The notes beneath the pieces were generated by a model. It made no database searches. It saw nothing but the letters and a program-made list of their open reading frames with translations, and was not told the DNA's origin. Positions 1 to 64,000 of a DNA stretch of 64,000 nt are shown piece by piece (positions within the stretch are counted from its first letter, which is position 1; every line of letters begins with the position of its first letter). The translations under genes were made by a program, and so were the position numbers. Origin of the DNA: Actinomycetes bacterium (GTDB taxonomy: Bacteria > Actinomycetota > Acidimicrobiia > Acidimicrobiales > Bog-793); NCBI GenBank assembly GCA_021796545.1, contig JAKABX010000001.1, forward strand, positions 3,977 through 67,976. The letters run 5' to 3'.

Positions 1-1082
1 AACGCGGCGAGCAGCCCCGCCGCACGCGGCGCGTCGGGCACGAGGTCGGCGACCACGCCGCGGCGCCGAAGCGCCGCCGCTGTGGCCTCCCCGACCGCCG
101 CGACGGCAGGCCCCGCGAGCGCCCGAGCGTCGCGCAGTTCGGCGAAACAGCGCTCGACCGCGTTCGTCGAGGCGAAGACGATCCACGCGTAGCTCTTGAG
201 CGTCTCGAGTGCGGCACGCAGCGCCGCGCCGGCGTCGGGCGGGTCGGTGATCTCGAGCGTCGGGAACTCGACAACCTCGGCCCCGAGCGCCGCGAGCGCA
301 GTCGAGAGCGCGCCCGCCTGGTCCGCCGCCCGCGTCACCACGACCCGACGGCGCGCCAGCGGCCGATCCTCGACCGTGGCGAGACGCAGCCGCGCGACCG
401 CGCCGATGACGAGCGTCGCCGGCGAGGCGACCGGTTGCCGCCCGAGCGCTGCAAGCGTGGTGCGGACCGTGCGCTGGAGCGCGGTGGCCGGGAGCTCGAC
501 GGCGGCGACGGGCGTCTCGGGATCCATCCCCCCGGCGACGAGGCGCCGCGCGATCTCGTCGCGGCGCTCGGCGCCCGTCACCACGACGAGCGTCGTGCGC
601 GCACGGACCAGAGCTGCCCAGTCGGGCGCGCCCCGCGCGCCCGGATCACGCCCGGAGACCACCGTCACCCCCGCCGAGGCGTCGCCCTGGACGACCGGGA
701 TGCCGGCGAGCAGGGGCGCGGCGAGTGCCGCGCAGAGCCCGGGGACGACCTCGAGCGCCACACCTGCCGCCGCGAGGGCGATGGCCTCGTCCGCACCACG
801 GCCGAAGACATAGGGGTCGCCGACGACGAGGCGGACGACGCGCCGGCCCTGGCGCGCGGCGGTGACGACCAACGCGACGGTCTCGTCTCGAACGCCGGCC
901 CCGTCGTCTTCGATCGCCGGGCCTGCGTCGACGAGCTCGGCACCGCGCCGCGCCAGGCGCAACAGCGCGGGGGCGACAAGGCGGTCGTGCACGACGACAT
1001 CGGCGGCCGCCACCAGCTCGGCCCCGCGGCGCGTGAGCAGGCCGGGATCTCCCGGCCCCGCGCCGACGAGGTGGACGGTCAC
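1..1082 (-). CDS. hemD: uroporphyrinogen-III C-methyltransferase / uroporphyrinogen-III synthase fusion (CobA-HemD type); 3' end runs off the window
   Basis: Own translation of the minus strand from GTG at 1082 gives VTVHLVGAGPGDPGLLTRRGAELV...VVGDPYVFGRGADE (SUMT-like half), then RRVVVTRAADQAGALS...YAWIVFASTNAVE (HemD-like half). No stop before position 1. GTGA overlap with the hemC stop (1079-1082). Absent from the ORF track because it is open at the window edge. Confidence 0.85.
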   Translation of the reverse strand, partial: MTVHLVGAGPGDPGLLTRRGAELVAAADVVVHDRLVAPALLRLARRGAELVDAGPAIEDDGAGVRDETVALVVTAARQGRRVVRLVVGDPYVFGRGADEAIALAAAGVALEVVPGLCAALAAPLLAGIPVVQGDASAGVTVVSGRDPGARGAPDWAALVRARTTLVVVTGAERRDEIARRLVAGGMDPETPVAAVELPATALQRTVRTTLAALGRQPVASPATLVIGAVARLRLATVEDRPLARRRVVVTRAADQAGALSTALAALGAEVVEFPTLEITDPPDAGAALRAALETLKSYAWIVFASTNAVERCFAELRDARALAGPAVAAVGEATAAALRRRGVVADLVPDAPRAAGLLAA

Positions 1083-1972
1083 CACTCGCCCACGACGAGC
1101 GAGCCGCCCCGGTGCGCGACGAGCTCGTCGGCGAGGCGGGCGCCGAGTTGCTCGGGCGCTGTGCCGGTCGCGCGCGCGCGGAGGACGAAGTGCCCGTCGC
1201 GGCGCGCGAGGAGACCCTCGAGGCAGAGTCCGCCCTCCTCGATGCGGGCAAGCGCCCCGACCGGCGCGTCGCAGCCCCCCCCGAGGCCGGCGAGGAACGC
1301 GCGCTCAGCGAGCAGGCAGCGGTGCGCGTCGGGGTCGTCGACGGCCGCGAGCCGCGCGATGGTCGCCGCGTCGTCCTCCCGGCAGCGCAACGCCAGCGCG
1401 CCCTGGCCGACCTGGGGCAACAGGACGCTCGTCGGCAGGATCTCGGCCGCGTCGGCTGTCAGCCCGAGGCGGGCGAGCGCCGCGGCCGCGACCACGACCG
1501 CGCCGCCGTCGGGCACGCGGGAAAGGCGCGTCGCGATGTTGCCGCGCAGACCGACAAAGCCGAGGTCGGGGCGCAGCGCCGCGAGCTGGGCACGCCGGCG
1601 CACCGACCCAGTCGCGACGAGCGCTCCAGGACGCAGCTCGGCGAGCGACCGGCCGACAAGTGCGTCGCGCGGGTCGGCGCGGGACGGCACCGCCGCGAGG
1701 ACGAGCCCGGGCGGCGGCGCCGCTGCGGGGAGGTCCTTGGCGGAGTGGACCGCGACGTCCGCGCGGCCCTCGAGGACCGCCGCTTCGATCTCGGTGACGA
1801 AGACGCCGCGCTCGCCGAGCCGCTCGATCGGGACCGAGAGGTCCCGGTCACCGGCGCTGTCGAGAAGCACGGGCACCGCCTCGTCACCGACCGCCACGAG
1901 CGCGGCCGCGACGAGCGCGACCTGAGCCCGCGCGAGCGGGCTCCGACGCGTGGCGAGCCGCAGGGGCGCCAC
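1079..1972 (-). CDS. hemC: hydroxymethylbilane synthase (porphobilinogen deaminase)
   Basis: 297 aa ORF. LRLATRRSPLARAQ, VHSAKDLP and GGCDAPVGA segments are typical of HemC. It lies 5 nt after hemA in hemA-hemC-hemD order. Confidence 0.93.
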   Translation of the reverse strand: MAPLRLATRRSPLARAQVALVAAALVAVGDEAVPVLLDSAGDRDLSVPIERLGERGVFVTEIEAAVLEGRADVAVHSAKDLPAAAPPPGLVLAAVPSRADPRDALVGRSLAELRPGALVATGSVRRRAQLAALRPDLGFVGLRGNIATRLSRVPDGGAVVVAAAALARLGLTADAAEILPTSVLLPQVGQGALALRCREDDAATIARLAAVDDPDAHRCLLAERAFLAGLGGGCDAPVGALARIEEGGLCLEGLLARRDGHFVLRARATGTAPEQLGARLADELVAHRGGSLVVGEW

Positions 1973-1977
1973 CGCAG

Positions 1978-3225
1978 CTACAGGTCGAACAGGGCGCGCA
2001 GCGCCTCGGCGAGGCGCTCGCCACGCGGTGAGCCGGCGGCCTCTTTCAGCTGGACCGTCGGCTCGTGGAGGAGCTTCGCAACGACCCGGCGCGTCGCCTC
2101 GTCGACGGCCGCGCGCTCGTGGGGCTCAAGGCGCGCGGTGACCCGCTCGACCTCGGCGGCACGCATCGCCTCGGCGCGGGCCCGCAGAGACGCGACCAGC
2201 GGGGCCACGCTGCGACCGAGCACGCCGGCGCGGTAGCGGCCGAGTTCCTCGTCGATGATCTCGAGCGCCCGCGGCACCTCGGCGCGGCGCGAGGCCATCT
2301 CGCGTTCCGCGTAGGCGTTGAGGTCGTCCATGTCGACGAGCGTCACGCCCTCGAGGGCCGCGACCGCCGGGTCGACGTCGCGGGGCACCCCGGCGTCGAT
2401 GACGAGCAACGGCCGTTCCGCGCGCCCGCCCCTCAGGTCCTCCGGACCGATCAGCGGCCCGGGCGCCGAGGTGGCGGTGAGCAGCACGTCGGCCTCGACA
2501 AGCGCTTCGCGCACCTCTTCGAGGGGGATCGCCCGCCCCCCCACGCTCCCCGCGACCTCGTCGGCGCGCGCCCGCGCCCGGCTCGCGACGGTGAAGCGGA
2601 GCCCGGGCGCCGCGGCCGCGAGCGTCGTCGCGAGGCCTGCGCCCGCCTCGCCGGCGCCGATGAGCAGCGCATGGTGGTCGCTCAGGTCGCCGAGGAGCGA
2701 GCGGGCGACCCCGACCGCCACGTGGGCCAGAGACGTCGTCCCTCGCGCGATCGCCGTCTCGGCGCGCACGCGCTTTCCGACTGCGATGGCGCTGCGGAAC
2801 AGGCCGGTCAGGACCGGCCCGGCGGCGCGCTCGGCCGCGGCGCGCTCGGCCGCGTGGCGGACCTGGCGCAGGATCTCGCCCTCGCCGAGGAGGACCGAGT
2901 CGACGCCGGCCGCAACCTCGAAGAGGTGGCGGGCCGCGGCATCGTCGTAGGCGACGGTGAGCACGGCGTCGAGGTCGCAGGTCGCCTCGTCACCGAGGCG
3001 ACCTGCGAAGAAGGCCCGGATGTCGCCGAGCGCGTCGTGGAAGCGATCGACGACCGCGTACACCTCGGTGCGCAGGCAGGTCGAGACGACGACCGCCTCG
3101 GAGATCTCCGGGCTGTCGCAAAGCACGCGCAGTGCCTTGCCGAGCTCGTCATCGGCGACGGTGAGCCGGCCGAGCACATCGAGGCTCGTCTCCCGCTCGT
3201 GACACCCGACGACGACGACCGACAC
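1978..3225 (-). CDS. hemA: glutamyl-tRNA reductase
   Basis: 415 aa. N-terminus VVVGCHERETSLDVLGRL, Rossmann LLIGAGEAG, and a C-terminal dimerisation-helix-like region. Heme operon context. Confidence 0.93.
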   Translation of the reverse strand: MSVVVVGCHERETSLDVLGRLTVADDELGKALRVLCDSPEISEAVVVSTCLRTEVYAVVDRFHDALGDIRAFFAGRLGDEATCDLDAVLTVAYDDAAARHLFEVAAGVDSVLLGEGEILRQVRHAAERAAAERAAGPVLTGLFRSAIAVGKRVRAETAIARGTTSLAHVAVGVARSLLGDLSDHHALLIGAGEAGAGLATTLAAAAPGLRFTVASRARARADEVAGSVGGRAIPLEEVREALVEADVLLTATSAPGPLIGPEDLRGGRAERPLLVIDAGVPRDVDPAVAALEGVTLVDMDDLNAYAEREMASRRAEVPRALEIIDEELGRYRAGVLGRSVAPLVASLRARAEAMRAAEVERVTARLEPHERAAVDEATRRVVAKLLHEPTVQLKEAAGSPRGERLAEALRALFDL

Positions 3226-3296
3226 CCTGCCCTCCTGCGCCGTGGAACGCGCCGCCCCGGGGGGCGCGCGACGGCCCTCTGCGCAGCTCCCGAACT

Positions 3297-3989
3297 CTAG
3301 CGCCCGGCGGCCGCGTCCCCCGGTGAGACTACGGCCCGCCGGGCGCGGTGGCGATCGCGGGTGCCGTAGAACGCGAGAACCTGGAGTTCGGCGGCGAGGT
3401 CGACGGTGCCGAGCCGCACGCTCGGCGCAGCGTGCAAGACGACGGGGGCGAGATTGAGGATCGCCCGCACCCCCGCGCCGGCAAGGCGGTCGGCGAGCGA
3501 CTGGGCGACCTCGGCGGGCGTGGCGAGCACGGCGATGACCGCGCCCTCGCGCCGCACGACGCGCTCGAGGGCGTCGACGTGCTCGACCGGAACGCCCGCG
3601 ACCTCGGTCCCGACGATCTCGGGGTCGACGTCGAGCAGGGCGGCCACGCGCAGTCCCCGGGCGGAGAAGTTGCCCGACCGGGCGAGCGCGCGACCCAGGT
3701 TGCCGACCCCGACGACGACGATCGGGGACTCCTTATCGATGCCGAGCGCGCGGTCCACCTGCGTGAGCAGGTGACGGACCTCGTAGCCGGTCCCCCGCGT
3801 TCCCCACGAGCCGAGGTGGGAGAGGTCCCGCCTCAGCGTCGCCGCGTTGACGCCGGTCGCCGCCGCGAGCTCGGCCGAGGCGATCGTCTGCAGCCCGCGG
3901 CGCTCGTAATCGACGAGCGCGCGGTGGTAGACGGGGAGACGGGCGACCGTCGGCGCCGGGACCTTGGCGCGGAGCCCGCTGCGCCGCAT
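3297..3989 (-). CDS. rex: redox-sensing transcriptional repressor Rex
   Basis: 230 aa. Winged-helix RLPVYHRAL...ELAAATGVNAATLRRDLS, then Rossmann VVVGVGNLGRALA. Sits directly upstream of hemACD, the arrangement known for the Streptomyces rex-hemACD operon. Confidence 0.9.
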   Translation of the reverse strand: MRRSGLRAKVPAPTVARLPVYHRALVDYERRGLQTIASAELAAATGVNAATLRRDLSHLGSWGTRGTGYEVRHLLTQVDRALGIDKESPIVVVGVGNLGRALARSGNFSARGLRVAALLDVDPEIVGTEVAGVPVEHVDALERVVRREGAVIAVLATPAEVAQSLADRLAGAGVRAILNLAPVVLHAAPSVRLGTVDLAAELQVLAFYGTRDRHRARRAVVSPGDAAAGR

Positions 3990-4122
3990 GGGCGAACCCT
4001 AGGGGGCCGGCGCGGCGTCGGACAACCCGGGGGCACTCCCGCCTACCCGCGCTCGGTCGGCACAGCCGGTGTGCGGACGCGCGTGACAATCCGGCCGTCC
4101 GCTCCCCGGACCGCCGACGGGG

Positions 4123-4326
4123 TCAGCCTGCTTCGGTGAAGCGGGCTGACAGGTAGTGGTCGACGTCCTCCTCGCGCAGCCGGTACGACCGGCCGACGCG
4201 GACGGCGGGCAGCTCGCCGGCGCTGATCAGCCGGTAGACCGTCATGTTGGAGACGCGCAGTAGGCGCGCGACCTCCGCGACGGTCAGGAACTGCGCCTTG
4301 GTGTAGCGAACGGTCAGTGCTCTCAC
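4123..4326 (-). CDS. small excisionase/MerR-like helix-turn-helix DNA-binding protein (Rv0500A-like)
   Basis: 67 aa. LTVAEVARLLRVSNMTVYRLISAGELPAVRVGRSYRL is a classic excisionase-type HTH. Conserved position next to proC, as with Rv0500A/Rv0500. Confidence 0.8.
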   Translation of the reverse strand: MRALTVRYTKAQFLTVAEVARLLRVSNMTVYRLISAGELPAVRVGRSYRLREEDVDHYLSARFTEAG

Positions 4327-4393
4327 CCCTCTCCGCCACCACGAACACTAGGCGCGCGACGCTCGGAGGGGAAGGGTGCGCCCGCGCGGGCCC

Positions 4394-5194
4394 TCAGTGC
4401 TCCGCGCCGATCTCGCGAGACCGGCGCACCGCCGCCTCGACGGCCTCGAGGAATGCGGCCCGGACCCCCCGCTCCTCGAGCGCACGGAGTCCGACCGCGG
4501 TGGTCCCGCCCGGCGAGGTGACCGCGGCGCGCAGGCGCTCGGGCGACTCGGCCGTCTCCGCGAGCATCCGCCCGGCTCCGACCAGGGTCTGGACCGTGAG
4601 GACGGTCGCGACCTCCCGGTCCAAGCCGGCGAGCACGCCCGCCTCGATCAACGCCTCGGCCACGAGGAAGATGTAGGCGGGCCCCGAGCCCGACAGTCCT
4701 GTCGCGACGTCGAGGAGCGGCTCGGAGAGGCGGACGACCACGCCGAGCGCCGAGAGCAGGCCCTCGGCCCACTCGAGGTCCGCCTCACCGGCCGCCGAGC
4801 CTCCCGCGATCGCGCTCGCGCCCGAGCCGACGAGGGCAGGGGTGTTCGGCATGGCGCGGACGACGGGGAGACCGGGCCAAAGGCACGCCTCGAGGCGCGC
4901 GACGGGCACCCCGGCAACGATGGAGAGCGCGCGGCCGTACCCGCCGCGCGGAAGCGCCCGGCACGCGGCGACGACGTCTTTCGGTTTCACGGCGAGAACC
5001 AGGGCGTCCGCGGGGACCGGCGCCTCGAGCGCCTCGAGGTCGGGATACCGGTCCCCCAGCCGCACTCGGGCCGCGGGATCCGGGTCGGCCAAGGCGATGT
5101 CCCCGCGCTGTGCCCAGCCGGAGCGCAGAAGGCCGGCGGCGAGCGCGGTCCCCATGCGGCCGGCACCGAGAACGAGGAGCTTCGGCACGGCCAC
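4394..5194 (-). CDS. proC: pyrroline-5-carboxylate reductase
   Basis: The ORF-track frame 4394..5557 has an Arg/Pro-rich, non-protein-like first 120 aa. GTG at 5194 gives VAVPKLLVLGAGRMGTALAAGLL (Rossmann start), 20 nt after the mshA stop. The C-terminus carries the SPGGTT motif. Confidence 0.88.
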   Translation of the reverse strand: MAVPKLLVLGAGRMGTALAAGLLRSGWAQRGDIALADPDPAARVRLGDRYPDLEALEAPVPADALVLAVKPKDVVAACRALPRGGYGRALSIVAGVPVARLEACLWPGLPVVRAMPNTPALVGSGASAIAGGSAAGEADLEWAEGLLSALGVVVRLSEPLLDVATGLSGSGPAYIFLVAEALIEAGVLAGLDREVATVLTVQTLVGAGRMLAETAESPERLRAAVTSPGGTTAVGLRALEERGVRAAFLEAVEAAVRRSREIGAEH

Positions 5195-5214
5195 GACGCT
5201 ACCGGCCCGGCGCG

Positions 5215-6462
5215 TCAGGCGCAGGTGACGAGCGCCCGCTCCGTGAGGTGCGCGTAGCGCTCGAGAAGCCCGGCAGCCGCGAGCGGCCAGGTATAGCGCC
5301 GCGCCCGCTCGGCCGCGGCGGAGCCGAGGCCCGCGGCGTGCAGGCGGTCGCCGAGCACCGTCGCAAGGGACCGGGCGAAGCCCGGGACGTCGCCGCGATC
5401 GACGACGTACCCGGTCTCGCCGTGGGCCACGAGGGTGGTCAGCCCTCCCACCGCCGAGGCGACGACGGGGATGCCGCACGCGGCGGCCTCGAGCGCGACG
5501 AGCCCGAAGGACTCCGAGCGGCTCGGGACGACGCAACAGTCCGCCGCCCGGTACCACGTCGAGAGGAGCTCGTGGGGCTGAGGCGGCACGAAGGAGACGG
5601 CGTCCTCCAGGCCGAGGATCCGGGCCAGCTCGACGAGGCGGCCGCGCTCAGCCTCGCCTTCGGGGCCGCTCGGCCCTCCGACGACGACGAGGCGCGCGTC
5701 GGGGATCCCGAGGGCTGGCAGCGCCGCGAGCGCCCGCAGCGCGACCGTCAGGCCCTTCAATGGCTGGATCCTCCCGACGGCGAGAACCAGCGGACGCTCG
5801 GGTGCAAGGCGCAGCGCGCGCCGCGCCTGGGTCTGGTCGCCGGGCGAGAAGAACGCATGGTCGACTCCCGGCGGCACGATCGCGACGCGGCCGGGGTCGG
5901 CGCCGTACAGCTCGACGAGCTGGTCGAGCTCGACCGTGCAGGAGGCGAGCACCAGGTCGGAGCAGCCGATCACCGCGGCCTCGGCCCGCGCCCGTCTCTC
6001 GGGTTCCTCGTGGTCGACGTCTTCGGGACTCGCTTCGGCCTTGACACGGTCCAGGGTGTGGAAGGTCGAGACGAGAGGGAGATCGAGACGGTGCTTCAGC
6101 ACGTGCCCGGCCAGCCCGGAGAGCCAGTAGTTCGCGTGGATCGCGTCGGGCGGGCCGTCGGGGTCCGTCGCCATCGCCGCACCGACGCGCTCTGCGAACT
6201 CGTCCACGAGCCGGTGCAGGCCGGCCTTGGGCACCAGGGCGCGGGGCCCGGCGGGCACGTGGTGGACGACGAGGCCCGGCTCGACGACGACGCGCTCGGC
6301 CTGGTCGCGACGTTCGGTCCGCGTGTAGACGTCGCAGTGCACCCCGCTGCGCGCGAGGGCCGTCGCGAGCTCGCGCACGTAGACGTTCATCCCGCCGCCA
6401 TCGCCGGTACCGGGCTGGGCGAGCGGGGACGTGTGCATCGACAGCACCGCCAGCTTTCGCAT
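5215..6462 (-). CDS. mshA: D-inositol-3-phosphate glycosyltransferase (mycothiol biosynthesis, GT4)
   Basis: ATG at 6462 gives MRKLAVLSMHTSPLAQPGTGDGGGMNVYVRELA, the characteristic MshA N-terminus. GT4 C-terminal EsFGLValEAaAcG motif. The upstream 65 codons of the track ORF look non-coding. Confidence 0.88.
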   Translation of the reverse strand: MRKLAVLSMHTSPLAQPGTGDGGGMNVYVRELATALARSGVHCDVYTRTERRDQAERVVVEPGLVVHHVPAGPRALVPKAGLHRLVDEFAERVGAAMATDPDGPPDAIHANYWLSGLAGHVLKHRLDLPLVSTFHTLDRVKAEASPEDVDHEEPERRARAEAAVIGCSDLVLASCTVELDQLVELYGADPGRVAIVPPGVDHAFFSPGDQTQARRALRLAPERPLVLAVGRIQPLKGLTVALRALAALPALGIPDARLVVVGGPSGPEGEAERGRLVELARILGLEDAVSFVPPQPHELLSTWYRAADCCVVPSRSESFGLVALEAAACGIPVVASAVGGLTTLVAHGETGYVVDRGDVPGFARSLATVLGDRLHAAGLGSAAAERARRYTWPLAAAGLLERYAHLTERALVTCA

Positions 6463-6484
6463 CGGGGTGCAATCTACCGGCGGC

Positions 6485-7033
6485 TCACCGCAGCCCTGCC
6501 GCCCCCGGGGGGTGCCCGCGGGGACCCGTGCGGGGCCCTCGCTCGAGAGGCCCGGCACGCGATGCCGGCGCGTAGCGCCACCAGGCCCGGCCAACCACGA
6601 GCTCGCGCTGCACCGGACCGAATTTGCGGCTGTCGCGGCTTGCGTCCGGGTTGTCACCGAGCAGGACGACCGTCTCGTCGCCCACCTCGACCGCGCGCTT
6701 GACCACGAGGCGAGACGCCACGTCCGGATCGCGGACCACGACGACGTCGCCGTCGCGGATACGCGCCGTCACATGAACGAGGAGCCGGTCGCCCTCGAGC
6801 AGTCCGGGCCGCATGCTCGGCCCGTGCACCTGCACCCGCCGGCACCACCGGCGCCCGACGCCGGACCCCACGGCGGCGAGCAGCGCCAGGACCGAGACGG
6901 GTCGGCGCGCTCTGACCGCGCGACGCCCGGCCTCGTTAGGCTGTGGCCGCCTGCCCGGCTCGGAGCGCCCCGCTCCCGACCGACGGCGGCGGCTCGACAG
7001 AAGCGATCGAAGGGACCCGGAGATGACACTCAT
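6485..7033 (-). CDS. sodX: S26-family signal-peptidase-like Ni-SOD maturation protease
   Basis: 182 aa with VHGPSMRPGL (catalytic Ser box) and GDNPDASRDSRKFGPV. Divergent from sodN. The start is uncertain: the track start at 7033 overlaps the sodN start by 11 nt. Confidence 0.75.
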   Translation of the reverse strand: MSVISGSLRSLLSSRRRRSGAGRSEPGRRPQPNEAGRRAVRARRPVSVLALLAAVGSGVGRRWCRRVQVHGPSMRPGLLEGDRLLVHVTARIRDGDVVVVRDPDVASRLVVKRAVEVGDETVVLLGDNPDASRDSRKFGPVQRELVVGRAWWRYAPASRAGPLERGPRTGPRGHPPGAAGLR

Positions 7034-7442
7034 TTCACGCCTGTTCGCCGTGCTCGACCGCGTGGTGCCGCCGGTCGCGGTCCACGCCCACTGCGACCTG
7101 CCCTGCGGCGTCTATGACCCCGCGCAGGCCCGGATCGAGGCCGAGTCGGTCAAGGCGATCATGGAGAAGTACAACGCCTCGGACGACCACGACTTCAAGA
7201 CCCGCGCCCTGTTCATCAAGGAGCAGCGGGCCGAGCTCGTCAAGCACCACCTCTGGGTCCTTTGGACCGACTACTTCAAGCCCGCGCACGCGGAGAAGTT
7301 CCCCGAGCTGCACGAGCTCTTCTGGCGCGCGACCAAGGTTGCCGGCGACACCAAGAAGACCAACGACGTGGCCGTCGCGGACAAACTGTTGGCGGACATC
7401 GCCGAGATCGACCGGATCTTCTGGGAGACCAAGAAGGCCTGA
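7023..7442 (+). CDS. sodN: nickel-containing superoxide dismutase precursor
   Basis: ATG at 7023. MTLISRLFAVLDRVVPPVAVHA followed by HCDLPCGVYDP (Ni-hook). 139 aa, with the rest matching the four-helix NiSOD pattern. Confidence 0.95.
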   Translation: MTLISRLFAVLDRVVPPVAVHAHCDLPCGVYDPAQARIEAESVKAIMEKYNASDDHDFKTRALFIKEQRAELVKHHLWVLWTDYFKPAHAEKFPELHELFWRATKVAGDTKKTNDVAVADKLLADIAEIDRIFWETKKA

Positions 7443-7476
7443 ACCCCATGCCGGGCGGGCCCGGCGGATCGATCGA

Positions 7477-7510
7477 GCGACCCCGGCGCGCACCCGCGTG
7501 TCGGGGTCGC
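7477..7510. terminator. hairpin between convergent sodN and the DksA-like gene (candidate bidirectional terminator)
   Basis: Perfect 9-bp arms gcgaccccg (7477-7485) and cggggtcgc (7502-7510) with a 16-nt loop. No U-tract. Confidence 0.35.
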
Positions 7511-7528
7511 AACGCGTCTTGGCACAGT

Positions 7529-7801
7529 TCACGCGTGCGCGGCGCAGCGGTTCGCCGACGGGGCCCCGGAGACGACGTCGTCGCCCAGCGGCGCGCCGCA
7601 GACCTCACAGGTGCGCTCGCCACCCGACTCGAGCCGCTCGAGTGCCCGGCTCACCGCGGCGAGCGCCTCCTCGATCGCGTCGAGCTCGGCCCCGGCATCG
7701 GCGACCACCGGGTCGGGAACCGCGCGCAGCTCGTTGGCCGGGGTGTCGGCCACCTTGTCGGGCCCGGCGGCGGCAGGGGGCGGGGGGCTCTCGTCGGTCA
7801 T
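7529..7801 (-). CDS. TraR/DksA-family C4-type zinc-finger protein (variant CxxC-x17-CxxH)
   Basis: ATG at 7801 overlaps the ndh stop (ATGA, 7798-7801). 90 aa. Coiled-coil-like ELDAIEEALAAVSRALERLE, then CEVCGAPLGDDVVSGAPSANRCAAH. Confidence 0.65.
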   Translation of the reverse strand: MTDESPPPPAAAGPDKVADTPANELRAVPDPVVADAGAELDAIEEALAAVSRALERLESGGERTCEVCGAPLGDDVVSGAPSANRCAAHA

Positions 7802-9078
7802 TGGCGGTCCACCATGATCACCCGGCTCGCCCGATCCCAGGTGATGTAGTTCCACGCCCAGTTCACGAGGACGACGACGCGGTTGCGGAAGCCGATCAGG
7901 AACACGAGGTGGACGACGAGCCACGCGAGCCAGCCGACCGTTCCCCGCAGGGCGATGCGTCCGGGCAGCTCGGCGACGGCCGCCCGGCGGCCGATCGTGG
8001 CCATGATGCCGTGATTGTGATAGCGGAAGGCCGGTGCCGGCGCCCCCGCGAGACGACTGCGGATCACCCGGGCCACATGGCGACCACCCTGGATCGCAAC
8101 CTGCGCCAGCTGGGGGAGCGGACGGCCCTCGCCGCCGTCCACCAGCGCCATGTCGCCGACGACGAAAACCTCGGGGCGCCCGGGGAGCGAGAGGTCGGCG
8201 CCGACGGGAACGGTCCCGTTGCGGGCTCTGTCGCCAGGGAGCAGCTCGGCGAGCGGATTGGCGCGGACGCCGGCGGTCCACACGACCGTGGAGGCGACGA
8301 CCGCACGGCCGTCCGCCAGGAGAACGCCGTCGGCGCGCACCTCGGCAAGGGGGGCCTCGAGAAGGACCTCGACGCCTTTGGTGCGAAGGACGCGTAGCGC
8401 CTCCTCCTGCGACGCGCGCGAGAAGCCGCCGAGGAGATGATCGAGCGCCTCGACCAGCACGACGCGCGCATCGGAGACCTCGAGGTGCGGAAAGTCCAGC
8501 GCGAGGTTGGTCCCGATCAGCTCCGCCAGGGCGCCCGCCATCTCGACGCCGGTCGGTCCGCCACCGACCAGCACGACGGTGAGCAGGCCGGGCACCTTCT
8601 CGGGCTGGGCGTCGGCCCGCTCGAAGCACTCGAGAACGTGATTGCGCAGGTGGACGGCGTCGGCGAGCGTCTTCAGCGCGAACGCGTGCTCGGCGACGCC
8701 GGGGATGTCGAAGTCCGCCGTCGCGCTCCCCGGTGCGAGGACGAGATAGTCGTACTCGAGCGGATCGCCGCGATCGACGGCGACGACGCGTCGCTCGAGG
8801 TCGATGCCGGTCACCGCTGCATGGCGCACCGTGACGTCGGGGCGGCCGGCGAAGATCGACCGGATCGGGTGCGCGATGTCCTCGGGAGCGAGACCCGCCG
8901 TCGCGACCTGGTAGAGCAGCGGCCAGAAGCCGTGGTAGTTGTCCCGGTCGACGACCGTCACCTCCGCGCCCGAGCCGATGAGGCCGAGCGCGGCGTTGAG
9001 ACCGCCGAAGCCGGCGCCGACGACCACGACGCGCGGCCGCGGACGCCCGCGGGGGGCGATCGGTTCGGTCGTTGCCAT
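7798..9078 (-). CDS. ndh: type II NADH:quinone oxidoreductase (NDH-2)
   Basis: From the Met at 9078: MATTEPIAPRGRPRPRVVVVGAGFGGLNAA (FAD GxGxxG) and a second dinucleotide fold VVLVGGGPTGVEMAGAL. Track ORF is 7798..9126. Confidence 0.9.
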   Translation of the reverse strand: MATTEPIAPRGRPRPRVVVVGAGFGGLNAALGLIGSGAEVTVVDRDNYHGFWPLLYQVATAGLAPEDIAHPIRSIFAGRPDVTVRHAAVTGIDLERRVVAVDRGDPLEYDYLVLAPGSATADFDIPGVAEHAFALKTLADAVHLRNHVLECFERADAQPEKVPGLLTVVLVGGGPTGVEMAGALAELIGTNLALDFPHLEVSDARVVLVEALDHLLGGFSRASQEEALRVLRTKGVEVLLEAPLAEVRADGVLLADGRAVVASTVVWTAGVRANPLAELLPGDRARNGTVPVGADLSLPGRPEVFVVGDMALVDGGEGRPLPQLAQVAIQGGRHVARVIRSRLAGAPAPAFRYHNHGIMATIGRRAAVAELPGRIALRGTVGWLAWLVVHLVFLIGFRNRVVVLVNWAWNYITWDRASRVIMVDRQ

Positions 9079-9289
9079 CGCACTATCGTGCCCGATCCCC
9101 GCGCCGGCGCTGCACAGCGCCCGCACCTCGCTGGTGCTGGACGGACCGCGGGAATCGTGCTCAGCTTGCCCGCGTCAGCGGGTCCGCAGCGGGCGGACCG
9201 GGTACGGAGCGTCGGATCGGCCCCGGGGAGGCGGAGGTGGCCTTTGTGGTGGCGAGGCCCTCGACACCCCGGCGCGTGAGCGTCCACCG

Positions 9290-10462
9290 GTGATTCCCGA
9301 AGCGGACCGCCCCGAGGAGCCTGCCAACGCCGAGGAGCGTCCCGGCGTGGCGCAACCCGCCGCGCACCCCCCTGCGGGAGCCGGCTCCGGCGCGAGCGGC
9401 GACCTCGAGAACGACTTCGGCCCCCTCGGCCGGCCGTTCAGCCGCCGCTCGCCTTTCGTCGTCGGCTTTCTCGGCGCGCTCGGGGTCGCTCTCGCCTACA
9501 CGCTCTGGCGCGCCGTCGCCGACATCGGGGGCGTGCTGCTCGTCATCGGCGTGAGCTTCTTCCTCGCCGTCGGCCTCGCCCCCGCGGTCGAGTGGCTCAC
9601 CTCCCGCGGCATGCGCCGCGGGATCGCGGTGCTCGTGATCATCATCGCCTTCCTCGCCGTGATCGGCGGCTTCGTCGCCGCGGCGGTGCCACCGATCTCC
9701 CACGAGGTCTCCGCGCTGATCAACAAGCTCCCCGCCTACCGGCGCGACATCGCGGCCGGCCGCGGGCTCGTCGGGCACGTCGCAAAGAGCCTCCACCTCA
9801 CCAGCTACCTGACCGGCACGAAGACCGATCAACTCAAGTCCCTCGTGGAATCCGGCGCGCTCGGCGCGGGGCGCGCCCTCATCTCGGCGGGGACCGGGGT
9901 CGTGAGCGGGATCGTGCTGACGATCTACTTCCTCATCGCGCTCCCCAAGGTCCGCACGATGGGGCTCAATCTCGTGCCCGCGTCGCGGCGCGCCCGCACG
10001 GCGGCGCTGACCGACGAGGTCTTCAGCCGGGTGGGCGGCTTCGTCCTCGGCAATCTTCTGACCTCCCTGGTTTCGGGGGTCGGGACCTACATCTGGCTGG
10101 CCGCCTTCGGCATCCCCTACCCGTTCCTCCTCGCGCTCTTCGTCGCGCTCCTCGACCTCATTCCGGTCATCGGCTCGACGGTTGCCGGAATCGTCGTCTC
10201 GCTCGTCGCCCTCGTCCACGGCCTCGCCATCGCGGCGGGAACGGCCGCCTTCTATATTGGCTACCGGTTCTTCGAGGACTACCTGCTCACCCCCCGCGTC
10301 ATGCGGCACACGGTGCGGATCTCCCCCGGGCTGACCATCATCGCAACCCTCATCGGCGGAACGCTCCTCGGACTGATCGGGGCGCTCGTCGCGATCCCGT
10401 CCGCGGCGGCCGTCTACCTCCTGCTCGACGAGGTCGTCTTCCCGCGCATGGACCGCGCCTGA
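9290..10462 (+). CDS. AI-2E family transporter (UPF0118/PerM-like membrane protein)
   Basis: Multi-TM protein with LIPVIGSTVAGIVVSLVAL and GALVAIPSAAAVY segments typical of the family. The first in-frame start after the divergent ndh start is GTG 9290, so the start is uncertain. Confidence 0.75.
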   Translation: MIPEADRPEEPANAEERPGVAQPAAHPPAGAGSGASGDLENDFGPLGRPFSRRSPFVVGFLGALGVALAYTLWRAVADIGGVLLVIGVSFFLAVGLAPAVEWLTSRGMRRGIAVLVIIIAFLAVIGGFVAAAVPPISHEVSALINKLPAYRRDIAAGRGLVGHVAKSLHLTSYLTGTKTDQLKSLVESGALGAGRALISAGTGVVSGIVLTIYFLIALPKVRTMGLNLVPASRRARTAALTDEVFSRVGGFVLGNLLTSLVSGVGTYIWLAAFGIPYPFLLALFVALLDLIPVIGSTVAGIVVSLVALVHGLAIAAGTAAFYIGYRFFEDYLLTPRVMRHTVRISPGLTIIATLIGGTLLGLIGALVAIPSAAAVYLLLDEVVFPRMDRA

Positions 10463-10572
10463 GTCGCTGACCCACACCGCGTCCGCGCGACCCGGAGCGG
10501 CGCCCGCTACCCTCGGCGCGCGTGGCAACGAGGGGCGCATCACCGAACGGTCCAGGGAGCGGCCCGCGGCAC

Positions 10573-11376
10573 ATGCGGCCAGCCGACCGGCGCACGATCA
10601 TCGCCCGGCGCGCCGTGGTCGGCGGGAGCCTCGGCATCGTGGGCGTTGCCGCGGCCTTCGCTGCCGGCGCGTTCGGCGACCTGGGGGGTACACCGGTCCG
10701 GCACTCTGCGGCACCGACGACGACGCGCGCGACCACGACCACCTTGGTCCGGCCGGCGATGACGAGCCGGCCGACGACGACCACCACCCGCTCGGCGACC
10801 ACGACCACCGCGGCGGCGCCGACGACGACCACCACCCGCTCGGCGACCACGACCACCGCGGCGGCGCCGACGACGACACTGCCCGCGACCACGACCACCG
10901 CGGCGCCGACGACGACACTGCCCGCGACCACGACCACCGCGGCGCCGACGACGACACTGCCCGCGACCACGACCACCGCGGCGGCGCCGACGACGACACT
11001 GCCCGCGACCACGACCACCGCGGCGCCGACGACGACACTGCCCGCGACCACGACCACCGCGGCGCCGACGACGACCACCGGCGTCGAGCCGGGGAGCGTG
11101 CTTGTCGAAGTTCTCAACGGCAATGGTGTCTCGGGGGCTGCCGGCCAGGCCGCGACGGCGCTCCACGACGCAGGGTTCGCCATCAACGGCACCGGCAACG
11201 CGCCGGCCTTCACCTACGCCGAAACGGTCGTCGCGTATCCGCCCGGTGCGGCCGCTCAGGCCGAGACCGTCGCGGCCCACGTCATCGGCGCGGTCGAGCT
11301 GCGGACCTCGCCGCAGCTTCCGACGGGGGTCGTGGACCTGATTCTCGGTGACACCTACGACGGCATCACCCCCTAG
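10573..11376 (+). CDS. membrane-anchored LytR_C (LytR/CpsA/Psr C-terminal) domain protein with Thr/Ala/Pro repeat linker
   Basis: ATG 10573 gives MRPADRRTIIARRAVVGGSLGIVGVAAAFAAGA (signal anchor), a long T/A/P repeat, then VLVEVLNGNGVSGAAGQAATALHDAGF...VDLILG, which is LytR_C-like. Confidence 0.7.
   Translation: MRPADRRTIIARRAVVGGSLGIVGVAAAFAAGAFGDLGGTPVRHSAAPTTTRATTTTLVRPAMTSRPTTTTTRSATTTTAAAPTTTTTRSATTTTAAAPTTTLPATTTTAAPTTTLPATTTTAAPTTTLPATTTTAAAPTTTLPATTTTAAPTTTLPATTTTAAPTTTTGVEPGSVLVEVLNGNGVSGAAGQAATALHDAGFAINGTGNAPAFTYAETVVAYPPGAAAQAETVAAHVIGAVELRTSPQLPTGVVDLILGDTYDGITP
10771..11079 (+). repeat. in-frame perfect tandem repeats (2 x 48 nt, then 5 x 39/42 nt)
   Basis: The unit ccgacgacgaccaccacccgctcggcgaccacgaccaccgcggcggcg occurs at 10771-10818 and 10819-10866. 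The unit ccgacgacgacactgcccgcgaccacgaccaccgcggcg occurs at 10867, 10906, 10945 (+gcg), 10987 and 11026. A partial unit runs to ~11079. Confidence 0.95.
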
Positions 11377-11427
11377 CGTCCACCACGCCGGTGGCACACT
11401 GTCCACACGGCTGAGGGAGACACAGCG

Positions 11428-12396
11428 ATGCGAATCGGCACACTCGGCGCGGCACGGATCACCCCGAAGGCCCTCCTCGAGCCCGCCGCGGGGATTCCCG
11501 GCGTCGAGGTCGTCGCCGTCGCGTCCCGCGACCGCGCCCGGGCGGCGGCCTTCGCCGCGGCGCACGGCATCCCGAAGGTCTACGACACCTACTCGGCCCT
11601 GCTTGCCGACGAGACGATCGACGCGGTCTACAACCCGCTCGCCAACAGCGAGCACGCTCCGTGGTCGATCACCGCTCTCGAAGCGGGAAAGCACGTCCTC
11701 TGCGAGAAGCCGATGGGCTTGAACGCCGAGGAGGTGCGCACGATGGTGGCGGCCGCGGAGCGCTCCGGGCGGATCCTGATGGAGGCGCTCCACTGGCGCT
11801 ACCACCCCGTCGCCGCCCGCGTTCTCGAGCTGACGGCGCGTCTCGGTGAGCTGCGGCACGCCGAGGCCGTGTTCTTCGACCGAATGGAGGACCAGAGCGA
11901 CATCCGCTATCAGCTCGCGCTCGGTGGCGGATCCACGATGGATCTCGGCTGCTACTGCATCCACGCATTGCGGACTGTGCTCGGTAGCGAGCCGATCGAG
12001 GTGATCTCCGCACGCGCCGTCGAGGGACCCCCCGGGGTCGACGTCTCGATGGCGGCCGAACTCTCGTTCCCCGGCGGGATCGAGGGCCGGATGCGCTGCG
12101 GCTTCGACGGTCCTCCCGAGCCGGTCTGGACGATCGTGCTCGAAGGGGCTGCGGGGCGCCTGCGCATGGAGAACTTCGTCCTTCCCCAGCTCGGCAACCG
12201 TCTCACGGCCGAGCTCGCATCGGGAGAGAGCATCGACGAGGAGCTCTCGCTCCGGCCGAGCTACGCCTACCAGCTCGAGGCGTTCGCCCATGCGGCGGCG
12301 ACCGGGGAGCCCCCGCTGACCGCAGGCGCCGACGCGATCGCGAACGCGGTCGCGATCGACGCCGTCTACCGGGCCGCGGGTCTGCCGCTGCGCTGA
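11428..12396 (+). CDS. Gfo/Idh/MocA family NAD(P)-dependent oxidoreductase
   Basis: 322 aa. MRIGTLGAARITPKAL, DAVYNPLANSEH and GKHVLCEKPM are hallmarks of the family. SD gagggag lies upstream of the ATG. Confidence 0.85.
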   Translation: MRIGTLGAARITPKALLEPAAGIPGVEVVAVASRDRARAAAFAAAHGIPKVYDTYSALLADETIDAVYNPLANSEHAPWSITALEAGKHVLCEKPMGLNAEEVRTMVAAAERSGRILMEALHWRYHPVAARVLELTARLGELRHAEAVFFDRMEDQSDIRYQLALGGGSTMDLGCYCIHALRTVLGSEPIEVISARAVEGPPGVDVSMAAELSFPGGIEGRMRCGFDGPPEPVWTIVLEGAAGRLRMENFVLPQLGNRLTAELASGESIDEELSLRPSYAYQLEAFAHAAATGEPPLTAGADAIANAVAIDAVYRAAGLPLR

Positions 12397-12488
12397 GCTG
12401 GCCCGCGACCCGTCGACTGGCACGCGACCGCACGGCGCGCGGACCATGGGGTGGCCGGTGCCCGACCGGCGAGGGAAGAGAGAGCGAC

Positions 12489-13985
12489 GTGGAGACGATC
12501 CCGCACTTCATCGGTGGACAGCGCGTGGCAGGTCGCTCGGGACGTGGTGCGCCCGTGTACGACCCGGCGACCGGAGCCCAGACGGCCGAGGTCGCCCTTG
12601 CGGACGTCGACGAGGTCGATGCGGCGGTGCGCGTCGCCGGCGAAGCGTTCACGTCCTGGTCGCAGGCGTCGCTCAGTGCGCGCTCACGGGTCCTGTTCGC
12701 GTTCCGGGCGCTCGTGCACGCACACCTCGACGAGCTCGCGCGCGTCGTCGCCGCGGAGCACGGCAAGGTGCTCTCCGACGCACGCGGGGAGGTCCAGCGC
12801 GGCCTCGAGGTCGTCGAGTTCGCCTGCGGGCTCGGCCATCTGCTGAAGGGTGGCTATTCGGACCAGGTCTCGAGCGGCGTCGACGTGTACTCGCTGCGCG
12901 AGCCGCTCGGTGTCGTGGCGGGGATCACCCCGTTCAACTTCCCCGTGATGGTGCCGATGTGGATGCATCCCGTCGCGATCGCGTGTGGGAACAGCTTCGT
13001 GCTCAAGCCCAGCGAGCGCGATCCCTCGGCGTCGCTGCGCGTCGCGGAGCTGTGGGCCGAGGCCGGTCTGCCTGCCGGCGTGTTCAACGTCGTCAACGGG
13101 GACCGCGCGGCCGTCGAGGCGCTGTGCGACCACCCGGGGGTGGCGGCGATCTCCTTCGTCGGCTCGACGCCGATCGCGCGCGCCGTGCACGCCCGGGCGA
13201 CCGCGGCCGGAAAGCGCGTCCAGGCGCTCGGCGGGGCGAAGAACCACGCTGTCGTCCTGCCTGACGCCGATCCCGACTTCGCGGCGGACCATCTGGTTGC
13301 GGCCGCCTTCGGCTCGGCCGGCGAGCGCTGCATGGCGATCTCGGCCGCCGTCGCCGTGGGCGCGCGCGGCGACGACCTCGTCGAGATCGTCGCGAAGAAG
13401 GGCGCGGCGGTGCGCGTCGGACCGGGGCGCGACGAGGCGAGCGAGATGGGCCCGGTGATCACCGCCGAAGCCCGCGACCGGATCGTCGCGGCGATCGGCC
13501 ACAGCACCGAGCAGGGCGCACACCTCGCCCTCGACGGCCGGGGGATCGTCGTCCCGGGCCACGAGGACGGCTTCTTCGTTGGACCGACCGTCGTCGACGC
13601 GGTCACCCCGCAGATGGACGTCTACCGCCAGGAGATCTTCGGGCCCGTGCTCTCGGTGCTGCGCGCCGGCGACGTCGACGAGGCGATCGCGCTCGTGAAC
13701 GCCAACCCCTACGGCAACGGCACGGCCGTCTTCACCAACTCCGGTGAGACGGCGCGGCGCTTCGTGCGGGGCGTCAGCGTCGGCATGGTCGGGGTCAACG
13801 TCCCGATCCCGGTCCCCGTCGCCCACTACTCCTTCGGCGGTTGGAAGGACTCCCTGTTCGGCGAGCACCACATCCACGGACCCGAGGGGGTTGCCTTCTA
13901 CACCCGCGCGAAGGTCGTCACCGCGCGCTGGCCGAGCCCGCGCGCCGCCTCGGCCGCGTCCTACCACTTCCCGACCGGGCAGTAG
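12489..13985 (+). CDS. mmsA: CoA-acylating methylmalonate-semialdehyde dehydrogenase
   Basis: 498 aa, GTG start. IPHFIGGQRV, ITPFNFPVMVPMWM, FVLKPSERDP, GERCMA (catalytic Cys) and no ELGG-type Glu, as in MMSDH/IolA. Confidence 0.85.
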   Translation: METIPHFIGGQRVAGRSGRGAPVYDPATGAQTAEVALADVDEVDAAVRVAGEAFTSWSQASLSARSRVLFAFRALVHAHLDELARVVAAEHGKVLSDARGEVQRGLEVVEFACGLGHLLKGGYSDQVSSGVDVYSLREPLGVVAGITPFNFPVMVPMWMHPVAIACGNSFVLKPSERDPSASLRVAELWAEAGLPAGVFNVVNGDRAAVEALCDHPGVAAISFVGSTPIARAVHARATAAGKRVQALGGAKNHAVVLPDADPDFAADHLVAAAFGSAGERCMAISAAVAVGARGDDLVEIVAKKGAAVRVGPGRDEASEMGPVITAEARDRIVAAIGHSTEQGAHLALDGRGIVVPGHEDGFFVGPTVVDAVTPQMDVYRQEIFGPVLSVLRAGDVDEAIALVNANPYGNGTAVFTNSGETARRFVRGVSVGMVGVNVPIPVPVAHYSFGGWKDSLFGEHHIHGPEGVAFYTRAKVVTARWPSPRAASAASYHFPTGQ

Positions 13986-13995
13986 CCCGGGCGGC

Positions 13996-14364
13996 TCAGG
14001 ACGCGTCTGGCGGCGACGGAGGGGGCAGGACCTCCTCGGCGCGTGGCGGAGCCCACGCCCCCGGCGGCGCGGGAACCCCGATGCCCGGCGGCGACCAGGG
14101 AGGAACGGGGAAGGGCTCGACGGCGGGCTCCGTGTCGGCGACCGCGCGCCGGGCCGGCCGGCCGCGCCGGCGGCCGAGGAAGCTGTAGCCGAGGAGGCCG
14201 ACGAGCGCGACCAGGTAGAGCCCACGGGCGACGGTGTAGCCGTGGCCGCGGTGGTTGAAGAGCGCACCGGCCACGAGCAGCAGCACGAGCATTCCGAGCC
14301 GCAGCGCACGCAGCCGCGGGTTGCGGTTCATCCCATAGCCGCCGAGTCCGAACACGGCCTCCAT
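13996..14364 (-). CDS. small membrane protein with Pro-rich C-terminal tail (hypothetical)
   Basis: ATG 14364 gives MEAVFGLGGYGMNRNPRLRALRLGMLVLLLVAGALF...LVALVGLLGYSFL (2 TM), then a PVPPWSPPGIGVPAPPGAWAPP tail. The remainder of track ORF 13996..14904 is off-frame over the next gene. Confidence 0.5.
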   Translation of the reverse strand: MEAVFGLGGYGMNRNPRLRALRLGMLVLLLVAGALFNHRGHGYTVARGLYLVALVGLLGYSFLGRRRGRPARRAVADTEPAVEPFPVPPWSPPGIGVPAPPGAWAPPRAEEVLPPPSPPDAS

Positions 14365-14401
14365 GATCCCCCAAGATGGCCGCGACGCCAATGGGGAGGG
14401 C

Positions 14402-14959
14402 TCAGCCCCTCGGCGCTCGGTGCACCGAGACCGCGTAGTCCGCACCGGGTGCCACGAAGGCGGCGCGCTGCCAGGTCGAAAGACGCTCCTCGAGTGCGAG
14501 CCCCGCGCCAGACGCGGCGGCGTCGTACTCCTCGAGCGTGTATCCCCGCCCGAGCTGGAAGCCGGCGACGAGGCGGCCGCCGGGTGCGACGTGCGCCGCG
14601 CAGCGCGCGACGAGCCGGTCACGCTCGCCCGGGGCGCAGAACAGCGGCACGTTGCCGGCCAGCACGACGACGGCGAAGCGCCGGCCGAGGTCGAAGCCGG
14701 TGAGGTCCCCCTCGAACCAGGCGAGCTCCGGCGCACGCCGGCGCGCCTCGGCGAGCATGGAGGCGTCGCGGTCGACGCCGACCACCTCGATGCCGCGGCG
14801 CGCGAGCTCGATCGCGACCCGGCCGGTACCACAGCCGGCGTCGAGCACCGAGGCCGGCGCACCGCCAGCGACAAAGTCCGCCTCGCCGTGAACGTCGGCC
14901 CCAAGCCCAGCGAGCTCGTCGAAGTGCCTCTGGTAGGCGCGGCCGTCGAAGGTGGTCAT
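14402..14959 (-). CDS. class I SAM-dependent methyltransferase
   Basis: ATG 14959. VLDAGCGTGRVAIELARRGIEVVGVDRD (motif I plus acidic loop). 185 aa. Confidence 0.8.
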   Translation of the reverse strand: MTTFDGRAYQRHFDELAGLGADVHGEADFVAGGAPASVLDAGCGTGRVAIELARRGIEVVGVDRDASMLAEARRRAPELAWFEGDLTGFDLGRRFAVVVLAGNVPLFCAPGERDRLVARCAAHVAPGGRLVAGFQLGRGYTLEEYDAAASGAGLALEERLSTWQRAAFVAPGADYAVSVHRAPRG

Positions 14960-15008
14960 CACCCCAGTGAAGCCGACCCGCGGCGCACGGGCCCGACGGG
15001 GCGGCGCG

Positions 15009-15079
15009 CTCCGGGGGGAGGGCTCGAACCTCCATTCTGGGATCCAAAGTCCCATGTCCTGCCATTGGACGACCCCGGA
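15009..15079 (-). tRNA. tRNA-Gln (anticodon UUG)
   Basis: Hand-folded cloverleaf on the minus strand. Acceptor TCCGGGG/CCCCGGA, D arm GTCC-AATGGCA-GGAC, anticodon arm TGGGA-CTTTGGA-TCCCA, T arm GGAGG-TTCGAGC-CCTCC. No encoded CCA. Confidence 0.9.
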
Positions 15080-15214
15080 CTGCCGTGCCGGCGCCGCCGT
15101 GGGCGGCGACCGGCCGCCCGAGCGTACCCGGCCACCCCCGCCCTGATCCGGGGCGCCCGGCGCGCGCGCCGCCACAACGGGAGGGGCGCGCGATCAACTA
15201 GCCTTCCGGGCGCC

Positions 15215-15310
15215 ATGGGTTCACTCATCAAGAAACGCCGGAAGCGCATGCGCAAGAAGAAGCACAAGAAGATGCTGAAGCGCACGCGCTGGCAGCGCCG
15301 CACCAAGTAA
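15215..15310 (+). CDS. actinobacterial mini ribosomal protein bS22-like (31 aa)
   Basis: [31 protein letters not shown] closely resembles the mycobacterial bS22 sequence [25 protein letters not shown]... as I recall it. It is the tail of a spurious 315-aa track ORF. Confidence 0.75.
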   Translation: [31 protein letters not shown]

Positions 15311-15381
15311 GCGCCGCCGCTCCCGTCCCGGCACCCAACCCCTCCGGCACCGCGAGGCCGTCGCGGCGCGTCTGCGCGCGC

Positions 15382-16215
15382 TCAGACGAGCGCGCCCTCG
15401 CTCCGGCAGGCGGTGACCACCGCCGAGAGGCCTGTGGCCCGGACGGATGCGGCGATCTCGGCCTCGAGCCACGACACCTCGCCGGGGGCGCACTCGACGA
15501 ACCACGTCGCGCCGCTGCCGGCGAGCGACGGCGCGCGCCCGGCGGCCTCCGCCACAGCGTCGCGCCAGCGGGCGAGGCGCGGCTCGACCGCGAGCGCGGC
15601 CGGCTCGAGATCGTTGACACCCCGCGCACGGGGCGTCGCGGGGTCGTCGAAGGCCCGGTAGACGGCCGCCGTCGAGACCGCGAGCGCCGGGATGCAGACC
15701 ACGACGTGCAGCGCCACCGGCGCGAGCGGCGTCAGCCTGTCGCCGACGCCCCCGACCCGCGCGCGCCCGCCGCGCAGGCAGAAGGGGACGTCTGCACCGA
15801 GCCGCACGGCGACGTCGGGGGCGTCCACACCCGCCCAGCGCAGCACCGCCGCCGCGTCCGCAGAGCCGCCGCCGAGTCCCGAGCCCGGCGGGATGCGCTT
15901 GGTCAAGGTGACGGCCGCCTCCCGGCCGGCGAGGCGCAGCGCGGCGAGGACGAGGTTCTCCGGCCCCCCGGGTACGGGCGCACGCTCGCCGCTGCCCGCG
16001 CTCCAGGCGATCTCGTCCCGGATCTCGAGGCGGCTCGTTTCGGCGGGGACGATGACGAGCCCGTCCGCGAGGTCGAGGCTCACCATCTCGGCGTCGAGCA
16101 GGTGGTAGCCGTCATCCCGGCGTCCGACGACGCGCAGCGTGCGGGTCAGCTTGGCCCGGGCGCGGACCTCGACGGGTCGCTGTGGCGGCGGCGGCATGCG
16201 GCTAGCTTGCCCCAC
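15382..16215 (-). CDS. ispE: 4-diphosphocytidyl-2-C-methyl-D-erythritol kinase
   Basis: 277 aa. KLTRTLRVVGRRDDGYHLL and the GHMP-kinase motif IPPGSGLGGGSADAAAVL. The start is 16215 or ATG 16197; either overlaps the rsmA 3' end by 52-70 nt. Confidence 0.88.
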   Translation of the reverse strand: MGQASRMPPPPQRPVEVRARAKLTRTLRVVGRRDDGYHLLDAEMVSLDLADGLVIVPAETSRLEIRDEIAWSAGSGERAPVPGGPENLVLAALRLAGREAAVTLTKRIPPGSGLGGGSADAAAVLRWAGVDAPDVAVRLGADVPFCLRGGRARVGGVGDRLTPLAPVALHVVVCIPALAVSTAAVYRAFDDPATPRARGVNDLEPAALAVEPRLARWRDAVAEAAGRAPSLAGSGATWFVECAPGEVSWLEAEIAASVRATGLSAVVTACRSEGALV

Positions 16216-17048
16216 TCGGCGAGCGTGAGCTCCTCGGCACGCGCGCTCGGCGCGACACCTGCGGCCGCGAAGTCCTCCATCTCGACCAGGCCGGCGAGGG
16301 CACGCCGCAGCATCTTGCGCCTCGTGGCGAAGCCGGCGCGCAAGAGTGTGTCGACCTCGGCGTAGCTCGCGTCACCGGGGTCGACGGCCGGCTGGTCCCG
16401 GCGCTCGATCGCGACAAGGACGGACTCGACCCGGGGCCGCGGGTGGAAGACCGTGGCCGGCACGTGGCCGACGACTCTCGCCGTGGCGAAGTACGCCCGC
16501 CGCGCCGAGACCGCACCGTAGGCCTCGTCGCCGGGGTCCGCCGCGAGCCGCTCGCCGACCTCGCGCTGGACCATGACCAGCATGCGCGTGATCTGGGGCA
16601 CGCCGACGAGCAGGTCGAGCACCAGCGGCGTCGCGACGTTGTAGGGGAGGTTTGCGACGAGCACCCAGTTGTCGCCGGCGAGCAGGCTCTGCCAGTCGCA
16701 GGTGCGCGCGTCGGCGGCGACGAGGCGGACCGAAGGGGGAAGGACCTCCCCGAGCAGTGCGACGAGGCGCCGGTCGACCTCGACCGCGGTCACCGCCGCA
16801 CCGCTCGCGACGAGCGCGAGGGTGAGCGATCCGAGACCCGGGCCGATCTCGACGACCCGGTCTCCCGGCTTGACACCGGCAAGGCGCGCGATCCGCTCCA
16901 CGGTGTTCGGGTCGACGACGAAGTGCTGGCCGAGTGCCTTGGCCGCGTGCAGGCCATGGCTCTCGAGCAGAGCGCGAACGTCGCGCGCGCCGAGGCGGGA
17001 GGGCGGAGCGCCTTGCGGGGAACCCGGCCCGGCGCCTCGCTCGCTCAC
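16146..17048 (-). CDS. rsmA: 16S rRNA (adenine1518/1519-N6)-dimethyltransferase
   Basis: 300 aa. LGQHFVVDPNTVERI, VVEIGPGLGSLT and NLPYNVATP motifs. The GTG start overlaps the tatD stop (GTGA at 17045-17048). Confidence 0.92.
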   Translation of the reverse strand: MSERGAGPGSPQGAPPSRLGARDVRALLESHGLHAAKALGQHFVVDPNTVERIARLAGVKPGDRVVEIGPGLGSLTLALVASGAAVTAVEVDRRLVALLGEVLPPSVRLVAADARTCDWQSLLAGDNWVLVANLPYNVATPLVLDLLVGVPQITRMLVMVQREVGERLAADPGDEAYGAVSARRAYFATARVVGHVPATVFHPRPRVESVLVAIERRDQPAVDPGDASYAEVDTLLRAGFATRRKMLRRALAGLVEMEDFAAAGVAPSARAEELTLAEWGKLAACRRRHSDPSRSAPGPS

Positions 17049-17893
17049 GGCAGCGGCGGGAGGCCGAAGGCCGCGGCGGCGTTCGCGCTCGTCTGCTCGG
17101 CGAGCGCGTCGAACTCCTCGCCGCGCAGAGCAGCGAGCGCCGCGAGCACGACGGTGACGAGTGCCGGCTCGTTCGGCCGGCCCCGGTGCGGCACCGGGGC
17201 GAGGAAGGGCGCGTCGGTCTCGACGAGCATCTTGTCCCGCGGGCAGAGGCGCGCCGCCTCCCGGACGGGCTCGGCGCTCTTGAAGGTCGTGATCCCGCTG
17301 AAGGACAGGTACGCGCCGAGATCGAGGAACGGGCGCGCCTCGTCGGGCCCTCCGGTGAAGCAGTGGATGACGACCCGCTCGGGAAGCACAGGGGCCTCAC
17401 TGAGCAGGGTCGCCGTGTCCTCCCAGGCATCCCGGGTGTGGACGACGAGGGTGAGGGCGAGGCGCGCCGCCAGGGCGATCTGCGCGGCGAAGACCTCCTG
17501 CTGGGCAGGACGCGGCGAGTGGTCGTAGAAGTAGTCGAGCCCGCACTCCCCGATCGCGACGAGCGAGCCCGGCGGGCGCGCTGCGCCAGGGGCGGGCGCG
17601 GCCTCGACGGCGAGCGCGGCCACGGGACCAAGGGGATCCTTGGCGTCATGGGGGTGCAGCCCGACGCTCGCCCACAGCGCGACCGGCAGCGCACCCTGCC
17701 CGCTCGCGCGCGCGAGCGCGAGCGCCTGGGCCGAGGAGCGCTCCCCCGTACCGATGCAGATCGCCCGTCCGACCCCGGCCGCGGCCGCACGGCCGAGCAG
17801 CGCGGCGACCTCGAGCCCGTCGGGGAGGTAGTCCTCCTGGATGTGGCAGTGGCTGTCGGTGACGCGGCCAGGCGCGTGCGCGCTCGTGCTCAC
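17045..17893 (-). CDS. tatD: TatD-family metal-dependent hydrolase
   Basis: GTG 17893 overlaps the metG stop (GTGA). DSHCHIQ, ECGLDYFY, VVHTRDAW, VIHCFTG and ETDAPFLAP motifs. Confidence 0.88.
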   Translation of the reverse strand: MSTSAHAPGRVTDSHCHIQEDYLPDGLEVAALLGRAAAAGVGRAICIGTGERSSAQALALARASGQGALPVALWASVGLHPHDAKDPLGPVAALAVEAAPAPGAARPPGSLVAIGECGLDYFYDHSPRPAQQEVFAAQIALAARLALTLVVHTRDAWEDTATLLSEAPVLPERVVIHCFTGGPDEARPFLDLGAYLSFSGITTFKSAEPVREAARLCPRDKMLVETDAPFLAPVPHRGRPNEPALVTVVLAALAALRGEEFDALAEQTSANAAAAFGLPPLP

Positions 17894-19428
17894 GGGCGGT
17901 CGCCCGGCGCGCCGTCGTGGCGGCGGGGGAAGAGGACCTCCCCCTTCTCGACCCGCAGACCGCCGGGGTAGCCGCCCCAACCGAGCCCGCCCGCCGCCCG
18001 ACCCGGGTCCCCGGGGCCGCCCGAGAGCCCGAGGCGCGACCAGATCGCCGCGGCCGCGCGCGGCAGCGCCGGCGACGCGAGCACGGCGACGAGGCGCAGG
18101 ACCTCAAGCGCGTCGCCGAGCACGCCCTCGACCTGCGCGCCGGGCGGGAGCTTCCACGGCTCCTCGGCCTCGAGCTCGGCATTGGCGTCGCGGATCAGCC
18201 GCCAGGTTGCCTCGAGCGCGTCGTGCGGGGCGCTGCGCGCCCAGGCCGCCTCGGCGTCCGCGACGCAGGCGAGGGCCTGGGGCGCGAGCGGGCTCGCGTC
18301 GGCCGGACGCGGCGCGGGCCCGATCCCGCCGCACTTGGACCCGACGACCGTCGCGACGCGCGCGAGCAGGTTCCCGAGGTTGTTCGCGAGGTCCGCGTTG
18401 TAGCGCGCGACGAGCCCCTCGTAGCTGAACTCGCCGTCCGCTCCGAGGGAGACCTCCCTCAGGAGGTGGTAGCGGAGCGCGTCGCTACCGACGTCGGCCG
18501 CGAGGGCGACCGGGTCGATCTGGTTGGCGCGCGACTTGGACATCTTCTCGCCACCGACGAGCAGGAAGCCGTGGACGAGCACCTCCGCGGGCGGCTCGAC
18601 GCCGGCGGCGAGACACATCGCCGGCCACCACACCGCGTGGAAACGCAGGATGTCCTTGCCGACGAGGTGATGCACCGCCGGCCACCAGCGGACGAACGCG
18701 GCGTCGTCGATGCCATAGCCGGCCGCGGTGCAGTAGTTGATCAGCGCGTCGTACCAGACGTAGACGACGTGGCTCTCGTCCCAGGGGACTGGGATCCCCC
18801 ACCCGATCGAGGTCCGCGAGATCGAGATGTCCTCGAGCCCCTGGCGGATGAAGCTCAGCGCCTCGTTGCGCCGCGTCTCGGGGCGCACGGCGTCCGGGCG
18901 CGTCGCATACCACTCGAGGAGGGCGTCTTGGAACTTGGAGAGCGCGAAGAAGTAGTTCTCCTCGACGAGCCACTCGACGTCACGGCCGTGCACGGGACAG
19001 GTGCGCCCGGGGGCGAGCTCGGCCTCCCCGTAGTAGGCCTCGCACGCGACGCAGTACCACCCGGAGTAGGTGCCCTTGTAGATGTGGCCGTTGTCGTGGA
19101 TCGCCCGGATGAAGCGCTGGACGGCCGCACGGTGACGCCCTTCGGTCGTGCGGATGAAGTCGTCGTAGGAGATATCGAGTGCGGCCCAGGCCGTCTTGAA
19201 GTGGGCGCTCGTCTCATCGGCCCAGGTCCGCGGGTCGACGCCACGCTCCTCGGCCGCGCGCTGGATCTTGAGTCCGTGCTCGTCGGTGCCGGTGAGGAAG
19301 AGGACCTCGTCGCCGACGACGCGGTGCCAGCGCGCCAGCGCGTCGGCGCTGACGACGGTGTAGGCGGTACCGAGGTGCGGCCGGTCGTTGACGTAGAAGA
19401 TCGGCGTCGTCTGGTAGTAGCGGGCCAC
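17890..19428 (-). CDS. metG: methionine--tRNA ligase
   Basis: 512 aa. YYQTTPIFYVNDRPHLGTAYT (HIGH region) and KMSKSRAN (KMSKS). Confidence 0.95.
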   Translation of the reverse strand: MARYYQTTPIFYVNDRPHLGTAYTVVSADALARWHRVVGDEVLFLTGTDEHGLKIQRAAEERGVDPRTWADETSAHFKTAWAALDISYDDFIRTTEGRHRAAVQRFIRAIHDNGHIYKGTYSGWYCVACEAYYGEAELAPGRTCPVHGRDVEWLVEENYFFALSKFQDALLEWYATRPDAVRPETRRNEALSFIRQGLEDISISRTSIGWGIPVPWDESHVVYVWYDALINYCTAAGYGIDDAAFVRWWPAVHHLVGKDILRFHAVWWPAMCLAAGVEPPAEVLVHGFLLVGGEKMSKSRANQIDPVALAADVGSDALRYHLLREVSLGADGEFSYEGLVARYNADLANNLGNLLARVATVVGSKCGGIGPAPRPADASPLAPQALACVADAEAAWARSAPHDALEATWRLIRDANAELEAEEPWKLPPGAQVEGVLGDALEVLRLVAVLASPALPRAAAAIWSRLGLSGGPGDPGRAAGGLGWGGYPGGLRVEKGEVLFPRRHDGAPGDRP

Positions 19429-19433
19429 GGCGC

Positions 19434-20309
19434 TCAGCGTACCGGGGGCTCGGGTCCCTCCCCGGAGGGCGGGGATCCCGCAGCCAGCGCAGACCGGTAG
19501 GCGTCGCGGTGCGCGAGCCCGAGGAGCACCTCGGCCGCGAGGGCCGCATCGCGCACCGACAGGCCGGCGCCCCGCAGCCGTCCGAGCGCCTCCTCGATGC
19601 CGGGGAGCGGGGCGCTCTTTGGGGCGGGCGCGCCGTCGAGCACGAGCACGTGCTCCCCGCGGCGCTCACCCTCCCCGCGCTCTGCGAGCGCCGCGCCGAG
19701 CGTGCCGCGCCAGACCTCCTCGTGCAGCTTGGTCAGCTCGCGTGCGATGACGACCCGCCGGTCCGTGCCGCAGGCCGCCGCGAGCGCCGCGAGCGTGGCG
19801 GCGACGCGGCGCGGCGACTCGTACAGCACCGATGGCTCCTCCGCCACAGCGAGCACCTCGAGGCGCCGGCGGCGCTCGGGTCCGGTGCGCGGCAGGAAGC
19901 CCTCAAAGCGGAAATGCGCCGTGTCGAGTCCGCTGACCACAAGCGCCGCAAGCAGCGCGGAGGGCCCCGGCACCGCGGTGACGACCGCGCCGACACGCAC
20001 CGCCGCCTGGACCAGGCGGGCACCGGGGTCCGAGACGAGCGGCGTCCCCGCGTCCGAGACGAGCGCGACCGACGCGCCCTGGGCGAGGAGGTTCCCGAGC
20101 TCGGCCGTGCGCGCCGCCTCGTTGTGTGCGTGCAGGGAGGCGAGCCGGCGCGTCCGGATTCCCGCTGCCGAGAGCAGCCGCCCGGTGTGGCGGGTGTCCT
20201 CGCACGCGACCACGTCGACCTCGGCGAGCACGGCCGCCGCGCGCGGGGAGAGGTCGCCGAGGTTGCCGATCGGCGTCGCCACGACCACGAGACGCCCCGG
20301 GGCGCTCAC
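19434..20309 (-). CDS. rsmI: 16S rRNA (cytidine1402-2'-O)-methyltransferase
   Basis: GTG 20309 (GTGA overlap with the upstream DUF192 gene) gives VSAPGRLVVVATPIGNLGDLSPRA...ACEDTRHTGRLL...SDAGTPLVSDPG. Confidence 0.9.
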   Translation of the reverse strand: MSAPGRLVVVATPIGNLGDLSPRAAAVLAEVDVVACEDTRHTGRLLSAAGIRTRRLASLHAHNEAARTAELGNLLAQGASVALVSDAGTPLVSDPGARLVQAAVRVGAVVTAVPGPSALLAALVVSGLDTAHFRFEGFLPRTGPERRRRLEVLAVAEEPSVLYESPRRVAATLAALAAACGTDRRVVIARELTKLHEEVWRGTLGAALAERGEGERRGEHVLVLDGAPAPKSAPLPGIEEALGRLRGAGLSVRDAALAAEVLLGLAHRDAYRSALAAGSPPSGEGPEPPVR

Positions 20310-20626
20310 TCCTCGATCTCGAGGCGGTCGCCGGGGCGCAACCGCCACCGCTCGAAGGCACCGGCCTCGGCCTCGAGGATCGAGCAGACGCCGCGGTGCG
20401 GCAGGCCCAGCCGGTTCGGGGCGAGCCGGGACGTCGCGACGACCACGAGATCGGCGTCGAGGTAGGCGACGTCGACGGCGCGGCGGGCGCCGAAGCTGTG
20501 CGCGCGGCGCCGAGGGATGAGCACCGCACCGACGCCCGGCGCGCTGCGGCGCCGCCGGCGGCGCCACTTGGCGGGGCCGACCTCGAGGCTCGCGAGCACC
20601 TCGCCTTGGCGCAGGAGCCAGGCCAC
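20306..20626 (-). CDS. DUF192-like protein
   Basis: GTG 20626 is preceded by gggagg. VAWLLRQGEVLASLEV...AHSFGARRAVDVAYLDADLVVV...LEAEAGAFERW resembles DUF192. 106 aa. Confidence 0.6.
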   Translation of the reverse strand: MAWLLRQGEVLASLEVGPAKWRRRRRRSAPGVGAVLIPRRRAHSFGARRAVDVAYLDADLVVVATSRLAPNRLGLPHRGVCSILEAEAGAFERWRLRPGDRLEIEE

Positions 20627-20727
20627 CCCCCACCTCCCTCGGCCGTGCCGGTGACCTTCCACCGACAACCTACTTCCGACCGTGCGCCCGCGAGCGGGAC
20701 ACAGCCGCCTTGCTAGGATCGCCAGCC

Positions 20728-20811
20728 GTGTCCAAGCGAACCACGAAGCGGAAGCTCTCCACCAAGAAGAAGGCGAACCACGGCAAGAAGCCGAACTGCG
20801 GTCGCGGCTGA
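20728..20811 (+). CDS. actinobacterial mini ribosomal protein bL37-like (27 aa)
   Basis: GTG 20728 gives VSKRTTKRKLSTKKKANHGKKPNCGRG. The KKANHGKxPN core matches mycobacterial bL37 as I recall it. TAGGAT lies 8 nt upstream of the start, which may indicate a leaderless transcript. Too short for the ORF track. Confidence 0.6.
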   Translation: MSKRTTKRKLSTKKKANHGKKPNCGRG

Positions 20812-20838
20812 CCCCTTCCTCCGCGCGCTCGGCGCGCT

Positions 20839-21924
20839 TCAGACGTTGAAGCGGAACTCGACGACGTCGCCGTCCTGCATCACGTAGTCGCGGCCCTCGA
20901 TGCGCGCCTTTCCCGCGGCGCGTGCCGCGGCGAGGGAGCCCGCGGCGATGAGGTCGTCGTAGGAGACGACCTCGGCCTTGATGAATCCCCGCTCGAAGTC
21001 GCTGTGGATCGCGCCGGCGGCCACCGGGGCGGTGTCGCCCGCGTGGATCGTCCACGCGCGGGTCTCCTTCGGACCGGCGGTGAGGTAGGTCTGCAGACCG
21101 AGCGTGCGGAACCCGACACGGGCCAGGCGTGCCAGTCCGGACTCGCTGAGCCCGTAGGACGAGAGCAGGTCGGCCGCGTCGGCCGGCTCGAGGGTCGCGA
21201 GCTCCGCCTCGAGCTGCGCGCAGAGCACGACCGCTTCGGCCGGCGCGACGAGCGCGGCGAGGCTCTCGGCGAGCTGTCCGTCGCCGAGAGCGGACTCGTC
21301 GATGTTAAAGACGTAGATGAACGGCTTGGCCGTGAGCAGGTGGAGGTCCCTCAAGAGCGCCGGGTCGAGCGCACCGTCGGCGGCGGCCGCCGAGATCGTG
21401 CGACCGGCGTCGAGAACGGCGCGCGCACGGCGCAGAGTCGCAAGCATCGCCGCGAGGTCGGGGCGGTTGCGCGCCTCGCGCTCGAGGCGCGCGAGGCGGT
21501 TGTCGACGCTCTGGAGATCGGCGAGGACGAGTTCGGTCTCGACGGTCTCCCGGTCCCCCGCGGGGTCGACGCGTCCGTCGACGTGGATGACGTCGGGGTC
21601 GGTGAAGACGCGCACCACCTGGCAGATCGCGTCGACCTCCCGGATCGCGGCGAGGAACTTGTTGCCGAGGCCCTGACCCTCCGACGCCCCCCGGACCAGC
21701 CCGGCGATGTCGACGAAGGTGACCGTCGCCGGCACGACACGTGCCGAGTGGAAGAGCGCGCCGAGGCGCTCGAGGCGCTCGTCGGGCACCGCCACGACGC
21801 CGACGTTCGGCTCGATCGTGGCGAAGGGGTAATTGGCGGCGAGCACGCCGTTGTTGGTGAGCGCGTTGAACAGGGTCGACTTGCCGACGTTCGGGAGTCC
21901 GACGATCCCGATCGACAGCCCCAC
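20839..21924 (-). CDS. ychF: redox-regulated ribosome-binding ATPase YchF
   Basis: GTG 21924 is preceded by gaaggagg. [33 protein letters not shown] and a C-terminal TGS-like ...[21 protein letters not shown]. 361 aa. The upstream 300 codons of the track ORF are an artefact. Confidence 0.93.
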
Positions 21925-21971
21925 GGCACCTCCTTCGTCACTCGCCCCAGAAGAGGTGCAGCGTAGACGCG

Positions 21972-22928
21972 CTAGGTTCCGCCCCCGGCCGCCCGGCTGC
22001 CGGGTACCCGCGGGGCGCCGAGGTGCGCGAGACGCGCCGCGAGCACGCTCGGGCGGTCGGTCATGATCCCGTCCACGCCCGCGCCGACGAGCCGGTCCAT
22101 CTCGGCCGGGTCGTTGACCGTCCAGGCATGGACCGCAACGCCGATCTCGTGCGCCGTGGCGACGAAACCCGCGGTGACGAGGCGGATGCCGCGCACGTGA
22201 CTCGGCACCTGGAAGGCCGCGTAGCGTGAGAGGAACTCCGGGGGCCGGCGCCGCGTGCGCTGCGCGAGGAGGAACGACCGCAGCGCGCGGCGCTGGGGGG
22301 AGACGGCGATCTCGGGTGCGAGCACGCCGACGCGGGCGACCGCCGCCTCGTGGAAAGAGGCGACGATGACGTCCTCGATGCGCCCGTGGCGACGCAGCAG
22401 GGCGACCAGGGCCGCCTCGTAGGGGCGCACCCTCGGCGCGGTCTGCTTGATGTCGAGGTTGAGCGGGACTCCCCGAGTCGCCTCGAGCACCTCCGCGAGA
22501 CGCGGCACGCGCAGCCGCTCGTCGCGCCGGGCGGCGTGACGGAGCGGGTACTCCCCCGCGGGCCGCCCCGGCACGCTTCCCCGACCGGGAATGAAGTGGT
22601 AGGCGGCATCGAGGTGCGCGATCTCTGCGTAGGTGCGCTCCGCGATCGGCCCGGTCCCGTCGGTCGTCGCGTCGAGGGTGGCGTCGTGGCAGACGACGAT
22701 CTCGCCGTCCGCGGTCGCGTGCACGTCGAGCTCGATCGCGTCCGCGCCGGCAGAGAGCGCGTGCTCGATCGCGTACAGCGTGCTCGCCGGCGCCTCCTCG
22801 GCGCCCCCCTGATGCGCGTACGCGAGCACGCGACGCTCCAGCCACGGATTCACGGACCCACCCCCCCGCAACCTCTCAGCGCACCCACCCCCGTGATCTC
22901 GCGCCACGAGGGCGCGAGTAGCCTCCAC
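21972..22928 (-). CDS. glycerophosphodiester phosphodiesterase family protein
   Basis: AYAHQGGAEEAPASTLYA...AIELDVHATADGEIVVCHD (GDPD catalytic region). The alternative GTG start at 22853 (VNPWLERRVL) is more likely, as it leaves a divergent promoter gap. Confidence 0.8.
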   Translation of the reverse strand: MEATRALVARDHGGGCAERLRGGGSVNPWLERRVLAYAHQGGAEEAPASTLYAIEHALSAGADAIELDVHATADGEIVVCHDATLDATTDGTGPIAERTYAEIAHLDAAYHFIPGRGSVPGRPAGEYPLRHAARRDERLRVPRLAEVLEATRGVPLNLDIKQTAPRVRPYEAALVALLRRHGRIEDVIVASFHEAAVARVGVLAPEIAVSPQRRALRSFLLAQRTRRRPPEFLSRYAAFQVPSHVRGIRLVTAGFVATAHEIGVAVHAWTVNDPAEMDRLVGAGVDGIMTDRPSVLAARLAHLGAPRVPGSRAAGGGT

Positions 22929-22933
22929 CTGCC

Positions 22934-23539
22934 GTGATCGACCACATTCTCCTCGACCTCATCGGGGCAATCCGCGAAGCCCTCGAGGGCGCCCTCCTCG
23001 AGCAGCTCGCCGTCGAGGAGCGCTTCCAGATCGACGTCTTCCTCGGGGACGTCTCCTTCGAGACCTCCTACAGCCTTCCCGGCGAGCAGAGCCCACCGCG
23101 CGTGCGCGCCGACATCAGCCTCGAGTGGCCGACCTGGAGCCAGAGCGCGTACCGCTCCTGGTCGATTGGCGAGTCGCCGGCGGAGCGCCCCGAGGTCGTC
23201 ATCGAGGTCGCGCTCCGGCTCCAGCGCCTCGTCGGTCTGCCCGACCCCGCGGCAGTCCTCGCCGCACTCGGAGAAAGCGTGCCCGAGATCGGCGGCGAGC
23301 GCCTGGAGCGGACCGGACCGACGATCGAGCAGGTCCACCGCGACACCGGCCCGCCCTCGTGCGCGATCGAGATCGCCTACCAGGGCGCCTACCGCTTCGA
23401 CGAGGCCGTCCTCGAGGAGCCCGAGAAGATCGACGAGCAGGTCGCGGGTCTCGCACGCTGGATCGCGTCGGGGCTGGTGCGCCTGGCGGATCTGGACCTT
23501 CCGTTCCTGCCCGCCGAGGAGGACGACGCCGCGGGCTGA
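22934..23539 (+). CDS. acidic hypothetical protein (201 aa)
   Basis: GTG start. Balanced, protein-like composition (MIDHILLDLIGAIREALEGALLEQLAVEERFQIDVF...) with an acidic C-terminus FLPAEEDDAAG. I recognise no family. Confidence 0.55.
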   Translation: MIDHILLDLIGAIREALEGALLEQLAVEERFQIDVFLGDVSFETSYSLPGEQSPPRVRADISLEWPTWSQSAYRSWSIGESPAERPEVVIEVALRLQRLVGLPDPAAVLAALGESVPEIGGERLERTGPTIEQVHRDTGPPSCAIEIAYQGAYRFDEAVLEEPEKIDEQVAGLARWIASGLVRLADLDLPFLPAEEDDAAG

Positions 23540-23700
23540 GCCCGGGCTCCTCGGCTCGCCCCGGAATCCCCGCGCCCGCACCCGGCACAGCCCTGCGGCC
23601 CGCTCGCCGCCCGGAGCGGGGACCCGCCAAAAGCGCCGTTGGGCCCAGCTGCGACGGGCGGCTCGGTGGGCCATGGTCCTGCAGCCATTGCCGCCACGGG

Positions 23701-24132
23701 TCACCCGCTGCCCGGCCGGGGCACGCCCGATCGCGTGCCGCCTCCGCCAAAGGCCGGCTCGCGCGCAAGAGCCGCTCCGTCGGCGACCCAGCCCACCCTC
23801 CCCGGCCGACAGGAGCTGGCGGGCCCAGCGTCGGGCAACAGGATCGGTCCGTCACCGAGGACGACGAGCGGCCGGGGGACGCGGCGCCTTGTCGCCAAGA
23901 TCCTTCGATCGTGATCCACGTCGTTGCGCAGCCGACCGGAGGTGAGGTCCCGGATCACGCGCGCCCGCCAAGGACCCGGCACCCGCTCGAGGCCGCGGGG
24001 AAGCGGGCCGTCGGGTCGGTGCGCGGCGGCCGCCCCAGGGCACACCTGCACCCGCCCGGAGTCGAGCGCCGTGGCGAGCACGTGCGGGCGCGTACGCGTC
24101 GCGAGCCTGCGGACCGACAGGTCCAGGGTCAA
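23701..24132 (-). CDS. hypothetical protein, or the distal part of a frameshifted gene
   Basis: TTG at 24132 overlaps the stop of the upstream frame (TTGA at 24129-24132). MTLDLSVRRLATRTRPHVLATALDSGRVQV...PLVVLGDGPILLPDAG. The codon-phase GC signal is good at 23850-24130 and weak below 23820. Confidence 0.35.
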   Translation of the reverse strand: MTLDLSVRRLATRTRPHVLATALDSGRVQVCPGAAAAHRPDGPLPRGLERVPGPWRARVIRDLTSGRLRNDVDHDRRILATRRRVPRPLVVLGDGPILLPDAGPASSCRPGRVGWVADGAALAREPAFGGGGTRSGVPRPGSG

Positions 24133-24437
24133 AAGCCGGGGCCGTGGACCGCGACCGCGCGCCCCGTGCGGATCGGGGGCAGCGTGACCCGGCAGAGCTT
24201 GCGTCGGGTCGCCATGGCGTCGTGCGCCCGCAGCACCGGACCGATGGCCGTGGCCGCCTCGAGCGCGTCGTCGTGGACGAAGCTGAGGTAGCCGAGATCG
24301 ATGCTGTTCTCGGTGACGTCGAGCGGGTGGCCGTCGAACTGGACGCGGGTCCACGACACCGTGGTCCCGCCCGGCACCCGCAGCTCGGGGAGGCTCCACG
24401 TGGGCGGCGGAGCGTCCGGGTGGTACCGGACGGACAC
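24129..24437 (-). CDS. hypothetical protein, or the middle part of a frameshifted gene
   Basis: Third-position GC is 18-19 of 20 in the sampled 60-nt blocks for this frame. GTG 24437 gives VSVRYHPDAPPPTWSLPELRVPGGTTVSWTRVQFDGHPLDVTENSIDLGYLSFVHDDALEAATAIGPVLRAHD.... No family recognised. Confidence 0.45.
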   Translation of the reverse strand: MSVRYHPDAPPPTWSLPELRVPGGTTVSWTRVQFDGHPLDVTENSIDLGYLSFVHDDALEAATAIGPVLRAHDAMATRRKLCRVTLPPIRTGRAVAVHGPGF

Positions 24438-24826
24438 GGTTGTCGTCGACCTCGAGGACCGGCAAGCTGGCGAGTTGGACAGACCGGGCCTTGCCGCCGC
24501 AGCCGTTCGGCCGGCATCCGGCGTCGGGGGCGAAGCAAGAGCGGTGCAAGTTGCACTCGGGACGGTCGGACTTGACGTGCCCGAACCGGGCCCGGTCGGG
24601 CGCCGAGGCGGGGCACGACGCGCTTTCGGGCCGGCGGCGACGCCAGACCAGCCCGACGCCGCGGGCAGCTTGCGCGGATGCACGGCCGGTCGACGTCTGC
24701 GCCGATCGGGGCCGGGACCGGCGCCGTGGGCAAACCTACCTCGGCGTCTTGTTTCGGGACGACCGTGGTAGCGGTGCCTCCGGCCGGGGCGCTCCCGAGC
24801 GGGAGGCGTGCGTCCGGCGCAGCGTC

Positions 24827-24855
24827 GTGCTCCGTCCGGCGCCGGGACGGAGCAC
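24827..24855 (-). terminator. strong GC hairpin 6 nt downstream of the PfkB kinase stop
   Basis: gtgctccgtccggc / gccgggacggagcac form a 14-bp stem with one bulge. No U-tract, which is common in high-GC actinobacteria. Confidence 0.45.
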
Positions 24856-24861
24856 GTCTTG

Positions 24862-25902
24862 TCAGAGCGGCGTCTTGGCCGTGGCGATGGCCGCGAGCGG
24901 CCGCTCTGGGCGGGCACCGAGATGGCCGATCACCTCTGCGGCGGCGAGCGCGCCGAGCGCGCCGGCCTCCTCGAGATCGGCGCCGTGGGTGAAGCCGTAA
25001 CAGAAGCCGGCCGCGAACAGGTCGCCCGCCCCGGTCCGGTCGACGACCGGATCGATGGGCGCCACGGGCACGTGCAGGACCCCGCCCCCGGCGCCGACGA
25101 GCGCGCCGTCGGACCCGCAGGTCGCCACGGCCACAAGCCCGGGCCGGGCGACCGCCCCGAGCGCCTCCCGCACGCTCGGGACGCCGGCCAGCGCGCAGAT
25201 CTCGGCCTCGTTCGCGAAGACGAGGTCGACCTCCTCGTGCACGAGCCGGGCGAGTGTCGCATGGTGCCGCTCCACCAGGAGGGAGTCCGCGAGGCCGACC
25301 GCGACGGTGTTCCCCGCCCGTCGGCGCGCCTCGAGGATGCGCTCGACGATTGCCGGGGCGTCGGGGAGGTCGAGAACGTAGCCCTCGAGGAAGACGAGCG
25401 CCGCCTCAGCGAGGAGGTCGACGTCGATCCCGCTGCGGTCCAGGCGCCCGCCGACGCCGAGTGCGGTCGCCATCGTGCGCTCGCCGTCGGGGGTGACGAC
25501 GACGAAGCAGCGGCCCGTCGCGGCCTCGCTGTCGGCTTCGTCGACGGGGAAGCGCTCGAGCACGGCACGCACTCCGGACGCGTCGAGGTCGGCGGCGAAG
25601 CGCTCGCCCGGCTCGTCGTGTGCCACGGCGCCGATGAAGGCCGGGGTCCCCCCGAAAGACGCGATCCCGACGGCGGTGTTGGTCACCATCCCGCCGGGGA
25701 CGCGCCGGTGGGTCCCGACGCGCTCCGCGATCCGAAGCGACGTCTCGATGTCGACCAGCGTCATGCTGCCCGGTGGCAGACCGAGCTCGTCGAGGACGTC
25801 GTAGGGGGCGAAGGCCAGGTGGTCCATCAGCGCGTTGCCGACGCAGACGACGTCGATCGGACGCGCGGGGGACGCGTCCGTCCCGTGGGCGAGAGCGCTC
25901 AT
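24862..25902 (-). CDS. PfkB-family carbohydrate/nucleoside kinase (adenosine-kinase-like)
   Basis: 346 aa. VVCVGNALMDHL, GGMVTNTAVG and DRTGAGDLFAAGF (PfkB signature 2). Nucleoside-metabolism neighbourhood. Confidence 0.8.
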   Translation of the reverse strand: MSALAHGTDASPARPIDVVCVGNALMDHLAFAPYDVLDELGLPPGSMTLVDIETSLRIAERVGTHRRVPGGMVTNTAVGIASFGGTPAFIGAVAHDEPGERFAADLDASGVRAVLERFPVDEADSEAATGRCFVVVTPDGERTMATALGVGGRLDRSGIDVDLLAEAALVFLEGYVLDLPDAPAIVERILEARRRAGNTVAVGLADSLLVERHHATLARLVHEEVDLVFANEAEICALAGVPSVREALGAVARPGLVAVATCGSDGALVGAGGGVLHVPVAPIDPVVDRTGAGDLFAAGFCYGFTHGADLEEAGALGALAAAEVIGHLGARPERPLAAIATAKTPL

Positions 25903-25936
25903 CGGCCGGATGCTACCGGCGGCCGGGGGGCTGACC

Positions 25937-26461
25937 TCAACCGACGGCGGCGGTGCCCGGGCGCGCCAGGACGCGCAGGATCACTTTGAAAAGGAGCATC
26001 GCCGTGCACGCGACCGCCCCGGGCGCCGGAAGGCACACGGCGCGCGTGGCGGTCACCGTCGCCGTTCCCGCCCGCCGCGCGCGCAGGCGCCGGGCGGTGG
26101 CGCCCCGCACAGGCAGGACCCCGAGCGCGGCCGTCTGGAGGACGCCGGCCGGTCTTGCGACGGGAACCGTCCACATCGGCCCCGACAGGGAGGGGGCGTG
26201 GAGGAAGAAGAGGACCTCCTCGCCCACCCGGACGCAGTAGGTCCGGCCGTTCTGCGCCTGGGTCAGCACCGCGGCACCACCGCCCTTCGGCGGGCGGAGC
26301 ACGACGCAGGCCGGAGTCCTCGCAGCGGGACGCGTCGAGGACGCGCTTGCGGCCCCGCCGGTGAAGGGGCCGACGAGCGATGCCATGGCGAGCGCGGCGA
26401 CGAGCGGGACGCCGGCGCGGCGGTGGGGACCCCGGCGTCCCCCGCGGCGGACCGATCCCAT
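25937..26461 (-). CDS. small secreted hypothetical protein
   Basis: MGSVRRGGRRGPHRRAGVPLVAALAMASLVGPFTGGAASA looks like a signal (possibly Tat-type) peptide. The mature part has 4 Cys and beta-rich segments (TYCVRVGEEVLFFLH, TATVTATRAVC). Family unknown. Confidence 0.5.
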   Translation of the reverse strand: MGSVRRGGRRGPHRRAGVPLVAALAMASLVGPFTGGAASASSTRPAARTPACVVLRPPKGGGAAVLTQAQNGRTYCVRVGEEVLFFLHAPSLSGPMWTVPVARPAGVLQTAALGVLPVRGATARRLRARRAGTATVTATRAVCLPAPGAVACTAMLLFKVILRVLARPGTAAVG

Positions 26462-26569
26462 GGCACCTCCCTCCACGAGGCTACGCCACCGGGCCGACCC
26501 GCCACCAAGAGGTGGGGATAGGCTGCGCGCGGCTCGTCGCGCGGGTGCGGCGAGAGTGCGTGGAGGACG

Positions 26570-27580
26570 ATGCAGACGAGCACAGGCACCGGGCCGATCG
26601 GCGCCGATCTCGCGGCGCCGGCGCGCACCGTTCCCTTCGGCGTCCCAGCGCCCGGCACCGAGGTCGTCCGCTCGGAGTCCGAGCTGCGACGCTTCCTGCT
26701 CGGTCTCCCCGGCGTGGACCAGGTCGGTGTCGAAGAGCGCGCCGCGCGGCTCGGCGGGCGCTCGATCAAGGCTGCTGCCAAGCTCTTCGCGATCGATGCC
26801 GCCATCTCGATGGTCGACCTCACGACTCTCGAGGGGGCGGACACCCCCGGCAAGGTGCGGGCGCTCTGCGGCAAGGCGCGCCGGCCCGACCCGGCCGATC
26901 CCTCCGTCCCCCCGGTCGCCGCAGTCTGCGTCTACCCCGACCTCGTCCCGGTCGCGCGCGGCGCGCTCGCCGGCTCGCCGGTCAAGGTCGCCTCGGTCGC
27001 GACGGCGTTTCCCTCGGGACGGGCGTCACTCGCCGTCAAGCTCGCGGACGTCGCCGACGCGCTCGAGGCGGGAGCCGACGAGGTCGACATGGTCATCGAC
27101 CGGGGCGCGTTCCTCGCGGGTGACTACGGGCGTGTCCTCGAGGAGGTGTTCGCGGTCAAGCAGGCCTGCCGCAAGGCGCACCTGAAGGTCATCCTCGAGA
27201 CCGGCGAGCTCGCCACCTACGACAACGTGCGGCGCGCGGCGTGGATCGCGATGCTCGGCGGCGCGGACTTCGTGAAGACCTCGACGGGCAAGGTCTCCCC
27301 CGCCGCGACGCTCCCGGTCGCCGTCGTGCTGTTCGAGGCCGTCCGGGACTTCCTCGACCTCACCGGGCGCGCCGTCGGGGTGAAGGTCGCCGGAGGCGTG
27401 CGGACGACCAAGAGCGCGATCGGCTACCTCGTCGCGGCGAACGAGGTTGCCGGCGAGGCCTTCGTCGACCCGGCGCTCTTGCGCATCGGCGCGTCGGGCC
27501 TCTTGAACGACCTCCTCATGCAGCGGCAGAAGCAGCGCCGCGGCGCCTACGCCGCGGCCGACGACTTCAGCGTCGAGTAG
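26570..27580 (+). CDS. deoC: deoxyribose-phosphate aldolase (long actinobacterial form)
   Basis: 336 aa. DLTTLEGADTPGKV, VCVYPDLV, EVDMVIDRG and FVKTSTGK (Schiff-base Lys). Confidence 0.9.
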   Translation: MQTSTGTGPIGADLAAPARTVPFGVPAPGTEVVRSESELRRFLLGLPGVDQVGVEERAARLGGRSIKAAAKLFAIDAAISMVDLTTLEGADTPGKVRALCGKARRPDPADPSVPPVAAVCVYPDLVPVARGALAGSPVKVASVATAFPSGRASLAVKLADVADALEAGADEVDMVIDRGAFLAGDYGRVLEEVFAVKQACRKAHLKVILETGELATYDNVRRAAWIAMLGGADFVKTSTGKVSPAATLPVAVVLFEAVRDFLDLTGRAVGVKVAGGVRTTKSAIGYLVAANEVAGEAFVDPALLRIGASGLLNDLLMQRQKQRRGAYAAADDFSVE

Positions 27581-27582
27581 CA

Positions 27583-29011
<1,429 letters not shown>

Positions 29012-29022
<11 letters not shown>

Positions 29023-29881
29023 ACGCGTCCCGGTGGCAAAGACCGCCAAGCTCTACATCGCCGGCGCCTTCCCGCGCTCGGAGTCCGGGCGCTCCTACGT
29101 CGTCAACGCTGCGAACGGCCGCCTGCTCGCGAACGTCGCGGCCGCGTCACGAAAGGACGTGCGCGAGGCCGTCGTCGCGGCGCGCGCCGCACAGGCGCGC
29201 TGGGCGGCGGCCACGGCGTACAACCGCGGCCAGGTCCTCTACCGCATCGCCGAGATGCTCGAGGACCGCGCCCCGACCTTTACGGCGGCGGTCGCGGACG
29301 CGGAGGGCTGCGACGACGCCGACGCCCGCGCGCGTGTCGGCGCGACCATCGACCGACTGGTGTGGTACGCGGGGTGGGCGGACAAGATCGCCCAGATCGT
29401 CGGCGGCGCGAACCCGGTGGCCGGCCCCTTCTTCAACTTCTCGCTGCCCGAGCCGACCGGGGTCGTCGGCGTCCTCGCACCCCAGAACTCGTCGCTCCTC
29501 GGCCTCGTCAGCGTCGTCGCCCCCGTGATCACGACGGGCAACGCGGCGGTGGTCGTCGCGAGCGAGGCGCGCCCGCTGCCCGCGGTCGCCTTCGCCGAGG
29601 TGCTCGCGACCGCCGATCTCCCCGGCGGGGTCGTCAACATCCTCACCGGACGCACCGCCGAGCTCGCGCCTGTGCTCGCCGCGCACCGCGACGTCGAGGC
29701 GCTCGACTGTGCGGGGGCCGGGCCCGAGCTCTCTGCCACCCTCGAGGAGGCGGCCGCCGACAACGTGAAGCGGGTGCTCGCGGCCCCCGGCGAGGAGGAG
29801 GAGTGGAGCGCGTCCCCGAGCGTGCAGCGGATGCTCGCCTTCGTCGAGACCAAGACCGTCTGGCACCCGCTCGGGATCTAG
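29012..29881 (+). CDS. truncated aldehyde-dehydrogenase-family paralog lacking the catalytic Glu/Cys region
   Basis: 289 aa. Aligns by eye to the N-terminal ~60% of the upstream ALDH (LPGGVVNILTG vs LPPGVVNIVTG) but ends before any ELGG or catalytic-Cys motif. The start is TTG 29012 (11-nt overlap) or GTG 29033. Confidence 0.75.
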
Positions 29882-29888
29882 TCAGGCC

Positions 29889-30509
29889 ATGGCACTCACC
29901 GTCGTCGATCACCCACTGGCCGGCGCGCTGCTCAGCGCGCTGCGCGACCGTTCGACACCCCCACCGCTGTTCCGCCTCCTCGCCAAGCGGCTCGCGCTCG
30001 TCTGCTGCCTCGAGGCCACGCGCACGCTGCCGACCGCGCCGGTCGCCGTCGAGACCCCGCTCACCACGACGGGCGGGGTCCGCCTCGCGACGCCGGTCGT
30101 CGCGGTGCCGATCCTTCGGGCCGGGCTCGGGATGCTCGAGGCCGTCACCGAGCTGCTGCCCGAGGTCACCGTCGGCTACGTCGGGCTCGAGCGCGACCAC
30201 GCCACCTTCGAGCCGTCCTTCTACTACTCCAAGCTGCCCCCGCTCGCGGGCCGGACCGTGCTGCTGCTCGACCCGATGCTCGCGACCGGCGGCTCCGCCG
30301 CTGCGGCGTGCACCGCGCTCGCCAAGGCCGGTGCAGAGTCGATCACGCTTCTGTCGGTCGTCGCCGCGCCCGAGGGCATCCGCCACCTCGAGGAGACGCA
30401 CCCCGAGCTCAACATCGTCACGGCCGCCGTCGACGAGGGCCTCGACGATCACGCCTACATCGTCCCGGGCCTCGGAGACTTCGGCGACCGGCTCTTCGGG
30501 ACGAGCTAG
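29889..30509 (+). CDS. upp: uracil phosphoribosyltransferase
   Basis: 206 aa. VVAVPILRAGLGM, LLLDPMLATGGSA (PRPP loop) and YIVPGLGDFGDRLFGT. Confidence 0.93.
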   Translation: MALTVVDHPLAGALLSALRDRSTPPPLFRLLAKRLALVCCLEATRTLPTAPVAVETPLTTTGGVRLATPVVAVPILRAGLGMLEAVTELLPEVTVGYVGLERDHATFEPSFYYSKLPPLAGRTVLLLDPMLATGGSAAAACTALAKAGAESITLLSVVAAPEGIRHLEETHPELNIVTAAVDEGLDDHAYIVPGLGDFGDRLFGTS

Positions 30510-30521
30510 TGGCCCCGCGCG

Positions 30522-30872
30522 TTAGTTCGTCGGTGAATCATCGAACCACGCGCTCGGGTCGCTGAGGTAGAGGCCGCACGCGCAGTCGAGGGCCTCCTCG
30601 GGGCTGCCGGCCGTCATCCCGCTCGGGAGGAACGAGTCCTCGTAGTCGTCGTGGCTCGCCCGGTAGATCGCAAAGCCCCAGGTGTGGAGCACTCCGCCGT
30701 AGCGGAGGCGGCAGAGCTTCTGGACGGTGCCGTCGCCAAGGCGTCCATCGACGTAGGCGAAGTTCGCGCGGAAACGCACGTCGACGCCGACAAGCTCGGG
30801 CCAGCGCTCTTTGGCACGCTCGTTGAGGCGGGCGCTCAGGCTGTGCTTGGTCGATTCCGGTGGCGCCTTCAC
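30522..30872 (-). CDS. hypothetical protein encoded inside the IS, downstream of the transposase
   Basis: GTG 30872 gives VKAPPESTKHSLSARLNERAKERWPELVGVDVRFRANFAYVDGRLGDGTVQKLCRLRYGGVLHTWGFAIYRASHDDYEDSFLPSGMTAGSPEEALDCACGLYL.... Clearly protein-like. The TAA stop lies inside the left IR. The track start 30971 would overlap the transposase 3' end. Confidence 0.65.
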   Translation of the reverse strand: MKAPPESTKHSLSARLNERAKERWPELVGVDVRFRANFAYVDGRLGDGTVQKLCRLRYGGVLHTWGFAIYRASHDDYEDSFLPSGMTAGSPEEALDCACGLYLSDPSAWFDDSPTN

Positions 30873-30894
30873 CGGCCCATTGTTGCCGCCCGGG

Positions 30895-32040
30895 TCAGGC
30901 AGCGAGCGGGACGTGCGACTCGAGGCGCTCGAGCAGGGCGGTGAGATCCTTGGTCGAGAAGCGCCAGTCAAAGGGCGTGGCGGTCGCGTTGTCGTGCTTC
31001 TCGAAGGCCTCGAGGCGCTCAGCGAGGGCCACCAGGTCCGAGAAGTCGCCCAAGCGGACGACCTTGCGCTGGATGATCGAGAAGACGACCTCGATCTGGT
31101 TCAGCCACGAGGCGTGGATCGGAAGGTGGATCAAGCGCGCGTTCGGCAAGGCCGCCTCCATGCGATCGATCGAGCGCTGCCCGTTGTGCGAGGAGCCGTT
31201 GTCGACGACGAAGAAGACGCGCCGGGCGCTCTTGTAGGGCTCTTGCGACATCACCTTGTGCACGAGGGCCATGAACGGTGCGATGCCGGTCTTGTCGGCC
31301 ACCTCGCCAAAGAGCATGGCGCGATGCACGTCGTAGGCGCCGAGGTAGCAGAGCGTGCCGCCCCGGCGATACTCGAACTCGACGCGGCGCAGGCGTCCCG
31401 GGGCGGTCTCGAGATCGCGGTGGCGGCGCGAGAGCGCCTGCAGCTGGGACTTCTCATCGGCGGAGATGACGTACTCGTCCTCCTCGAGCGGGCGCCCGTC
31501 GAAGAGGCGCTCGTAGAGGTCGAGAACCTGAGCGGCCTTCTCGGAGAAGAGCGGATCGCGGGGGAAGATCCAAGAGCGGTAGCGCCAGGGTTTGATCGCC
31601 GCCGCGTGCAGCCAGCGGCGAATGGTCGAAGAGGAGATCGCCTCGACCAGTCCCTCGGTGACCACCTGAGCGGCGAGCTCGTGGGAGCTCCAGCGCACAA
31701 GGGGCACCTCGCGTCGCTCGGGCGGCTCGCAGGCCATTGCCTTCACGTGGGCGACGATCTCACCGGAGAAGCGCCGCAGGCGGCCCGAACGCTTGCGATC
31801 GCTGAGACCGGCACGTCCCTCCTCAAAGAAGCGCTTGCGCCACTTGGAGACGACGTCGACGCAGACTCTCACTCGCCGGGCGATCTCCACATTGGCAAGG
31901 CCGTCAGCGGCGAGCAGCACGATGCGCGCCCGCACGACGTCACGATGAGCGGCGACACCAGAGGAGGCTCGCTGTTCGAGAACTGCCCGATCACCGTCGG
32001 ACAGCACCACGATGAACGGCGACGAGCGAGGCACCGGCAC
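30895..32040 (-). CDS. IS630-family DDE transposase
   Basis: 381 aa. N-terminal HTH (LANVEIARRVRVCVDVVSKWRKRF), then DEKSQLQAL...FFVVDNGSSH...LPIHASWLNQIEVVFSIIQRK, typical of IS630/Tc1-mariner-like DDE enzymes. Confidence 0.9.
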   Translation of the reverse strand: MPVPRSSPFIVVLSDGDRAVLEQRASSGVAAHRDVVRARIVLLAADGLANVEIARRVRVCVDVVSKWRKRFFEEGRAGLSDRKRSGRLRRFSGEIVAHVKAMACEPPERREVPLVRWSSHELAAQVVTEGLVEAISSSTIRRWLHAAAIKPWRYRSWIFPRDPLFSEKAAQVLDLYERLFDGRPLEEDEYVISADEKSQLQALSRRHRDLETAPGRLRRVEFEYRRGGTLCYLGAYDVHRAMLFGEVADKTGIAPFMALVHKVMSQEPYKSARRVFFVVDNGSSHNGQRSIDRMEAALPNARLIHLPIHASWLNQIEVVFSIIQRKVVRLGDFSDLVALAERLEAFEKHDNATATPFDWRFSTKDLTALLERLESHVPLAA

Positions 32041-32302
32041 ACCTCCTGGCTCTCTACGATCGCTGCCAGAAAGTTACACCGATGTATTTATCGGCAGGGC
32101 CACTAGCGCCCCCGTCACGCGCCACTGGGGGAGATCCGAGCCGGGCACCGGTTCCCGGCGCCCGGCTGACACTCGGAGCCGTGCACAGTCTCCGGTCGCA
32201 GCGCCAAGAGCGCGCCCGCAGCCCATCGCCGGCGCCGAGGCGGGCGGCGCCAACCTCCCGGCCTCGCCTGCGCCCGGGCCGCCGAGCAAGCGCCGGAGCC
32301 TA

Positions 32303-32318
32303 AGTGGTCTAGACCGTT
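32303..32318. promoter_or_regulatory. dre-like (DasR/NagR-type) palindromic operator 1
   Basis: AGTGGTCTAGACCGTT matches the Streptomyces dre consensus A(G/C)TGGTCTAGACCA(G/C)T at 14 of 16 positions. It abuts a TTGACG hexamer. Confidence 0.55.
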
Positions 32319-32346
32319 GACGCGTCAAGATCGGCGGGACTACTGT
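32317..32346 (+). promoter_or_regulatory. candidate sigma70-type promoter
   Basis: TTGACG-N18-TACTGT sits between the two dre-like sites. ATG at 32351 is 5 nt after the -10 element. Purely sequence-based. Confidence 0.3.
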
Positions 32347-32351
32347 GCCCA

Positions 32352-32367
32352 TGTGGTCCATACCACT
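32352..32367. promoter_or_regulatory. dre-like operator 2
   Basis: TGTGGTCCATACCACT, 13 of 16 to the dre consensus. The same GTGGTCCATACCAC core recurs as its reverse complement at 37461-37474. Confidence 0.5.
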
Positions 32368-32707
32368 TGGGCGACCACAGCGGCGCCAGCTCGGATCGCG
32401 TCCTTGCCGGTCTCCGACGTCAGGTGCCCGCCGGCGTCCAACCCGTCGTCGTGAACGGGCCGCTGGCACGGCGCGATGTGCGCGCGGCCGACGCCGGTCG
32501 CGTGGGCGCCCGTTGGAGGAGAGGGCGGTCGGAGCCGTGCCGCGGCCCGCTGACGCCGGATCGCCCCGCCTCCCGGGCCGGCGCGGACCGCAAGCATCGC
32601 GACGCCCGGGGAACGGGGCGCGCGGTGACGCAAAGGGCGGCGCGCCTTTGCGCCCGACGGCCGGCGTGCACCGTCGCGCCCCGGACGGCGCCGTCGCGTT
32701 GCCGGGC

Positions 32708-33091
32708 GTGCCGGCGATGATCTCGACGCACTCCGGCCTCGTCGGAGATGGCCCGGCCGAGGGCACGCGCGGCGCGGTCGCGCCGCGCTTCGCCATCCTC
32801 GGCACGAACGAGCCGGGAGTGCCGCCGGACGCCGAGCGCGGGACCGGCGCCCGGACGGGGCTCTCGTTCCCCCGGGCCGGGAACCGGTACCTTTGCGCCC
32901 ACGTGTTCACCGCGCAGCACAGCCACCGCACCCGCGACGTCGGACGCCGAGCCGTCTCGCCCGGTCGCGGCGCAGCCACCGCTCGCCCGGTCGCGGACTG
33001 GGCCGCCTCTCCGGCGCGCGCCCTCCCCTTGCCCGTGAGCGTTCCCCGCCCCTGCGGCGGCGCGCCCGCCGCAGGGGCGGGAAGGCGATGA
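32708..33091 (+). CDS. possible upstream ORF translationally coupled to the GntR regulator (very uncertain)
   Basis: The stop TGA overlaps the regulator ATG (ATGA at 33088-33091). Plus-frame GC1/GC2/GC3 are roughly 76/66/90% from ~32700 onward. The product is Arg/Pro/Gly/Ala-rich and unlike known families. Candidate starts are GTG 32708 or ATG 32717. Confidence 0.25.
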
Positions 33092-33942
33092 GCGCGCGCC
33101 CGCCGTCGGGAGCGGCACCGGGCGCGCCGGCGACCGCCGAGGAGCGCCTGGCCGACGCTTCGCGCGTCCCGAAGTACTACCGGCTGAAGCAGGAGCTGTT
33201 GAAGCAGCTCGAGTCGCTCGCGCCGGGGGAGTCGCTCGCCTCCGAACGCCTGCTCGCGGCGAAGTTCGGGACCTCGCGTACGACGGTGCGCCAGGCCTTC
33301 CAGGAACTCGTCGTCGAGGGACGCCTGCAGCGCGTCCACGGCAGTGGCACCTATGTCGCGCCGCCGAAGCTCACCCAGGCCCTGCAGCTCACGAGCTACA
33401 CCGAGGACATGCGCTCGATGGGCATCGAGCCGAGCTCGCGCGTGCTCGAGGTGGCCCAGCTGAGCGCCGACGACTTCCTCGCCAAGCGCCTGTCGATCAC
33501 CGTCGGCGGGCGCGTCGTGAGGATCAGGCGCCTGCGCATCGCCGACGGTGAGCCCCGCGCGATCGAGACGACCCACCTTTCGGCGGCCCGCTTCCCTCGG
33601 CTCCGCCAGAACCTGGCTCGCCTCGGCTCGCTCTATGCGGCGCTCGCCGACGTCTACGGCGTGCACCTGGCGGCCGCCGAGGAGACGATCGAGACGGTCC
33701 TCGCCCGTCCCGAGGAGGCTGAGCTCCTCGAGACCGACGTCGGGCTGCCCATGCTGATGCTCTCGCGGCACTCCTTCGACAGCGACGGGATGCCGGTCGA
33801 GTGGGCGCGCAGCGTCTACCGCGGCGACCGCTACAAGTTCGTCGCCTGGCTGCAGCGGCCCAAGGGGGCGGAGGGCGCCGACCATCCTGGTGCCGAGATG
33901 GTCGTCTTGCCTGCCCGAGGGCGCCGCGGCGAACGGCGCTGA
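33088..33942 (+). CDS. GntR/HutC-family transcriptional regulator (DasR/NagR-like)
   Basis: ATG 33088. [61 protein letters not shown] (GntR wHTH) plus a UTRA-like C-terminal domain. Adjacent to GlcNAc genes and dre-like sites. Confidence 0.85.
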
Positions 33943-34052
33943 CGCGTGCATGCCGGGGCGCCATCTCGAATCACGCCGGCTCGCCACCACGCTGCGCCTC
34001 CGCCCGGGATCACGGGACCGCGGAGCGGTCCTACCGGGTGGCTCCTTTGCTG

Positions 34053-36008
34053 CTACTTGATACTGCCGGCGGTGAGCCCCCCGACGAGATAGCGCTCGAT
34101 CGTCGCGAACAGGACGACGACGGGAACGATGCCGATGAGCGACGCCACGAACAGGTAGTTGTACTGCGTCTGGTAGAGGCCGACGAACGCGTTGATCCCG
34201 ACCGTCAGCGTCTCGCGGTTGGTCGTCGGGTTGTTGAAGACGGTCTCGGCGACGACGAACTCGTTCCACACCTGGATGAAGGTGAAGATCACCGCCGTGA
34301 CGATCGCCGGCTTGGCGAGGGGGAGCACCACGCGTGTCATCGTCTGGAAAGGCGTCGCCCCGTCCACGAGCGCAGCGTCCTCGATGTCGACGGGGATGCT
34401 CGCGAGGTACCCGTTCATGATCCACACGGCGAAGGCGAGGTTGAACCCGGCGTCGATCAGGATCAGCGCCCAGTAGCTGTTCATCCCGTTGACGCTCGAG
34501 ACCTCCCGGAAGATCCCGACGACGAGCGCCACCGGCGCGAACATCTGGGTGACGAGGATGGCGTAGAGGAAGGCCTGGCGACCGCGGAAACGGTGCCGCG
34601 CCGTGTAATACGCCGCCGGCAGCGCGACGCCGAGGACGAGCAACGTCGATCCGCCAGCGATGATCAGGCTGTTCACCAGGTAGGAGGCGAGGGGGATCTG
34701 GCTCCAGACGCTGGCGAAGTTGCCCCACTCCGGGTGCGTGGGCAGGTACAGCGCCGGCGAGTGGAAAAGGTCGAGGTTCGACTTGATCGAGGAGAGGAAC
34801 ATCACCGCGTAGGGCGCGAGGAAGAACGCTGCGACGAGCGCACCGATGACGGGCAGCCCCACCGCCCGCCCGCGCCGCCAGCCCGTAGCCAGCACCGCGG
34901 CAGGCCGTCGCAGCGGGAGCGCGACACCCGCCGCGAGGCGCGCAAGGACCGCCTCGAGCCCCGAAGCGAGGCCGGCCAGGACCGTTGCGACCCCCCGGCG
35001 GGCCGCCGCAAAGGCGGACCGGCGGGCACCCGGCGCGGATGGGACCGCTGCGGCGTCGGACTCACTGCGCCGCACGTGGCGCACGTAGACTCCGACGAGC
35101 GCCATCAGCACGGCCACGTTCAGCACACCGAGTGCCGCCGCCTCGCCGGCGTCGAGGCGGTAGGTGAAGGCGATCTTGTACATGAAGGTGATCGTCGTGT
35201 CGGTGGCGTCCCCGGGGATCTTGCCCGTGATGACCCAGATGATGGGGAAGGAGTTGAAGACGTAGATCGTGTTCAGCACGATCGCGACCGTGAGCGAGGT
35301 GCGAAGCAGCGGGAAGGTGACGAAACGGTAGGCCTGCCAGGCGCTGCACCCGTCCACCCGCGTCGCGTCGTCGAGCTCCGGCGGGATCGCCTGCAGCCCG
35401 GCCAAGAGCACGTAGGTCGTGAAGGGGATCGAGACGATGACCCCGACCACGATGAGGCACCAGAAGGCGGTCGCGGGGTTCTGGTACCAGTAGACGGGTG
35501 CCGAGATGAGGTGCAGGTCCAAAAGGACGCGGTTCAGCATCCCGTAGGAACCCTCGTAGATGTAGCGCCAAAGCGTGGCGGTCATCACGAGGGAGGCCGC
35601 CCAGGGGACGATCAGCGCCCAGCGCACGACGCGGCGTCCGGCGAAGCGCTTATTGAGGAACTGGGCGAGCGGCAGTGAGAGGAGCACGGTGCAGCCGACC
35701 ACGAGGACGACCCACAGCACCGTGTTGACCACGACGTGTCCGAGCGCGGGCTCGGAGAACAGGTTGCGGAAGTTCCCAAGTCCCGTGAAGCCCTGATCGA
35801 GGCCGATCGAGCTGATCCGGTGCAGCGAGGTGATGACCATCTCGATGGCGGGATAGACGACGACGGCGGCGATCAGCGCCACGGTCGGTCCGATCCACAC
35901 CAGGGGCACCAAGCGGCGGGCGTGGCGGCGCGGGCGTGGCGGACCGGTGGTGCGGGACCGCCCGCCGCTGACCGCCGGGGCGGTGGAAGAGGCGGTGGTC
36001 ACCGACAT
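34053..36008 (-). CDS. fused CUT1-type ABC sugar permease (MalF-like and MalG-like halves in one 651-aa polypeptide)
   Basis: A single uninterrupted ORF. The first half has the EAA-loop-like AGLQAIPPELDDATRVDGCSAWQAYRFVTFP and the second has IPVDIEDAALVDGATPFQTMTRVVLP. They are joined by a ~65-aa Ala/Arg/Gly-rich linker. Confidence 0.8.
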   Translation of the reverse strand: MSVTTASSTAPAVSGGRSRTTGPPRPRRHARRLVPLVWIGPTVALIAAVVVYPAIEMVITSLHRISSIGLDQGFTGLGNFRNLFSEPALGHVVVNTVLWVVLVVGCTVLLSLPLAQFLNKRFAGRRVVRWALIVPWAASLVMTATLWRYIYEGSYGMLNRVLLDLHLISAPVYWYQNPATAFWCLIVVGVIVSIPFTTYVLLAGLQAIPPELDDATRVDGCSAWQAYRFVTFPLLRTSLTVAIVLNTIYVFNSFPIIWVITGKIPGDATDTTITFMYKIAFTYRLDAGEAAALGVLNVAVLMALVGVYVRHVRRSESDAAAVPSAPGARRSAFAAARRGVATVLAGLASGLEAVLARLAAGVALPLRRPAAVLATGWRRGRAVGLPVIGALVAAFFLAPYAVMFLSSIKSNLDLFHSPALYLPTHPEWGNFASVWSQIPLASYLVNSLIIAGGSTLLVLGVALPAAYYTARHRFRGRQAFLYAILVTQMFAPVALVVGIFREVSSVNGMNSYWALILIDAGFNLAFAVWIMNGYLASIPVDIEDAALVDGATPFQTMTRVVLPLAKPAIVTAVIFTFIQVWNEFVVAETVFNNPTTNRETLTVGINAFVGLYQTQYNYLFVASLIGIVPVVVLFATIERYLVGGLTAGSIK

Positions 36009-36143
36009 GGCACTCCCGAGCGCTCGCGCACACCTCGCACCGGCCGCTGTGGTGGTGCCAGGGACATGCTCACCTCGCTCCTCGCGGGACGGCCGGAGGC
36101 CGGGCCGCTCGCACGGCCCGGCCTCCGGTGTGGGGGATCTGTG

Positions 36144-37400
36144 TCAGCGTCCGGAGGTCGCGACCTGCTGGAGCGAGTTGAGCACCGATGCCGGGCTCGT
36201 CCCCGGCGTCATCGCCGTTCCGATCTGGCTCTGGACCGCCGCCTGGATCTGGTTCCACTTCGGATTGGTCAGCGGGTAGAACTTCGCCGAGGGCAGCAGC
36301 GCGATGCCCGTCGCGTCGACCGGGTTGTGCGCCAGCGCCGCGCTCGCCGACGCGGTCGCCGGCAGGAAGCCTTCACGCTGCACGAAGTTCAGGTAGTTCG
36401 ACTTCTGGTAGACGAAGTCGAGGAAGGCCTTGTCGAGCGGCGCGTTGCCCGTCCGCTTAAAGGCCATCAGGACATCCTGCACGCCGAGCGTGAACTTCGG
36501 AATGCTGAGGTTGGCGCGAGGCCACGGCGCCGAGGCCCAGTTGACCTTCGACTTGGCCATGAAGGAGGTCTGGAAGGTACCGAGCGGCATGATCTCGGTC
36601 ATCGCCACCTTGCCGGTCGCGAAGTCCGCCCAGCATCCGCTCGTCCGGTCGGTCGATCCCGGGTTGGGCTCGGTCACCTTGTCGACGTTCGCGAGCTTCG
36701 CGAGGAAGTTGAGCGCCTGGATGTTCTTCGGGCTGTTGATGGTGAACTTCCCCGCCGAGTTCACCCAACCGCCGCCGTTTGACCAGGCCCACAGCGAGAA
36801 CTCGGCCTGGGCCTCCTCCGAGCCGAGCGGCAGGCAGTAGCCGATGTAGCCGGCCTTGGTCGCCTTCTTCGCGTCGGTCACGAACTGTGCCCACGTCTGC
36901 GGCGGCTTCGCGATGCCGGCCTTGGCAAAGGCCGCCTTGTTGTAGCCGAGGCCGCGCACACTGGCGATCCACGGGATGCCGTACTGGACACCGCCGATGC
37001 TGTCGCTCTTCACGAACGACTTGATGAAGTCCGCGCGCACCGCGGGCGAGAGCACGTCCGACGCTGGGAAGAGAAGGCCCGCCTTCGCATAGGTCGCGTA
37101 GTTGTTGAAGTTCAAGATGTCCGGGTACGAGTGCGTCTGGATCATCGTCGGGACCTGCTGGAGCAGCGTGTTCCAGTCGATGACACGCAGATTGACGTGG
37201 ATCTGGGGGTCCTGCTTCTCGAAACGAGAGACGAGGTCCTTCCAGTACGGGGTCGTCTTGCTGCTGTACTGCGCCATCACGACATTGATGCTGCCGCTCG
37301 GCCCCGAGGCCCGTCCGCTGGCGACCGCCGTCCCCGCCGTGGCGAGACCGACGGCGCCGAGCAGGCCGATGCCCGCGGCGATGCGAGGTGCTCTTCTCAC
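36144..37400 (-). CDS. ABC transporter extracellular solute-binding protein (family 1, sugar)
   Basis: GTG 37400 is preceded by aagggagggg. MRRAPRIAAGIGLLGAVGLATAGTAVA is a signal peptide. 418 aa, typical SBP_bac_1 length and composition (NgcE/DasA-like context). Confidence 0.85.
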   Translation of the reverse strand: MRRAPRIAAGIGLLGAVGLATAGTAVASGRASGPSGSINVVMAQYSSKTTPYWKDLVSRFEKQDPQIHVNLRVIDWNTLLQQVPTMIQTHSYPDILNFNNYATYAKAGLLFPASDVLSPAVRADFIKSFVKSDSIGGVQYGIPWIASVRGLGYNKAAFAKAGIAKPPQTWAQFVTDAKKATKAGYIGYCLPLGSEEAQAEFSLWAWSNGGGWVNSAGKFTINSPKNIQALNFLAKLANVDKVTEPNPGSTDRTSGCWADFATGKVAMTEIMPLGTFQTSFMAKSKVNWASAPWPRANLSIPKFTLGVQDVLMAFKRTGNAPLDKAFLDFVYQKSNYLNFVQREGFLPATASASAALAHNPVDATGIALLPSAKFYPLTNPKWNQIQAAVQSQIGTAMTPGTSPASVLNSLQQVATSGR

Positions 37401-37459
37401 GCTTCCCCTCCCTTGTCCCGCGGCGGATGCGGCTCCGAACGGCCGGCCTCGCGCTGCGA

Positions 37460-37475
37460 AGTGGTATGGACCACT
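37460..37475. promoter_or_regulatory. dre-like operator 3, between the divergent SBP and SIS genes
   Basis: AGTGGTATGGACCACT is a perfect 16-nt inverted repeat apart from the two central bases. It lies 60 nt upstream of the SBP start codon. Confidence 0.55.
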
Positions 37476-37639
37476 GATTGCAAGGCTAAGACCGCGCGCC
37501 TACAGTGTCAAGCCGCGTGGAGTTCCCATAGCGAGGCGGCGCTTTGCGCCTTTCGCTGCCGCAAGAGCGCGAGGCCCGACGGACGTGCGGGCGGCCGTGG
37601 CATTGCGGCGCGCCGGATCGAGTGAAGGGATGCCGTCCC

Positions 37640-38521
37640 GTGTCCCATATCGCCGAAGAGATCGCGACCGAGCCTGCCTGTTGGCTGGCCGCTGCCGACC
37701 GCGCGCGCGCCGTCGGCGCGCAGCTGCCCCGGACCGGCGAGCGCGTCGCGGTCGTGGGCTGCGGCACGTCGTACAACGTGGCGTCCTCCTACGCCGTCCT
37801 TCGGGAGGGACGCGGCGGGGGCTTCACCGACGCCTTCCCGGCCTCGGAGGTCCGCTGGCGGCGCGCCTACGACCGCGTGCTGCTCATCTCGCGCTCGGGC
37901 ACCACGAGCGAGGTGCTCGCGGTCGCCCGGAGCCTGCCTGAGGGCACCCCGGCGGTGGCGCTCACCGCTGAGCCCCGGTCGCCACTTGCCGAGGCGGTCG
38001 AGCACACCATCGTCCTCGACTTCGCGCACGAGCGCTCGGTGGTGCAGACCCGCTTCGCCACGAGCGTCCTCGCCCTGCTCCGGGCGCATCTCGGCGAGGA
38101 TCTCGCCGGCGCGGTGGCCGACGGACGGGCGGCACTGGAGGCGCCCCTCGATGAGGACTGGATGCGAGCGCAGCGGTTCACCTTTCTTGGGACCGGCTGG
38201 GTCGTCGGCCTCGCCGGGGAGGCCGCGCTCAAGCTCCGGGAGAGCGCGCTCTGCTGGACGGAGTCCTACCCGGCGATGGAGCTGCGTCACGGGCCGATCA
38301 GCGTGGTCGATGCGGGGACGCTGGTCTGGTCACTTGATCGAGCTCCCGAGGGCCTGGGCGCGGAGGTGACCGCGACGGGGGCGATATTCGTGGACGCCTC
38401 GCTCGATCCGCTCGCCGAGCTGGTCCGGATCCACCGCCTCGCGCTGGCACTCGCCGAGGCGCGGGGGCTTGATCCGGATCACCCCCGGCACCTCAGCTTC
38501 TCGGTCGTCCTCGACGACTGA
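37640..38521 (+). CDS. SIS-domain sugar-phosphate isomerase/deaminase (NagB-II / GlmS-C-like)
   Basis: GTG 37640 is preceded by gaaggga. RVAVVGCGTSYNVASS, LLISRSGTTSEV and a second SIS half FTFLGTGWVVGLAGEAALKLRE. Confidence 0.8.
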   Translation: MSHIAEEIATEPACWLAAADRARAVGAQLPRTGERVAVVGCGTSYNVASSYAVLREGRGGGFTDAFPASEVRWRRAYDRVLLISRSGTTSEVLAVARSLPEGTPAVALTAEPRSPLAEAVEHTIVLDFAHERSVVQTRFATSVLALLRAHLGEDLAGAVADGRAALEAPLDEDWMRAQRFTFLGTGWVVGLAGEAALKLRESALCWTESYPAMELRHGPISVVDAGTLVWSLDRAPEGLGAEVTATGAIFVDASLDPLAELVRIHRLALALAEARGLDPDHPRHLSFSVVLDD

Positions 38522-38541
38522 GGGTACGGATCGACGAGTCG

Positions 38542-39567
38542 GTGGTCGAATCGGCCAAGAAGCCGGGAAGCTGGTCGATCGCGCCACGCAGCGAGCGACC
38601 GCTCGCGGGGAGCGGCGCCGTGGCGGGGATCGACGTGGGCGGCACCTTCACCAAGTCGGTCCTCGTGCTGTCCTCGGGGGAAATCGCCCTGACGCGCCGG
38701 AACGAGACTGCCGGCGCAGGCGGCCCCGCCGCCCACGTCGACCGCATCGGGGCACTCGCCGGTCAGCTGGCGGCCAAGGCCGCGGGCGCCGGGGAGCGGC
38801 TCACTGCCCTCGGGGTCGCGGTCCCCGGGGTCGTCGACGAGGCCGCCGGTGTCGCCCGGTACTCCGCGAATCTCGGCTGGCGGGACCTCGACCTCGGCGG
38901 CGAGCTCTCCGAGCGGCTCGGCATTTCGGTCTCGATCGGCCACGACGTGCGCCTCGGCGCGCTCGGTGAGGGGGTGCTCGGCGCAGCTCGGGGTGTCGCC
39001 GACTTCCTCTACGTGCCGGTCGGCACCGGGGTCGCGGCGGCGGTCGTCCTCGACGGCCACGTGCGCCGCGGTCGGCACGGCACCGCCGGCGAGGTCGGCC
39101 ACGTCGCGCTCGACGAGTCCGGCCCGCCCTGTGGCTGCGGAAGGCGCGGGTGCCTCGAGGCGGTCGCCTCCGCGGCGGCGATCGCCCGCCGCTACGCCGA
39201 GCGCGCCGGCGGCGACGTCGATGCCGCGGCGGTGCTCGCACGCGCGTCGGCGGGCGAGCGCGTCGCGCTCGAGGTCTGGCAGACGGCGGTCGCCGCCCTC
39301 GGCGCCACTCTCGCGCACGCGCAGGCGCTCCTCGACGTCGACCTCATCGTCGTCGGCGGTGGTCTCGCGCACGCCGGCGACGCGCTCCTCTCGCCGCTCG
39401 AGAGCGAGATCGCAGCCCGGCTCGGCTGGTTGCCCCGGCCCCGCCTCGCCGTCGCGGCCCTCGGCGATCAGGCGGCGTGCCTCGGTGCGGCGCTGCGTGC
39501 GCGCGCCGAAGGCCCACCCGAGGCACCCGGCGCCCCGCCGGAGCGCCAGACGGGTGATCCGCGATGA
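38542..39567 (+). CDS. ROK-family sugar kinase (probable N-acetylglucosamine kinase)
   Basis: VAGIDVGGTFTKS, GVAVPGVVD, and the Zn motif GHVALDESGPPCGCGRRGCLEAVAS. The start is 38542 or GTG 38620. Confidence 0.82.
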   Translation: MVESAKKPGSWSIAPRSERPLAGSGAVAGIDVGGTFTKSVLVLSSGEIALTRRNETAGAGGPAAHVDRIGALAGQLAAKAAGAGERLTALGVAVPGVVDEAAGVARYSANLGWRDLDLGGELSERLGISVSIGHDVRLGALGEGVLGAARGVADFLYVPVGTGVAAAVVLDGHVRRGRHGTAGEVGHVALDESGPPCGCGRRGCLEAVASAAAIARRYAERAGGDVDAAAVLARASAGERVALEVWQTAVAALGATLAHAQALLDVDLIVVGGGLAHAGDALLSPLESEIAARLGWLPRPRLAVAALGDQAACLGAALRARAEGPPEAPGAPPERQTGDPR

Positions 39568-40721
39568 CCCGCGTCCGGCGTCTGCTGCGCGGCGCGGTTC
39601 TTGCGCCCGGCGGCCTGCTCGACCCGGGCTGGGTGCGAATCGAGGGCGAGCTGATCGCCGGCCTCGGCGCCGGTGTGCCGGCGCCCGCGCCCGGCGAGCT
39701 GCTGGAGGAGGTGGACGGGCTCGTCCTCCCCGGCCTGGTCGATCTGCACTGCCACGGTGGCGGCGGCGGCTCCTTCTCCGATGCGCAGCCCGACAGCGCG
39801 CGCCGCGCGGCCGAGTTCCACCGCCGCGCCGGCACGACGACGCTGTGGGCGAGCCTGGTCACCGCGCCGGTGGAGGAGCTCGTCGCCTCGCTGGCGATGC
39901 TGCGCGAGCTGGTCGCCGACGGCCTGATCGCCGGCGTCCATCTCGAGGGCCCCTTCCTCTCGGCACGGCGCTGCGGGGCGCAGAATCCCGCCCACCTCCT
40001 CGCCCCGGACCGCCGCGTGCTCGCCCGCCTCCTCGAGGCGGGCGAGGGGACGGTGCGCATGGTGACGCTCGCCCCGGAGCTGCCCGGCGCGCTCGAGCTG
40101 GTCGGCGACGTCGTCGCCGCGGGCGCGCTCGCCGCCGTGGGGCACACCGACGCGACCTACGAGCAGACACGCGCCGCCATCGACGCCGGGGCCTCGGTCG
40201 CCACGCACCTCTACAACGGCATGCGCCCCCTGCACCACCGCGACCCCGGACCCGTCGTCGCGCTCGCGAACGACGCGGGAGTGCGCTGCGAGCTCATCGC
40301 CGACGGCCATCACCTCCATCCGGCGATCCTCGAGGCGACCACGCGCTGTCTCGGAAGCGACCGGACCTTCCTCGTCACCGACGCCATCTCCGCGGCCGGC
40401 ATGCCCGAGGGGCGTTACCGCCTCGGTGGCCTGGACGTCGAGGTCTCCGGCGGAAGCGCCCACCTCGTCGGGGGCGGCTCCCTTGCCGGTAGCACCATCA
40501 CGGCCTTCGACGGCCTCGCCTTCGCCCGCCGTCAGGCGGGGCTCCCCCTCGCGCGGGCCGTCGGGCTCGCGGCGGTGACGCCGGGACGCCTGGCCGGCGG
40601 GCCGCAATCCGGGACGCTCGTGCCCGGAGCGCGCGCCGATCTCGTCGCGTGCAGCCGCGAGCTCGAGCGGCGCGCCGTGATGATCGGCGGCGCCTGGCTC
40701 AACGACCGCGCGCGCGACTGA
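39564..40721 (+). CDS. nagA: N-acetylglucosamine-6-phosphate deacetylase
   Basis: ATGA overlap with the ROK gene. GLVDLHCHGGGGGSF, HLEGPFLS, GHTDATYE and HLYNGM motifs. Confidence 0.92.
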   Translation: MTRVRRLLRGAVLAPGGLLDPGWVRIEGELIAGLGAGVPAPAPGELLEEVDGLVLPGLVDLHCHGGGGGSFSDAQPDSARRAAEFHRRAGTTTLWASLVTAPVEELVASLAMLRELVADGLIAGVHLEGPFLSARRCGAQNPAHLLAPDRRVLARLLEAGEGTVRMVTLAPELPGALELVGDVVAAGALAAVGHTDATYEQTRAAIDAGASVATHLYNGMRPLHHRDPGPVVALANDAGVRCELIADGHHLHPAILEATTRCLGSDRTFLVTDAISAAGMPEGRYRLGGLDVEVSGGSAHLVGGGSLAGSTITAFDGLAFARRQAGLPLARAVGLAAVTPGRLAGGPQSGTLVPGARADLVACSRELERRAVMIGGAWLNDRARD

Positions 40722-40788
40722 GGGGCGCAGGCGCCCGAGCCACCAGCCGGCGCGCCGGGCCCGCGCCGTCACCGGGCGCAGGGACCGG

Positions 40789-41679
40789 TCAGCGCGCCGG
40801 GAGACGGGTGAGGGCGCGGCGCACCGACCCGTCACCGTCGGCCAGAGCGGCGCGCGCCCGGCCCGCACCGACACCGGCGAGGGCCATCACCAGCGCCGTC
40901 GGCACCTCGCCGCTGGCCGCGGCGAGCAGCTCCCGGGCCTCCTCCTCGCCGAGGCCCGCCGCCTCGCGGAGGATGCGCCGCGCCCGTCCCTGCAGCTTCG
41001 CGTTCGTCGGGTCGAGCCCGACCATGAGGTTGCCGTAGGTCCGGCCGAGCCGGATCATGGCCGTCGTCGAGATGGCGTTCAAGACGAGCTTGGTCGCCGT
41101 CCCCGCCTTGAGGCGCGTCGACCCGGCGAGCACCTCCGCTCCGGTGTCCGGCGCGACGTGGACGTCGACCTCGCGTCCGAGCGGGCAGTCAGGCGAGCAG
41201 CTCACGAGAATGGTCGTGACACGGGCGCGCTGTGCCGCCACCAAAGCGCCGCGCACGTAGGGCGTCGCGCCGCTCGCGGATACGCCGAGCGCGACGTCGA
41301 GCGGGCGAAGCACGCCCGCGGCCGCGCGCCCGGCAGCCTCGTCGTCCTCCGCGGCCTCGCGGCCACGGGCGTCGGGGGCGCCGTCGCCGGCGAGGTGGAC
41401 GACGACGGACCCGTCGGAAAGGCCGAAGGTCGGAGCGAGCTCCGACGCGTCGAGTGCGGCGAGGCGGCCCGAGGTGCCCGCACCGAAGCTGTGCAGGCAA
41501 CCGCCGCCACGAAGGCTGGAGACGACGGCCTCGACGGCCCGGGCGATCTGGCCCGCGACCGCCGCGACCGCGTCGGGCACCCGACGCTCCTCGTCGAGCA
41601 GCGCAGCGACGATCGCCTCGGTCGGGCGGAGGTCGAGGTCGCGGGTGCGCTCGTTGACGGACTCGGTCGACCCGGCCAT
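40789..41679 (-). CDS. murQ: N-acetylmuramic acid 6-phosphate etherase
   Basis: 296 aa. TESVNERTRDLDL, FGAGTSGRLAALDASELAPTFG and GSTRLKAGTATKLVLN (SIS/MurQ signature). Confidence 0.9.
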   Translation of the reverse strand: MAGSTESVNERTRDLDLRPTEAIVAALLDEERRVPDAVAAVAGQIARAVEAVVSSLRGGGCLHSFGAGTSGRLAALDASELAPTFGLSDGSVVVHLAGDGAPDARGREAAEDDEAAGRAAAGVLRPLDVALGVSASGATPYVRGALVAAQRARVTTILVSCSPDCPLGREVDVHVAPDTGAEVLAGSTRLKAGTATKLVLNAISTTAMIRLGRTYGNLMVGLDPTNAKLQGRARRILREAAGLGEEEARELLAAASGEVPTALVMALAGVGAGRARAALADGDGSVRRALTRLPAR

Positions 41680-41759
41680 TGCGCGAGATTACGTGAGGTC
41701 CCTCTCTGCGCCGCGCCTCGCAAGGGCCCCAAAGCTGTGGGGCGCAGCCGAGGCCCCCG

Positions 41760-42680
41760 TCAGGCGTGGTACGCGCGGGCGATCTCCGCGCCGAGGCGGA
41801 CGTTGCTGCGCACCGCCGCCAGGTTCGCCTCGAGGGAGGCGCCGCGGGTCGCCCGCACCATCTCTGCGAGCAAAAAGGGTGTGATCTTGGCTCCGGTGAT
41901 CTTCTGGCGGTCCGCTTCGTCCAGCGCGCTGGCAAGCACCTGGTCGTGGACGACGGGGTCGAGCTGCTCGGCCTCACCGACCGGATTGGCGACGACGAGC
42001 GCGCCGCCAAGACCGAGCGCGTCCTGCTGGCGCATGATCGCGGCCACCTGGGCCGGCGTCTCGACCGTCCAGTCGATGTGCTCGCCCGAACGCGTGAGGT
42101 AGAAGCCGGGGAAGTCCCGCGTCCCGTACCCGACCACGGCGACGTTCAGTGTCTCGAGGCGCTGGAGGGTGCCCGGGACGTCCAGGATCGACTTCACCCC
42201 CGCCGAGACGACCGTGATGGTCGTGCGGCTCAGTGCGTCGAGGTCCGCCGACTCGTCGAGGTGCTCGGCGAAGCCGCGGTGCACGCCGCCGAGCCCGCCG
42301 GTGGCAAAGACCCTGATGCCCGCGAGCGCGGCGAGGCTGGCGGTCGCCGAGACCGTCGTCGCGCCGCTCGCGCCCTGGGCCACCGCGAGCGCGAGGTCGC
42401 GGCGCCCGAGCTTGCGTAGCGACAGGTCCTCTGCCACGCGCTCGAGCTCGGCGTCGCCGAGGCCGACCACGCAGGAGCCGTCGAGCACGGCGACCGTCGC
42501 GGGGACCGCGCCGTGGTCGCGCACGATCTTCTCGAGCTCGCGTGCGACCGCGAGGTTCCGTGGCCGCGGAAGGCCGTGGGCGATGATCGTCGACTCGAGC
42601 GCGACGAGGGGACGCCTTGCGGCGCGCGCCTCGGCCACCTCCTCGCCGAGGCGCAACGGGGGCCGTGCGGCGGGACTCAC
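41760..42680 (-). CDS. psuG: pseudouridine-5'-phosphate glycosidase
   Basis: 306 aa. VALESTIIAHGLPRPRN, ATTVSATASLAALAGIRVFATGGLGGVHRG and SADL. GTGA overlap with the upstream mutase stop. Confidence 0.9.
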   Translation of the reverse strand: MSPAARPPLRLGEEVAEARAARRPLVALESTIIAHGLPRPRNLAVARELEKIVRDHGAVPATVAVLDGSCVVGLGDAELERVAEDLSLRKLGRRDLALAVAQGASGATTVSATASLAALAGIRVFATGGLGGVHRGFAEHLDESADLDALSRTTITVVSAGVKSILDVPGTLQRLETLNVAVVGYGTRDFPGFYLTRSGEHIDWTVETPAQVAAIMRQQDALGLGGALVVANPVGEAEQLDPVVHDQVLASALDEADRQKITGAKITPFLLAEMVRATRGASLEANLAAVRSNVRLGAEIARAYHA

Positions 42681-44371
42681 GACGCACTCCGGGCCGCGAC
42701 CGCCGCCTCCCAGGACCGCAGGCGCGTCCGCGCCGCGCTGCGCGCGGCCAAGAGTCCGCCTGGGCCGGGTGGCGGCGTCGTCGCCTCGAAGTAGAACTTG
42801 ACCTTCGCCTCGGTCCCGCTCGGCCGCAGCGTGACGCGGCCGTTCTCGCCGAGCCGCAGCACCAGGGCGTCGGTCGGCGGCAGCTCGCTCCCGCCCGCCC
42901 GCAGGTCACGCACCTCGGTCACGGCGTCACCACCCAGTGCGCTCGGCGGTGCGACGCGCCACGCGTCGAGGATGCCGGCCATCTCGTCGGCCGCGCGCCC
43001 AACCTCGCGCCGCAGCGACAGCTGACTCGTCAGATGGACCCCGAGGCGCGCCTCGAGCGCGTCGAGCCGGTCGAGCAGCGAGGCGCCGGCCGCCTTGGCC
43101 TCTGCCGCCATCTCCGCGGCGACCAGTGCCGCGCTCAGCCCGTCCTTGTCGGCCACGGCGTCACCGATGCAGAAGCCGAGCGCCTCCTCGTAGCCGAAGA
43201 CGAGGCGGTGACCGGGTCGCCGCTGCGCCGCGCGCACGATCCACTTGAATCCGGTCAGCGTCTCGACGTAGGCGACCCCGGCTTCCGCCGCGAGCGCGCC
43301 CAGCAGCGAGGAGCTGACGATCGTCGTCGCGACGAGGCGATCCGGCCCGGAGGTCCGGGCGAGCACGTGCTCGGCGAGCAGGACGCCGAGCTGGTCGCCG
43401 CTCAGAACCACGAGCCCGCCGGTTCTGCCGTCGCGCACGGCGAGCGCGAGGCGGTCGGCGTCAGGGTCGTTGGCGAGCACGATGTCCGCGCCGCGCGCCT
43501 CGCCGAGCGCGAGCGCGAGGTCCAGCGCGCCGGGCTCCTCGGGGTTGGGGAACGCGACAGTCGGGAAGTCGGGATCGGGTGTCGCCTGCGCCGCGACGAC
43601 CGCGGGCGCGGGGAAGCCGGCAGCGGCGAGCAGGCCGGGGAAAACGGCCCCGCCGACGCCGTGCAGCGGGGTGTAGACGACCGACAGGTCGCGCGGCCCC
43701 CCGGGCTGCACCAGCGCGAGGCAGCGGTCGGTGTACGCGCGGATGAGGGCCTGCTCGTCGACCACCTCCACCCCGCACGCCGGCCCCGCCGGGGGCGGTG
43801 CCGCGGCCTCGGCCGCACGCGAGATCGCCTCGTCCTCGGGAGGGATCACCTGCGCGCCGTCCGCCGCGTAGACCTTGTAGCCGTTGTCCTGGGCGGGGTT
43901 GTGGCTCGCGGTCACGACGACGGCGGCCTCGGCGCCGAAGTGGCGGAGCGCGAACGCGCACAGCGGGGTCGGAAGCGCCGTCGCGAGCAGGCGCACGCGC
44001 ACCGAGAGCGCGGCGGCGACCTCGGCGACGTCGGCGGCGAAGGCGGCCGAGCCGTGGCGCGCGTCGTGGCCGACGACAAGCCCCCGGGTCGCGGCTCCGG
44101 GTCCTCGCGCCGCGATGACCCGACACAGACCGGCGGTCGTGCGCCTGACGACCGCGCGGTTCATGCGCGCCGGACCGGCACCGAGCCGGGCGCGCAAGCC
44201 TGCCGTGCCGAAGCGCAGCGGCCGGTCGAAGCGCTCGTGCAGCGCGGCCTCGTCGCCGGCCTCGAGGAGCGCCCCGAGCTCCGCACGGGTCGCAGGGTCG
44301 GGGTCGGCGGCGATCCAGTCCGCGGCGCGACGTCGCAGATCCTCCGCCACGCTCACCGCCGTCCTGCTCAC
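42677..44371 (-). CDS. phosphohexo/phosphopento-mutase (alpha-D-phosphohexomutase family; PmmB-like)
   Basis: GTG 44371 (GTGA overlap with the punA stop). [25 protein letters not shown] (phosphoserine loop) and NDPDADRLA (Mg loop). Position next to punA, as with Mtb pmmB-deoD. Confidence 0.85.
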
Positions 44372-45207
44372 AGCGCTGGCACGAGCCGCCGGAGCAGGCT
44401 CCCGAGCGCGGGCGCCGCCGCCGCGCCCGCGGCCAGGACCTCCGCGTGGTCGAGGGGCGCCGCCGAGACGCCGGCGGCGAGGTTGGTCACGCACGACAGG
44501 CCGAGCACCTCGGCCCCGAGGTGGTGCGCGGCGATCGCCTCGAGGGCGGTCGACATCCCGACGAGCGAGGCGCCGAACTGGCGCAGCATCGCGACCTCCG
44601 CTGGCGTCTCGTAGTGCGGGCCGGCGAGCGCGGCGTAGACGCCCTCGGTGAGCGACGGCTCGACGCCGCGCGCGAGCCCCCGCAGACGCCGCGAGTAGAG
44701 GTCGGAGAGGTCGACAAAGCGCGACGCATAGCCCTCGGGGGGCGCGTCACCCCCGAGCGGCGAGCGGCCCGTCAGATTGAGGTGATCGCGGATCAGCACC
44801 GCCTGGCCGGGCGCGTACGCCGGGTCGAGCCCGCCCGCCGCATTGGTGAGCACGACGCGCCGCGCCCCGGCGACCACGGCGGCGCGCACCGCATGCACGA
44901 CCTCCTCGATACTCCGGCCCTCGTAGAGGTGGACCCGCCCGAGCGCGACGAGCGTCGGGCGGGCTCCGACCTCGACCAGGAGGAGGCGGTTGCCGTGGCC
45001 GGCGACGCTCGGTGCCGCGAAGCCGGGGAGCGTGGCCGCCTCGACGCTTGCGACCGGCGTCCCGAGCGCGGCGGCCGCTTCGTGCCAGCCCGAGCCCAGG
45101 ACGACGGCGACCTCGGGCGCGCGGCCGAGTTGCGCCACGAGCGCGTCGGCGGCGACCTCAGCGAGGCGGAACGCACCGCCACCTTGCGTCGGGGGCATCG
45201 GCCTCAC
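44368..45207 (-). CDS. punA: purine nucleoside phosphorylase (PunA/trimeric type)
   Basis: [27 protein letters not shown] and [11 protein letters not shown] motifs. The start is GTG 45207 or ATG 45198. Confidence 0.9.
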
Positions 45208-45208
45208 C

Positions 45209-46366
45209 CTACCCGTCGGCCGCCGCCGTCCCCCGAGGGGCCGGCAGGTGCCGCGACACGCGGAAGGCCGACTCGGCCTCGAGGGCCTCGTATCCGGGCT
45301 TGATGACGCCGTTGATGAGCGCCAGGCGGTCGTCGAAGGGGTAGAACGCGCTCTTCATCGCATTGATCGACAGCCAGCGCAGATCGCTCCAGCCCCACCC
45401 GAACGCCTCGGCGCAGCGCGCCATCTCCGAAGAGAGCGTCACCCCGCTCATGAGGCGGTTGTCGGTGTTGATGGTCGTGCGGAAGTTCAGGCGGCGGAAG
45501 AGCGCGATCGGATGCTGGTCGAGACTCGCCGCGACGCCGGTGTGGACGTTCGAGGTCGGGCAGAGCTCGAGGGGGATACGCCGGTCGCGCACGTAGGCGG
45601 CGAGGCGGCCAAGGCTCACCGTGCCGTCCTCGTGCACCGTCACGTCGTCGATCAGGCGAACACCGTGACCGAGGCGCTCCGCGTTGCACCACTGCAGCGC
45701 CTGCCAGATCGAGGGCAGGCCGAACGCCTCACCGGCGTGCAGGGTGGCGTGGAAGTTCTCGCGCTGGACGTGCTGGAAGGCGTCGAGATGGCGGGTCGGA
45801 GGGTAGCCGGCCTCCGGACCGGCGACGTCGAATCCCGCGACCCCGACGTCGCGGTGGCGCACGGCGAGCTCGGCGATCTCGAGCGAGCGCGCGGCGGTCC
45901 GCATCGCCGTGAGCAGCGCCCTGACGACGATAAGTCGGCCCTTGGTCGCCGCCGTGGCCATCCCGTCCGCGAAGCCCGCGAGAACCGCCTCGACGATCTC
46001 GTCGAGATCGAGCCCGCGCTCGGTGTGCAGCTCGGGCGCGAAGCGCACCTCCGCGTAGACGACGCCGTCGGTCGCGAGGTCCTCGACGCACTCGGCGGCC
46101 ACGCGCCGGAGCGCCGTGGTGTGCTGCATCAGCGCGACGGTGTGCGTGAAGCCCTCGAGGTAGCGCACGAGGTCCCGTCGGGGCGTGTCGGCGACGAACC
46201 ACGCGGCGAGCTCGGCGGCGTCGAGGCTCGGCAGCCCCCGATAGCCCTGCTCCACGGCGAGCTCCACGACCGTCTCGGGGCGCAGGCCCCCGTCGAGATG
46301 GTCGTGGAGCAGGACCTTCGGTGCCCGGCGGATCTGATCGAGGCTCGGCGACGCGTCCTGCATCAC
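45209..46366 (-). CDS. add: adenosine deaminase
   Basis: 385 aa. [34 protein letters not shown] and [11 protein letters not shown]. Confidence 0.93.
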
Positions 46367-46404
46367 CCTCTCCTACGCGACAAAGACGCGAGGCGCAAGC
46401 AGGT

Positions 46405-47691
46405 TCAGTCGATGCGCTCGAGCACCAGGGGCGCGGCCTGCGGTGGCGCGTCGGTGATCTCGATCGCCCCCTCGAGCGCCGCGAGGGCACGGGGAAGGCG
46501 GGTCACGTCCTCGGTGTGCAGCTCGAGGACGACGTCGCCGGCGGCCACGGCCTCACCGGGCTTGCGCAGGCAGACCACGCCCGCTGGGGCCGAGACCGGA
46601 TCCTCCTTGCGGGCCCGGCCCGCCCCGAGGCGCCACGCCGCGACGCCGACGCCGCGAGCATCGAGGCGCGCGAGCACCCCCGAGCGTCCGGCCCGCACGG
46701 GTGCGACGTGCGGGGCCCGCGCGAGCGGTGCGTCCGGGTCACCACCCTGTGCGGCGATCATCTCCCGCCACCGGGCGAGGGCCGAGCCGTCCTCGAGCGC
46801 CCGTGCGGGGTCGGCCGACAGCCCGGCGAGGGCGCACATCTCGCGGGAGAGCGCGAGCGTCACCTCGACGAGGTCGGCGGGTCCCCGTCCCGACAGCGTC
46901 TCGACGGCCTCCGCGACCTCGAGTGCGTTGCCCACCGCGCGCCCGAGCGGGGCGTCCATGGCGGTGACGAGCGCGGAGACCGACAGCCCGTGCGCGCGGC
47001 CGAGTCCCACCATCGTGCGGGCGAGCGCGACGGCGTCGTCGCGGGCCGCCATGAACGCGCCCGTTCCCGTCTTCACGTCGAGGACCAGCGCGTCGGTCCC
47101 CTCGGCGATCTTCTTCGCCATGATCGAGCCCGCGATGAGCGGGATCGACTCGACCGTGCCGGTCACGTCGCGCAGCGCGTAGAGCTTGCGGTCGGCCGGC
47201 GCGAGCCCCGCGCCGGCGGCACAGATCACGGCGCCGACCGAGGCGAGCTGGGCGCGGATCTCGTCGTTGGTGAGGTTCGCCCGCCACCCCGGAATCGACT
47301 CGAGCTTGTCGAGCGTCCCGCCGGTGTGGCCGAGCCCGCGCCCGCTCAACTGGGGAACGGCCGCGCCGCACGCGGCGAGGAGGGGGACGAGGACGAGAGA
47401 GACCTTGTCCCCGACGCCGCCCGTCGAGTGCTTGTCCACGGTCGGGCGTCCCAGCCCACCGAGATCGAGACGCTCCCCTGAGGCGACGATCGCGCGCGTC
47501 CAGGCTTCGAGCTCCCGGTGGCACAGGCCCCGCCACACGATCGCCATCAGCAGCGCCGCGACCTGCTCGTCGGCAACGGCGCCGGCGAGGTAGCCCTCGA
47601 TGAGCCAGGAGATCGCCTGGTCGGAGAGCTCACCCCCGTCGCGCTTTCGGCAGATGAGCTCGACGGCGTCGAAGGGCGCCGCCGGGCTCAC
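46405..47691 (-). CDS. deoA: thymidine/pyrimidine-nucleoside phosphorylase
   Basis: GTG 47691 (GTGA overlap with the cdd stop). ICRKRDGGELSD, VDKHSTGGVGDKVSL and SGRGLGHTGGTLDKLESIPG. The 400-codon upstream extension in the track is an artefact. Confidence 0.92.
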   Translation of the reverse strand: MSPAAPFDAVELICRKRDGGELSDQAISWLIEGYLAGAVADEQVAALLMAIVWRGLCHRELEAWTRAIVASGERLDLGGLGRPTVDKHSTGGVGDKVSLVLVPLLAACGAAVPQLSGRGLGHTGGTLDKLESIPGWRANLTNDEIRAQLASVGAVICAAGAGLAPADRKLYALRDVTGTVESIPLIAGSIMAKKIAEGTDALVLDVKTGTGAFMAARDDAVALARTMVGLGRAHGLSVSALVTAMDAPLGRAVGNALEVAEAVETLSGRGPADLVEVTLALSREMCALAGLSADPARALEDGSALARWREMIAAQGGDPDAPLARAPHVAPVRAGRSGVLARLDARGVGVAAWRLGAGRARKEDPVSAPAGVVCLRKPGEAVAAGDVVLELHTEDVTRLPRALAALEGAIEITDAPPQAAPLVLERID

Positions 47692-48122
47692 GACGGTGAG
47701 CGCCGTGCGAAGTCCTCGGCGCCGAAGGCGAGCGGCAGGAGCTCCCCGAGTCGACGGGGCGGCAGCTGCGGCCCGGCGTCGACGAGCAGGTCGGGACCCC
47801 CGTGCTCGGCGAGCAGCTGGCGGCAGCGCCCGCAGGGTGACAGCGGTCGGCCGTCGCCGGCGGTCACGGCGACGGCGACGAGCCGGCCACCGCCCGAGGA
47901 CACCAGTGCGGAGACGAGCCCGCACTCCGCGCAGAGGCTGAGGCCGAAGGACGCGTTCTCGACGTTGCAGGCGCTCAGCAACTCGCCGCGCTCGGTGAGA
48001 CCGGCGGCCCCGACCCGCAGGCCCGAATAGGGCGCGTACGCGCGCGCCGCGATCGCGTCGGCCGCCGCGCGCAGCACGTCCCAGTCGACACCGGCCGCCT
48101 CGCTCGGGATGCCGCCACGCAC
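47688..48122 (-). CDS. cdd: cytidine deaminase
   Basis: 144 aa. AYAPYSGLRVGAA, CAECG and PCGRCRQ zinc ligand motifs. Confidence 0.93.
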   Translation of the reverse strand: MRGGIPSEAAGVDWDVLRAAADAIAARAYAPYSGLRVGAAGLTERGELLSACNVENASFGLSLCAECGLVSALVSSGGGRLVAVAVTAGDGRPLSPCGRCRQLLAEHGGPDLLVDAGPQLPPRRLGELLPLAFGAEDFARRSPS

Positions 48123-48198
48123 GGGCGCACACTACACTTTCTGGTCCGTGCTTCCCCCCGGCGCCCTCGCCGCGCGCACGCCCAACGCCGCGCGAATC

Positions 48199-49092
48199 GT
48201 GGCCGTCGGGGACGTGATGGCCGACGTCGTCGTCCGCCTCGCGGCCCCGGTCGCGCCGGCGAGCGACACGCCGGCCGCGATCTCGCTCTTTCCGGGGGGT
48301 TCGGCGGCGAACACGGCGGTCTGGCTGGCGGCCGCCGGCGCCGAGGTCACCCTCGTGGCCGCCGTCGGTAACGACCTCCTCGGCGACGCCGCAACGCGGG
48401 CCCTGAGCGGCGGCGGCGTCACCCCCCACCTCAGCCGGGTGCCCGGCGTGTCCACCGGTGTGGTCGTCGCCATCGTGACGCGCTCGGGCGAGCGCTCGAT
48501 GCTCACCGACCGCGGCGCGAACCGCCTGCTCAGCCCCGACCATCTCCCCGTGGCGCTCTTCGCGCCGGGCGCGCACCTGCATCTGTCCGCGTACGTGATC
48601 TATGACGAGAGGACCCGCCCGACCGCCGAACGCGCGCTCGCACTCGCCGCAGCAGCGGAGATGACCGTCTCCCTCGACCCCTGTTCGGCTTCCCCTCTCG
48701 CCGCCTTCGGCGCCGCCGCCTTTTGCGCCGCGACCCGCACGGCGACCTGGTGCTGCGCGAACAGCGACGAGGCCGCCGTGCTCACGGCCCAAAGTGACCC
48801 GGCCGCGGCCGCCGCAGCGCTCAGCGAGGTCTACCCCGAGGTGACGGTCAGCGCGGGCGCCGACGGCGTCTATGTCGCAACCACCGGGCGCGTGCGGCAC
48901 GTCCCGGCCGCAACGACCGAGGTCGCCGACACCACCGGGGCCGGCGACGCGTTCACGGGCACGTACCTCGCGCGCCGGCTCGCGGGCGAGGGGCCGGAGG
49001 ACGCAGCGGCCGCCGCAGTCGCCGTCGCCGCCCGGGTCGTCGCGGCGCCCGGGGCCCGCCCGCCGGGCGCGCTCGCCTACTCCAGACTGTAG
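48199..49092 (+). CDS. PfkB-family ribokinase-like sugar/nucleoside kinase
   Basis: GTG 48199 gives VAVGDVMADVVV, then FPGGSAANTAVW and DTTGAGDAFTGTYLA. The track start 48109 would overlap the divergent cdd start. The 3' end overlaps the convergent permease by 16 nt. Confidence 0.8.
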   Translation: MAVGDVMADVVVRLAAPVAPASDTPAAISLFPGGSAANTAVWLAAAGAEVTLVAAVGNDLLGDAATRALSGGGVTPHLSRVPGVSTGVVVAIVTRSGERSMLTDRGANRLLSPDHLPVALFAPGAHLHLSAYVIYDERTRPTAERALALAAAAEMTVSLDPCSASPLAAFGAAAFCAATRTATWCCANSDEAAVLTAQSDPAAAAAALSEVYPEVTVSAGADGVYVATTGRVRHVPAATTEVADTTGAGDAFTGTYLARRLAGEGPEDAAAAAVAVAARVVAAPGARPPGALAYSRL

Positions 49093-50369
49093 GGGACTCC
49101 GTCGGCGGCCGGCGGCCTGACCCGGCCGACGAGTCCGGAGACGACCGCGATCGTGATCACGTACGGCGCCATCGACAGGAACGGCGAGGGGATGCCGACG
49201 CTCAACACCGCGAGGAAGCTCTGGAGCGAGACCGCGAAGCCGAAGAGCAGCGCGGCACCAAGCGCCCCGAAGGGCCGCCAGCGCCCGAAGATCATCGCGG
49301 CGAGCGCCACGTAGCCGAGGCCGGCGGTCATCTGGGCGGAGAACTCGCCGATCGAGCCGATCGTGAACGACGCCCCGCCGATGCCGGCGACCACGCCGCC
49401 CAGGATGACGTTGCGGTAGCGCACCGAAAGCACGTGGATCCCGACGCTCTGCGCGGCGCGGGGGTGCTCACCCACCGCGCGCACACGCAGCCCCCAGCGC
49501 GTGTGGAACAGCGTCACGTGCACGAGTACGAGGAGCGCGAAGGCGCCGTAGAAAAAGACGTTCTGGTCGAAAAGCACCGGTCCGGCGATGGGGATCTTGT
49601 CGAGCAGGGGGACCGCGAACGGCGAGAAGGTCGAGGGGCTGTTCAGGGTCGTCTGGTCCGGGGTGAGGACCTGGGCCGTGAGGAAGTTCGTCAGTCCCGT
49701 GCAGAAAGCGACGATGACGACCCCGACGATGATCTGGTCCGCCCCGTAGCGGAGCGCCAAGAAGGCGAGGAGCGCCCCGAAGAGCGCGCCGGCGACCGCC
49801 CCGGAGACGACGCCCAACCAGAGGTTCCCCGTGGCGCTGCCGATCATGGCGCCGAGGAACGCACCGGCGAGGAACTGGCCCTCGATCGCGATGTTCACGA
49901 CGCCCGAGCGCTCACAGAGGATCCCCGACAGCGAGCCGTAGACGAGCGGCGTCGCGGCGACCATGGTCTCCGCGAGCATCTGGACGAAGTTGAGCGTGTT
50001 GCCCCGCGCCGCCCAGGCGAGGAACGCCCAGAGGAACGCGCAGAACCCGGCGCTGAAGATGAGGTAGCTCCCCTGTGTCCGGAGCCGTACGAGAAGCACG
50101 ATGCCGAGGCCGCCACAGACGAGCGCGCAGGCGATCGCGACCGGGCGGACCGACATCACCAGTGGCGAGAGGTCGATCGAGGGGGGCGTCGAGAGCAAGA
50201 AGGTCGCCCGTGCGCCGCCCGTGACGCCGAGAGCGAAGGCCATAAGGGTGACGACCCCGAGGAGGACGAGGAACACCCCCATCCCGCGGACCCGCCCGAG
50301 CGAGACCAGGCGCGCGTCCACCGCGGCTGCCTCAGCTGCGTCGCTCAGCGCGCGCTCGCCCGCGCTCAT
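49077..50369 (-). CDS. ABC transporter permease (BMP/nucleoside-type, YufQ/NupC-like)
   Basis: ATG 50369 (ATGA overlap with the upstream permease stop). ~10 TM. SGVVNIAIEGQFLAGAF is typical of the BPD_transp_2 family. Confidence 0.85.
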   Translation of the reverse strand: MSAGERALSDAAEAAAVDARLVSLGRVRGMGVFLVLLGVVTLMAFALGVTGGARATFLLSTPPSIDLSPLVMSVRPVAIACALVCGGLGIVLLVRLRTQGSYLIFSAGFCAFLWAFLAWAARGNTLNFVQMLAETMVAATPLVYGSLSGILCERSGVVNIAIEGQFLAGAFLGAMIGSATGNLWLGVVSGAVAGALFGALLAFLALRYGADQIIVGVVIVAFCTGLTNFLTAQVLTPDQTTLNSPSTFSPFAVPLLDKIPIAGPVLFDQNVFFYGAFALLVLVHVTLFHTRWGLRVRAVGEHPRAAQSVGIHVLSVRYRNVILGGVVAGIGGASFTIGSIGEFSAQMTAGLGYVALAAMIFGRWRPFGALGAALLFGFAVSLQSFLAVLSVGIPSPFLSMAPYVITIAVVSGLVGRVRPPAADGVPYSLE

Positions 50370-51628
50370 CCACCCCATCCCTTGGTGAACAGCAGGATCT
50401 TCCCCGCCCCCGCCTCCCGCAGACGGAAGATCTCGCGCACGAGGGCGGGGGTGGCGACCATGAAGACGATGACGGCCTGGATCACCGTCGTCAGGTCGAT
50501 CGGGATCGAGGCGACCGCCTGCATGTACCGTCCCCCGGTCGACAGGGCCGCGAAGAGCAGCGACCCGAGGACGACCCCGAGGGGGCGGTTGCGCCCGAGC
50601 AGCGCGACGGTGATCGCATTGAAGCCGACCGCGCCGCCGTATCCGCTCGAGAGGAAGAAGTCGGTCCCCGAGACGGTCGACATGCCGGCCAGGCCGACGA
50701 GCGCCCCGGAGATCGTGAGCACCGCGATCGTCGCCCGCCGGGCGTCCATGCCCGCCGTCCGGCCGGCGGAGGGGTTGGCGCCGATCACGGTGAACTCGAA
50801 GCCGAGGGTGGACTTGCGCATGAACCACGAGGCCGCCGCCGCGACCGCGAGCGCGATGAGCAGTCCGAGGTTCACTCGCAGCGTCGAGCCGAACAGGTGC
50901 GGCAGGCGGGCGGTCATCGGGATCGTCTGCGAGATCGAGTTCGACTGGCCCGGCTGCTGGAGCGGATGGGTCGTGAGCAGGTACGCGAGCAGGTCGAGGA
51001 AGATGTAGTTGAGCATGATCGTGACGATCACCTCGTGCGCCCCCGTGCGCGCCTTGAGGATCCCCGGGATGAAGCCGGCAAGGGCGCCGCCGGCCGCCCC
51101 GGCGAGCACGACGAGCACGAGGTGGGGGACGAGCGGGAGGCTGACCCCGAAGCCGACGTAGGTGGCCGCCAGCGCGCCCGCGATGAGCTGGCCCTGTCCC
51201 CCGATGTTGAAGACGCCGGTCGAAAAGCCGATCGCGACGCCGGTTCCGGCAAGGATCAGCGGGGTCGCGGAGACGAGCGTCTCCGAGATCGGCGTAAAGA
51301 CCCCCGTCCATCCGCGGCCTGTCGTGAGCGCGTGGCCGAGTGCGGAGGGGCTGATCACCGAACCGGCGAAGAGCGCGCCGTAGGCGTTGCCGACGGTCGA
51401 GAAGCTGGTCGCGAAGGCGGCGCCCGGCGCGCGGCCGACAGCACCCCAGGCATGCAGGGTCGCCGGCGTCGTCACGATGATGAGCAGGGCACCGACCACG
51501 AGGCCGCCGACCACCGCGAGCAGCGTGACCACCGCGACGTTCGCCTCGGTGACGAAGGCGAGCACGCGGCGCCACCACGGCGTGCCCGGCGGCGACGGGG
51601 AGGCGAGGGCGCTCTCGGCCGCGCTCAC
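50366..51628 (-). CDS. ABC transporter permease (BMP/nucleoside-type, YufP/NupB-like)
   Basis: 420 aa. TGVFNIGGQGQLIAGAL. GTGA overlap with the ATPase stop. Confidence 0.85.
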   Translation of the reverse strand: MSAAESALASPSPPGTPWWRRVLAFVTEANVAVVTLLAVVGGLVVGALLIIVTTPATLHAWGAVGRAPGAAFATSFSTVGNAYGALFAGSVISPSALGHALTTGRGWTGVFTPISETLVSATPLILAGTGVAIGFSTGVFNIGGQGQLIAGALAATYVGFGVSLPLVPHLVLVVLAGAAGGALAGFIPGILKARTGAHEVIVTIMLNYIFLDLLAYLLTTHPLQQPGQSNSISQTIPMTARLPHLFGSTLRVNLGLLIALAVAAAASWFMRKSTLGFEFTVIGANPSAGRTAGMDARRATIAVLTISGALVGLAGMSTVSGTDFFLSSGYGGAVGFNAITVALLGRNRPLGVVLGSLLFAALSTGGRYMQAVASIPIDLTTVIQAVIVFMVATPALVREIFRLREAGAGKILLFTKGWGG

Positions 51629-53166
51629 GGCGACTCGCCCTTCGCCCCCCCGGGCGGCGGTGCAACCGCGTCGATGCCGGCCATGAGAAGGCCGATCCGG
51701 TCGCGCCCGACGCTCGGGTCGACGACGCCGGCGATCCTCCCGCGGTACATCACCGCGACGCGGTCGCCGAGGGCGAGGACCTCATCGAGCTCGGAGGAGA
51801 CCAGCAAAACGGCCGCGCCCCGGTCGCGCTCGGCGACGATGCGGCGGTGGACGTACTCGATCGAACCGACGTCGAGGCCGCGGGTCGGCTGGGAGCAGAC
51901 GAGGAGCTTGACGGGCCGGGAGAGCTCGCGCGCGACGACGACCTTCTGTTGGTTGCCACCCGAGAGCGTGCCGACGGCGACGGCGGCCGAGGGCGCGCGG
52001 ATGTCGAACTCGGCGAGCTTGCGCTCGCCGTCGGCCCGCACCCTCGCCAGGCGGCGCGCGCCGTGGCGCGCGTAGGGCGCCCGGTCGTACTGGTTGAGGA
52101 CGAGGTTGTCAGCGATCGAGAGGCTGAGCACGAGCCCGTCGCTCTGGCGGTCCTCGGGGACGTTGGCGACGCCCGCCTCGATCGCGCGGCGCGGTGTCGC
52201 GTGCGAAAGGTCGCGCCCGCCGACGCGGATCGTCCCCGCCGCGACGGCGCGCATGCCCGTCACCGCCTCGGCAAGCTCCGTCTGGCCGTTGCCCTGAACG
52301 CCCGCGACGGCCACGATCTCGCCGGCGCGCACGTCGAGGCTCACGTCGTCGACGACCGTGACCCCGCGGTCGTCGACGACGCGTAGGCCGGCAATTTCGA
52401 GCACCGCCTCTCCGGGTCGCGCCGGCTCCTTGTGCACGACCAGCTCGACCGAGCGGCCGACCATCATCGCGGCGAGCTGGTCCTCGTCGGTCTCGGCGGG
52501 CGTGGTGTGGCCGACGACCCGGCCCAGGCGGACCACCGTGATCCGGTCGGCGACCGCGAGCACCTCTTTCAGCTTGTGGGTGATGAACAAGATGGATCGG
52601 CCCGCGGCCACGAGCGAGCGCATGATGGTGAAGAGCGCCTCGGTCTCCTGCGGCGTGAGGACCGCGGTCGGCTCATCGAGGATCAGCACCTTGGCGTCAC
52701 GGATGAGGGCCTTCAGGATCTCGACTCGTTGCTGCGCGCCGACGGGGAGATGCTCAACCAGTGCGTCGGGATCGACGGCGAGGCCGAACTCGGCCGAGAG
52801 CCGACGGATTTCGGCCCGCGCGCGGCGCCGGTCGAGGAAGCCGAGACGGCGCACGGGCTCAAAGCCGAGCACGACGTTCTCCGCGACGCTGAAGACCGGG
52901 ACGAGCATGAAGTGCTGGTGCACCATGCCGATGCCGCGGCGCACGGCGTCCCCCGGGTCCGAGAAGCGCACCGGCTCACCGTCGATGCGGATCTCGCCTC
53001 CGTCGGCATGCAACAGACCGAACAGGACGTTCATGAGCGTCGTCTTGCCGGCGCCGTTCTCGCCGAGCAGGCAGTGGATCTCGCCCTCCTCGACGCTGAG
53101 GTCGATCCCGTCGTTGGCCACCAGGTCGCCGAAGCGCTTGGTGATGCCGGCGAGCTCGAGTCTCAT
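51625..53166 (-). CDS. ABC transporter ATP-binding protein (tandem NBD, sugar/nucleoside type)
   Basis: ATG 53166 gives MRLELAGITKRFG. Walker A GENGAGKTT, LSGGNQQKV and ILDEPT, plus a second NBD. 513 aa. Confidence 0.9.
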   Translation of the reverse strand: MRLELAGITKRFGDLVANDGIDLSVEEGEIHCLLGENGAGKTTLMNVLFGLLHADGGEIRIDGEPVRFSDPGDAVRRGIGMVHQHFMLVPVFSVAENVVLGFEPVRRLGFLDRRRARAEIRRLSAEFGLAVDPDALVEHLPVGAQQRVEILKALIRDAKVLILDEPTAVLTPQETEALFTIMRSLVAAGRSILFITHKLKEVLAVADRITVVRLGRVVGHTTPAETDEDQLAAMMVGRSVELVVHKEPARPGEAVLEIAGLRVVDDRGVTVVDDVSLDVRAGEIVAVAGVQGNGQTELAEAVTGMRAVAAGTIRVGGRDLSHATPRRAIEAGVANVPEDRQSDGLVLSLSIADNLVLNQYDRAPYARHGARRLARVRADGERKLAEFDIRAPSAAVAVGTLSGGNQQKVVVARELSRPVKLLVCSQPTRGLDVGSIEYVHRRIVAERDRGAAVLLVSSELDEVLALGDRVAVMYRGRIAGVVDPSVGRDRIGLLMAGIDAVAPPPGGAKGESP

Positions 53167-53267
53167 CGGGCGCAATCGTCGCGTACCCGCGTGGCGCGTG
53201 CGCGCCATGCGCGCGGCGCCCCGCCCCCGGCTCCCCCGCGGGGTCCGGAGCGGGGCGCCGGAGCGCG

Positions 53268-54455
53268 TCAGCTCGCGGGGTAGGAGTTCGGGTCGATCGA
53301 GATCTTGCCCGCCTCGATCTCCGCCTTGAGCTTGTTGAGCATCGCCTTCACCTTGGCGGGAACCTTGTTCGCGAACTGGTGGAAGGGCGCGAGCGCTACG
53401 CCGCCGTTGGCGAGGGTGCCGTTGTAGTTCCCGCCGTGGAAGGTCCCCCGCGCCGCGGCCTCCACCGCGGCGGACACCGACGCGGCGATGCCCTTGGTGA
53501 CGCTCGAGATGAACAGCGAGCAGTACTGCGGCGCGGAGACGCAGCCGTCGGTGTCGACCCACAGCATGTAGTGACCCGGCCCGGCCTGCTTCACCGCCGC
53601 GGCGGCACCGAGGCCGACCGCCCCGGCGACGGGAAAGATGATGTCCGCACCCTGGGCGATGAGGGTCTGGGTTGTCGTCTTGCCGAGTGCCTGGTTGGTG
53701 AAGTCGTTGGTGAAGGTGCCGTTGCCGGCGAAGGCACCCGAGGCGAAGTTCCGCTTCTTCGCGGGTGTCCAGCCCAGAGCCACGACGTGCGCGTGGTTGA
53801 CCTTGTCGTAGTAGCGCACCCCGGCGACGAAACCGTCCATGTAGATCGTGACCGGCGGGATGTCCTGACCGCCGAAGGTCCCGACCTTGCCGGTCTTGGA
53901 CATCGCGGCGGCGAGGTAGCCGCCGAGGAAGGCGTCCTGGTTCGTGTGGTACACGAGGCCGAGCACGTTCTTCATCGCCGGCGTGTAGGAGAAGTCCACG
54001 ATCGCGAACTTCTGATTGGGGTTCTTCTTCGCCGCGCTCTGGGTCGCCTGGGCCATGTCGAAGCCGACCGTGATGATGATCCCGCACTTCTCACCGATGA
54101 AGGTGCTGATGTTCGGGGCGTAGTCGCTCGTCGAGTTCGACTGGAGGTACTTGTAGCTCAGCCCGGGAATCGCCTTGGCCGCGATCTTGAGGCCAAGGTA
54201 CGCCGAAGCGTTGAACGAGCGGTCGTTGATGCCCCCGGTGTCGGTCACCTCGCAGGCAAGGAAGTGCTTGGCCGCGTGCGGCACGGCGACGGCGGGCGCG
54301 CGGTGCGCGGCGACACGGGGGGCCGTGCTCGCGCCGGCCCCCGCCGCGAGACCACCGACGGCTGCCACCGTCGTCACGGCCGCGGCAGACGCCGCCGACA
54401 GACGTGTGGCGACAAAGCGGCGGTGTGGGTTCACGACCTGGCTTTTTCTGCGCAT
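53268..54455 (-). CDS. BMP-family (PnrA-like) ABC substrate-binding protein
   Basis: ATG 54455 is preceded by gagaggggaa. Signal/anchor region, then VTDTGGINDRSFNASAY, which is typical of basic-membrane-protein nucleoside binders. Confidence 0.85.
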   Translation of the reverse strand: MRRKSQVVNPHRRFVATRLSAASAAAVTTVAAVGGLAAGAGASTAPRVAAHRAPAVAVPHAAKHFLACEVTDTGGINDRSFNASAYLGLKIAAKAIPGLSYKYLQSNSTSDYAPNISTFIGEKCGIIITVGFDMAQATQSAAKKNPNQKFAIVDFSYTPAMKNVLGLVYHTNQDAFLGGYLAAAMSKTGKVGTFGGQDIPPVTIYMDGFVAGVRYYDKVNHAHVVALGWTPAKKRNFASGAFAGNGTFTNDFTNQALGKTTTQTLIAQGADIIFPVAGAVGLGAAAAVKQAGPGHYMLWVDTDGCVSAPQYCSLFISSVTKGIAASVSAAVEAAARGTFHGGNYNGTLANGGVALAPFHQFANKVPAKVKAMLNKLKAEIEAGKISIDPNSYPAS

Positions 54456-54641
54456 GGATTCCCCTCTCGTGACTTTGGCGGGCCCTCGCCCGCGGCCCTC
54501 GTCGACCTTGCGGTCGCCCCCCGGGGCGCGTTCGCACCGGACGGCCAACCCTACGTTCTTGTTGCAGACCCGTCACGCCCGGATTCCCTTCGGGCGCGCG
54601 ACCGATCGACGGCGCACGCCACGTTCGGTAGCGTTCCGCGC

Positions 54642-57302
54642 ATGACCGAGCCGATCGAGCGTCCCACGGCGGGCGGGGACGACAGCGAGCACCGCCTGCC
54701 GAAGAATGTCTCCCCGGCCCGCTACGACCTGCACCTCGTGCCCGATCTCGAGGCGGCGACCTTCACCGGCACCGTGACCATCGAGGTCGAGGTGCGCGAG
54801 CGCACCGATCGCATTGTGTGCAACGCCGCTGAGCTCGAGGTCGCAGACGCGCGCGTTGCGCCGGGCTGGCGTTCGGGAGGCGACCCTTCGTCCCGGGGGT
54901 CCGCGTGCGCCGTCGAGATCGACGCGACGCGCGAGCGCGTCTGGTTCCACGCGGAGGGCCCGCTTCAGCCGGGTCGCTACAGCCTTTCGTGCGCGTTCAG
55001 CGGGGTCCTCAACGACAAGCTGCGCGGCTTCTACCGCAGCACCTTCACCGCAGACGACGGCACGACCCAGGTCATCGCGACGACCCAGTTCGAGGAGACC
55101 TCCGCCCGGCGCGCGTTCCCCTGCTTCGACGAACCGGACGCCAAGGCGGTCTTCGCCGTCACCCTCGATGCCCCCGCTGGCTGCCTCGCTCTGTCCAACG
55201 GCCCCGAGGTCGGCCGCGAGAGGCTCTCGGACGGTTCGACACGCTTCCGTTTCGGGGCCACGATCCCGATGTCGACCTACCTCGTCGCCTTCGTCGTCGG
55301 CCCGCTCGAGGTCACGTCCCCCCGGGACGTCGGCGGGGTACCGGTCCGTGTCGCCCACGTTCCGGGCCGAGGCGGCCTCACCGGCGCAGCGCTCGACGCG
55401 GCAGAGCACGCGCTCGGCTTCTTCGCCTCCTACTTCGGTCTCGCCTACCCCGCGGACAAGCTCGACCTGGTCGCGATCCCGGACTTCGCCGCGGGTGCGA
55501 TGGAGAACCTCGGCTGCGTGACCTTCCGCGAGGCGATCGTGCTCTCCGACCCGAACGACACGACCCATGCCGAGCGCGAACGCCTCGTGGAGGTTGTCGA
55601 CCACGAGCTCGCCCACATGTGGTTCGGCGATCTCGTCACGATGCGGTGGTGGAACGGCATCTGGTTGAACGAGGCGTTCGCCACGTTCATGGCACTCCTC
55701 TGCCAGAACGACTACCAACCCGAGCAGCGCGTGTTCACGAGCTTCGCGCGCAGCCGCGCCGCGGCCTTCGGGACCGACTCGCTCCACTCGACACGCCCGA
55801 TCGAGTACCCCGTGCACGCACCCGACGACGCCGCGGCGATGTTCGACGTGCTGACCTACGAGAAGGGCGCGAGCGTGCTGTGGATGCTCGAGAGCTTCCT
55901 CGGGCCCGAACGCTTCCGCGCGGGGGTGCGCGCCTATCTCGCGGCACACCGCTTCGGCAACACCGAGACGACCGACCTCTTCGACGCCCTCGGCGAGGAG
56001 GCCCCCGACATCCCGGTGCGCGAGACCATGGACTCCTGGATCTTCCAGGGCGGCTACCCGCTCGTGCGCGCCGCGCGCGTCGAGGGGGCGGGCGGCCCGG
56101 CGGTCGAGCTCACCCAGACCCCCTTCTCCTATTTGCCGGAGAAGGAGGCCGCCGAGCTCGGCGTGCTCCCCGAGGACGGCTCGGCGATCGGGCGGTCCTG
56201 GCTCATCCCCATGCTCGTCGCACCGGTCGGTGCCGGAGACAAGCAGGTGAGCCGCGTCCTGCTCGGCCACGAGCCGCAGCGCCTCGAGCTCAGCGGCCCG
56301 GTGGTGCTCAACGCGGGCGGTACCGGCTTCTACCGTCTCTCCTACGAAAGCGAGCTCCTCCAGGACCTCCTCGGGCACCTCTACGAGCTGAGCCCGCTCG
56401 AGCGCTTCAGCCTCCTTGGCGACACCTGGGCGGCCGCGCTGGCCAGCCAGGCGCCGCTGCGCGACACGCTCGGGATCCTCGATCGTCTCCGGGACGAGCG
56501 TGACCCCCACGTCTGGTCGCTCGCGTCGAGGATCCTGTGGCTCCTTGATCTCGTTGCCCCCGAGGAGCAGCGCCCGGCGCTGCACCGCTACGGGCGCGAC
56601 ATCGCCCAGGAGGCGTTCGCACGGATCGGCTGGCAGCCGCGCGCCGACGAGGGCGCGCTGGACGCCCTGCTGCGCCCGACCCTGGTCTCCCTGCTCGGCC
56701 GCGTGCTTCGCGACCCGGAGGTGATCGCGCGCGCCCACGAGCTGTTCGCACACGACCACGGAGGTGGGGCGGTCGTCGACCCGAACGTCGCGAGCGCGGT
56801 CGTCGGCGTGGTCGTCTCCGACGCGAGCCGCGCGGAGCTCGACGCGGTCATCGCCCGCTGCCGCCACCCCCGCGACCCGATGGACCAGGTCCGCCACATC
56901 TACGCGCTGGCATCGCTGCGCGACCCGGCCTTCATCGAAGAGATTCTCGGTCTGTGCATGAGCGAGATCCGCTCGCAGAACGCCCCGGTGCTGCTCGGCG
57001 CGATGCTGACCGAGCGGGAGAGCGGACCGCTCGCCTTCGATCACGTCCGGTCGCACTTCACCGAGATGGGCACGCGCTTCCCCGACAACCTCGTCGAGCG
57101 CATGCTCGGGGGCATCTCCGGCCTCGCGCAGGTGAACGCGGCCGGTGAGCCCGTCCACCTCGCGGAGGTCCTGGCCTTCGTCCGCAACGCGGTGCACGGT
57201 GCGCGACGCCGCCACGTCAACCAGGCGCTCGAGCGGCTCGCCGTGAACCTGCGGCTCGCCCGCTCGCTGCGCGCCGAGGCGCTGCCCCTGCCGGAGCGGT
57301 AG
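54642..57302 (+). CDS. pepN: aminopeptidase N (M1 family)
   Basis: ATG 54642. GAMENLGCVTF (GAMEN) and HELAHMWFGDLVTMRWWNGIWLNEAFA (HExxH-x18-E). 886 aa. The upstream 421 codons of the track ORF are antisense to the BMP gene. Confidence 0.93.
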   Translation: MTEPIERPTAGGDDSEHRLPKNVSPARYDLHLVPDLEAATFTGTVTIEVEVRERTDRIVCNAAELEVADARVAPGWRSGGDPSSRGSACAVEIDATRERVWFHAEGPLQPGRYSLSCAFSGVLNDKLRGFYRSTFTADDGTTQVIATTQFEETSARRAFPCFDEPDAKAVFAVTLDAPAGCLALSNGPEVGRERLSDGSTRFRFGATIPMSTYLVAFVVGPLEVTSPRDVGGVPVRVAHVPGRGGLTGAALDAAEHALGFFASYFGLAYPADKLDLVAIPDFAAGAMENLGCVTFREAIVLSDPNDTTHAERERLVEVVDHELAHMWFGDLVTMRWWNGIWLNEAFATFMALLCQNDYQPEQRVFTSFARSRAAAFGTDSLHSTRPIEYPVHAPDDAAAMFDVLTYEKGASVLWMLESFLGPERFRAGVRAYLAAHRFGNTETTDLFDALGEEAPDIPVRETMDSWIFQGGYPLVRAARVEGAGGPAVELTQTPFSYLPEKEAAELGVLPEDGSAIGRSWLIPMLVAPVGAGDKQVSRVLLGHEPQRLELSGPVVLNAGGTGFYRLSYESELLQDLLGHLYELSPLERFSLLGDTWAAALASQAPLRDTLGILDRLRDERDPHVWSLASRILWLLDLVAPEEQRPALHRYGRDIAQEAFARIGWQPRADEGALDALLRPTLVSLLGRVLRDPEVIARAHELFAHDHGGGAVVDPNVASAVVGVVVSDASRAELDAVIARCRHPRDPMDQVRHIYALASLRDPAFIEEILGLCMSEIRSQNAPVLLGAMLTERESGPLAFDHVRSHFTEMGTRFPDNLVERMLGGISGLAQVNAAGEPVHLAEVLAFVRNAVHGARRRHVNQALERLAVNLRLARSLRAEALPLPER

Positions 57303-57309
57303 AGCGTCG

Positions 57310-57900
57310 GTGAATTTCGCGCTCGCGGCGACGACCTTCGCGGTCATCATCCCCGCGGAGCTGCCCGACAAGACCTTCATCGCCGCGGTGGTGATGAGCG
57401 CGCGCAACCGCCCGCTGCCGGTGTGGATCGGCGCCGCGGCGGGCCTCATCGTCCAGGCCCTCGTCGGCGTCGTGGCCGGGCGCCTGCTCGCGCTGCTCCC
57501 CCACCGGTCGGTCGAGGGCATCGTCGCGGCGCTCTTCCTCCTCGGTGGCGGCTACCTGCTCCTCACCCGTGAGCGCGCCGTGGTGCGCGCCGGCGAGGGC
57601 CTCGCCGAGGCCGTGGGGGCCGCCGCCTCGGCGCGAGTCGCTCTGCGCGCCTTCGGGCTCATCGCGTTCGCCGAGTTCGGTGACCTGACCCAGGTCGTCA
57701 TCGCCAACCTGACGGCGCGCAGCGGGGACCCCCTCAGCGTCTTGGTCGGGGCGGCGCTCGCGTTCGTCCTCCTCAGCGCCGTCGCCGTTCTTGCCGGGCG
57801 GACGCTCGTGCGCCACGTCTCCCTCGCCCTCGTCCGCAGGATCTCGGGCGTCGTGCTGGTCGGCCTGGGGGTCTGGAGTCTCGTCGGGGCGCTGGGATGA
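57310..57900 (+). CDS. UPF0016 (GDT1/TMEM165/MneA-like) cation transporter
   Basis: 196 aa with the two family repeats AELPDKTF and EFGDLTQ. Confidence 0.8.
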   Translation: MNFALAATTFAVIIPAELPDKTFIAAVVMSARNRPLPVWIGAAAGLIVQALVGVVAGRLLALLPHRSVEGIVAALFLLGGGYLLLTRERAVVRAGEGLAEAVGAAASARVALRAFGLIAFAEFGDLTQVVIANLTARSGDPLSVLVGAALAFVLLSAVAVLAGRTLVRHVSLALVRRISGVVLVGLGVWSLVGALG

Positions 57901-58577
57901 GCGTGGTCCCGGCGCCGGGAGCGCGCGCGGCCGGCCTCCTCGCCCGGGCGCGGGCGACCGCCGGCTTCCTCGATACCGGGGAGGGCGAGCGCCTCTATGC
58001 GCTCGCCGCAGAGGTCGGCACCGCGCAGCAGGGTGCGCTCGTCGAGATCGGCAGCTACCGCGGCCGCTCGACACTGTTCCTCGCAGCCGGCGTCGCACAG
58101 GCCCGCGACGCCGGCGCGGGGTCGGCCGTGCTGCTGAGCGTCGACCACCACCGGGGGTCCGAAGAGATGCAGGCGGGCTGGGAGCACCACGACCCGAGCC
58201 TTGTCGACCCGGTGACGGGGAAGATGGACTCGCTGCCGGCTCTCCGGGCGAACCTCGCGGCCGCCGGGGCCGAGGATCTCGTCGTCGTCGTGGTCGGCGA
58301 CTCACCCGTCGTCGCGAGACACCTCGTCGGGACCGCCGGGCTCGTCTTCGTGGACGGGGGGCACGCTGCGGAGGTCGCCGAGGTCGACTACCACGCCTGG
58401 GCGCCCAAGGTCGCAGCGGGAGGGCTCCTGTGCTTCCACGACGTCTTCGCCGACCCCGCGGACGGCGGGCAGGCGCCCTACGCGTGCTACCGCGACGCTC
58501 TGGCGTCAGGGCGCTTTGTCGAGCGGGGCGCCGATCGCATCGGGAGCCTGCGGGTCCTCGAGCGCCGCGTCCGATAA
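57897..58577 (+). CDS. class I SAM-dependent methyltransferase (Methyltransf_24/CmcI-like)
   Basis: ATGA overlap with the UPF0016 gene. LVEIGSYRGRSTLFLA and VFVDGGHAAEV. Confidence 0.7.
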   Translation: MSVVPAPGARAAGLLARARATAGFLDTGEGERLYALAAEVGTAQQGALVEIGSYRGRSTLFLAAGVAQARDAGAGSAVLLSVDHHRGSEEMQAGWEHHDPSLVDPVTGKMDSLPALRANLAAAGAEDLVVVVVGDSPVVARHLVGTAGLVFVDGGHAAEVAEVDYHAWAPKVAAGGLLCFHDVFADPADGGQAPYACYRDALASGRFVERGADRIGSLRVLERRVR

Positions 58578-58581
58578 GGGC

Positions 58582-59610
58582 TCAGCGTCTCCCCGGGGCA
58601 AAGACCGCGGCAGCCGGCCCGCCCGCGAGGGCGTCCGCGGCGAGCAGGACCGCGGCCGCCGTGTAGGTCGTGCGCTCGCCCGTCGGGAACGACGAGAGCT
58701 CGGGATAGACGAGACCGGTGAGGTAGGAGCCGTCGTCCTGGCGCGCGGCGCGCGTGGCGACGAGCAGGGCGTCGGCCTTCCTCCTCAGGCCGGCGCGCAG
58801 GCACGCGAGCGCGCACTCGGCCGTCTCGGCGGCGGTCACCCAGCGACGGTCGTCCCGGCAGAGGACGCCCTGCCCCGGCCGGACGAAGCGCTCCCAGCCC
58901 GCCGCGAGGCGGTGGCGCGCGGCGGCACCCCCGAGGACGCCGGCGAGGACGGGGTAGTACCAGTCCATCGCATAGTGGTCCTTCGCCGAGAATGCCGCGC
59001 GCCGCCAGGTGAGCGCGAGCGCGAGGCGCGAGGCGGCGTCGGTGACAAACGCGGGCAGCCAGAGGTCGAGCGCCATGGCCAGATCCTCGGCCGCGCGCAG
59101 GCTCGCGTGGATCGACGAGCAGGCGGCGATGAGCGCGAGGTCACCCCGCGAACCGCTTGGGGCGTCCGACCAGCAGATCGCGCCGCTCGGTCGCTGCTGG
59201 GCGCAGACAAATCCGAGGGCCCGCACCGCAGCGGGCCAGTAGCGGCGCACGAGCGCCGCGTCGCCGGACACGTGCCACAGCTGCGCGAGCGCGAAGGACA
59301 GGTAGGCGCTGCCGTTGGTGTCGCGGCGCCTATCGACGACGCTGCCGTCGGGGCCGTAGCCGGCCGCGAAGGCGCCGCCGGGCTCCTGGTGCGCGACGAG
59401 CGCGGCGACGGCGCGCTCGGCGGCGTCGGGCGCGCCCGAGACCGCGAGCGCCATCGCGGCCTCGAGGTGGTTCCAGGGGTCGGCGTGCTGCCCGTCGGCG
59501 TGGGGGATCAAGCCCGAGGCCGTCTGGGCGGCGAGGATCGTCGCCGCGGTCTGCGCTCGCTCGGCGGCCGAGAGCGGCGCGCCGAACGACGCTGCGGGCG
59601 CGCCGGTCAC
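58582..59610 (-). CDS. prenyltransferase/squalene-oxidase-repeat-like (alpha/alpha toroid) protein
   Basis: GTG 59610 (GTGA overlap with the upstream methyltransferase stop). 342 aa with repeated aromatic/Gly helical-hairpin segments (QEPGGAFAAGYGPDG, QQRPSGAICW, RQDDGSYLTG), like terpenoid-cyclase/prenyltransferase repeats. Confidence 0.6.
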   Translation of the reverse strand: MTGAPAASFGAPLSAAERAQTAATILAAQTASGLIPHADGQHADPWNHLEAAMALAVSGAPDAAERAVAALVAHQEPGGAFAAGYGPDGSVVDRRRDTNGSAYLSFALAQLWHVSGDAALVRRYWPAAVRALGFVCAQQRPSGAICWSDAPSGSRGDLALIAACSSIHASLRAAEDLAMALDLWLPAFVTDAASRLALALTWRRAAFSAKDHYAMDWYYPVLAGVLGGAAARHRLAAGWERFVRPGQGVLCRDDRRWVTAAETAECALACLRAGLRRKADALLVATRAARQDDGSYLTGLVYPELSSFPTGERTTYTAAAVLLAADALAGGPAAAVFAPGRR

Positions 59611-60326
59611 GGCGCCGCCAGGCGCCGGCAGTAGAGGACGAGGCTCTTGCCGAGGATCGGATCGAGGCCGCGCTCGACGCGGCGCAGCCAGCGGGGACGG
59701 TGCACGATGTCGTGGACGAGGAGACGGTGGTAGGCCGCGACCGCACGCTGGTCGTCGCGGGCGACGCCGACCAGGCAGCGCAGCCACCAGTAGGGGGTGT
59801 GCAGCGCATGCGCGTGGTGGGCGGCGCTGATGCAAAACCCCGCGCGCTCGAGGCGCGCGCGAAGCTGGCCGCGGCGGTAGATGCGGACATGGCCGCCCGG
59901 AGCGCCGTGGTACTGCGCCGAGAGCAGCCAGTTGACCGCCTCGGGCCAGGCGCGCGGCACGCTCAGAGCGAGGACCCCGCCGGGCCGAAGGACGCGTGCG
60001 AGCTCGGCCAGCGCGCGGCCGTCCTCGGGGACGTGCTCGAGGACCTCTGATGCGACGACGTGGGTGAAGCTCCCGCTCGTGAAGGGCAGGGTGCACGCGT
60101 CGGCGCCCAGCGCCCCCCAGCGGACGGCGCCATCGATCTCCCCGGCCGCCGCCATCGCAGCGAGCATCGTCCGCACCTCCCCGAGCTCGCCCGGACTCGT
60201 GTCGAGAGCCACGACCTCGGCGCCAGCGCGCGCGCAGGCGAAGGCGTGCCGCCCACCGCCGCAGCCCACGTCGAGGACGCGGGCACCCGGTCCGATTCCG
60301 GCGCGGGTGAGATCGACCGTCAGCAC
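59607..60326 (-). CDS. class I SAM-dependent methyltransferase (Methyltransf_11-like)
   Basis: GTG 60326. VLDVGCGGGRHAFACARAGAEVVALDTS and LRPGGVLALSVP. 7-nt overlap with the GT4 stop. Confidence 0.8.
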   Translation of the reverse strand: MLTVDLTRAGIGPGARVLDVGCGGGRHAFACARAGAEVVALDTSPGELGEVRTMLAAMAAAGEIDGAVRWGALGADACTLPFTSGSFTHVVASEVLEHVPEDGRALAELARVLRPGGVLALSVPRAWPEAVNWLLSAQYHGAPGGHVRIYRRGQLRARLERAGFCISAAHHAHALHTPYWWLRCLVGVARDDQRAVAAYHRLLVHDIVHRPRWLRRVERGLDPILGKSLVLYCRRLAAP

Positions 60327-61654
60327 CGCGCGACCCGTCCGGGGTGCTCGGCGAGCACCTCCCTGTAGACCTCGAGCGTCCCGGTCGCCGTCGCCGTCCA
60401 GCTGAAGCGCTCGCAGACCCGGCGCCGACCAGCTGCACCGAGACGCGCCCCGAATGCGGGGTCATCGAGGACCCGCCCGATCGCGTGCGCGAGCGCGCCG
60501 GGGTCGCCCGGGGGCACGAGGAGCGCGTGCTCGCCGTCGTTGCCCGCGACCTCGGGAAGCGCGCCCCCCGTCGTCGCGACGAGCGGTGTCCCGCACGCGA
60601 GCGCCTCGGCGGCGGGAAGGGAGAACCCCTCGTACAGCGAGGGCACGACCGCGCAGGCGGCCTCGGCGTAGCGGCGCGCGATCTGCTCGTCGCTCTCGCC
60701 GCCGACGAAGGTGACGACACCTTGGAGGCCGAAGCGCTCCAGCGCGACGCGCACCGGCGAGTCGGCCCGCAGGCGCCCGACGACGACGAGGTGGGCCTCG
60801 GGCCTCTCCGTCCTCAGCTTCGCGAGCGCCTCCAGGAGGACGGCGAGACCCTTCAGCGGGACGTCGGCGCTCGCAGTGGTCATCAGGCGACCCGGCACGC
60901 GCGCAACCCCGGGGTCGGGACGGTAGAGCGAGGCGTCGACGCCCGCGGGGACGACGCGCACCCGCTCCTCGGGGACGCCGAGCCCCCGGACGAGGTCGTC
61001 GCGCGAGGAGTCCGAGACGGTGATGAGCCGGGCGAGACGGCGCGCGACACGGTCCTGCATCGCGGCAAAGCCGTACCAGCGCCGAAGCGACAGGCGGCGC
61101 GCGCCGCTGTGGGCGTGGGCGAGGTCGACCGCGCGGTCGACGCTCACCGGGTGGTGGATCGAGGCGACGAGCGGCCAGCCGTCCGCGAGCATCCCGAGCA
61201 GGCCGGTGCCAAGACACTGGTCGTCATGGACGATGTCGAAGTCGCCGCGCCGGCCCTGCAGAGCCCCCCGCGCGCGCAGCGAGAAGGTCCGCGGCTCGGG
61301 GAAGCCGCCGGTCCACATCGTCGCGAGCTCGAGCAGATCGACCGCCGAGGTGAGCTCGCGCGGGTGGGGTGTGCGGAACGGGGTCGGCTCGCGGTAAAGG
61401 TCGAGGCTCGGCAGGCGCACGAGCTCGGCGCCACCGTCGAGGACCGGGTAGGGCTGGCCCGAGAAGACGGTGACGCGCTGACCGAGCCCGGTGAGCTCAC
61501 GGGCGAGATGCCGGACGTAGACCCCCTGGCCACCGCAGTGCGGGTTGCCCCGGTAGCAGAGCAGAGCGATCCGCAGGCCATCTCCCCCACGCGACGCGCG
61601 CCCGGATGCGAAGGGGCCGCCCGCCATGGCGCTACAGCCTCGCCGCTCGTGCAC
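60320..61654 (-). CDS. GT4-family glycosyltransferase
   Basis: LRIALLCYRGNPHCGGQGVYVRHLAREL and EGFSLPAAEALACGTPLVAT. The start is 61654 or Met 61627. Confidence 0.82.
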   Translation of the reverse strand: MHERRGCSAMAGGPFASGRASRGGDGLRIALLCYRGNPHCGGQGVYVRHLARELTGLGQRVTVFSGQPYPVLDGGAELVRLPSLDLYREPTPFRTPHPRELTSAVDLLELATMWTGGFPEPRTFSLRARGALQGRRGDFDIVHDDQCLGTGLLGMLADGWPLVASIHHPVSVDRAVDLAHAHSGARRLSLRRWYGFAAMQDRVARRLARLITVSDSSRDDLVRGLGVPEERVRVVPAGVDASLYRPDPGVARVPGRLMTTASADVPLKGLAVLLEALAKLRTERPEAHLVVVGRLRADSPVRVALERFGLQGVVTFVGGESDEQIARRYAEAACAVVPSLYEGFSLPAAEALACGTPLVATTGGALPEVAGNDGEHALLVPPGDPGALAHAIGRVLDDPAFGARLGAAGRRRVCERFSWTATATGTLEVYREVLAEHPGRVARC

Positions 61655-61686
61655 CGGCGCCGCAACCGGTGGGCAGGCCCCGTCGC

Positions 61687-62073
61687 TCAGTACTCGGTCA
61701 TCCCCCGAACCTCCTGCTGCCAGCGCTCGAACTCGGGCGACATCGTGATCGGGAGCAGCGACATGAGCTTCACGGCATCCCCCTCGACCCGGATGCGGCC
61801 CTGCAGGAACGCCGCGTTGGTGTCGAGCTCACCTTGCTGGATCGCGACGGCGTCCTCGTAGGACTGGGTGAGGGTGACCTCGGCATCGGCAAGGATGCCG
61901 AGGCGGTTCTCCTTCAGGTGCCCGTCCTCGACGATCCAGTAGTAGTGGACGTCGCCGTCTGGACCGCCCTCGACGACGTACTGCAGCCGCGCGCTCGCGC
62001 CGGGCCGTTCGGGCTGATCCGCCGACAGCCGGGTGCTCTCGTCCAGCCACTCCTGGGTCAAGAACCTTGTCAT
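61687..62073 (-). CDS. SCP2 (sterol-carrier-protein-2-like) domain protein
   Basis: 128 aa. FLTQEWLDE...AEVTLTQSYEDAVAIQQGELDTNAAFLQGRIRVEGDAVKLMSL is typical of actinobacterial SCP2 domains. Confidence 0.75.
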   Translation of the reverse strand: MTRFLTQEWLDESTRLSADQPERPGASARLQYVVEGGPDGDVHYYWIVEDGHLKENRLGILADAEVTLTQSYEDAVAIQQGELDTNAAFLQGRIRVEGDAVKLMSLLPITMSPEFERWQQEVRGMTEY

Positions 62074-62139
62074 CGCTCTCCTCCCCTCGCGCGCACGCGC
62101 GCCTCTTCCCGCGCCCTCATGGCACCTCGGAGCCCCGCC

Positions 62140-63030
62140 TCAGGCCGCCGAGCCGCCGAGCGCGCTTTCCCCGACCCCCGCGAAAAGGTCATCCTCGGGC
62201 GGCATCACCGCGACGCGGCTGCGCGCGAGAAGGTAGGGGTCGAACACGTGCAGCTCGCGCTCGACCTCGGGGGGCAGCCCGAACCAGTGCGGCGAGTGCG
62301 GGTCAATCTGTGTGGCGTGCGCGAGCAGGCCGGCACGGCGCGCGTCGGAGAAGCCGCTCACGTCGACCCGGGTCGTGACCTCGGGAACCGGAGCGCGCTC
62401 CAGCCACCCCTCCTCGATGCGCTTGGTGTAGGGCGACTCGAGGCCGAGCTCGAGAAACTTCTCGTGGCGGGCGATCATGTGCTCGACCGGCCAGAGGCTG
62501 TAGTAGAGCTTGTCCGGCGCGAAGGGTGCCCCGACCTCGGGGAACGCGGACGGGTCGCCGGCGGCCTCGAAGGCCGCGACCGAGATCGCGTGCGTCTTTA
62601 GGTGATCGGGGTGCGGATATCCGCTCTGGTCCTCGGGGTAGGTGACGACGACCTGCGGCCGTTCGCGGCGGATCACCCCGACGAGGCGTGCGACCGCCTC
62701 CTCGGGGGGCGCCGCGTTGAACGAGCGCGGATCGCTGTTGGCGGGGCTCTCGGGCATGCCCGAGTCCCGGTAGCCGAGAAGGACGACCGCGTCGTAACCG
62801 ATCGCCCTGGCCGCCGCCATCAGCTCGCGGCGGCGGACCGCCGCGAGGTCCCGGCGCACCTCGGGCAGGTCCATCGCGGGATTGAGAATGTCCCCCTCCT
62901 CACCGCCGGTGCAGGTGACGAGGACGGTCCGCACACCGGCCGCGTGGTAGCGCGCGACGGTCGCGGCGCCCTTGGAGGCCTCGTCATCGGGGTGCGCGTG
63001 CACGCAGAGCAGGCAGAGTCCGTCAGCCAT
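62140..63030 (-). CDS. mca: mycothiol S-conjugate amidase
   Basis: ATG 63030 gives MADGLCLLCVHAHPDDEASKGAATVARY...VTCTGGEEGDILNP...GYPHPDH...HATQIDP. Close to Mtb Mca (Rv1082) as I recall it. MshB is the less likely alternative. Confidence 0.82.
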   Translation of the reverse strand: MADGLCLLCVHAHPDDEASKGAATVARYHAAGVRTVLVTCTGGEEGDILNPAMDLPEVRRDLAAVRRRELMAAARAIGYDAVVLLGYRDSGMPESPANSDPRSFNAAPPEEAVARLVGVIRRERPQVVVTYPEDQSGYPHPDHLKTHAISVAAFEAAGDPSAFPEVGAPFAPDKLYYSLWPVEHMIARHEKFLELGLESPYTKRIEEGWLERAPVPEVTTRVDVSGFSDARRAGLLAHATQIDPHSPHWFGLPPEVERELHVFDPYLLARSRVAVMPPEDDLFAGVGESALGGSAA

Positions 63031-63265
63031 GCCCGCGAAGCTACCGGAGCGCGCCGCCCGAGCGGCACGGGCGGCGCGCTCCGGTGGCCCACAGCCGGCT
63101 ACCAGCCTGAGCTGGGACGCTCGCGGGTACGACGGCCAACGGCCGCGGGCGGGACGGAGCGACCGGGGCATATGCTCCATGGCAGGGCGTTCGCTCCCGC
63201 AACGCCGGAGACCCCGGCGCCCGGGTGGGACGCGAGCAGTTGCACAACATCGCCGAGGAGCGCAG

Positions 63266-64000
63266 ATGAGCGTGATGAAGCGCCTGTCGGGCATCGTCCA
63301 GGCCAAGGCGAACAAGGTCCTCGATCGCGTCGAGGACCCCCGCGAGACGCTGGACCTGTCCTACGAGAAGCAGCTCGAGCAGCTCCAGCAGGTCCGCAAG
63401 GGCGTCGCCGACATCGCGACGGCGCGCAAGCGGATCGAGCTCCAGGCGCGTCAGCTTCAGCAGAGCGCCGACAAGCTGCAGGGCCAGGCGACGATGGCCC
63501 TCCAGCAGAACCGCGAGGACCTCGCCCGCGAGGCCCTCTCGCGCCGCGCGGGCATCGCGACCCAGCTCGAGCAGCTGAAGGTCCAGCACGACCAGCTCGT
63601 CTCCCAGGAGGAGCGGATGGTCGCGACGACCCAGCAGCTCGAGGCGCGCGTCACCTCCTTCCGCACCCAGAAGGAGACGCTCAAGGCCTCCTACACCGCG
63701 GCCGCGGCCCAGACCCGCATCGGCGAGGCGGTGTCGGGCATCTCGGAGTCGATGAGCGACACCGGCCTCGCCCTCGAGCGAGCCCAGGACAAGGTCGCCC
63801 AGATGCAGGCGCGCGCGAGCGCGATGGACGAGCTGCTCTCCTCCGGTGCGCTGACCGACCTCACCGGATCGACCGACCCGCTCCAAGCCGAGCTCGAGCG
63901 CGGCAGCCAGCAGGGCCAGGTGGAACTCGAGCTCGCCCGCCTGAAGGGCCAGCTCGGCACCGCACCGGCGCCGGGCGCACTGGGTGCCGGGGCGCCGGCC
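63266..64000 (+). CDS. pspA: PspA/IM30 family protein (3' end beyond the window)
   Basis: Own translation from ATG 63266 (SD gaggag) gives MSVMKRLSGIVQAKANKVLDRVEDPRETLDLSYEKQLEQLQQVRKGVADIATARKRIELQ..., a continuous coiled coil. No stop by 64000, hence absent from the ORF track. Confidence 0.88.
   Translation, partial: MSVMKRLSGIVQAKANKVLDRVEDPRETLDLSYEKQLEQLQQVRKGVADIATARKRIELQARQLQQSADKLQGQATMALQQNREDLAREALSRRAGIATQLEQLKVQHDQLVSQEERMVATTQQLEARVTSFRTQKETLKASYTAAAAQTRIGEAVSGISESMSDTGLALERAQDKVAQMQARASAMDELLSSGALTDLTGSTDPLQAELERGSQQGQVELELARLKGQLGTAPAPGALGAGAPA

What the first reader, a model, noticed from the sequence alone, without database searches (positions are those of the whole stretch)
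23540..24861. 1.3 kb with coding phase that switches frame at least twice on the minus strand: overlapping small genes or a multiply frameshifted gene
The region lies between the PfkB kinase terminator hairpin and the convergent acidic ORF.

Best minus-strand phase by third-position GC:
- Coordinate class 1 at ~24441-24660, scoring 19/20 GC3 at 24541-24600.
- Class 0 at 24129-24437, scoring 18-19/20.
- Class 1 again from 24132 down to ~23850.

Other observations:
- One frame is open for 345 codons (24735 to 23701), but it is not the favoured frame in the middle third.
- The distal junction is at an A4/T4 run (24131-24134) where TTG and TGA overlap (TTGA). One extra T would fuse the two reading frames (…AVHGPGF-LTLDLSVRR…).
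- The proximal junction (~24437) would be healed by deleting one C (…LEVDDN-VSVRYHPD…).
- The upstream segment is Cys-rich (ECNLHRSCFAPDAGCRPNGCGG). It has no ATG or GTG start in frame, only TTG 24549. A further possible phase change occurs near 24660.

I cannot assign any of the pieces to a known family.
Basis: seen in the sequence. Interest (0 to 1): 0.6.

Follow-up and report, generated by a model that had tools for sequence, protein, structure and literature searches.

The report
Decayed Rieske oxygenase pseudogene, lineage-specific insert
The frame-switching 1.3 kb is the dead remnant of a single KshA-like Rieske iron oxygenase gene that was inserted between two convergent genes in this Acidimicrobiaceae lineage and has since decayed, so it is an ordinary pseudogene rather than a set of small genes or a sequencing error.

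Summary
Minus-strand coding phase switches class 1 -> 0 -> 1 at ~24440 and ~24131.

The pieces are colinear fragments of one ancestral ~340-aa protein with a Rieske [2Fe-2S] domain and a KshA_C catalytic domain.
- The conceptually repaired protein hits 273 proteins. The best (P0002) has E=2.6e-37 in one stretch crossing both junctions.
- A family HMM matches the frames in order: positions 65-117, 117-229, 226-320 and 322-332.
- A frameshift-aware alignment scores 176 bits. It adds a compensated shift pair at ~24610/24589 and a shift at ~23840.

The gene is dead.
- It has at least 5 frame disruptions.
- The N-terminal ~57 residues are undetectable.
- The Rieske His (CPH) is lost.
- The first catalytic His is Tyr.
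- In some strains the second catalytic His is Gln.

It is not an assembly artefact. Five SNP haplotypes from NCBI, ENA and Logan assemblies carry the same 1322 bp with zero indels.

In seven related Acidimicrobiaceae MAGs the PfkB kinase and the acidic ORF end 11-164 bp apart. The whole 1.3 kb is therefore a lineage-specific insertion.

The 102-aa "hypothetical protein" called here in public MAGs is a pseudogene fragment. Interest is low.

The parts
23540..24861 (-). Whole lineage-specific insert between the stop of the PfkB kinase (24862-24864) and the stop of the convergent acidic ORF (23537-23539)
   Evidence: In 7 related Acidimicrobiaceae MAGs the two stop codons are 11-18 bp apart in five, and 105 and 164 bp apart in the other two. 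Here they are 1322 bp apart. By kinase and acidic-ORF identity this genome nests with L015/L016.
24826..24856 (.). Perfect 12-bp stem / 7-nt loop hairpin just after the kinase stop. It lies inside the inserted DNA.
   Evidence: I17. Relatives with 11-18 bp intergenic spacers have no such hairpin.
24616..24825 (-). Upstream flank. The expected ~57 N-terminal codons (P-x-GW...R...G) and the start codon are not recognisable.
   Evidence: The frameshift-aware profile alignment of HMM positions 1-60 scores 14.3 bits, against 11.7±1.6 (max 17.1) for shuffles. Codon-position GC is flat. There are no Pfam hits in any frame.
24589..24615 (-). Degenerate first half of the Rieske motif. TGC CCC (Cys-Pro, class 1) is followed by RLGARPG in class 2, where the family has C-P-H-L-G-A-H-L-G. 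This implies one C lost from a C-run at ~24610 and one C gained at 24589. The invariant Rieske His is now Arg (or Ala in the class-1 reading).
   Evidence: One strain carries a Gly->Ser change at the invariant Gly of this motif (24604).
24442..24588 (-). Segment A (class 1): second half of the Rieske domain, including C-N-L-H (24544-24555) = C-x-x-H
   Evidence: Family HMM positions 65-117, i-E 7.9e-7. tblastn of homologs confirms the frame.
24438..24441 (-).
24132..24437 (-). Segment B (class 0): first half of the catalytic domain. It carries ENSIDLGYLSFVH (24273-24311), where the family has ENSVDxGHxxxVH. The first Fe-ligand His is Tyr. The second is His or Gln depending on strain. Public MAG annotations call this as a 102-aa CDS (24129-24437, P0001).
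   Evidence: Family HMM positions 117-229, i-E 3.8e-19.
24129..24134 (-). One more T restores ...HGPGFLTLDLSV...
23842..24126 (-). Segment C (class 1): second half of the catalytic domain. It includes NDVDHD (23908-23925), whose last Asp aligns with the Fe-ligand Asp (family D-V-x-Q-D; KshA EQD).
   Evidence: Family HMM positions 226-320, i-E 6e-15.
23837..23841 (-). Additional frameshift lesion (GDGPI | ARRWARQ)
23798..23836 (-). Segment D (class 2): C-terminal motif ARRWARQLLSAGE, where the family has Y-R-R-W-A-R-Q-F-Y-P-E
   Evidence: Colinear weak HMM match to positions 322-332. It is included in the 176-bit alignment.
23540..23797 (.). Downstream flank of the insert. It has no periodicity and no recognisable homology. 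The original stop codon is not identifiable, because the class-2 frame stays open into the neighbouring gene.

Best explanation
The region is a unitary pseudogene: the remnant of one gene for a KshA-like Rieske non-heme iron oxygenase, with an N-terminal Rieske [2Fe-2S] domain and a C-terminal KshA_C helix-grip catalytic domain.

- The gene, or a fragment of it, was inserted between the abutting stop codons of two convergent genes. This happened on the branch leading to this Acidimicrobiaceae species.
- It was then inactivated and is decaying neutrally. It carries at least five small indels that move the homologous reading frame class 1 -> 2 -> 1 -> 0 -> 1 -> 2. The N-terminal ~57 codons and the start are lost or unrecognisable. 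Essential metal ligands are substituted.
- The strong codon periodicity of the fragments is a fossil of the former coding frame.

What is shown:
- Homology, colinearity and the lesion positions.
- Presence of the lesions in several haplotypes.
- Absence of the region from relatives.

What is inferred:
- That the event was an insertion rather than repeated loss.
- That nothing functional is made from the region.
- The source of the DNA and the insertion mechanism are unknown.
For: (1) The repaired 354-aa protein finds 273 proteins at E<=1e-3 among 1.84 billion representatives. The best is P0002 (372 aa), E=2.6e-37, 40% identity, in a single stretch covering query 48-310 and so crossing both junctions.

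(2) All ten homologs scanned have Pfam Rieske PF00355 plus KshA_C PF19298. The family profile matches KshA structures 4QDC and 2ZYL over the full length, at E=1e-58 and 7.5e-52.

(3) An HMM built from 107 homologs hits the three minus frames colinearly:
- positions 65-117 in class 1, window 24597-24442;
- positions 117-229 in class 0, window 24443-24114;
- positions 226-320 in class 1, window 24126-23839;
- positions 322-332 in class 2, window 23836-23804.
The frameshift-aware alignment scores 176 bits.

(5) Of 38 family positions that are at least 85% conserved and covered by the remnant, 10 are changed. These include the invariant Rieske His and the 98%-conserved first Fe-ligand His (now Tyr). 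Pfam no longer detects a Rieske domain, and KshA_C scores below its cutoff (21.7 < 23.3).

(6) Assemblies from NCBI, ENA and Logan carry the 1322 bp with 0-4 substitutions and no indel. They fall into five SNP haplotypes.

(7) The three polymorphisms inside the homologous frames are all non-synonymous: Gly->Ser at the invariant Gly of CPHLG, His->Gln at the second Fe ligand, and Ala->Glu. Variable sites number 6 in the 1322-bp insert against 20 in the 11,719 bp around it.

(8) Seven related MAGs have the kinase and the acidic ORF stop-to-stop 11-164 bp apart, with no Rieske remnant. This genome nests among them.
Against: - Segment B keeps a near-perfect coding signature (GC3 0.95) and a GTG start, and gene callers accept it. 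Inactivation may be recent, or B may still be translated.
- No close intact ortholog or donor exists in the searched collections; the nearest is 40% identical. The ancestral sequence, and hence the exact nature of each lesion, is inferred from a distant family profile.
- The shift pair at 24610/24589 rests on a 9-residue motif only.
- Population evidence for relaxed constraint is thin. The 6 observed variable sites compare with ~2.6 expected, and 3/3 non-synonymous is a small count.
- All data are metagenome assemblies, some possibly built from overlapping read sets.
- Insertion versus loss rests on parsimony over a small identity-based grouping, not on a proper phylogeny.
- No mobile-element hallmarks flank the insert.
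Confidence: 0.9

Rival explanations
1. Assembly or sequencing artefact: an intact gene is broken only by homopolymer miscalls at the T4 run and C runs.
For: Two of the lesions lie in short homopolymers: T4 at 24131-24134 and a C-run at ~24610.
Against: - The indel state is identical in five SNP haplotypes assembled by different pipelines.
- Even after repair, the Rieske His and the first catalytic His are missing, and 10 of 38 conserved positions are changed.
- The N-terminus is undetectable.
Confidence: 0.02
2. Three or more genuine small, overlapping or translationally coupled genes.
For: Each segment has its own strong phase. TTGA and stop/start-like overlaps occur at the junctions. A 102-aa CDS is called by annotation pipelines.
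Against: - The segments are colinear parts of one protein family whose members are all single-frame proteins.
- Segments A, C and D have no in-frame ATG or GTG start at the homologous boundaries.
- The 102-aa piece has no homolog other than itself in 5.8 billion clusters.
- Relatives lack the region.
Confidence: 0.02
3. A live gene expressed through programmed recoding, by ribosomal frameshifting or transcriptional slippage at several sites.
For: One junction is a U-run immediately before a UGA stop (GGC UUU UGA C). This superficially resembles shifty-stop sites such as prfB (own knowledge).
Against: - A +1 slip at UUU-UGA leads into the non-homologous class-2 frame. The homologous frame needs a -1 shift on the non-slippery C-UUU-U (read from the sequence).
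- At least five shifts of different sign would be required.
- The homologs are unshifted.
- Metal ligands are lost.
Confidence: 0.01
4. The gene is dead, but the 102-aa middle fragment (24129-24437) survives as an expressed small protein with some new or residual role.
For: It is an intact ORF with a GTG start and GC3 of 0.95. A GAGG lies ~12 nt upstream. The ORF is retained in all haplotypes.
Against: - It is half of a helix-grip domain and lacks the Asp ligand.
- Both polymorphisms inside it are non-synonymous, one of them at the remaining ligand His.
- It lies downstream of a strong hairpin and has no promoter-like site.
- It has no stand-alone homologs.
Confidence: 0.05

Closest known systems
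KshA, oxygenase component of 3-ketosteroid 9alpha-hydroxylase (PDB 2ZYL, 4QDC; Pfam PF00355 + PF19298)
   Same: - The family to which the remnant belongs aligns with KshA end to end (E=1e-58).
- It shares the Rieske C-x-H...C-x-x-H motif, the (E/D)N-x-x-D-x-x-H-x4-H motif and the Q-D carboxylate motif.
- In KshA the Fe ligands are His181, His186 and Asp304 (PMC4064121).
   Different: - Identity is low. Nothing indicates a steroid substrate.
- No KshB-like reductase was seen within ±6 kb.
- The copy here is broken by at least 5 frameshifts. It has lost the first Rieske His and the first Fe-ligand His, and it lacks an N-terminus.
Uncharacterised 'Rieske 2Fe-2S domain-containing proteins' of Actinomycetota and metagenomes (P0002-P0150; Streptomyces plasmid genes such as the one in CP065238.1)
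   Same: They are the direct sequence relatives, with 25-40% identity over ~260 residues, the same length and the same two-domain architecture.
   Different: Those are intact single-frame genes. The nearest, P0002, sits in a different gene neighbourhood.
SxtT / SxtDIOX and DdmC-type alpha3 Rieske monooxygenases
   Same: They are the next-best structural relatives of the family profile (E=1e-33 and 7e-22).
   Different: They are more distant, and the catalytic-domain match is only partial.

Membership tests
KshA-like Rieske non-heme iron oxygenase (functional member) | Sequence homology to the KshA_C catalytic domain | tested here: met
   The family HMM hits segments B and C at i-E 3.8e-19 and 6e-15. 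Pfam KshA_C matches across the junction at E=2e-4, but below its gathering score (21.7 vs 23.3).
KshA-like Rieske non-heme iron oxygenase (functional member) | Rieske [2Fe-2S] ligands C-x-H ... C-x-x-H | tested here: not met
   Cys, Cys and the second His (CNLH) are retained. The invariant first His is Arg (class 2) or Ala (class 1). Pfam finds no Rieske domain.
KshA-like Rieske non-heme iron oxygenase (functional member) | 2-His-1-carboxylate Fe(II) triad | tested here: not met
   The first His is Tyr (ENSIDLGY). The second His is present in the window but Gln in P0152 and P0154. The Asp is retained. Ligand identity follows the alignment to KshA and PMC4064121.
KshA-like Rieske non-heme iron oxygenase (functional member) | One uninterrupted ORF of ~330-370 codons with a start codon | tested here: not met
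   The homologous frame changes at least 5 times. The N-terminal ~57 residues and the start are undetectable.
KshA-like Rieske non-heme iron oxygenase (functional member) | Partner reductase or ferredoxin encoded nearby | tested here: not met
   No FAD/NAD(P)-binding or ferredoxin gene appears among the called genes within ±6 kb. The rest of the genome could not be examined.
Decayed (unitary) pseudogene | Frame-disrupting lesions that are real, i.e. reproducible in independent sequence data | tested here: met
   Zero indel differences across five SNP haplotypes from NCBI, ENA and Logan assemblies. Raw reads were not inspected.
Decayed (unitary) pseudogene | Loss of residues that are invariant in functional relatives | tested here: met
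   10 of 38 positions that are at least 85% conserved are changed, including two metal ligands.
Decayed (unitary) pseudogene | Relaxed selective constraint | tested here: inconclusive
   3/3 polymorphisms in the homologous frames are non-synonymous, against 8 non-synonymous and 12 synonymous in flanking genes. SNP density is 6 per 1322 bp against 20 per 11,719 bp. The numbers are too small for a firm test.
Programmed-frameshift gene | Slippery site leading into the homologous frame, conserved in relatives | tested here: not met
   Relatives are single-frame proteins. The UUU-UGA site would shift +1 into the wrong frame.
Cluster of independent small genes | Each piece has its own start and stop, and stand-alone homologs | tested here: not met
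   Only B has a start. B has no homolog but itself. All pieces map to one protein.

The most novel reading that the evidence does not exclude
The 102-aa middle fragment, or a multi-frame product, is still expressed and has been co-opted as a small protein derived from half of a helix-grip oxygenase domain. This would be an example of a new small gene being born from a decaying horizontally acquired gene.
Probability: 0.04. Interest if true: 0.4.

Novelty: new member of a known kind. Interest (0 to 1): 0.15.

Why it matters
The main value is annotation hygiene.
- The 102-aa "hypothetical protein" deposited for this locus in several public MAGs (P0001 cluster) is a pseudogene fragment and should be flagged as such.
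- The 1.3 kb should not be counted as intergenic or regulatory DNA.
- The locus is a clean small example of gene gain followed by decay in an uncultured Acidimicrobiaceae lineage. A foreign-looking oxygenase gene landed exactly between two abutting convergent stop codons and then accumulated indels and ligand substitutions while keeping a fossil codon periodicity.
- It shows that third-position GC phase plots in high-GC genomes can detect dead genes that standard homology searches with word seeds miss. Searches found nothing; the full HMMER scan found the family.
- No new biology is implied.

Tried and rejected
- Word-seeded homolog search with the repaired protein found nothing, because its 8000 candidates were swamped by low-complexity words. 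With segment B alone it found only itself. The exhaustive HMMER scan was needed.
- phmmer of the repaired protein against PDB found nothing. The family profile was needed.
- NCBIfam gave no hit.
- Rfam gave only a chance-level L31 leader match at 23944-23983 (E=0.92). The promoter/terminator scan found nothing.
- I searched for the missing N-terminus by eye. Candidates were 'GRFAHG', 'LPAASGWSGVAA' and 'GLVWRRRRPESASCP'. The frameshift-aware alignment gave a score no better than shuffled DNA, so I rejected them.
- I looked for mobile-element signatures and flanking repeats. Only short GC-rich matches at chance level turned up, such as the 11-mer CCGGCCGGGGC at 23712 and 24780.
- No paralog or duplicated segment exists elsewhere in the 64-kb window.
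- A JGI metagenome scan with segment B found no relative.
- The contigs carrying the closest homolog P0002 are short and not syntenic.
- The flanks 23540-23800 and 24616-24861 gave no Pfam hit in the ten frames scanned, which include all three minus-strand frames of each flank.

Full report
**Observation**

- Coordinate class 1 is the GC-rich third position from ~24590 to ~24442 (0.90 overall; 19/20 at 24541-24600).
- Class 0 takes over from 24437 to 24132. The values there are 0.95, 0.54 and 0.73 for classes 0, 1 and 2, the textbook GC3/GC2/GC1 pattern of a minus-strand gene.
- Class 1 returns from 24126 to ~23842 (0.86).
- The class-1 frame is open from 24735 to the stop at 23701-23703, with TTG at 24549.
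- The flanks 24620-24861 and 23540-23797 have flat composition and no phase.

**What the pieces are**

Pfam gave the first lead. Segment B alone, and B joined to C, match KshA_C (PF19298). The joined sequence matches profile positions 6-196 of 207 across the 24131 junction, at E=2e-4 and just under the gathering score.

Word-seeded searches failed. An exhaustive HMMER scan of 1.84 billion representatives with the conceptually repaired 354-aa protein returned 273 hits at E<=1e-3.
- The best non-self hit is P0002 (372 aa), E=2.6e-37 and 40% identity.
- It forms one aligned stretch covering query residues 48-310, which runs through both junctions.
- All ten homologs scanned have Rieske PF00355 plus KshA_C PF19298.
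- A 30-sequence family profile aligns end to end with the KshA crystal-structure sequences 4QDC and 2ZYL (E=1e-58 and 7.5e-52). SxtT/SxtDIOX and DdmC come next.

**Colinearity and lesions**

An HMM of 107 full-length homologs was searched against the six frames of 23301-25100. It hits in this order:
- class 1 with HMM positions 65-117, window 24597-24442, i-E 7.9e-7;
- class 0 with positions 117-229, window 24443-24114, i-E 3.8e-19;
- class 1 with positions 226-320, window 24126-23839, i-E 6e-15;
- class 2, weakly but colinearly, with positions 322-332, window 23836-23804 (ARRWARQ against yRrWarqF).

I wrote a frameshift-aware profile-to-DNA alignment. It gives 176 bits for a path from ~24613 to 23798, with shifts at ~24589, ~24441, ~24130 and ~23840. 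Read against the DNA:
- There is one C too many at AAC-C-GTG (24438-24441).
- One T is missing from the T run at 24131-24134 (GGC TTT TGA).
- There is a shift inside GAC GGA CCG ATC CTG TT|GCC CGA CGC TGG (23837-23841).
- Around the first Rieske motif there is a probable compensated pair. TGC CCC (Cys-Pro, class 1) is followed by CGC CTC GGC GCC CGA CCG GGC (RLGARPG, class 2), then by an extra C at 24589, after which class 1 resumes. The family motif there is CPHLGAHLG.

Its suspected shift near 24660 has no support. Nothing upstream of ~24616 aligns with HMM positions 1-60 better than shuffled DNA (14.3 bits against 11.7±1.6, max 17.1).

**It is dead, not mis-sequenced**

Exact look-ups of the two flanking proteins retrieved the locus from three NCBI MAGs, two ENA assemblies and two Logan assemblies.
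- Over 23540-24861 they are 99.7-100% identical to the window with no gap at all.
- They fall into five SNP haplotypes, so they are not copies of one assembly.

Even after repair the protein could not work.
- Of 38 family positions that are at least 85% conserved and covered by the remnant, 10 are changed.
- The changes include the invariant first Rieske His, now Arg or Ala.
- They also include the first Fe-ligand His, now Tyr in ENSIDLGYLSFVH.
- The corresponding KshA ligands are His181, His186 and Asp304, with the cluster bound by two Cys and two His (PMC4064121; alignment).

Population variants add to this.
- The second Fe-ligand His is Gln in two cluster members.
- An invariant Gly of CPHLG is Ser in one MAG.
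- All three polymorphisms inside the homologous frames are non-synonymous.
- Variable sites number 6 in the 1322 bp against 20 in the surrounding 11,719 bp. In the flanking genes 12 of those 20 are synonymous.

These counts are small and only suggestive.

**Origin**

The kinase query places the organism among uncultured Acidimicrobiaceae.
- In seven related MAGs (kinase identity 59-68%), the kinase and the acidic ORF are convergent neighbours.
- Their stop codons are 11, 15, 15, 15 and 18 bp apart in five genomes, and 105 and 164 bp apart in two. No trace of the Rieske gene is present.
- By kinase and acidic-ORF identity, the window's genome groups with L015/L016 inside this set.
- The simplest history is therefore a ~1.3-kb insertion on its own branch, not repeated loss elsewhere.
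- The insert begins directly after the kinase stop.
- I found no inverted or direct terminal repeats above chance, no second copy in the window, and no close donor. The nearest protein is 40% identical and sits in a different context.
- The mechanism and source of the insertion are unknown.

**Rivals**

- Separate small genes are excluded. Homology is colinear to single-frame proteins, A, C and D lack starts, and segment B has no stand-alone homologs.
- Programmed frameshifting is excluded for practical purposes. At least five shifts of mixed sign would be needed. The UUU-UGA site would shift +1 into the wrong frame, the homologs are unshifted, and the ligands are gone.
- Residual expression of the 102-aa ORF cannot be excluded with these tools. 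It has no support beyond the ORF being open.

**Verdict**

This is an ordinary, moderately old pseudogene of a KshA-like Rieske oxygenase, lying in a lineage-specific insert.
- The practical consequence is that the 102-aa CDS in public annotations of these MAGs is a fragment call.
- Interest is low (0.15).
- Novelty is limited to a previously unrecognised, dead member of a known family.

Noticed in passing
window 24129-24437 (= L001:7466-7774; protein cluster P0001/P0152/P0153/P0154): Public MAG annotations call a 102-aa protein here with no Pfam hit and no name. It is the middle fragment of the pseudogene. The two polymorphic residues (His/Gln and Ala/Glu) occur in all four combinations among the four cluster members. 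This suggests recombination or recurrent mutation in the population.
   Followed up: partly
window ~29012-29881 (= L001:2022-2891, minus strand in locus): A 289-aa aldehyde dehydrogenase ORF covers only Pfam Aldedh profile positions 5-234 of 461. It overlaps by 11 nt the end of a full-length 479-aa Aldedh gene. It is followed after 7 nt by the UPRTase gene, so its C-terminal half (the catalytic half) seems to be missing. It looks like a second truncated gene near the Rieske relic.
   Followed up: partly
window ~30895-31902 and beyond (= L001:1-1008): A transposase-like gene (HTH_23/28/29/32 plus DDE_3, 379 aa in the public call) lies about 6 kb from the insert. Its presence fits a neighbourhood with gene gain and decay, but no link to the Rieske insert was shown.
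   Followed up: no
L022:7003-7166 and L014:7021-7125: Two relatives have 164-bp and 105-bp spacers between the convergent stops, where the others have 11-18 bp. The L022 spacer is unusually AT-rich for these genomes. The junction may be a recurrent site of small insertions.
   Followed up: no
window 24826-24856: A perfect 12-bp GC-rich hairpin sits 5 nt after the kinase stop. It is part of the lineage-specific insert and not of the ancestral kinase 3' end, since relatives lack it. It has no T-tract and was not picked up by the terminator scan.
   Followed up: partly
window 22934-23539 (+) and 25937-26476 region (174-aa ORF = L001:5442-5966): The acidic 201-aa protein is conserved across Acidimicrobiaceae MAGs (61-83% identity) and always convergent with the PfkB kinase, yet it has no Pfam family. 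The 174-aa ORF upstream of the kinase also has no Pfam hit.
   Followed up: no

Follow-up and report, generated by a model that had tools for sequence, protein, structure and literature searches.

IS630/Tc1-mariner elements are the textbook transposons that need a transposase only, and both IS630 (Shigella sonnei) and ISY100 (Synechocystis) are ~0.95-1.15 kb long. Insertion sequences (ISs) with several genes and small conserved accessory proteins are represented by IS66 (TnpA/TnpB), IS200/IS605 (TnpB), IS21 (IstB) and IS91 (orf121), and accessory genes of ISs have been overlooked before, with TnpB as the best-known example. Transporter ISs (tIS, a concept of ISfinder) carry passenger genes inside their inverted repeats; each such element has its own kind of passenger, among them regulators, resistance genes and methyltransferases, and IS passengers are usually heterogeneous. 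Members of the IS630 family have been described with a single gene, and in vitro ISY100 requires no protein other than its transposase (PMC2170065). IS630 prefers TA within CTAG according to Tenzen and Ohtsubo 1991, as cited in PMC2170065, and this preference belongs to IS630 proper and is not shared by every family member. An IS630 lineage that keeps a second gene would be a useful exception to the transposase-only rule.

The window analysed here, the whole 64-kb stretch of DNA, contains an intact insertion sequence of the IS630/Tc1-mariner type, which entered a 5'-CTAG-3' site and duplicated the TA. The element is 1,595 bp long, has a GC content of 67% compared to 73% for the window, and carries both of its genes on the minus strand. 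Further copies were not found in the 64-kb window, and the search around the element for structured RNA, promoter and terminator detected none. The features are the following.

29889-30509, plus strand: upp (uracil phosphoribosyltransferase), flanking gene (Pfam PF14681, E 1.3e-68)
30507-30508, unstranded: left TA target duplication; flanked by C30506 and G30509, it restores CTAG and the TAG stop of upp
30509-32103, minus strand: complete IS630-family insertion sequence (ends GTGG...CCAC, TA flanks, 19/19 relatives, homology break of the related copy L166)
30509-30541, unstranded: terminal inverted repeat on the side of the small ORF (alignment of ends)
30522-30872, minus strand: conserved accessory gene, 116 aa (3,908 homologs, dN/dS, predicted fold)
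30876-30887, minus strand: conserved motif GGCAACAATGGG, in the 22-nt gap directly before the start of the small ORF (alignments)
30895-32040, minus strand: IS630-family DDE transposase, 381 aa (NF033545 170.6 bits; Pfam HTH_23/28/29/32, DDE_3)
32071-32103, unstranded: terminal inverted repeat next to the transposase (GTGGCCCTGCCGATAAATACATCGGTG...), matching the opposite end at 22 of 33 positions
32104-32105, unstranded: right TA target duplication; C32103-TA-G32106 gives CTAG

The transposase scored well above the cutoff of 100 bits for NF033545 (IS630) and matched Pfam DDE_3 with an E value of 4e-14; its N-terminal part is a bipartite helix-turn-helix region (HTH_23, HTH_28, HTH_29 and HTH_32 at residues 32-144), and AGGAGG lies 7 nt upstream of its GTG start. 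The candidate catalytic residues, assigned from motif position and not from structure, are D195 (31456-31458; motif ADEKS), D280 (31201-31203; VVDNG) and E317 (31090-31092; NQIE), whose motifs all fall inside the DDE_3 match. The spacing of 36 residues between D280 and E317 is short, as in the DDE triad of the IS630 family. With two separate genes in 1,595 bp, the element departs from the IS630 norm of a single gene and ~1.0-1.4 kb; gene number and length are a descriptive norm, not a mechanistic criterion, and the element is filed as a variant within the IS630 family.

The element begins at 30509 with GTGGCCC... and finishes at 32103 with ...GGGCCAC. Its first base is G and its last is C, so that each junction again reads CTAG; therefore the TAG stop of upp survives and upp is unaltered. 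The gene encodes a full-length UPRTase, is convergent with the IS genes and retains an intact coding sequence despite the insertion; its end reads ...LFGTS-TAG, where TA comes from the target duplication and G is the first base of the IS. Reconstruction of the empty site gives gagCTAGcgcc, with a TAG stop as well. The location on a stop codon is to be expected as an ordinary outcome of CTAG targeting, not special to upp, given a CTAG-poor, high-GC genome and element ends that rebuild CTAG. The original prediction had placed a 1,595-bp IS630-family element at these coordinates, longer than usual for the family, with imperfect inverted repeats (22 of 33 identical), a TA at each end, the left TA forming the start of a upp stop that the IS regenerates, and an empty site that would also read TAG. 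Profile search, recount, direct reading of the sequence and reconstruction agree with it on each of these points.

The proposal to look for that empty site in relatives gave no return. The scan of metagenome contigs for the exact empty-site junction pattern had 0 matches, and the nearest upp relatives (n = 80; at most 83% identical in amino acids; none with the IS) are too distant to reveal an orthologous empty site; all 80 end at the same ...FGT(x) position. The same upp-site insertion is found on all 7 public contigs that encode the exact small protein (3 NCBI MAG assemblies and 4 ENA assemblies), and a fourth NCBI MAG was identified via upp. The exact small protein was not encountered away from the upp site, nor was a second copy found in the species.

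The small ORF starts 22 nt past the transposase stop. Two starts are possible, TTG at 30971 (149 aa) and GTG at 30872 (116 aa), and the homologs fix the latter. The TAA stop at 30522-30524 constitutes bases 14-16 of the IS end, and the terminal repeat on this side encodes the last codons (PTN) together with the stop. As seen in alignments, GGCAACAATGGG is probably the translation-initiation region common to elements of tandem and divergent architecture. On the sequence evidence, the small ORF is a real gene under purifying selection, with dN/dS of 0.08-0.55, similar to the transposase, and GC3 of 0.88; its homologs, mostly 116 aa in length, group into 1,439 clusters at 50% identity. The encoded protein (12.9 kDa, pI 5.3) has a predicted secondary structure of helix, five-strand meander and helix; AlphaFold folds both the short form (pLDDT 78.8) and a long form of the family (pLDDT 90.6) with confidence, and R33, R35, F38, Y40, R55 and R57 are conserved on what is predicted to be the exposed face of the β-sheet. 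Searches with the short, long and archaeal forms against Pfam, NCBIfam, PHROGs and PADLOC gave no matches, nor did PDB sequence profiles (best E value 0.17), and phage and viral collections contain no member of the family. A description of a two-gene IS630 lineage was not found in the literature searched.

An IS630 transposase adjoins the small gene at 34 of 43 genome loci, and an IS terminus is kept at 7 of the 9 others; in Actinomycetota, 41/43 homolog loci thus lie within an IS630 element or a remnant retaining an IS terminus. All close tandem relatives (L001-L004, L006, L016, L165, L166; transposases 70-85% identical) hold the small ORF inside the same ends, and no close relative of the lineage ends near 30890 without it; transposase relatives lacking the small gene exist at 50-56% identity. 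Related two-gene elements range from 1,477 to 1,658 bp. Their architecture is tandem in this window, in Acidimicrobiia and in haloarchaea, where the small gene follows the transposase, and divergent in Streptomyces, Actinoplanes, Rhodococcus and Mycobacterium; both orientations occur inside one transposase clade. Plasmids of Halococcus and Halobellus carry the same pairing. The inner part of the small-ORF-side repeat, CGCGTTAGTTCGTCGG, is conserved in both architectures. The divergence of transposase and small protein is correlated (Spearman 0.76), and small proteins 55-70% identical pair with transposases only 36-43% identical. Comparison across the elements shows a mobile unit of two genes, the DDE transposase and a module which, judged from the alignments, comprises the conserved initiation region, the ~116-aa ORF and the terminal repeat where the ORF ends. 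The small-gene-bearing IS630 lineage is widespread and, in the sources searched, unannotated.

Longer homologs were considered as domain fusions and rejected as such, being read-throughs, deletion derivatives or IS110 insertions. A programmed frameshift fusing transposase and small ORF was likewise rejected because tandem relatives differ in junction length by numbers of nucleotides that are not multiples of three; the existence of the divergent class makes such a fusion impossible. From the initial reading of the sequence, the 116-149 aa ORF downstream of the transposase is upheld as genuine, with the shorter length fixed by homologs, and so are the TAA inside the left inverted repeat, the unrecognised family and the gene's travel with the IS. 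The expectation that homologs sit by transposases held in Actinomycetota, and failed for a longer branch that stands alone in other phyla.

The long-form homologs number about 1,500. Stand-alone proteins of 138-141 aa, every one of them annotated as hypothetical protein, are present in Cyanobacteria, Gammaproteobacteria, Desulfobacterales and SAR324, and hhalign matches them to the short form with 99.5% probability (E 1e-22); homologs in other phyla, with identity as low as 29%, align across the whole domain. The stand-alone homologs share the domain motifs (I/V)DVRFR..F.Y(I/V)D, LCRLRY.G, W..AFY..S..YE.S and G(T/S)PEEA, and differ by an N-terminal WV.DPHSGG extension and a ~25-residue helical insertion. 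Across phyla they are 63-87% identical while their neighbourhoods change. Their flanks were found to contain neither a transposase nor repeats, and none of their neighbours is conserved; the idea that they are miniature non-autonomous elements was rejected, there being neither flanking inverted repeats nor conserved flanks. The neighbours include HigBA, an Eco57I-like restriction enzyme, Uma2 and a PRiA4_ORF3-family gene; defence genes are not consistent neighbours.

Judged within the window alone, the terminal inverted repeat, recovered in the repeat search as a pair of 31 nt at 74%, is no better than several chance pairs of 70-83% that are also present in this GC-rich DNA. The left repeat might then be fortuitous, and the small ORF a resident chromosomal gene beside a shorter IS ending near 30890. 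Because the repeat in the window is indistinguishable from chance pairs, the element boundaries rest on relatives. In 19/19 complete related elements the borders read cTA/GTG...CAC/TAg, with TA flanking the IS and the end located 13-16 nt past the small-ORF stop; in the divergent class, the repeats of ~30 bp are nearly perfect. The L166 copy, 82% identical and inserted at a different site, has an identical transposase-side repeat and loses homology within ~5 nt of the same ends, and whole contigs from isolate genomes, 1,506-1,562 bp long, terminate exactly at ...CACTAG, which is the expectation for collapsed repeats. The upp relatives have no such gene downstream. Relatives, collapsed contigs, L166 and upp comparison together refute a fortuitous repeat, which we regard as very improbable. 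Hardly credible at all is an ORF that is not a gene, its frame kept open by high GC or by constraint on the IS-end DNA. Spurious ORFs are common in high-GC DNA, as illustrated by a 431-aa ORF on the opposite strand, but the dN/dS well below 1 together with the GC3 in the small-ORF frame, the thousands of homologs that keep to 116 aa, the whole-domain alignment of distant homologs from other phyla and the AlphaFold confidence for the long form refute this notion.

The remaining alternatives concern the function of the gene and its descent. It could be a pure passenger unrelated to transposition, directed at the host or at other mobile genetic elements (anti-defence, stress, addiction-type) and retained by raising the fitness of IS-carrying cells or plasmids. 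We consider this possible if on the whole improbable: the patchy occurrence of the gene among transposase relatives, its conservation independent of the accompanying transposase clade, and the well-conserved stand-alone homologs in changing neighbourhoods all speak for it, whereas PADLOC and PHROG give no match, viral collections lack the family, stand-alone genes are not consistently near defence genes, and a single family holds a fixed position with its stop in the repeat in thousands of copies that span both architectures as well as Bacteria and Archaea. Quite conceivable, and only somewhat short of probable, is that the small ORF and its adjoining repeat form an exchangeable module recombined between IS630 lineages, such that the window's element would combine the transposase and left end of one lineage with the small-ORF end of another. 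Consistent with exchange, the CGCGTTAGTTCGTCGG repeat is nearer to divergent-class repeats than to its own partner end, the transposase clades A, B and archaeal are mutually ~40% identical as compared to 53-70% for the small proteins of A and B (37-44% for the archaeal ones), and one transposase clade contains both orientations. However, the two genes show correlated divergence overall, and the archaeal small protein could have been accelerated by halophilic adaptation.

The best explanation overall, which we consider probable, combines the IS anatomy described, a two-gene lineage and an auxiliary role of the small protein. The transposase alone would carry out the cut-and-paste reaction, by analogy with ISY100. 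For tandem elements, the 22-nt gap and the conserved initiation motif suggest co-transcription of the two genes, and the small protein may serve as an auxiliary factor outside the transposition chemistry. The gene is deemed accessory and unneeded for the chemistry because some transposase relatives are without it, and its occurrence alone, without a transposase, was counted toward a role outside that chemistry. The small protein is thought not to work by contact with one specific transposase. The stand-alone homologs, and the pairing of 55-70% identical small proteins with 36-43% identical transposases, fit a host-directed passenger equally well. Tentatively, the exposed face of the modelled β-sheet might bind nucleic acid or a conserved host component, thereby tuning element activity or host cost, the one indication of nucleic-acid binding being the conserved alternation of Arg and aromatic residues in the predicted strands. 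Rather unlikely, in our estimate, is that the 116-aa protein represents a new class of transposon-encoded factor controlling the outcome of cut-and-paste, with a fold lacking a recognisable solved counterpart and long kept in IS630 elements of Actinomycetota and haloarchaea. Such a factor could possibly bind the ends or the transcript, or act at the excision break on a conserved host component of repair or replication, in which case the relatives that stand alone in other phyla would represent ancestors or domesticated copies.

The lineage has importance in presenting two alternatives: either a cut-and-paste IS gains by having a helper or regulator dedicated to it, or such an IS serves a small gene as a highly effective vehicle. 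The protein family, with ~3,900 short-form and 1,500 long-form homologs, is without annotation in any source searched. Like IS630 and ISY100, the elements combine an HTH and DDE transposase with imperfect terminal inverted repeats and TA duplication, and by analogy transposase-only cut-and-paste is the chemistry to be expected; the preference for TA in CTAG (19/19 elements here) is shared with IS630. Unlike IS630 and ISY100, the lineage is 1.5-1.66 kb long and has a second conserved gene, in tandem or divergent arrangement, whose end falls within the terminal repeat. As in IS66, IS200/IS605, IS21 and IS91, a conserved non-transposase gene has become integral to the IS in the long term and has stand-alone relatives too, but the small protein has no similarity to their accessory proteins (no Pfam match) and accompanies a transposase of a different family. 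The extra coding capacity within the inverted repeats of an otherwise ordinary IS is reminiscent of tIS; unlike in tIS, one and the same family recurs across transposase clades of 36-43% identity, in Bacteria and Archaea.

The unit adjoining upp, G30509 to C32103 as read from the sequence, is an intact IS630-type element of 1,595 bp, placed in a CTAG target with duplication of the TA. It begins GTGGCCC, ends GGGCCAC and has TA on each side (30507-30508 and 32104-32105); its terminal repeats are identical at 22 of 33 positions by recount, and a repeat search reports a 31-nt pair at 74%. The genes concerned are:

29889-30509, upp (Pfam UPRTase, E 1.3e-68)
32040..30895, minus strand, transposase ORF of 381 aa, with AGGAGG 7 nt upstream
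GTG 30872 (116 aa) or TTG 30971 (149 aa) to TAA 30522-30524, minus strand, small ORF

The upp stop codon TAG is composed of the duplicated TA and the element's first G, and the TAA of the small ORF sits 13 nt inside the element end. Length, TA flanks, imperfect repeats, regenerated upp stop and a 116-149 aa ORF closing within the left repeat had all been part of the original prediction, and rereading of the sequence confirmed each of them. With 170.6 bits for NF033545 (cutoff 100), the 381-aa product is a transposase of the IS630 family; it has Pfam matches to HTH_23/28/29/32 and DDE_3 and a candidate triad of D195, D280 and E317. The GC content is 67% in the element against 73% in the window.

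Within the window alone, the terminal repeat is no better than chance pairs of GC-rich DNA, so that the boundaries needed proof by comparison. With a single genome scanned for each species, 43 loci encoding relatives of the small ORF came up. The predicted travel of the small ORF with the IS is borne out by a directly adjoining IS630 transposase in 34 of these and by an element terminus still present in 7 of the other 9; at the solo remnants L008:3968-4370 and L019:3908-4370, small ORF and terminus are intact, the transposase is gone and unrelated genes take its place. Nearly all loci share the small-ORF end ...ACGAAC-TAA-CGCG....CAC followed by TAG, where similarity ends. Six whole contigs of 1,358-1,562 bp, from isolates of Dactylosporangium, Actinoplanes and Streptomyces, terminate exactly at ...CACTAG, which marks a multi-copy repeat that has collapsed. 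The pattern cTA|GTG...CAC|TAg bounds each of the 19 elements for which both ends are available (1,477-1,658 bp), and an 82%-identical copy at a different site (L166, between genes for a binding protein and a P-type ATPase) matches the window along the element and for about 5 nt more, where the alignment stops. Shared ends, collapsed contigs and the homology limits of L166 together place the small ORF inside the mobile unit; a resident small gene beside a fortuitous left repeat is excluded by this comparison. Integral to the mobile unit, the accessory gene is under purifying selection, its dN/dS of 0.08-0.55 being similar to that of the transposase (GC3 0.88).

The small ORF is a genuine gene under selection, and its family has no annotation. 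It has 3,908 homologs at E <= 1e-3, mostly of exactly 116 aa and annotated as hypothetical throughout; an exhaustive search gave 1,439 clusters at 50% identity. The first reading had not recognised the family, and profile and structure searches of the 116-aa product agree: none of Pfam, NCBIfam, PHROGs, PADLOC and PDB sequences gives a match, and Foldseek against PDB and BFVD gives nothing significant. AlphaFold predicts a helix (6-23), five strands and a helix (91-102) at pLDDT 78.8. Conserved residues include W24, R33, R35, F38, Y40, R55, L56, R57, G60, F67, Y70, Y77 and D96, and strand alternation would put R33/R35/F38/Y40 and R55/R57 on one face of the sheet. In a subclade (proteins P0140-P0175, 55-58% identical), the TAA of the terminal repeat is replaced by TTA (..PTN-L-RAR..), so that the ORF reads out of the element into flanking DNA, and the resulting proteins of 160-246 aa carry unrelated tails.

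The family occurs in two gene orders and two domains of life. In the window and in Acidimicrobiia MAGs, the transposase is followed by the small ORF after 22-50 nt. The divergent form, seen in Streptomyces, Actinoplanes, Dactylosporangium, Rhodococcus and Mycobacterium, has a central region of about 100 nt from which the two genes are read outwards, each terminating in one member of a pair of nearly perfect 30-bp repeats. A GGCA(A/C)G..ATGGG motif upstream of the small-ORF start is conserved in both architectures. A divergent-type element on the Dietzia kunjamensis plasmid pDK313-58 (L158:793-7146) is split between small ORF and transposase by about 4.8 kb holding tyrosine-recombinase genes and a DUF6262 gene, which looks like a recombinase-trio element in the central region. 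Plasmids of Halococcus and Halobellus carry an IS630 transposase followed by a 121-aa homolog. In Halococcus dombrowskii (NZ_CP095006.1, L045:1757-3420), the sole archaeal element whose ends were examined, the pair is enclosed by terminal repeats that match perfectly over at least 24 bp and start GTGGACC. Each side of this element appears to carry TGA in place of TA, which could be a 3-bp duplication or coincidence.

Divergence of transposase and small protein is correlated (Spearman 0.76), and in 92% of pairs it is the small protein that is better conserved. Exchange of small ORF and repeat as a module between IS630 lineages is plausible, given that clade identities are partly incongruent: the three transposase clades are about 40% identical to one another, and the small proteins are 53-70% identical between the two actinobacterial clades and 37-44% for the archaeal one. 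Additionally, the window repeat at the small-ORF side is closer to divergent-class repeats than to its own partner end.

IS630 itself is reported to use a CTAG target with duplication of the TA (Tenzen and Ohtsubo 1991, as cited in PMC2170065). Since G is the first base of the element and C the last, insertion restores CTAG at each junction (30506-30509 and 32103-32106). A neighbouring gene on either flank thereby keeps its TAG stop codon, as seen for upp and, in L166, for the convergent ATPase gene, and each insertion creates new targets. At L005:4330-4390, two copies abut with a single TA in common (..GACCAC TA GTGGTC..), and L042:4160-4200 reads cacTAGCTAGtggtcc, a second element one CTAG away. 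The 64-kb window holds 12 CTAG sites against about 153 expected from base composition:

first six, 3297, 3999, 4348, 11373, 15198, 16202
last six, 20713, 21972, 29878, 30506, 32103, 32309

Long, high-GC3 ORFs end at about 5 of the 12, among them an aldehyde-dehydrogenase-like gene whose stop (29878-29881) is 8 nt upstream of upp, and roughly 6 of 15 related insertions likewise adjoin probable gene ends. Given the rarity of CTAG, its reconstruction and its presence at gene ends, the stop-codon location is understood as an expected by-product of target choice, probably favoured also by selection against disruptive insertions.

The upp-site copy looks fixed. The exact small protein is found on 7 public contigs (3 NCBI MAG and 4 ENA assemblies), all with the upp-site insertion, and at no other site among public contigs; a fourth NCBI MAG was found via upp. 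An exact junction scan of metagenomes and the upp relatives, at most 83% identical, yielded no empty site; 80 of 80 upp relatives lack the IS and stop at the same ...FGT(x) position. Beyond the element, the roughly 1 kb up to a GntR/UTRA regulator gene (32106-33090) has no Rfam match and may be non-coding, its one doubtful ORF (32345-33091; 246-248 aa, Arg/Pro/Ala-rich) being without Pfam match.

Regarding function, the small gene appears to stand outside the transposition chemistry. No small ORF lies within 1.5 kb of the transposase relatives 52-56% identical, which are on Streptomyces plasmids and in a Polaromonas element of about 1.29 kb, and the ISY100 transposase is the sole protein needed for IS630-type transposition in vitro (PMC2170065). 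Moreover, homology is clear (hhalign 99.5%, E 1e-22; motifs in common) for a long branch of 1,469 proteins (138-141 aa) in Cyanobacteria, Gammaproteobacteria, Desulfobacterales and SAR324, whose genes show no transposase, flanking inverted repeats or conserved flanks. Their neighbours vary by place (HigBA, Eco57I-like enzyme, Uma2, PRiA4_ORF3, mutY). The long-form model is confident (pLDDT 90.6) and has no Foldseek match in PDB; phage and viral collections contain no member of the small-ORF family. In Methylomicrobium lacus (AZUN01000001.1, L133:1785-5206), a stand-alone long-form homolog follows a HigB/HTH_3 pair, and two 283-aa Y1-transposase genes (REP-associated type), oriented alike, enclose the three; the trio recurs on a 1,794-bp metagenome contig (L134).

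The transposase alone would then carry out cutting and pasting. In the tandem form, the small protein would be co-transcribed with it, and transcription of both genes would leave the element toward upp, in antisense. We tentatively suggest that the small protein serves the element as an auxiliary, binding nucleic acid or a conserved host component. Contact specific to the transposase is not favoured, since the transposases paired with the small protein differ widely and the protein also occurs by itself. A passenger directed at the host, the main rival, is likewise a possibility we hold short of even; an auxiliary serving the element is preferred because a streamlined IS should soon lose cargo of no help to itself.

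In transposase, ends and target, the element belongs to the IS630 family, described with single transposase genes (PMC2170065); it departs from the norm of one gene in about 1.0-1.4 kb by its second gene and its greater length. The full-text literature searched gave no description of a two-gene IS630 lineage, and the second gene is without counterpart among known IS accessory proteins. The element itself is ordinary, and the interest lies in the conserved, unannotated accessory family that it carries.

Follow-up and report, generated by a model that had tools for sequence, protein, structure and literature searches.

A probable remnant of a DasR-repressed sugar transporter operon between a double-dre operator and dasR

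Genes and operator at the dasR locus

The window is the whole 64-kb stretch of DNA that was analysed. It contains dasR (33088-33942, plus strand), which encodes a repressor of the GntR/HutC family with Pfam GntR and UTRA domains. The product matches the DasR structures 4zs8 and 9i0v (E = 7.6e-100), is 68-70% identical to GntR-family regulators from Streptomyces, and conserves the recognition helix TSRTTVRQA. Sequence similarity thus shows the regulator to be an ortholog of Streptomyces coelicolor DasR. On the 5' side, an IS630-family insertion sequence (30507-32105, minus strand; inverted repeats, a TA duplication, and a transposase with HTH and DDE_3 domains) sits on the TAG stop codon of upp. 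Before this insertion, the region of interest started directly after upp. The locus is carried by four near-identical genomes only, and all of the comparison loci are contigs from uncultured MAGs or from metagenomes. (Genome and metagenome scans found no relatives above 78% DasR identity beyond the four near-identical assemblies.)

The preliminary description had placed two dre-like palindromes on either side of a promoter-like element, with the start codon of the regulator 720 nt further on, and each of these features is real. The consensus for dre is a 16-bp palindrome, A(G/C)TGGTCTAGACCA(G/C)T (PMC4398421). The first site in the window, AGTGGTCTAGACCGTT (32303-32318), has two mismatches to AGTGGTCTAGACCACT and abuts the 5' side of the -35 hexamer. 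The second, TGTGGTCCATACCACT (32352-32367), has three mismatches and lies just 3' of the -10 hexamer; the ATG of dasR, at 33088, is 720 nt past it. A palindrome scan of the window found a third site, AGTGGTATGGACCACT (37460-37475), between a divergent gene for a solute-binding protein (36144-37400, minus strand) and the SIS-ROK-nagA genes. Because the third site adjoins these genes, the regulon seems to be local. Three matches in 64 kb, with 2-3 mismatches each, compare with 0.06 expected at three or fewer mismatches, and there are no further matches in the 64 kb at up to four mismatches.

The element between the first two sites, TTGACG-N18-TACTGT (32319-32348, plus strand), was read directly from the sequence. 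It agrees with the consensus at 8/12 positions only, which is why it is absent from the output of a strict sigma-70 scan. Within it, TTGACGCGTCAA (32319-32330) is a perfect 12-bp palindrome. The second dre site would lie over the expected transcription start, whose position is a prediction. This placement of the dre sites would fit blocking of the promoter by bound DasR, with the promoter recognised by its match to the consensus. We infer that transcription begins at the dre-flanked promoter and that DasR binds both sites.

Three related loci have counterparts of the -35 and -10 hexamers: TTGACG-N17-TACTTT in L020, TTGCCG-N17-TACTCT in L041, and TTGAGG-N18-TACTCT in L048. In these relatives a canonical first dre site lies within the spacer between the hexamers, and in the window it abuts the -35 instead. 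(The window's spacer does carry a degenerate version of the relatives' first site, ending in GACTACT.) The uncommon GGTCCATACC core of the window's second site recurs in the second sites of L020 (ATTGGTCCATACCAAT) and L048 (GTTGGTCCATACCACT); the second site of L041 is ATTGGTGCATACCACT. Overall, the module of -35, -10 and second dre site is kept across four lineages. The operator block (32303-32367) forms an AT-rich island, with a GC content of 0.57 as compared to 0.79 for its flanks, and neither the dre sites nor the hexamers contain any SNPs among the four assemblies. These sequence comparisons show that the double dre and its promoter element are homologous to the operator and promoter of an ancestral DasR-controlled transporter operon.

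A permease fossil in front of dasR

A plus-strand frame ends at dasR: its TGA overlaps the ATG of the regulator as ATGA (33088-33091), as the preliminary description reported. That description also pointed to the high GC3 of this frame and to an Arg/Pro/Gly/Ala-rich product that belongs to no recognisable family, and both of these observations hold up. GC3 is 0.90-0.97 from about 32625 to 32900 and 0.82-0.85 thereafter, and the phase signal far exceeds chance. A gene finder calls a 246-codon ORF here (32351-33091, plus strand; called in L017-L019 and L047), and each of the four public assemblies of the organism annotates it as a gene. Among 5.8 billion proteins, it has no homologs outside its own near-identical copies. 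Neither Pfam, searched with all long ORFs of the six frames, nor Rfam gave a match.

The preliminary description suggested a translated search against related genomes, and this did identify the source of the plus-strand signal. The signal emerged only with composition-corrected blastx against ORFs; blastn and tblastx against the first 16 related loci gave compositional noise only. When the region was compared by blastx to the ORFs of related loci, the sole match was the permease that adjoins dasR (E = 1e-4 to 3e-3 for the permeases of L042, L001 and L020). The score was 37 bits, and none of 3000 codon shuffles reached it (their maximum was 27.7). By tblastn, the match spans 32696-33037 and is colinear with the permease.

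Alignment from the stop codon gives the same result. If the frame is aligned to the orthologous permeases without gaps, starting from the shared stop, then 36 of 131 amino acids (27%) and 52% of nucleotides are identical, while in-phase shifted controls reach 31-35% nucleotide identity. We also split the alignment into six blocks of 60-93 nt each and compared 91 offsets. Offset 0 was the best in five of the blocks and was second by 0.01 in the sixth (z = 3.1-7.0), and this test found no permease signal 5' of 32696. The 3' end of the fossil, GGGGCGG..AAGG.GATGAG, is common to the relatives.

Homology and colinearity thus show, at the sequence level, that 32696-33091 (plus strand) is the 5'-truncated and composition-drifted 3' end of a gene for a MalG-type sugar ABC permease. 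(The family name comes from NCBIfam, as applied to the ortholog in L020.) What can be traced is the last 131 of about 299 codons, plus the stop, in an open frame whose TGA overlaps the ATG of dasR. The similarity is confined to the closest permease clade: there is none to the permease of L007 or to the window's own permease, and Pfam's BPD_transp_1 does not match the fossil. Another candidate was a 53-nt match (32705-32755; 79% nucleotide identity) to a phosphotriesterase-like gene beside a dre site in L009. Because that protein gave no tblastn match, we took this to be chance.

The composition of the fossil explains why its product looks so odd. GC content at the three codon positions is 0.77/0.71/0.89, as compared to 0.63/0.40/0.94 in the orthologs. 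At the second codon position, which is the least conserved one between the fossil and the orthologs, 49 changes are from AT to GC and 8 are from GC to AT, and hydrophobic residues have been replaced. By sequence composition, all three positions converge on the GC content of non-coding DNA at this locus (0.67-0.88). It is this drift towards non-coding G+C that leads to the Arg/Pro/Gly/Ala-rich orphan ORF and to its fading GC3 phase. Furthermore, the 246-codon ORF has seven SNPs, every one of them non-synonymous and at a codon position other than the third. Judging from the 131 traceable codons, the replaced hydrophobic positions and the uniformly non-synonymous SNPs, the capacity to encode a permease is lost. 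The preliminary description had listed decayed gene fragments among its possibilities. On the plus strand, this was correct.

Relatives retain earlier stages. L049 has an intact permease whose ATGA overlap with dasR, including the stop codon, is identical to the window's, so by this comparison the overlap is ancestral. In L001 and L042, an intact permease is followed by a spacer and then dasR. In L020, the double dre is followed by a solute-binding protein, two separate permeases, murQ on the opposite strand, and dasR. L041 has the double dre, a young frameshifted permease remnant, and dasR; the remnant is 87% identical to L042 at the nucleotide level, with 4 deletions per 39 substitutions, and is spread over three reading frames. 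L048 has the double dre, a remnant of 45-60 nt with a 1-nt shift, and dasR. (L043 and L046 have long gene-less regions 5' of dasR that are conserved between the two. We tested these as permease fossils and ruled them out; they are unrelated to the leader in the window.) The transporter was lost at least twice, and probably three times, in this clade, and every loss left the operator with dasR alone to drive.

The region is therefore best explained, and we think probably so, as the residue of an operon for a sugar ABC transporter that DasR repressed: its operator and promoter, and a permease tail in front of dasR. The ancestral operon would have had a solute-binding protein, a MalF-type permease and a MalG-type permease on one strand between a double-dre operator and dasR. 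In the lineage of the window, the transporter genes would have been lost. The survivors would be the operator and promoter (32303-32367), about 330 nt of no assignable origin, and the last 131 codons of the permease (32696-33091). The start codon of dasR would be the ATG inside the permease-terminal GGATGA. Since a relative has this same arrangement with an intact permease, the dre-flanked promoter is, from its sequence context, most likely now an autoregulated promoter for dasR with a leader of about 735 nt.

The 330 nt in the 5' part of this presumed leader (32368-32695, plus strand) match nothing in the relatives' operon at either the protein or the nucleotide level. Remnants of the solute-binding protein or of the MalF-type permease, as in the operon of L020, were considered and rejected (their best matches were within the range of shuffles). 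This part contains an SD-like sequence, GGAGGAGAGGG (32514-32526), ahead of an in-frame GTG at 32537, and a hairpin, GCAAAGG-N8-CCTTTGC, at 32630-32651. There is no phase signal at 32490-32620, as the preliminary description had said of the middle of the region. Ten SNPs map to 32281-32744, and seven of these are within 32368-32695; across the four assemblies, no stretch of the locus is more polymorphic than the 5' half of the leader. (dasR itself has two SNPs, one of which, at 33568, changes Thr to Ala.)

Possible coupled translation and other readings of the leader

Is the fossil frame still translated? The preliminary description raised the possibility of an upstream ORF that is coupled to the regulator. 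We consider this plausible, with a probability somewhat under one half: the fossil may still be translated, and its frame may have been kept because ribosomes that terminate at its stop open an occluded dasR start. A related and slightly more tentative proposal is that the dead permease tail serves as an in-frame translated spacer, and that dasR, which would have no ribosome-binding site to itself, becomes accessible only when ribosomes terminate at the TGA. The leading alternative is that the fossil and the rest of the leader are transcribed spacer and nothing else. In that case dasR would initiate directly, and the scarcity of indels would reflect luck or a low rate. We think that this purely neutral account is rather unlikely, although it has several observations on its side.

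First, the fossil has no net indels over 393 nt, across six blocks and about 190-200 mismatches (about 50% divergence), in a single lineage. At the rate seen in the L041 remnant (1 indel per 10 substitutions), 4 to 20 indels would be expected, and the probability of seeing none is below 0.02 even if the rate were five-fold lower. A caveat is that this expectation is calibrated on one related fossil; it also draws on the deletional bias of genomes. The lack of indels counts against neutrality. The openness of the frame is another matter: composition alone gives an open frame with a probability of 0.1-0.4 (0.10 for the absence of a stop codon from the 246-codon ORF, which is not significant). 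An open frame is thus expected under neutrality and counts against coupling. The amino acid sequence is also unconstrained, as seen from its drifted composition, its lack of homologs and its seven SNPs, all non-synonymous, and this is just as the neutral account would have it.

Second, the sequences around the start of dasR have changed. The window is missing 31 nt that, in L042 and L041, bear AAGGAGG and a GTG. What precedes the ATG in the window is an SD-like GGGAAGG whose duplex energy is average for the genome, which fits with direct initiation. Predicted folds occlude this GGGAAGG. Within the fossil's last 15 codons there is a perfect 16-bp G+C hairpin with a 5-nt loop (CCCGCCCCTGCGGCGG / CCGCCGCAGGGGCGGG; 33045-33081, plus strand, a predicted fold), and its 3' arm runs into GGGAAGG. 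There are about seven comparable hairpins in the 64 kb in all. The 3' arm is ancestral permease sequence and the 5' arm was altered to match it; this acquisition of perfect pairing through changes in one arm is a point against the neutral account. The hairpin was not seen in L042, L001 or L049. A predicted outer stem (33013-33035 with 33078-33100, plus strand) surrounds the hairpin, and within this stem both the SD-like sequence and the dasR ATG are base-paired. The predicted cost of unpairing positions -15 to +6 around this ATG is 29.3 kcal/mol, as compared to 4-18 kcal/mol for 17 other genes in the window and 7-19 kcal/mol for dasR in 10 related loci. So, the start of dasR is an outlier in predicted occlusion, which the neutral account does not lead one to expect.

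Third, there are no SNPs in 32745-33087 (343 nt) and 10 in the preceding 464 nt (P about 0.004), and this too is at odds with neutral spacer.

Two further observations weigh on the side of neutrality. We did not find a convincing start site for an upstream ORF: the GTG at 32537 has a good SD but is predicted to be buried (27.3 kcal/mol), and the ATG at 32717 is accessible but has a weak SD. Also, in L048 and L041 dasR is expressed with no long in-frame ORF ahead of it. In L048, dasR even has the same ATG, which on sequence comparison counts against coupling.

Taken together, the indel-free fossil, the loss of the SD and GTG, and the modelled burial of the dasR start in a hairpin suggest that the frame was kept for coupling. 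If so, the original stop and frame would have been retained through roughly one substitution per two sites while the start of dasR became buried in a newly evolved 16-bp hairpin, to be opened by ribosomes at the overlapping TGA. Selection would act on the frame and its length and not on the peptide. It might even favour the loss of hydrophobic segments from a truncated membrane protein. A non-exhaustive literature search found no precedent for coupling ORFs that derive from pseudogenes.

The 246-codon ORF, or a shorter form that begins at GTG 32537 or ATG 32717, might instead be a real, lineage-specific functional protein. The open frame with its high GC3, the gene call in all four assemblies, and the operon-like overlap of its stop with the start of dasR would all suit a protein. 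Nevertheless, we consider this very unlikely. Nothing beyond the species resembles it in 5.8 billion proteins, and no Pfam family does either; its C-terminal half is the tail of a permease with the hydrophobic residues replaced wholesale (GC at position 2 went from 0.40 to 0.71); and every one of the seven polymorphisms is non-synonymous, with none at the third codon position. Also, the annotated start codon (ATG 32351) is only 3 nt past the -10 hexamer and overlaps the second dre site (32352-32367).

Another idea from the preliminary description, a long structured leader, fared poorly, and we give little credence to the 720 nt being a structured regulatory RNA (a riboswitch or an sRNA-like leader) that controls dasR. 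It is true that the leader is very G+C-rich, has stable predicted folds and has a perfect hairpin by the start codon, and that the long gene-less stretch ahead of dasR is conserved between L043 and L046. But those regions are unrelated to the leader in the window. The covariance-model search that had been suggested, using Rfam on 31900-33300 with E up to 10, gave chance-level hits only and nothing above threshold. The fold of the whole leader has a z score of -1.9 (on 20 shuffles), polymorphism at the locus is highest in the 5' half, and descent from coding sequence accounts for the 3' half.

Finally, the preliminary description saw the trace of a minus-strand gene that ended at TAG 32340-32342 (…GKDAIRAGAAVVAQVVWTTWAQ) and overlapped the second dre site. 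The phase pattern is there: it is of the minus type at 32355-32460, looks as a minus-strand gene should at 32393-32460, and gives GC counts of 9, 15 and 19 of 20 for the three phases at 32401-32460. The GKDAIRAGAAVVAQVVWTTWAQ peptide bears what we take to be a loose resemblance to a C-terminal motif of ROK kinases, and there is a ROK gene near dasR in L041, which we counted in favour. The interpretation as a gene remnant has no support, and we hold it to be highly improbable. The contrast is marginal (one as large arose in 47 of 2000 simulations of the 5' part by a first-order Markov model), and the AT-rich operator itself partly produces the low-GC phase. A full HMMER search with the minus-strand ORF over 1.84 billion representatives found just two repetitive, low-complexity proteins, and Pfam found none. 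The ROK, GH20 and other neighbour proteins of the relatives, and the window's own ROK protein, gave no match by tblastn. We rejected a ROK-kinase C-terminus, and GH20 or ROK remnants of a neighbourhood like that of L041, on these same results.

Comparison with known systems

The gene that is annotated as a hypothetical protein can now be recognised as a gene fossil. It shows where an apparent coding phase and an Arg/Pro/Gly/Ala-rich orphan ORF can come from in a very G+C-rich genome, and it is a caution for anyone who calls genes in high-GC MAGs.

The dasR and dasA genes of S. coelicolor are divergent. The window's clade resembles the dasR-dasABC locus of that species in having an ortholog of DasR, palindromes that fit the dre consensus, and a CUT1 sugar ABC transporter that adjoins dasR. 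It also resembles the wider DasR regulon, with genes for GlcNAc catabolism (SIS, ROK, nagA and murQ-like) nearby in the window, along with a further dre site. It differs in that the transporter genes are on the same strand and 5' of dasR, which comes last behind the double-dre operator. Outside of Streptomyces, this documents dasR in the final position of a transporter operon under dre control. In the window itself, the transporter is lost, only the operator and the permease tail are left, and the dre sites are predicted. In S. coelicolor, DasR binds at its own locus, in the intergenic region that dasR and dasA have in common (PMC4398421).

The permease pseudogenes of L041 and L048 are the closest counterparts to the fossil. 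They derive from the same gene, occupy the same position behind the same double-dre operator, and are likewise truncated at the 5' end with the 3' end kept by dasR. In contrast to them, the fossil in the window is old (about 50% nucleotide identity), is free of net indels and still has its original stop in frame.

The known ORFs in leaders are short, and the sequences with which they sense are conserved. Like regulatory leader peptides and uORFs (those of attenuation or stalling, for example), the ORF in the window is part of the leader of a gene under regulation, and translating it could influence expression downstream. Unlike them, it descends from a transporter gene, runs to 124-246 codons and shows no constraint on its sequence. 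The window's leader was found to have neither a stalling or attenuation motif nor a terminator.

The fossil and dasR are also similar to pairs of translationally coupled genes with ATGA overlaps, in that they share the 4-nt overlap and the start of the downstream gene is predicted to be occluded in a fold that a ribosome finishing the upstream frame would open. The difference is that the upstream cistron no longer encodes a functional protein, and we infer the coupling. If the coupling is true, then this locus would offer a clean example from nature of selection for translation as such and not for its product.

Genes around dasR

The region at 32104-33091 lies between an IS630-family insertion sequence (30507-32105) and the gene for a GntR/UTRA regulator (dasR, 33088-33942, plus strand), in a window whose G+C content is 73%. 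The insertion sequence has a TA duplication and inverted repeats (GTGGCCC…). It sits exactly on the TAG stop of the upstream neighbour, upp (29889-30509, plus strand), and recreates that stop codon. (It carries a transposase, 30895-32040, and a 116-149-aa ORF without a Pfam family, 30522-30971, both on the minus strand.) Two aldehyde-dehydrogenase-family ORFs within 27241-29881 (27241-29022 and 29012-29881) overlap by 11 nt; the long Arg-rich N-terminal extension of the first, taken as a stop-to-start ORF, is probably not coding.

After dasR come genes for a fused MalF+MalG-type permease (34053-36008, minus strand) and a solute-binding protein (SBP; 36144-37400, minus strand), and then plus-strand SIS, ROK kinase and nagA genes. 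A murQ-like gene on the minus strand is in the same neighbourhood. The permease is a single 651-aa MalF-type/MalG-type fusion with two BPD_transp_1 domains, and is only 39% identical to the permease clade that gave rise to the gene fossil discussed below. A perfect 15-bp hairpin (36093-36128) lies between the SBP and permease genes, a position where ABC operons usually have an intercistronic stabiliser or attenuator.

By sequence, this regulator is clearly an ortholog of DasR: the DasR structures of S. coelicolor (4zs8 and 9i0v) match it with E = 7.6e-100, its recognition helix is conserved, and GntR-family regulators of Streptomyces share 68-70% identity with it. Four public assemblies, near-identical to one another and of MAG or metagenome origin, carry the same locus, with the insertion sequence in 4/4. 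Apart from these, no relative in the collections scanned exceeds 78% DasR identity.

A permease gene fossil upstream of dasR

All sequence statements of the preliminary description held up. It had reported a plus-strand frame with a GC3 signal, a signal-free stretch and a minus-type pattern, and we found all of these, the last at 32355-32460. As it also stated, the stop of the plus-strand ORF (32351-33091, 246 aa) overlaps the dasR ATG. Gene finders predict this ORF in all assemblies. Its product had been described as belonging to no recognisable family, and indeed it has no Pfam family and no homolog beyond its own assemblies among 5.8 billion proteins; the region has no match in Rfam.

We compared the region to all ORFs of related loci (contigs from uncultured MAGs or metagenomes) with composition-corrected blastx. 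Matches came in one frame and to one protein only, the ABC permease adjoining dasR in the loci L042, L001, and L020 (E = 1e-4 to 3e-3). NCBIfam assigns this protein to the MalG/GlcU/UgpE group, which supplies the second permease in CUT1 sugar ABC systems. None of 3,000 codon shuffles of the ORF reached the observed score (37 bits vs. at most 27.7). With MAFFT, the last 131 codons (32696-33091) align without gaps up to the stop codon, with 36/131 residues identical to L001. A stop-anchored, ungapped nucleotide alignment has 52% identity, as compared to 31-35% in in-phase shifted controls. When 32696-33088 was split into 60-93-nt blocks, offset 0 was the best of 91 offsets in five of the six and second by 0.01 in the other (z = 3.1 to 7.0 across blocks); the block directly upstream has no offset-0 signal. 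The terminal nucleotides GGGGCGG..AAGG.GATGAG are common to the fossil and its orthologs. The permease match thus held under every control applied. The fossil is not a recent local duplicate of the window's functional permease, as the two are not similar.

The composition of the fossil explains its odd product. GC at codon positions 1/2/3 is 0.63/0.40/0.94 in the orthologs and 0.77/0.71/0.89 in the fossil. At position 2, which is the least conserved in the fossil, 49 differences from the orthologs are AT-to-GC and 8 are GC-to-AT. Non-coding DNA in the window has a GC of 0.67-0.88 (the remainder of the region has 0.79), so each of the three codon positions is converging toward that level. Codons for Phe, Ile, Leu, or Val thereby become codons for Pro, Ala, Arg, or Gly, and the GC3 phase fades. 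In this genome, an old pseudogene is expected to look like this, with a family-less product rich in Arg, Pro, Gly, and Ala. The SNPs in the ORF among the four assemblies agree with this: 7/7 are non-synonymous, with six at codon position 1 and none at position 3.

Related loci show the operon in several states. In L049, the MalG-type permease is intact and shares 81-86% identity with its counterparts in L001, L020, and L042; the GGATGA at its end provides the dasR ATG, with exactly the same overlap as in the window. In L001 and L042, the permease is followed by a ~45-nt spacer with a Shine-Dalgarno sequence and then dasR. L041 (4590-5001) has a double dre (the DasR operator palindrome), a 5'-truncated permease remnant, and dasR; the remnant is 87% identical to L042 in nucleotides, yet alongside 39 substitutions it already has four deletions, of 3, 17, 13, and 1 nt. 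L048 (176-407) has a double dre, ~190 nt whose final 45-60 nt are the permease tail with a 1-nt shift, and dasR, beginning at the same GGATGA-derived ATG. L041 and L048 lost this operon independently of each other; across the series, the transporter genes that lay between the operator and dasR have thus been lost repeatedly. The window's fossil is the oldest and longest of the set. Two other loci, L043 (443-933) and L046 (2229-2955), have gene-less regions of 490-730 nt upstream of dasR that are conserved between the two at the DNA level. These contain no dre at ≤3 mismatches and are not permease fossils.

No relation to the relatives' operon could be detected for the 5' part of the region, 32368-32695. 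A minus-strand gene remnant had been proposed in this part. The phase pattern is there, at 32355-32460, but it is marginal (equalled in 47/2000 simulations) and no homolog was found. A hairpin at 32630-32651 (GCAAAGG-N8-CCTTTGC), unusually A/T-containing here, lies just 5' of the onset of the plus-strand phase signal and could be a relic terminator or a deletion junction. Among the four assemblies, 32281-32744 is a polymorphism hot spot, with 10 of the 30 variable sites in 16.4 kb, a SNP density above what simple neutrality predicts from the flanking genes. Sites 32281 and 32606 have all four allele combinations; this violation of the four-gamete test indicates recombination or a mixed-strain consensus.

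The double operator

The two dre-like sites noted previously (32303-32318 and 32352-32367) are present. With a third at 37460-37475, they are the sole matches to the dre consensus (PMC4398421) in 64 kb, where 0.06 would be expected. The SBP gene and the SIS-ROK-nagA genes diverge from a 143-nt region that contains the third site (AGTGGTATGGACCACT), so the local GlcNAc cluster is probably under DasR control. The promoter-like element TTGACG-N18-TACTGT (32319-32348) is also found between the first two sites, and scores below threshold in a strict sigma-70 scan.

This module is not private to the window, as L020, L041, and L048 share it. In these loci, a -35 of TTG(A/C/A)(C/C/G)G precedes a 17-18-nt spacer that holds a canonical dre; the end of this dre makes the -10, TACT(T/C)T; and 6 nt past the -10 comes another dre, whose unusual core is GGT(C/G)CATACC. 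In L020, an intact operon follows the module, with the SBP gene first, then genes for a MalF-type and a MalG-type permease, murQ on the opposite strand, and finally dasR. The window retains the -35, the -10, and the second dre. Its spacer has a degenerate dre (…GACTACT), and a canonical copy lies directly 5' of the -35 instead. The -35 hexamer is part of a perfect 12-bp palindrome, TTGACGCGTCAA (32319-32330). The palindrome and the displaced dre suggest that the operator has been slightly rearranged as compared to L020, L041, and L048, or that a second regulator has a site here.

At a GC of 0.57, the operator block forms an AT-rich island within flanks of 0.79, and none of the ten SNPs within 32281-32744 is in a dre or a hexamer. 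In S. coelicolor, DasR binds at its own locus (PMC4398421). We infer that DasR binds the window's operator and that transcription starts near 32355.

Frame preservation and the dasR start

In the fossil, ~190-200 of 393 positions differ from the orthologs, yet there is no net indel in any block and the original stop is still in frame. Bacterial pseudogenes generally show deletional bias. If L041, the one relative available for calibration, sets the rate (1 indel per 10 substitutions), ten or more indels would be expected; were the rate five-fold lower, P(0) would still be ~0.02.

Four other observations point the same way as the absence of indels. First, L042 and L041 have 31 nt after the permease stop and before the conserved VPKYY, among them AAGGAGG and a GTG start, that are absent from the window, so the only available dasR start is the ATG within the fossil's stop. 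Second, a perfect 16-bp hairpin (33045-33081), which arose by changes in its 5' arm, lies inside the last 15 codons, and both the SD-like GGGAAGG and the dasR ATG are paired in a predicted outer stem. Third, unpairing the dasR start region would cost a predicted 29.3 kcal/mol; the corresponding predictions are 4-18 for 17 other window genes and, for dasR itself, 7-19 across ten related loci. (All of these structures are predictions in an 80-85% G+C context.) Fourth, the 3' 343 nt (32745-33087) have no SNPs, while the preceding 464 nt have ten.

The simplest common explanation is translational coupling, to which we would give a little under an even chance. Ribosomes would still translate the fossil, and their termination at the overlapping TGA would open the dasR start; selection would then act on frame and length, not on the peptide. 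Counting against coupling, composition alone is expected to leave the frame of the fossil open (P = 0.1-0.4), and L048 has no long upstream ORF before dasR. Nor did we find a convincing start for the upstream ORF among three candidates: the best SD precedes GTG 32537, but this start is predicted to be buried; a weak SD precedes ATG 32717, which is accessible; and the annotated ATG 32351 overlaps the second dre, 3 nt past the -10. We regard the fossil, with its frame kept and the overlapping dasR start occluded, as a modest lead.

Overall, the initial observation is real and largely explained, as an ancestral DasR operator and promoter with a permease gene fossil as the leader of dasR. It belongs to kinds that are already known, namely gene decay and DasR autoregulation.
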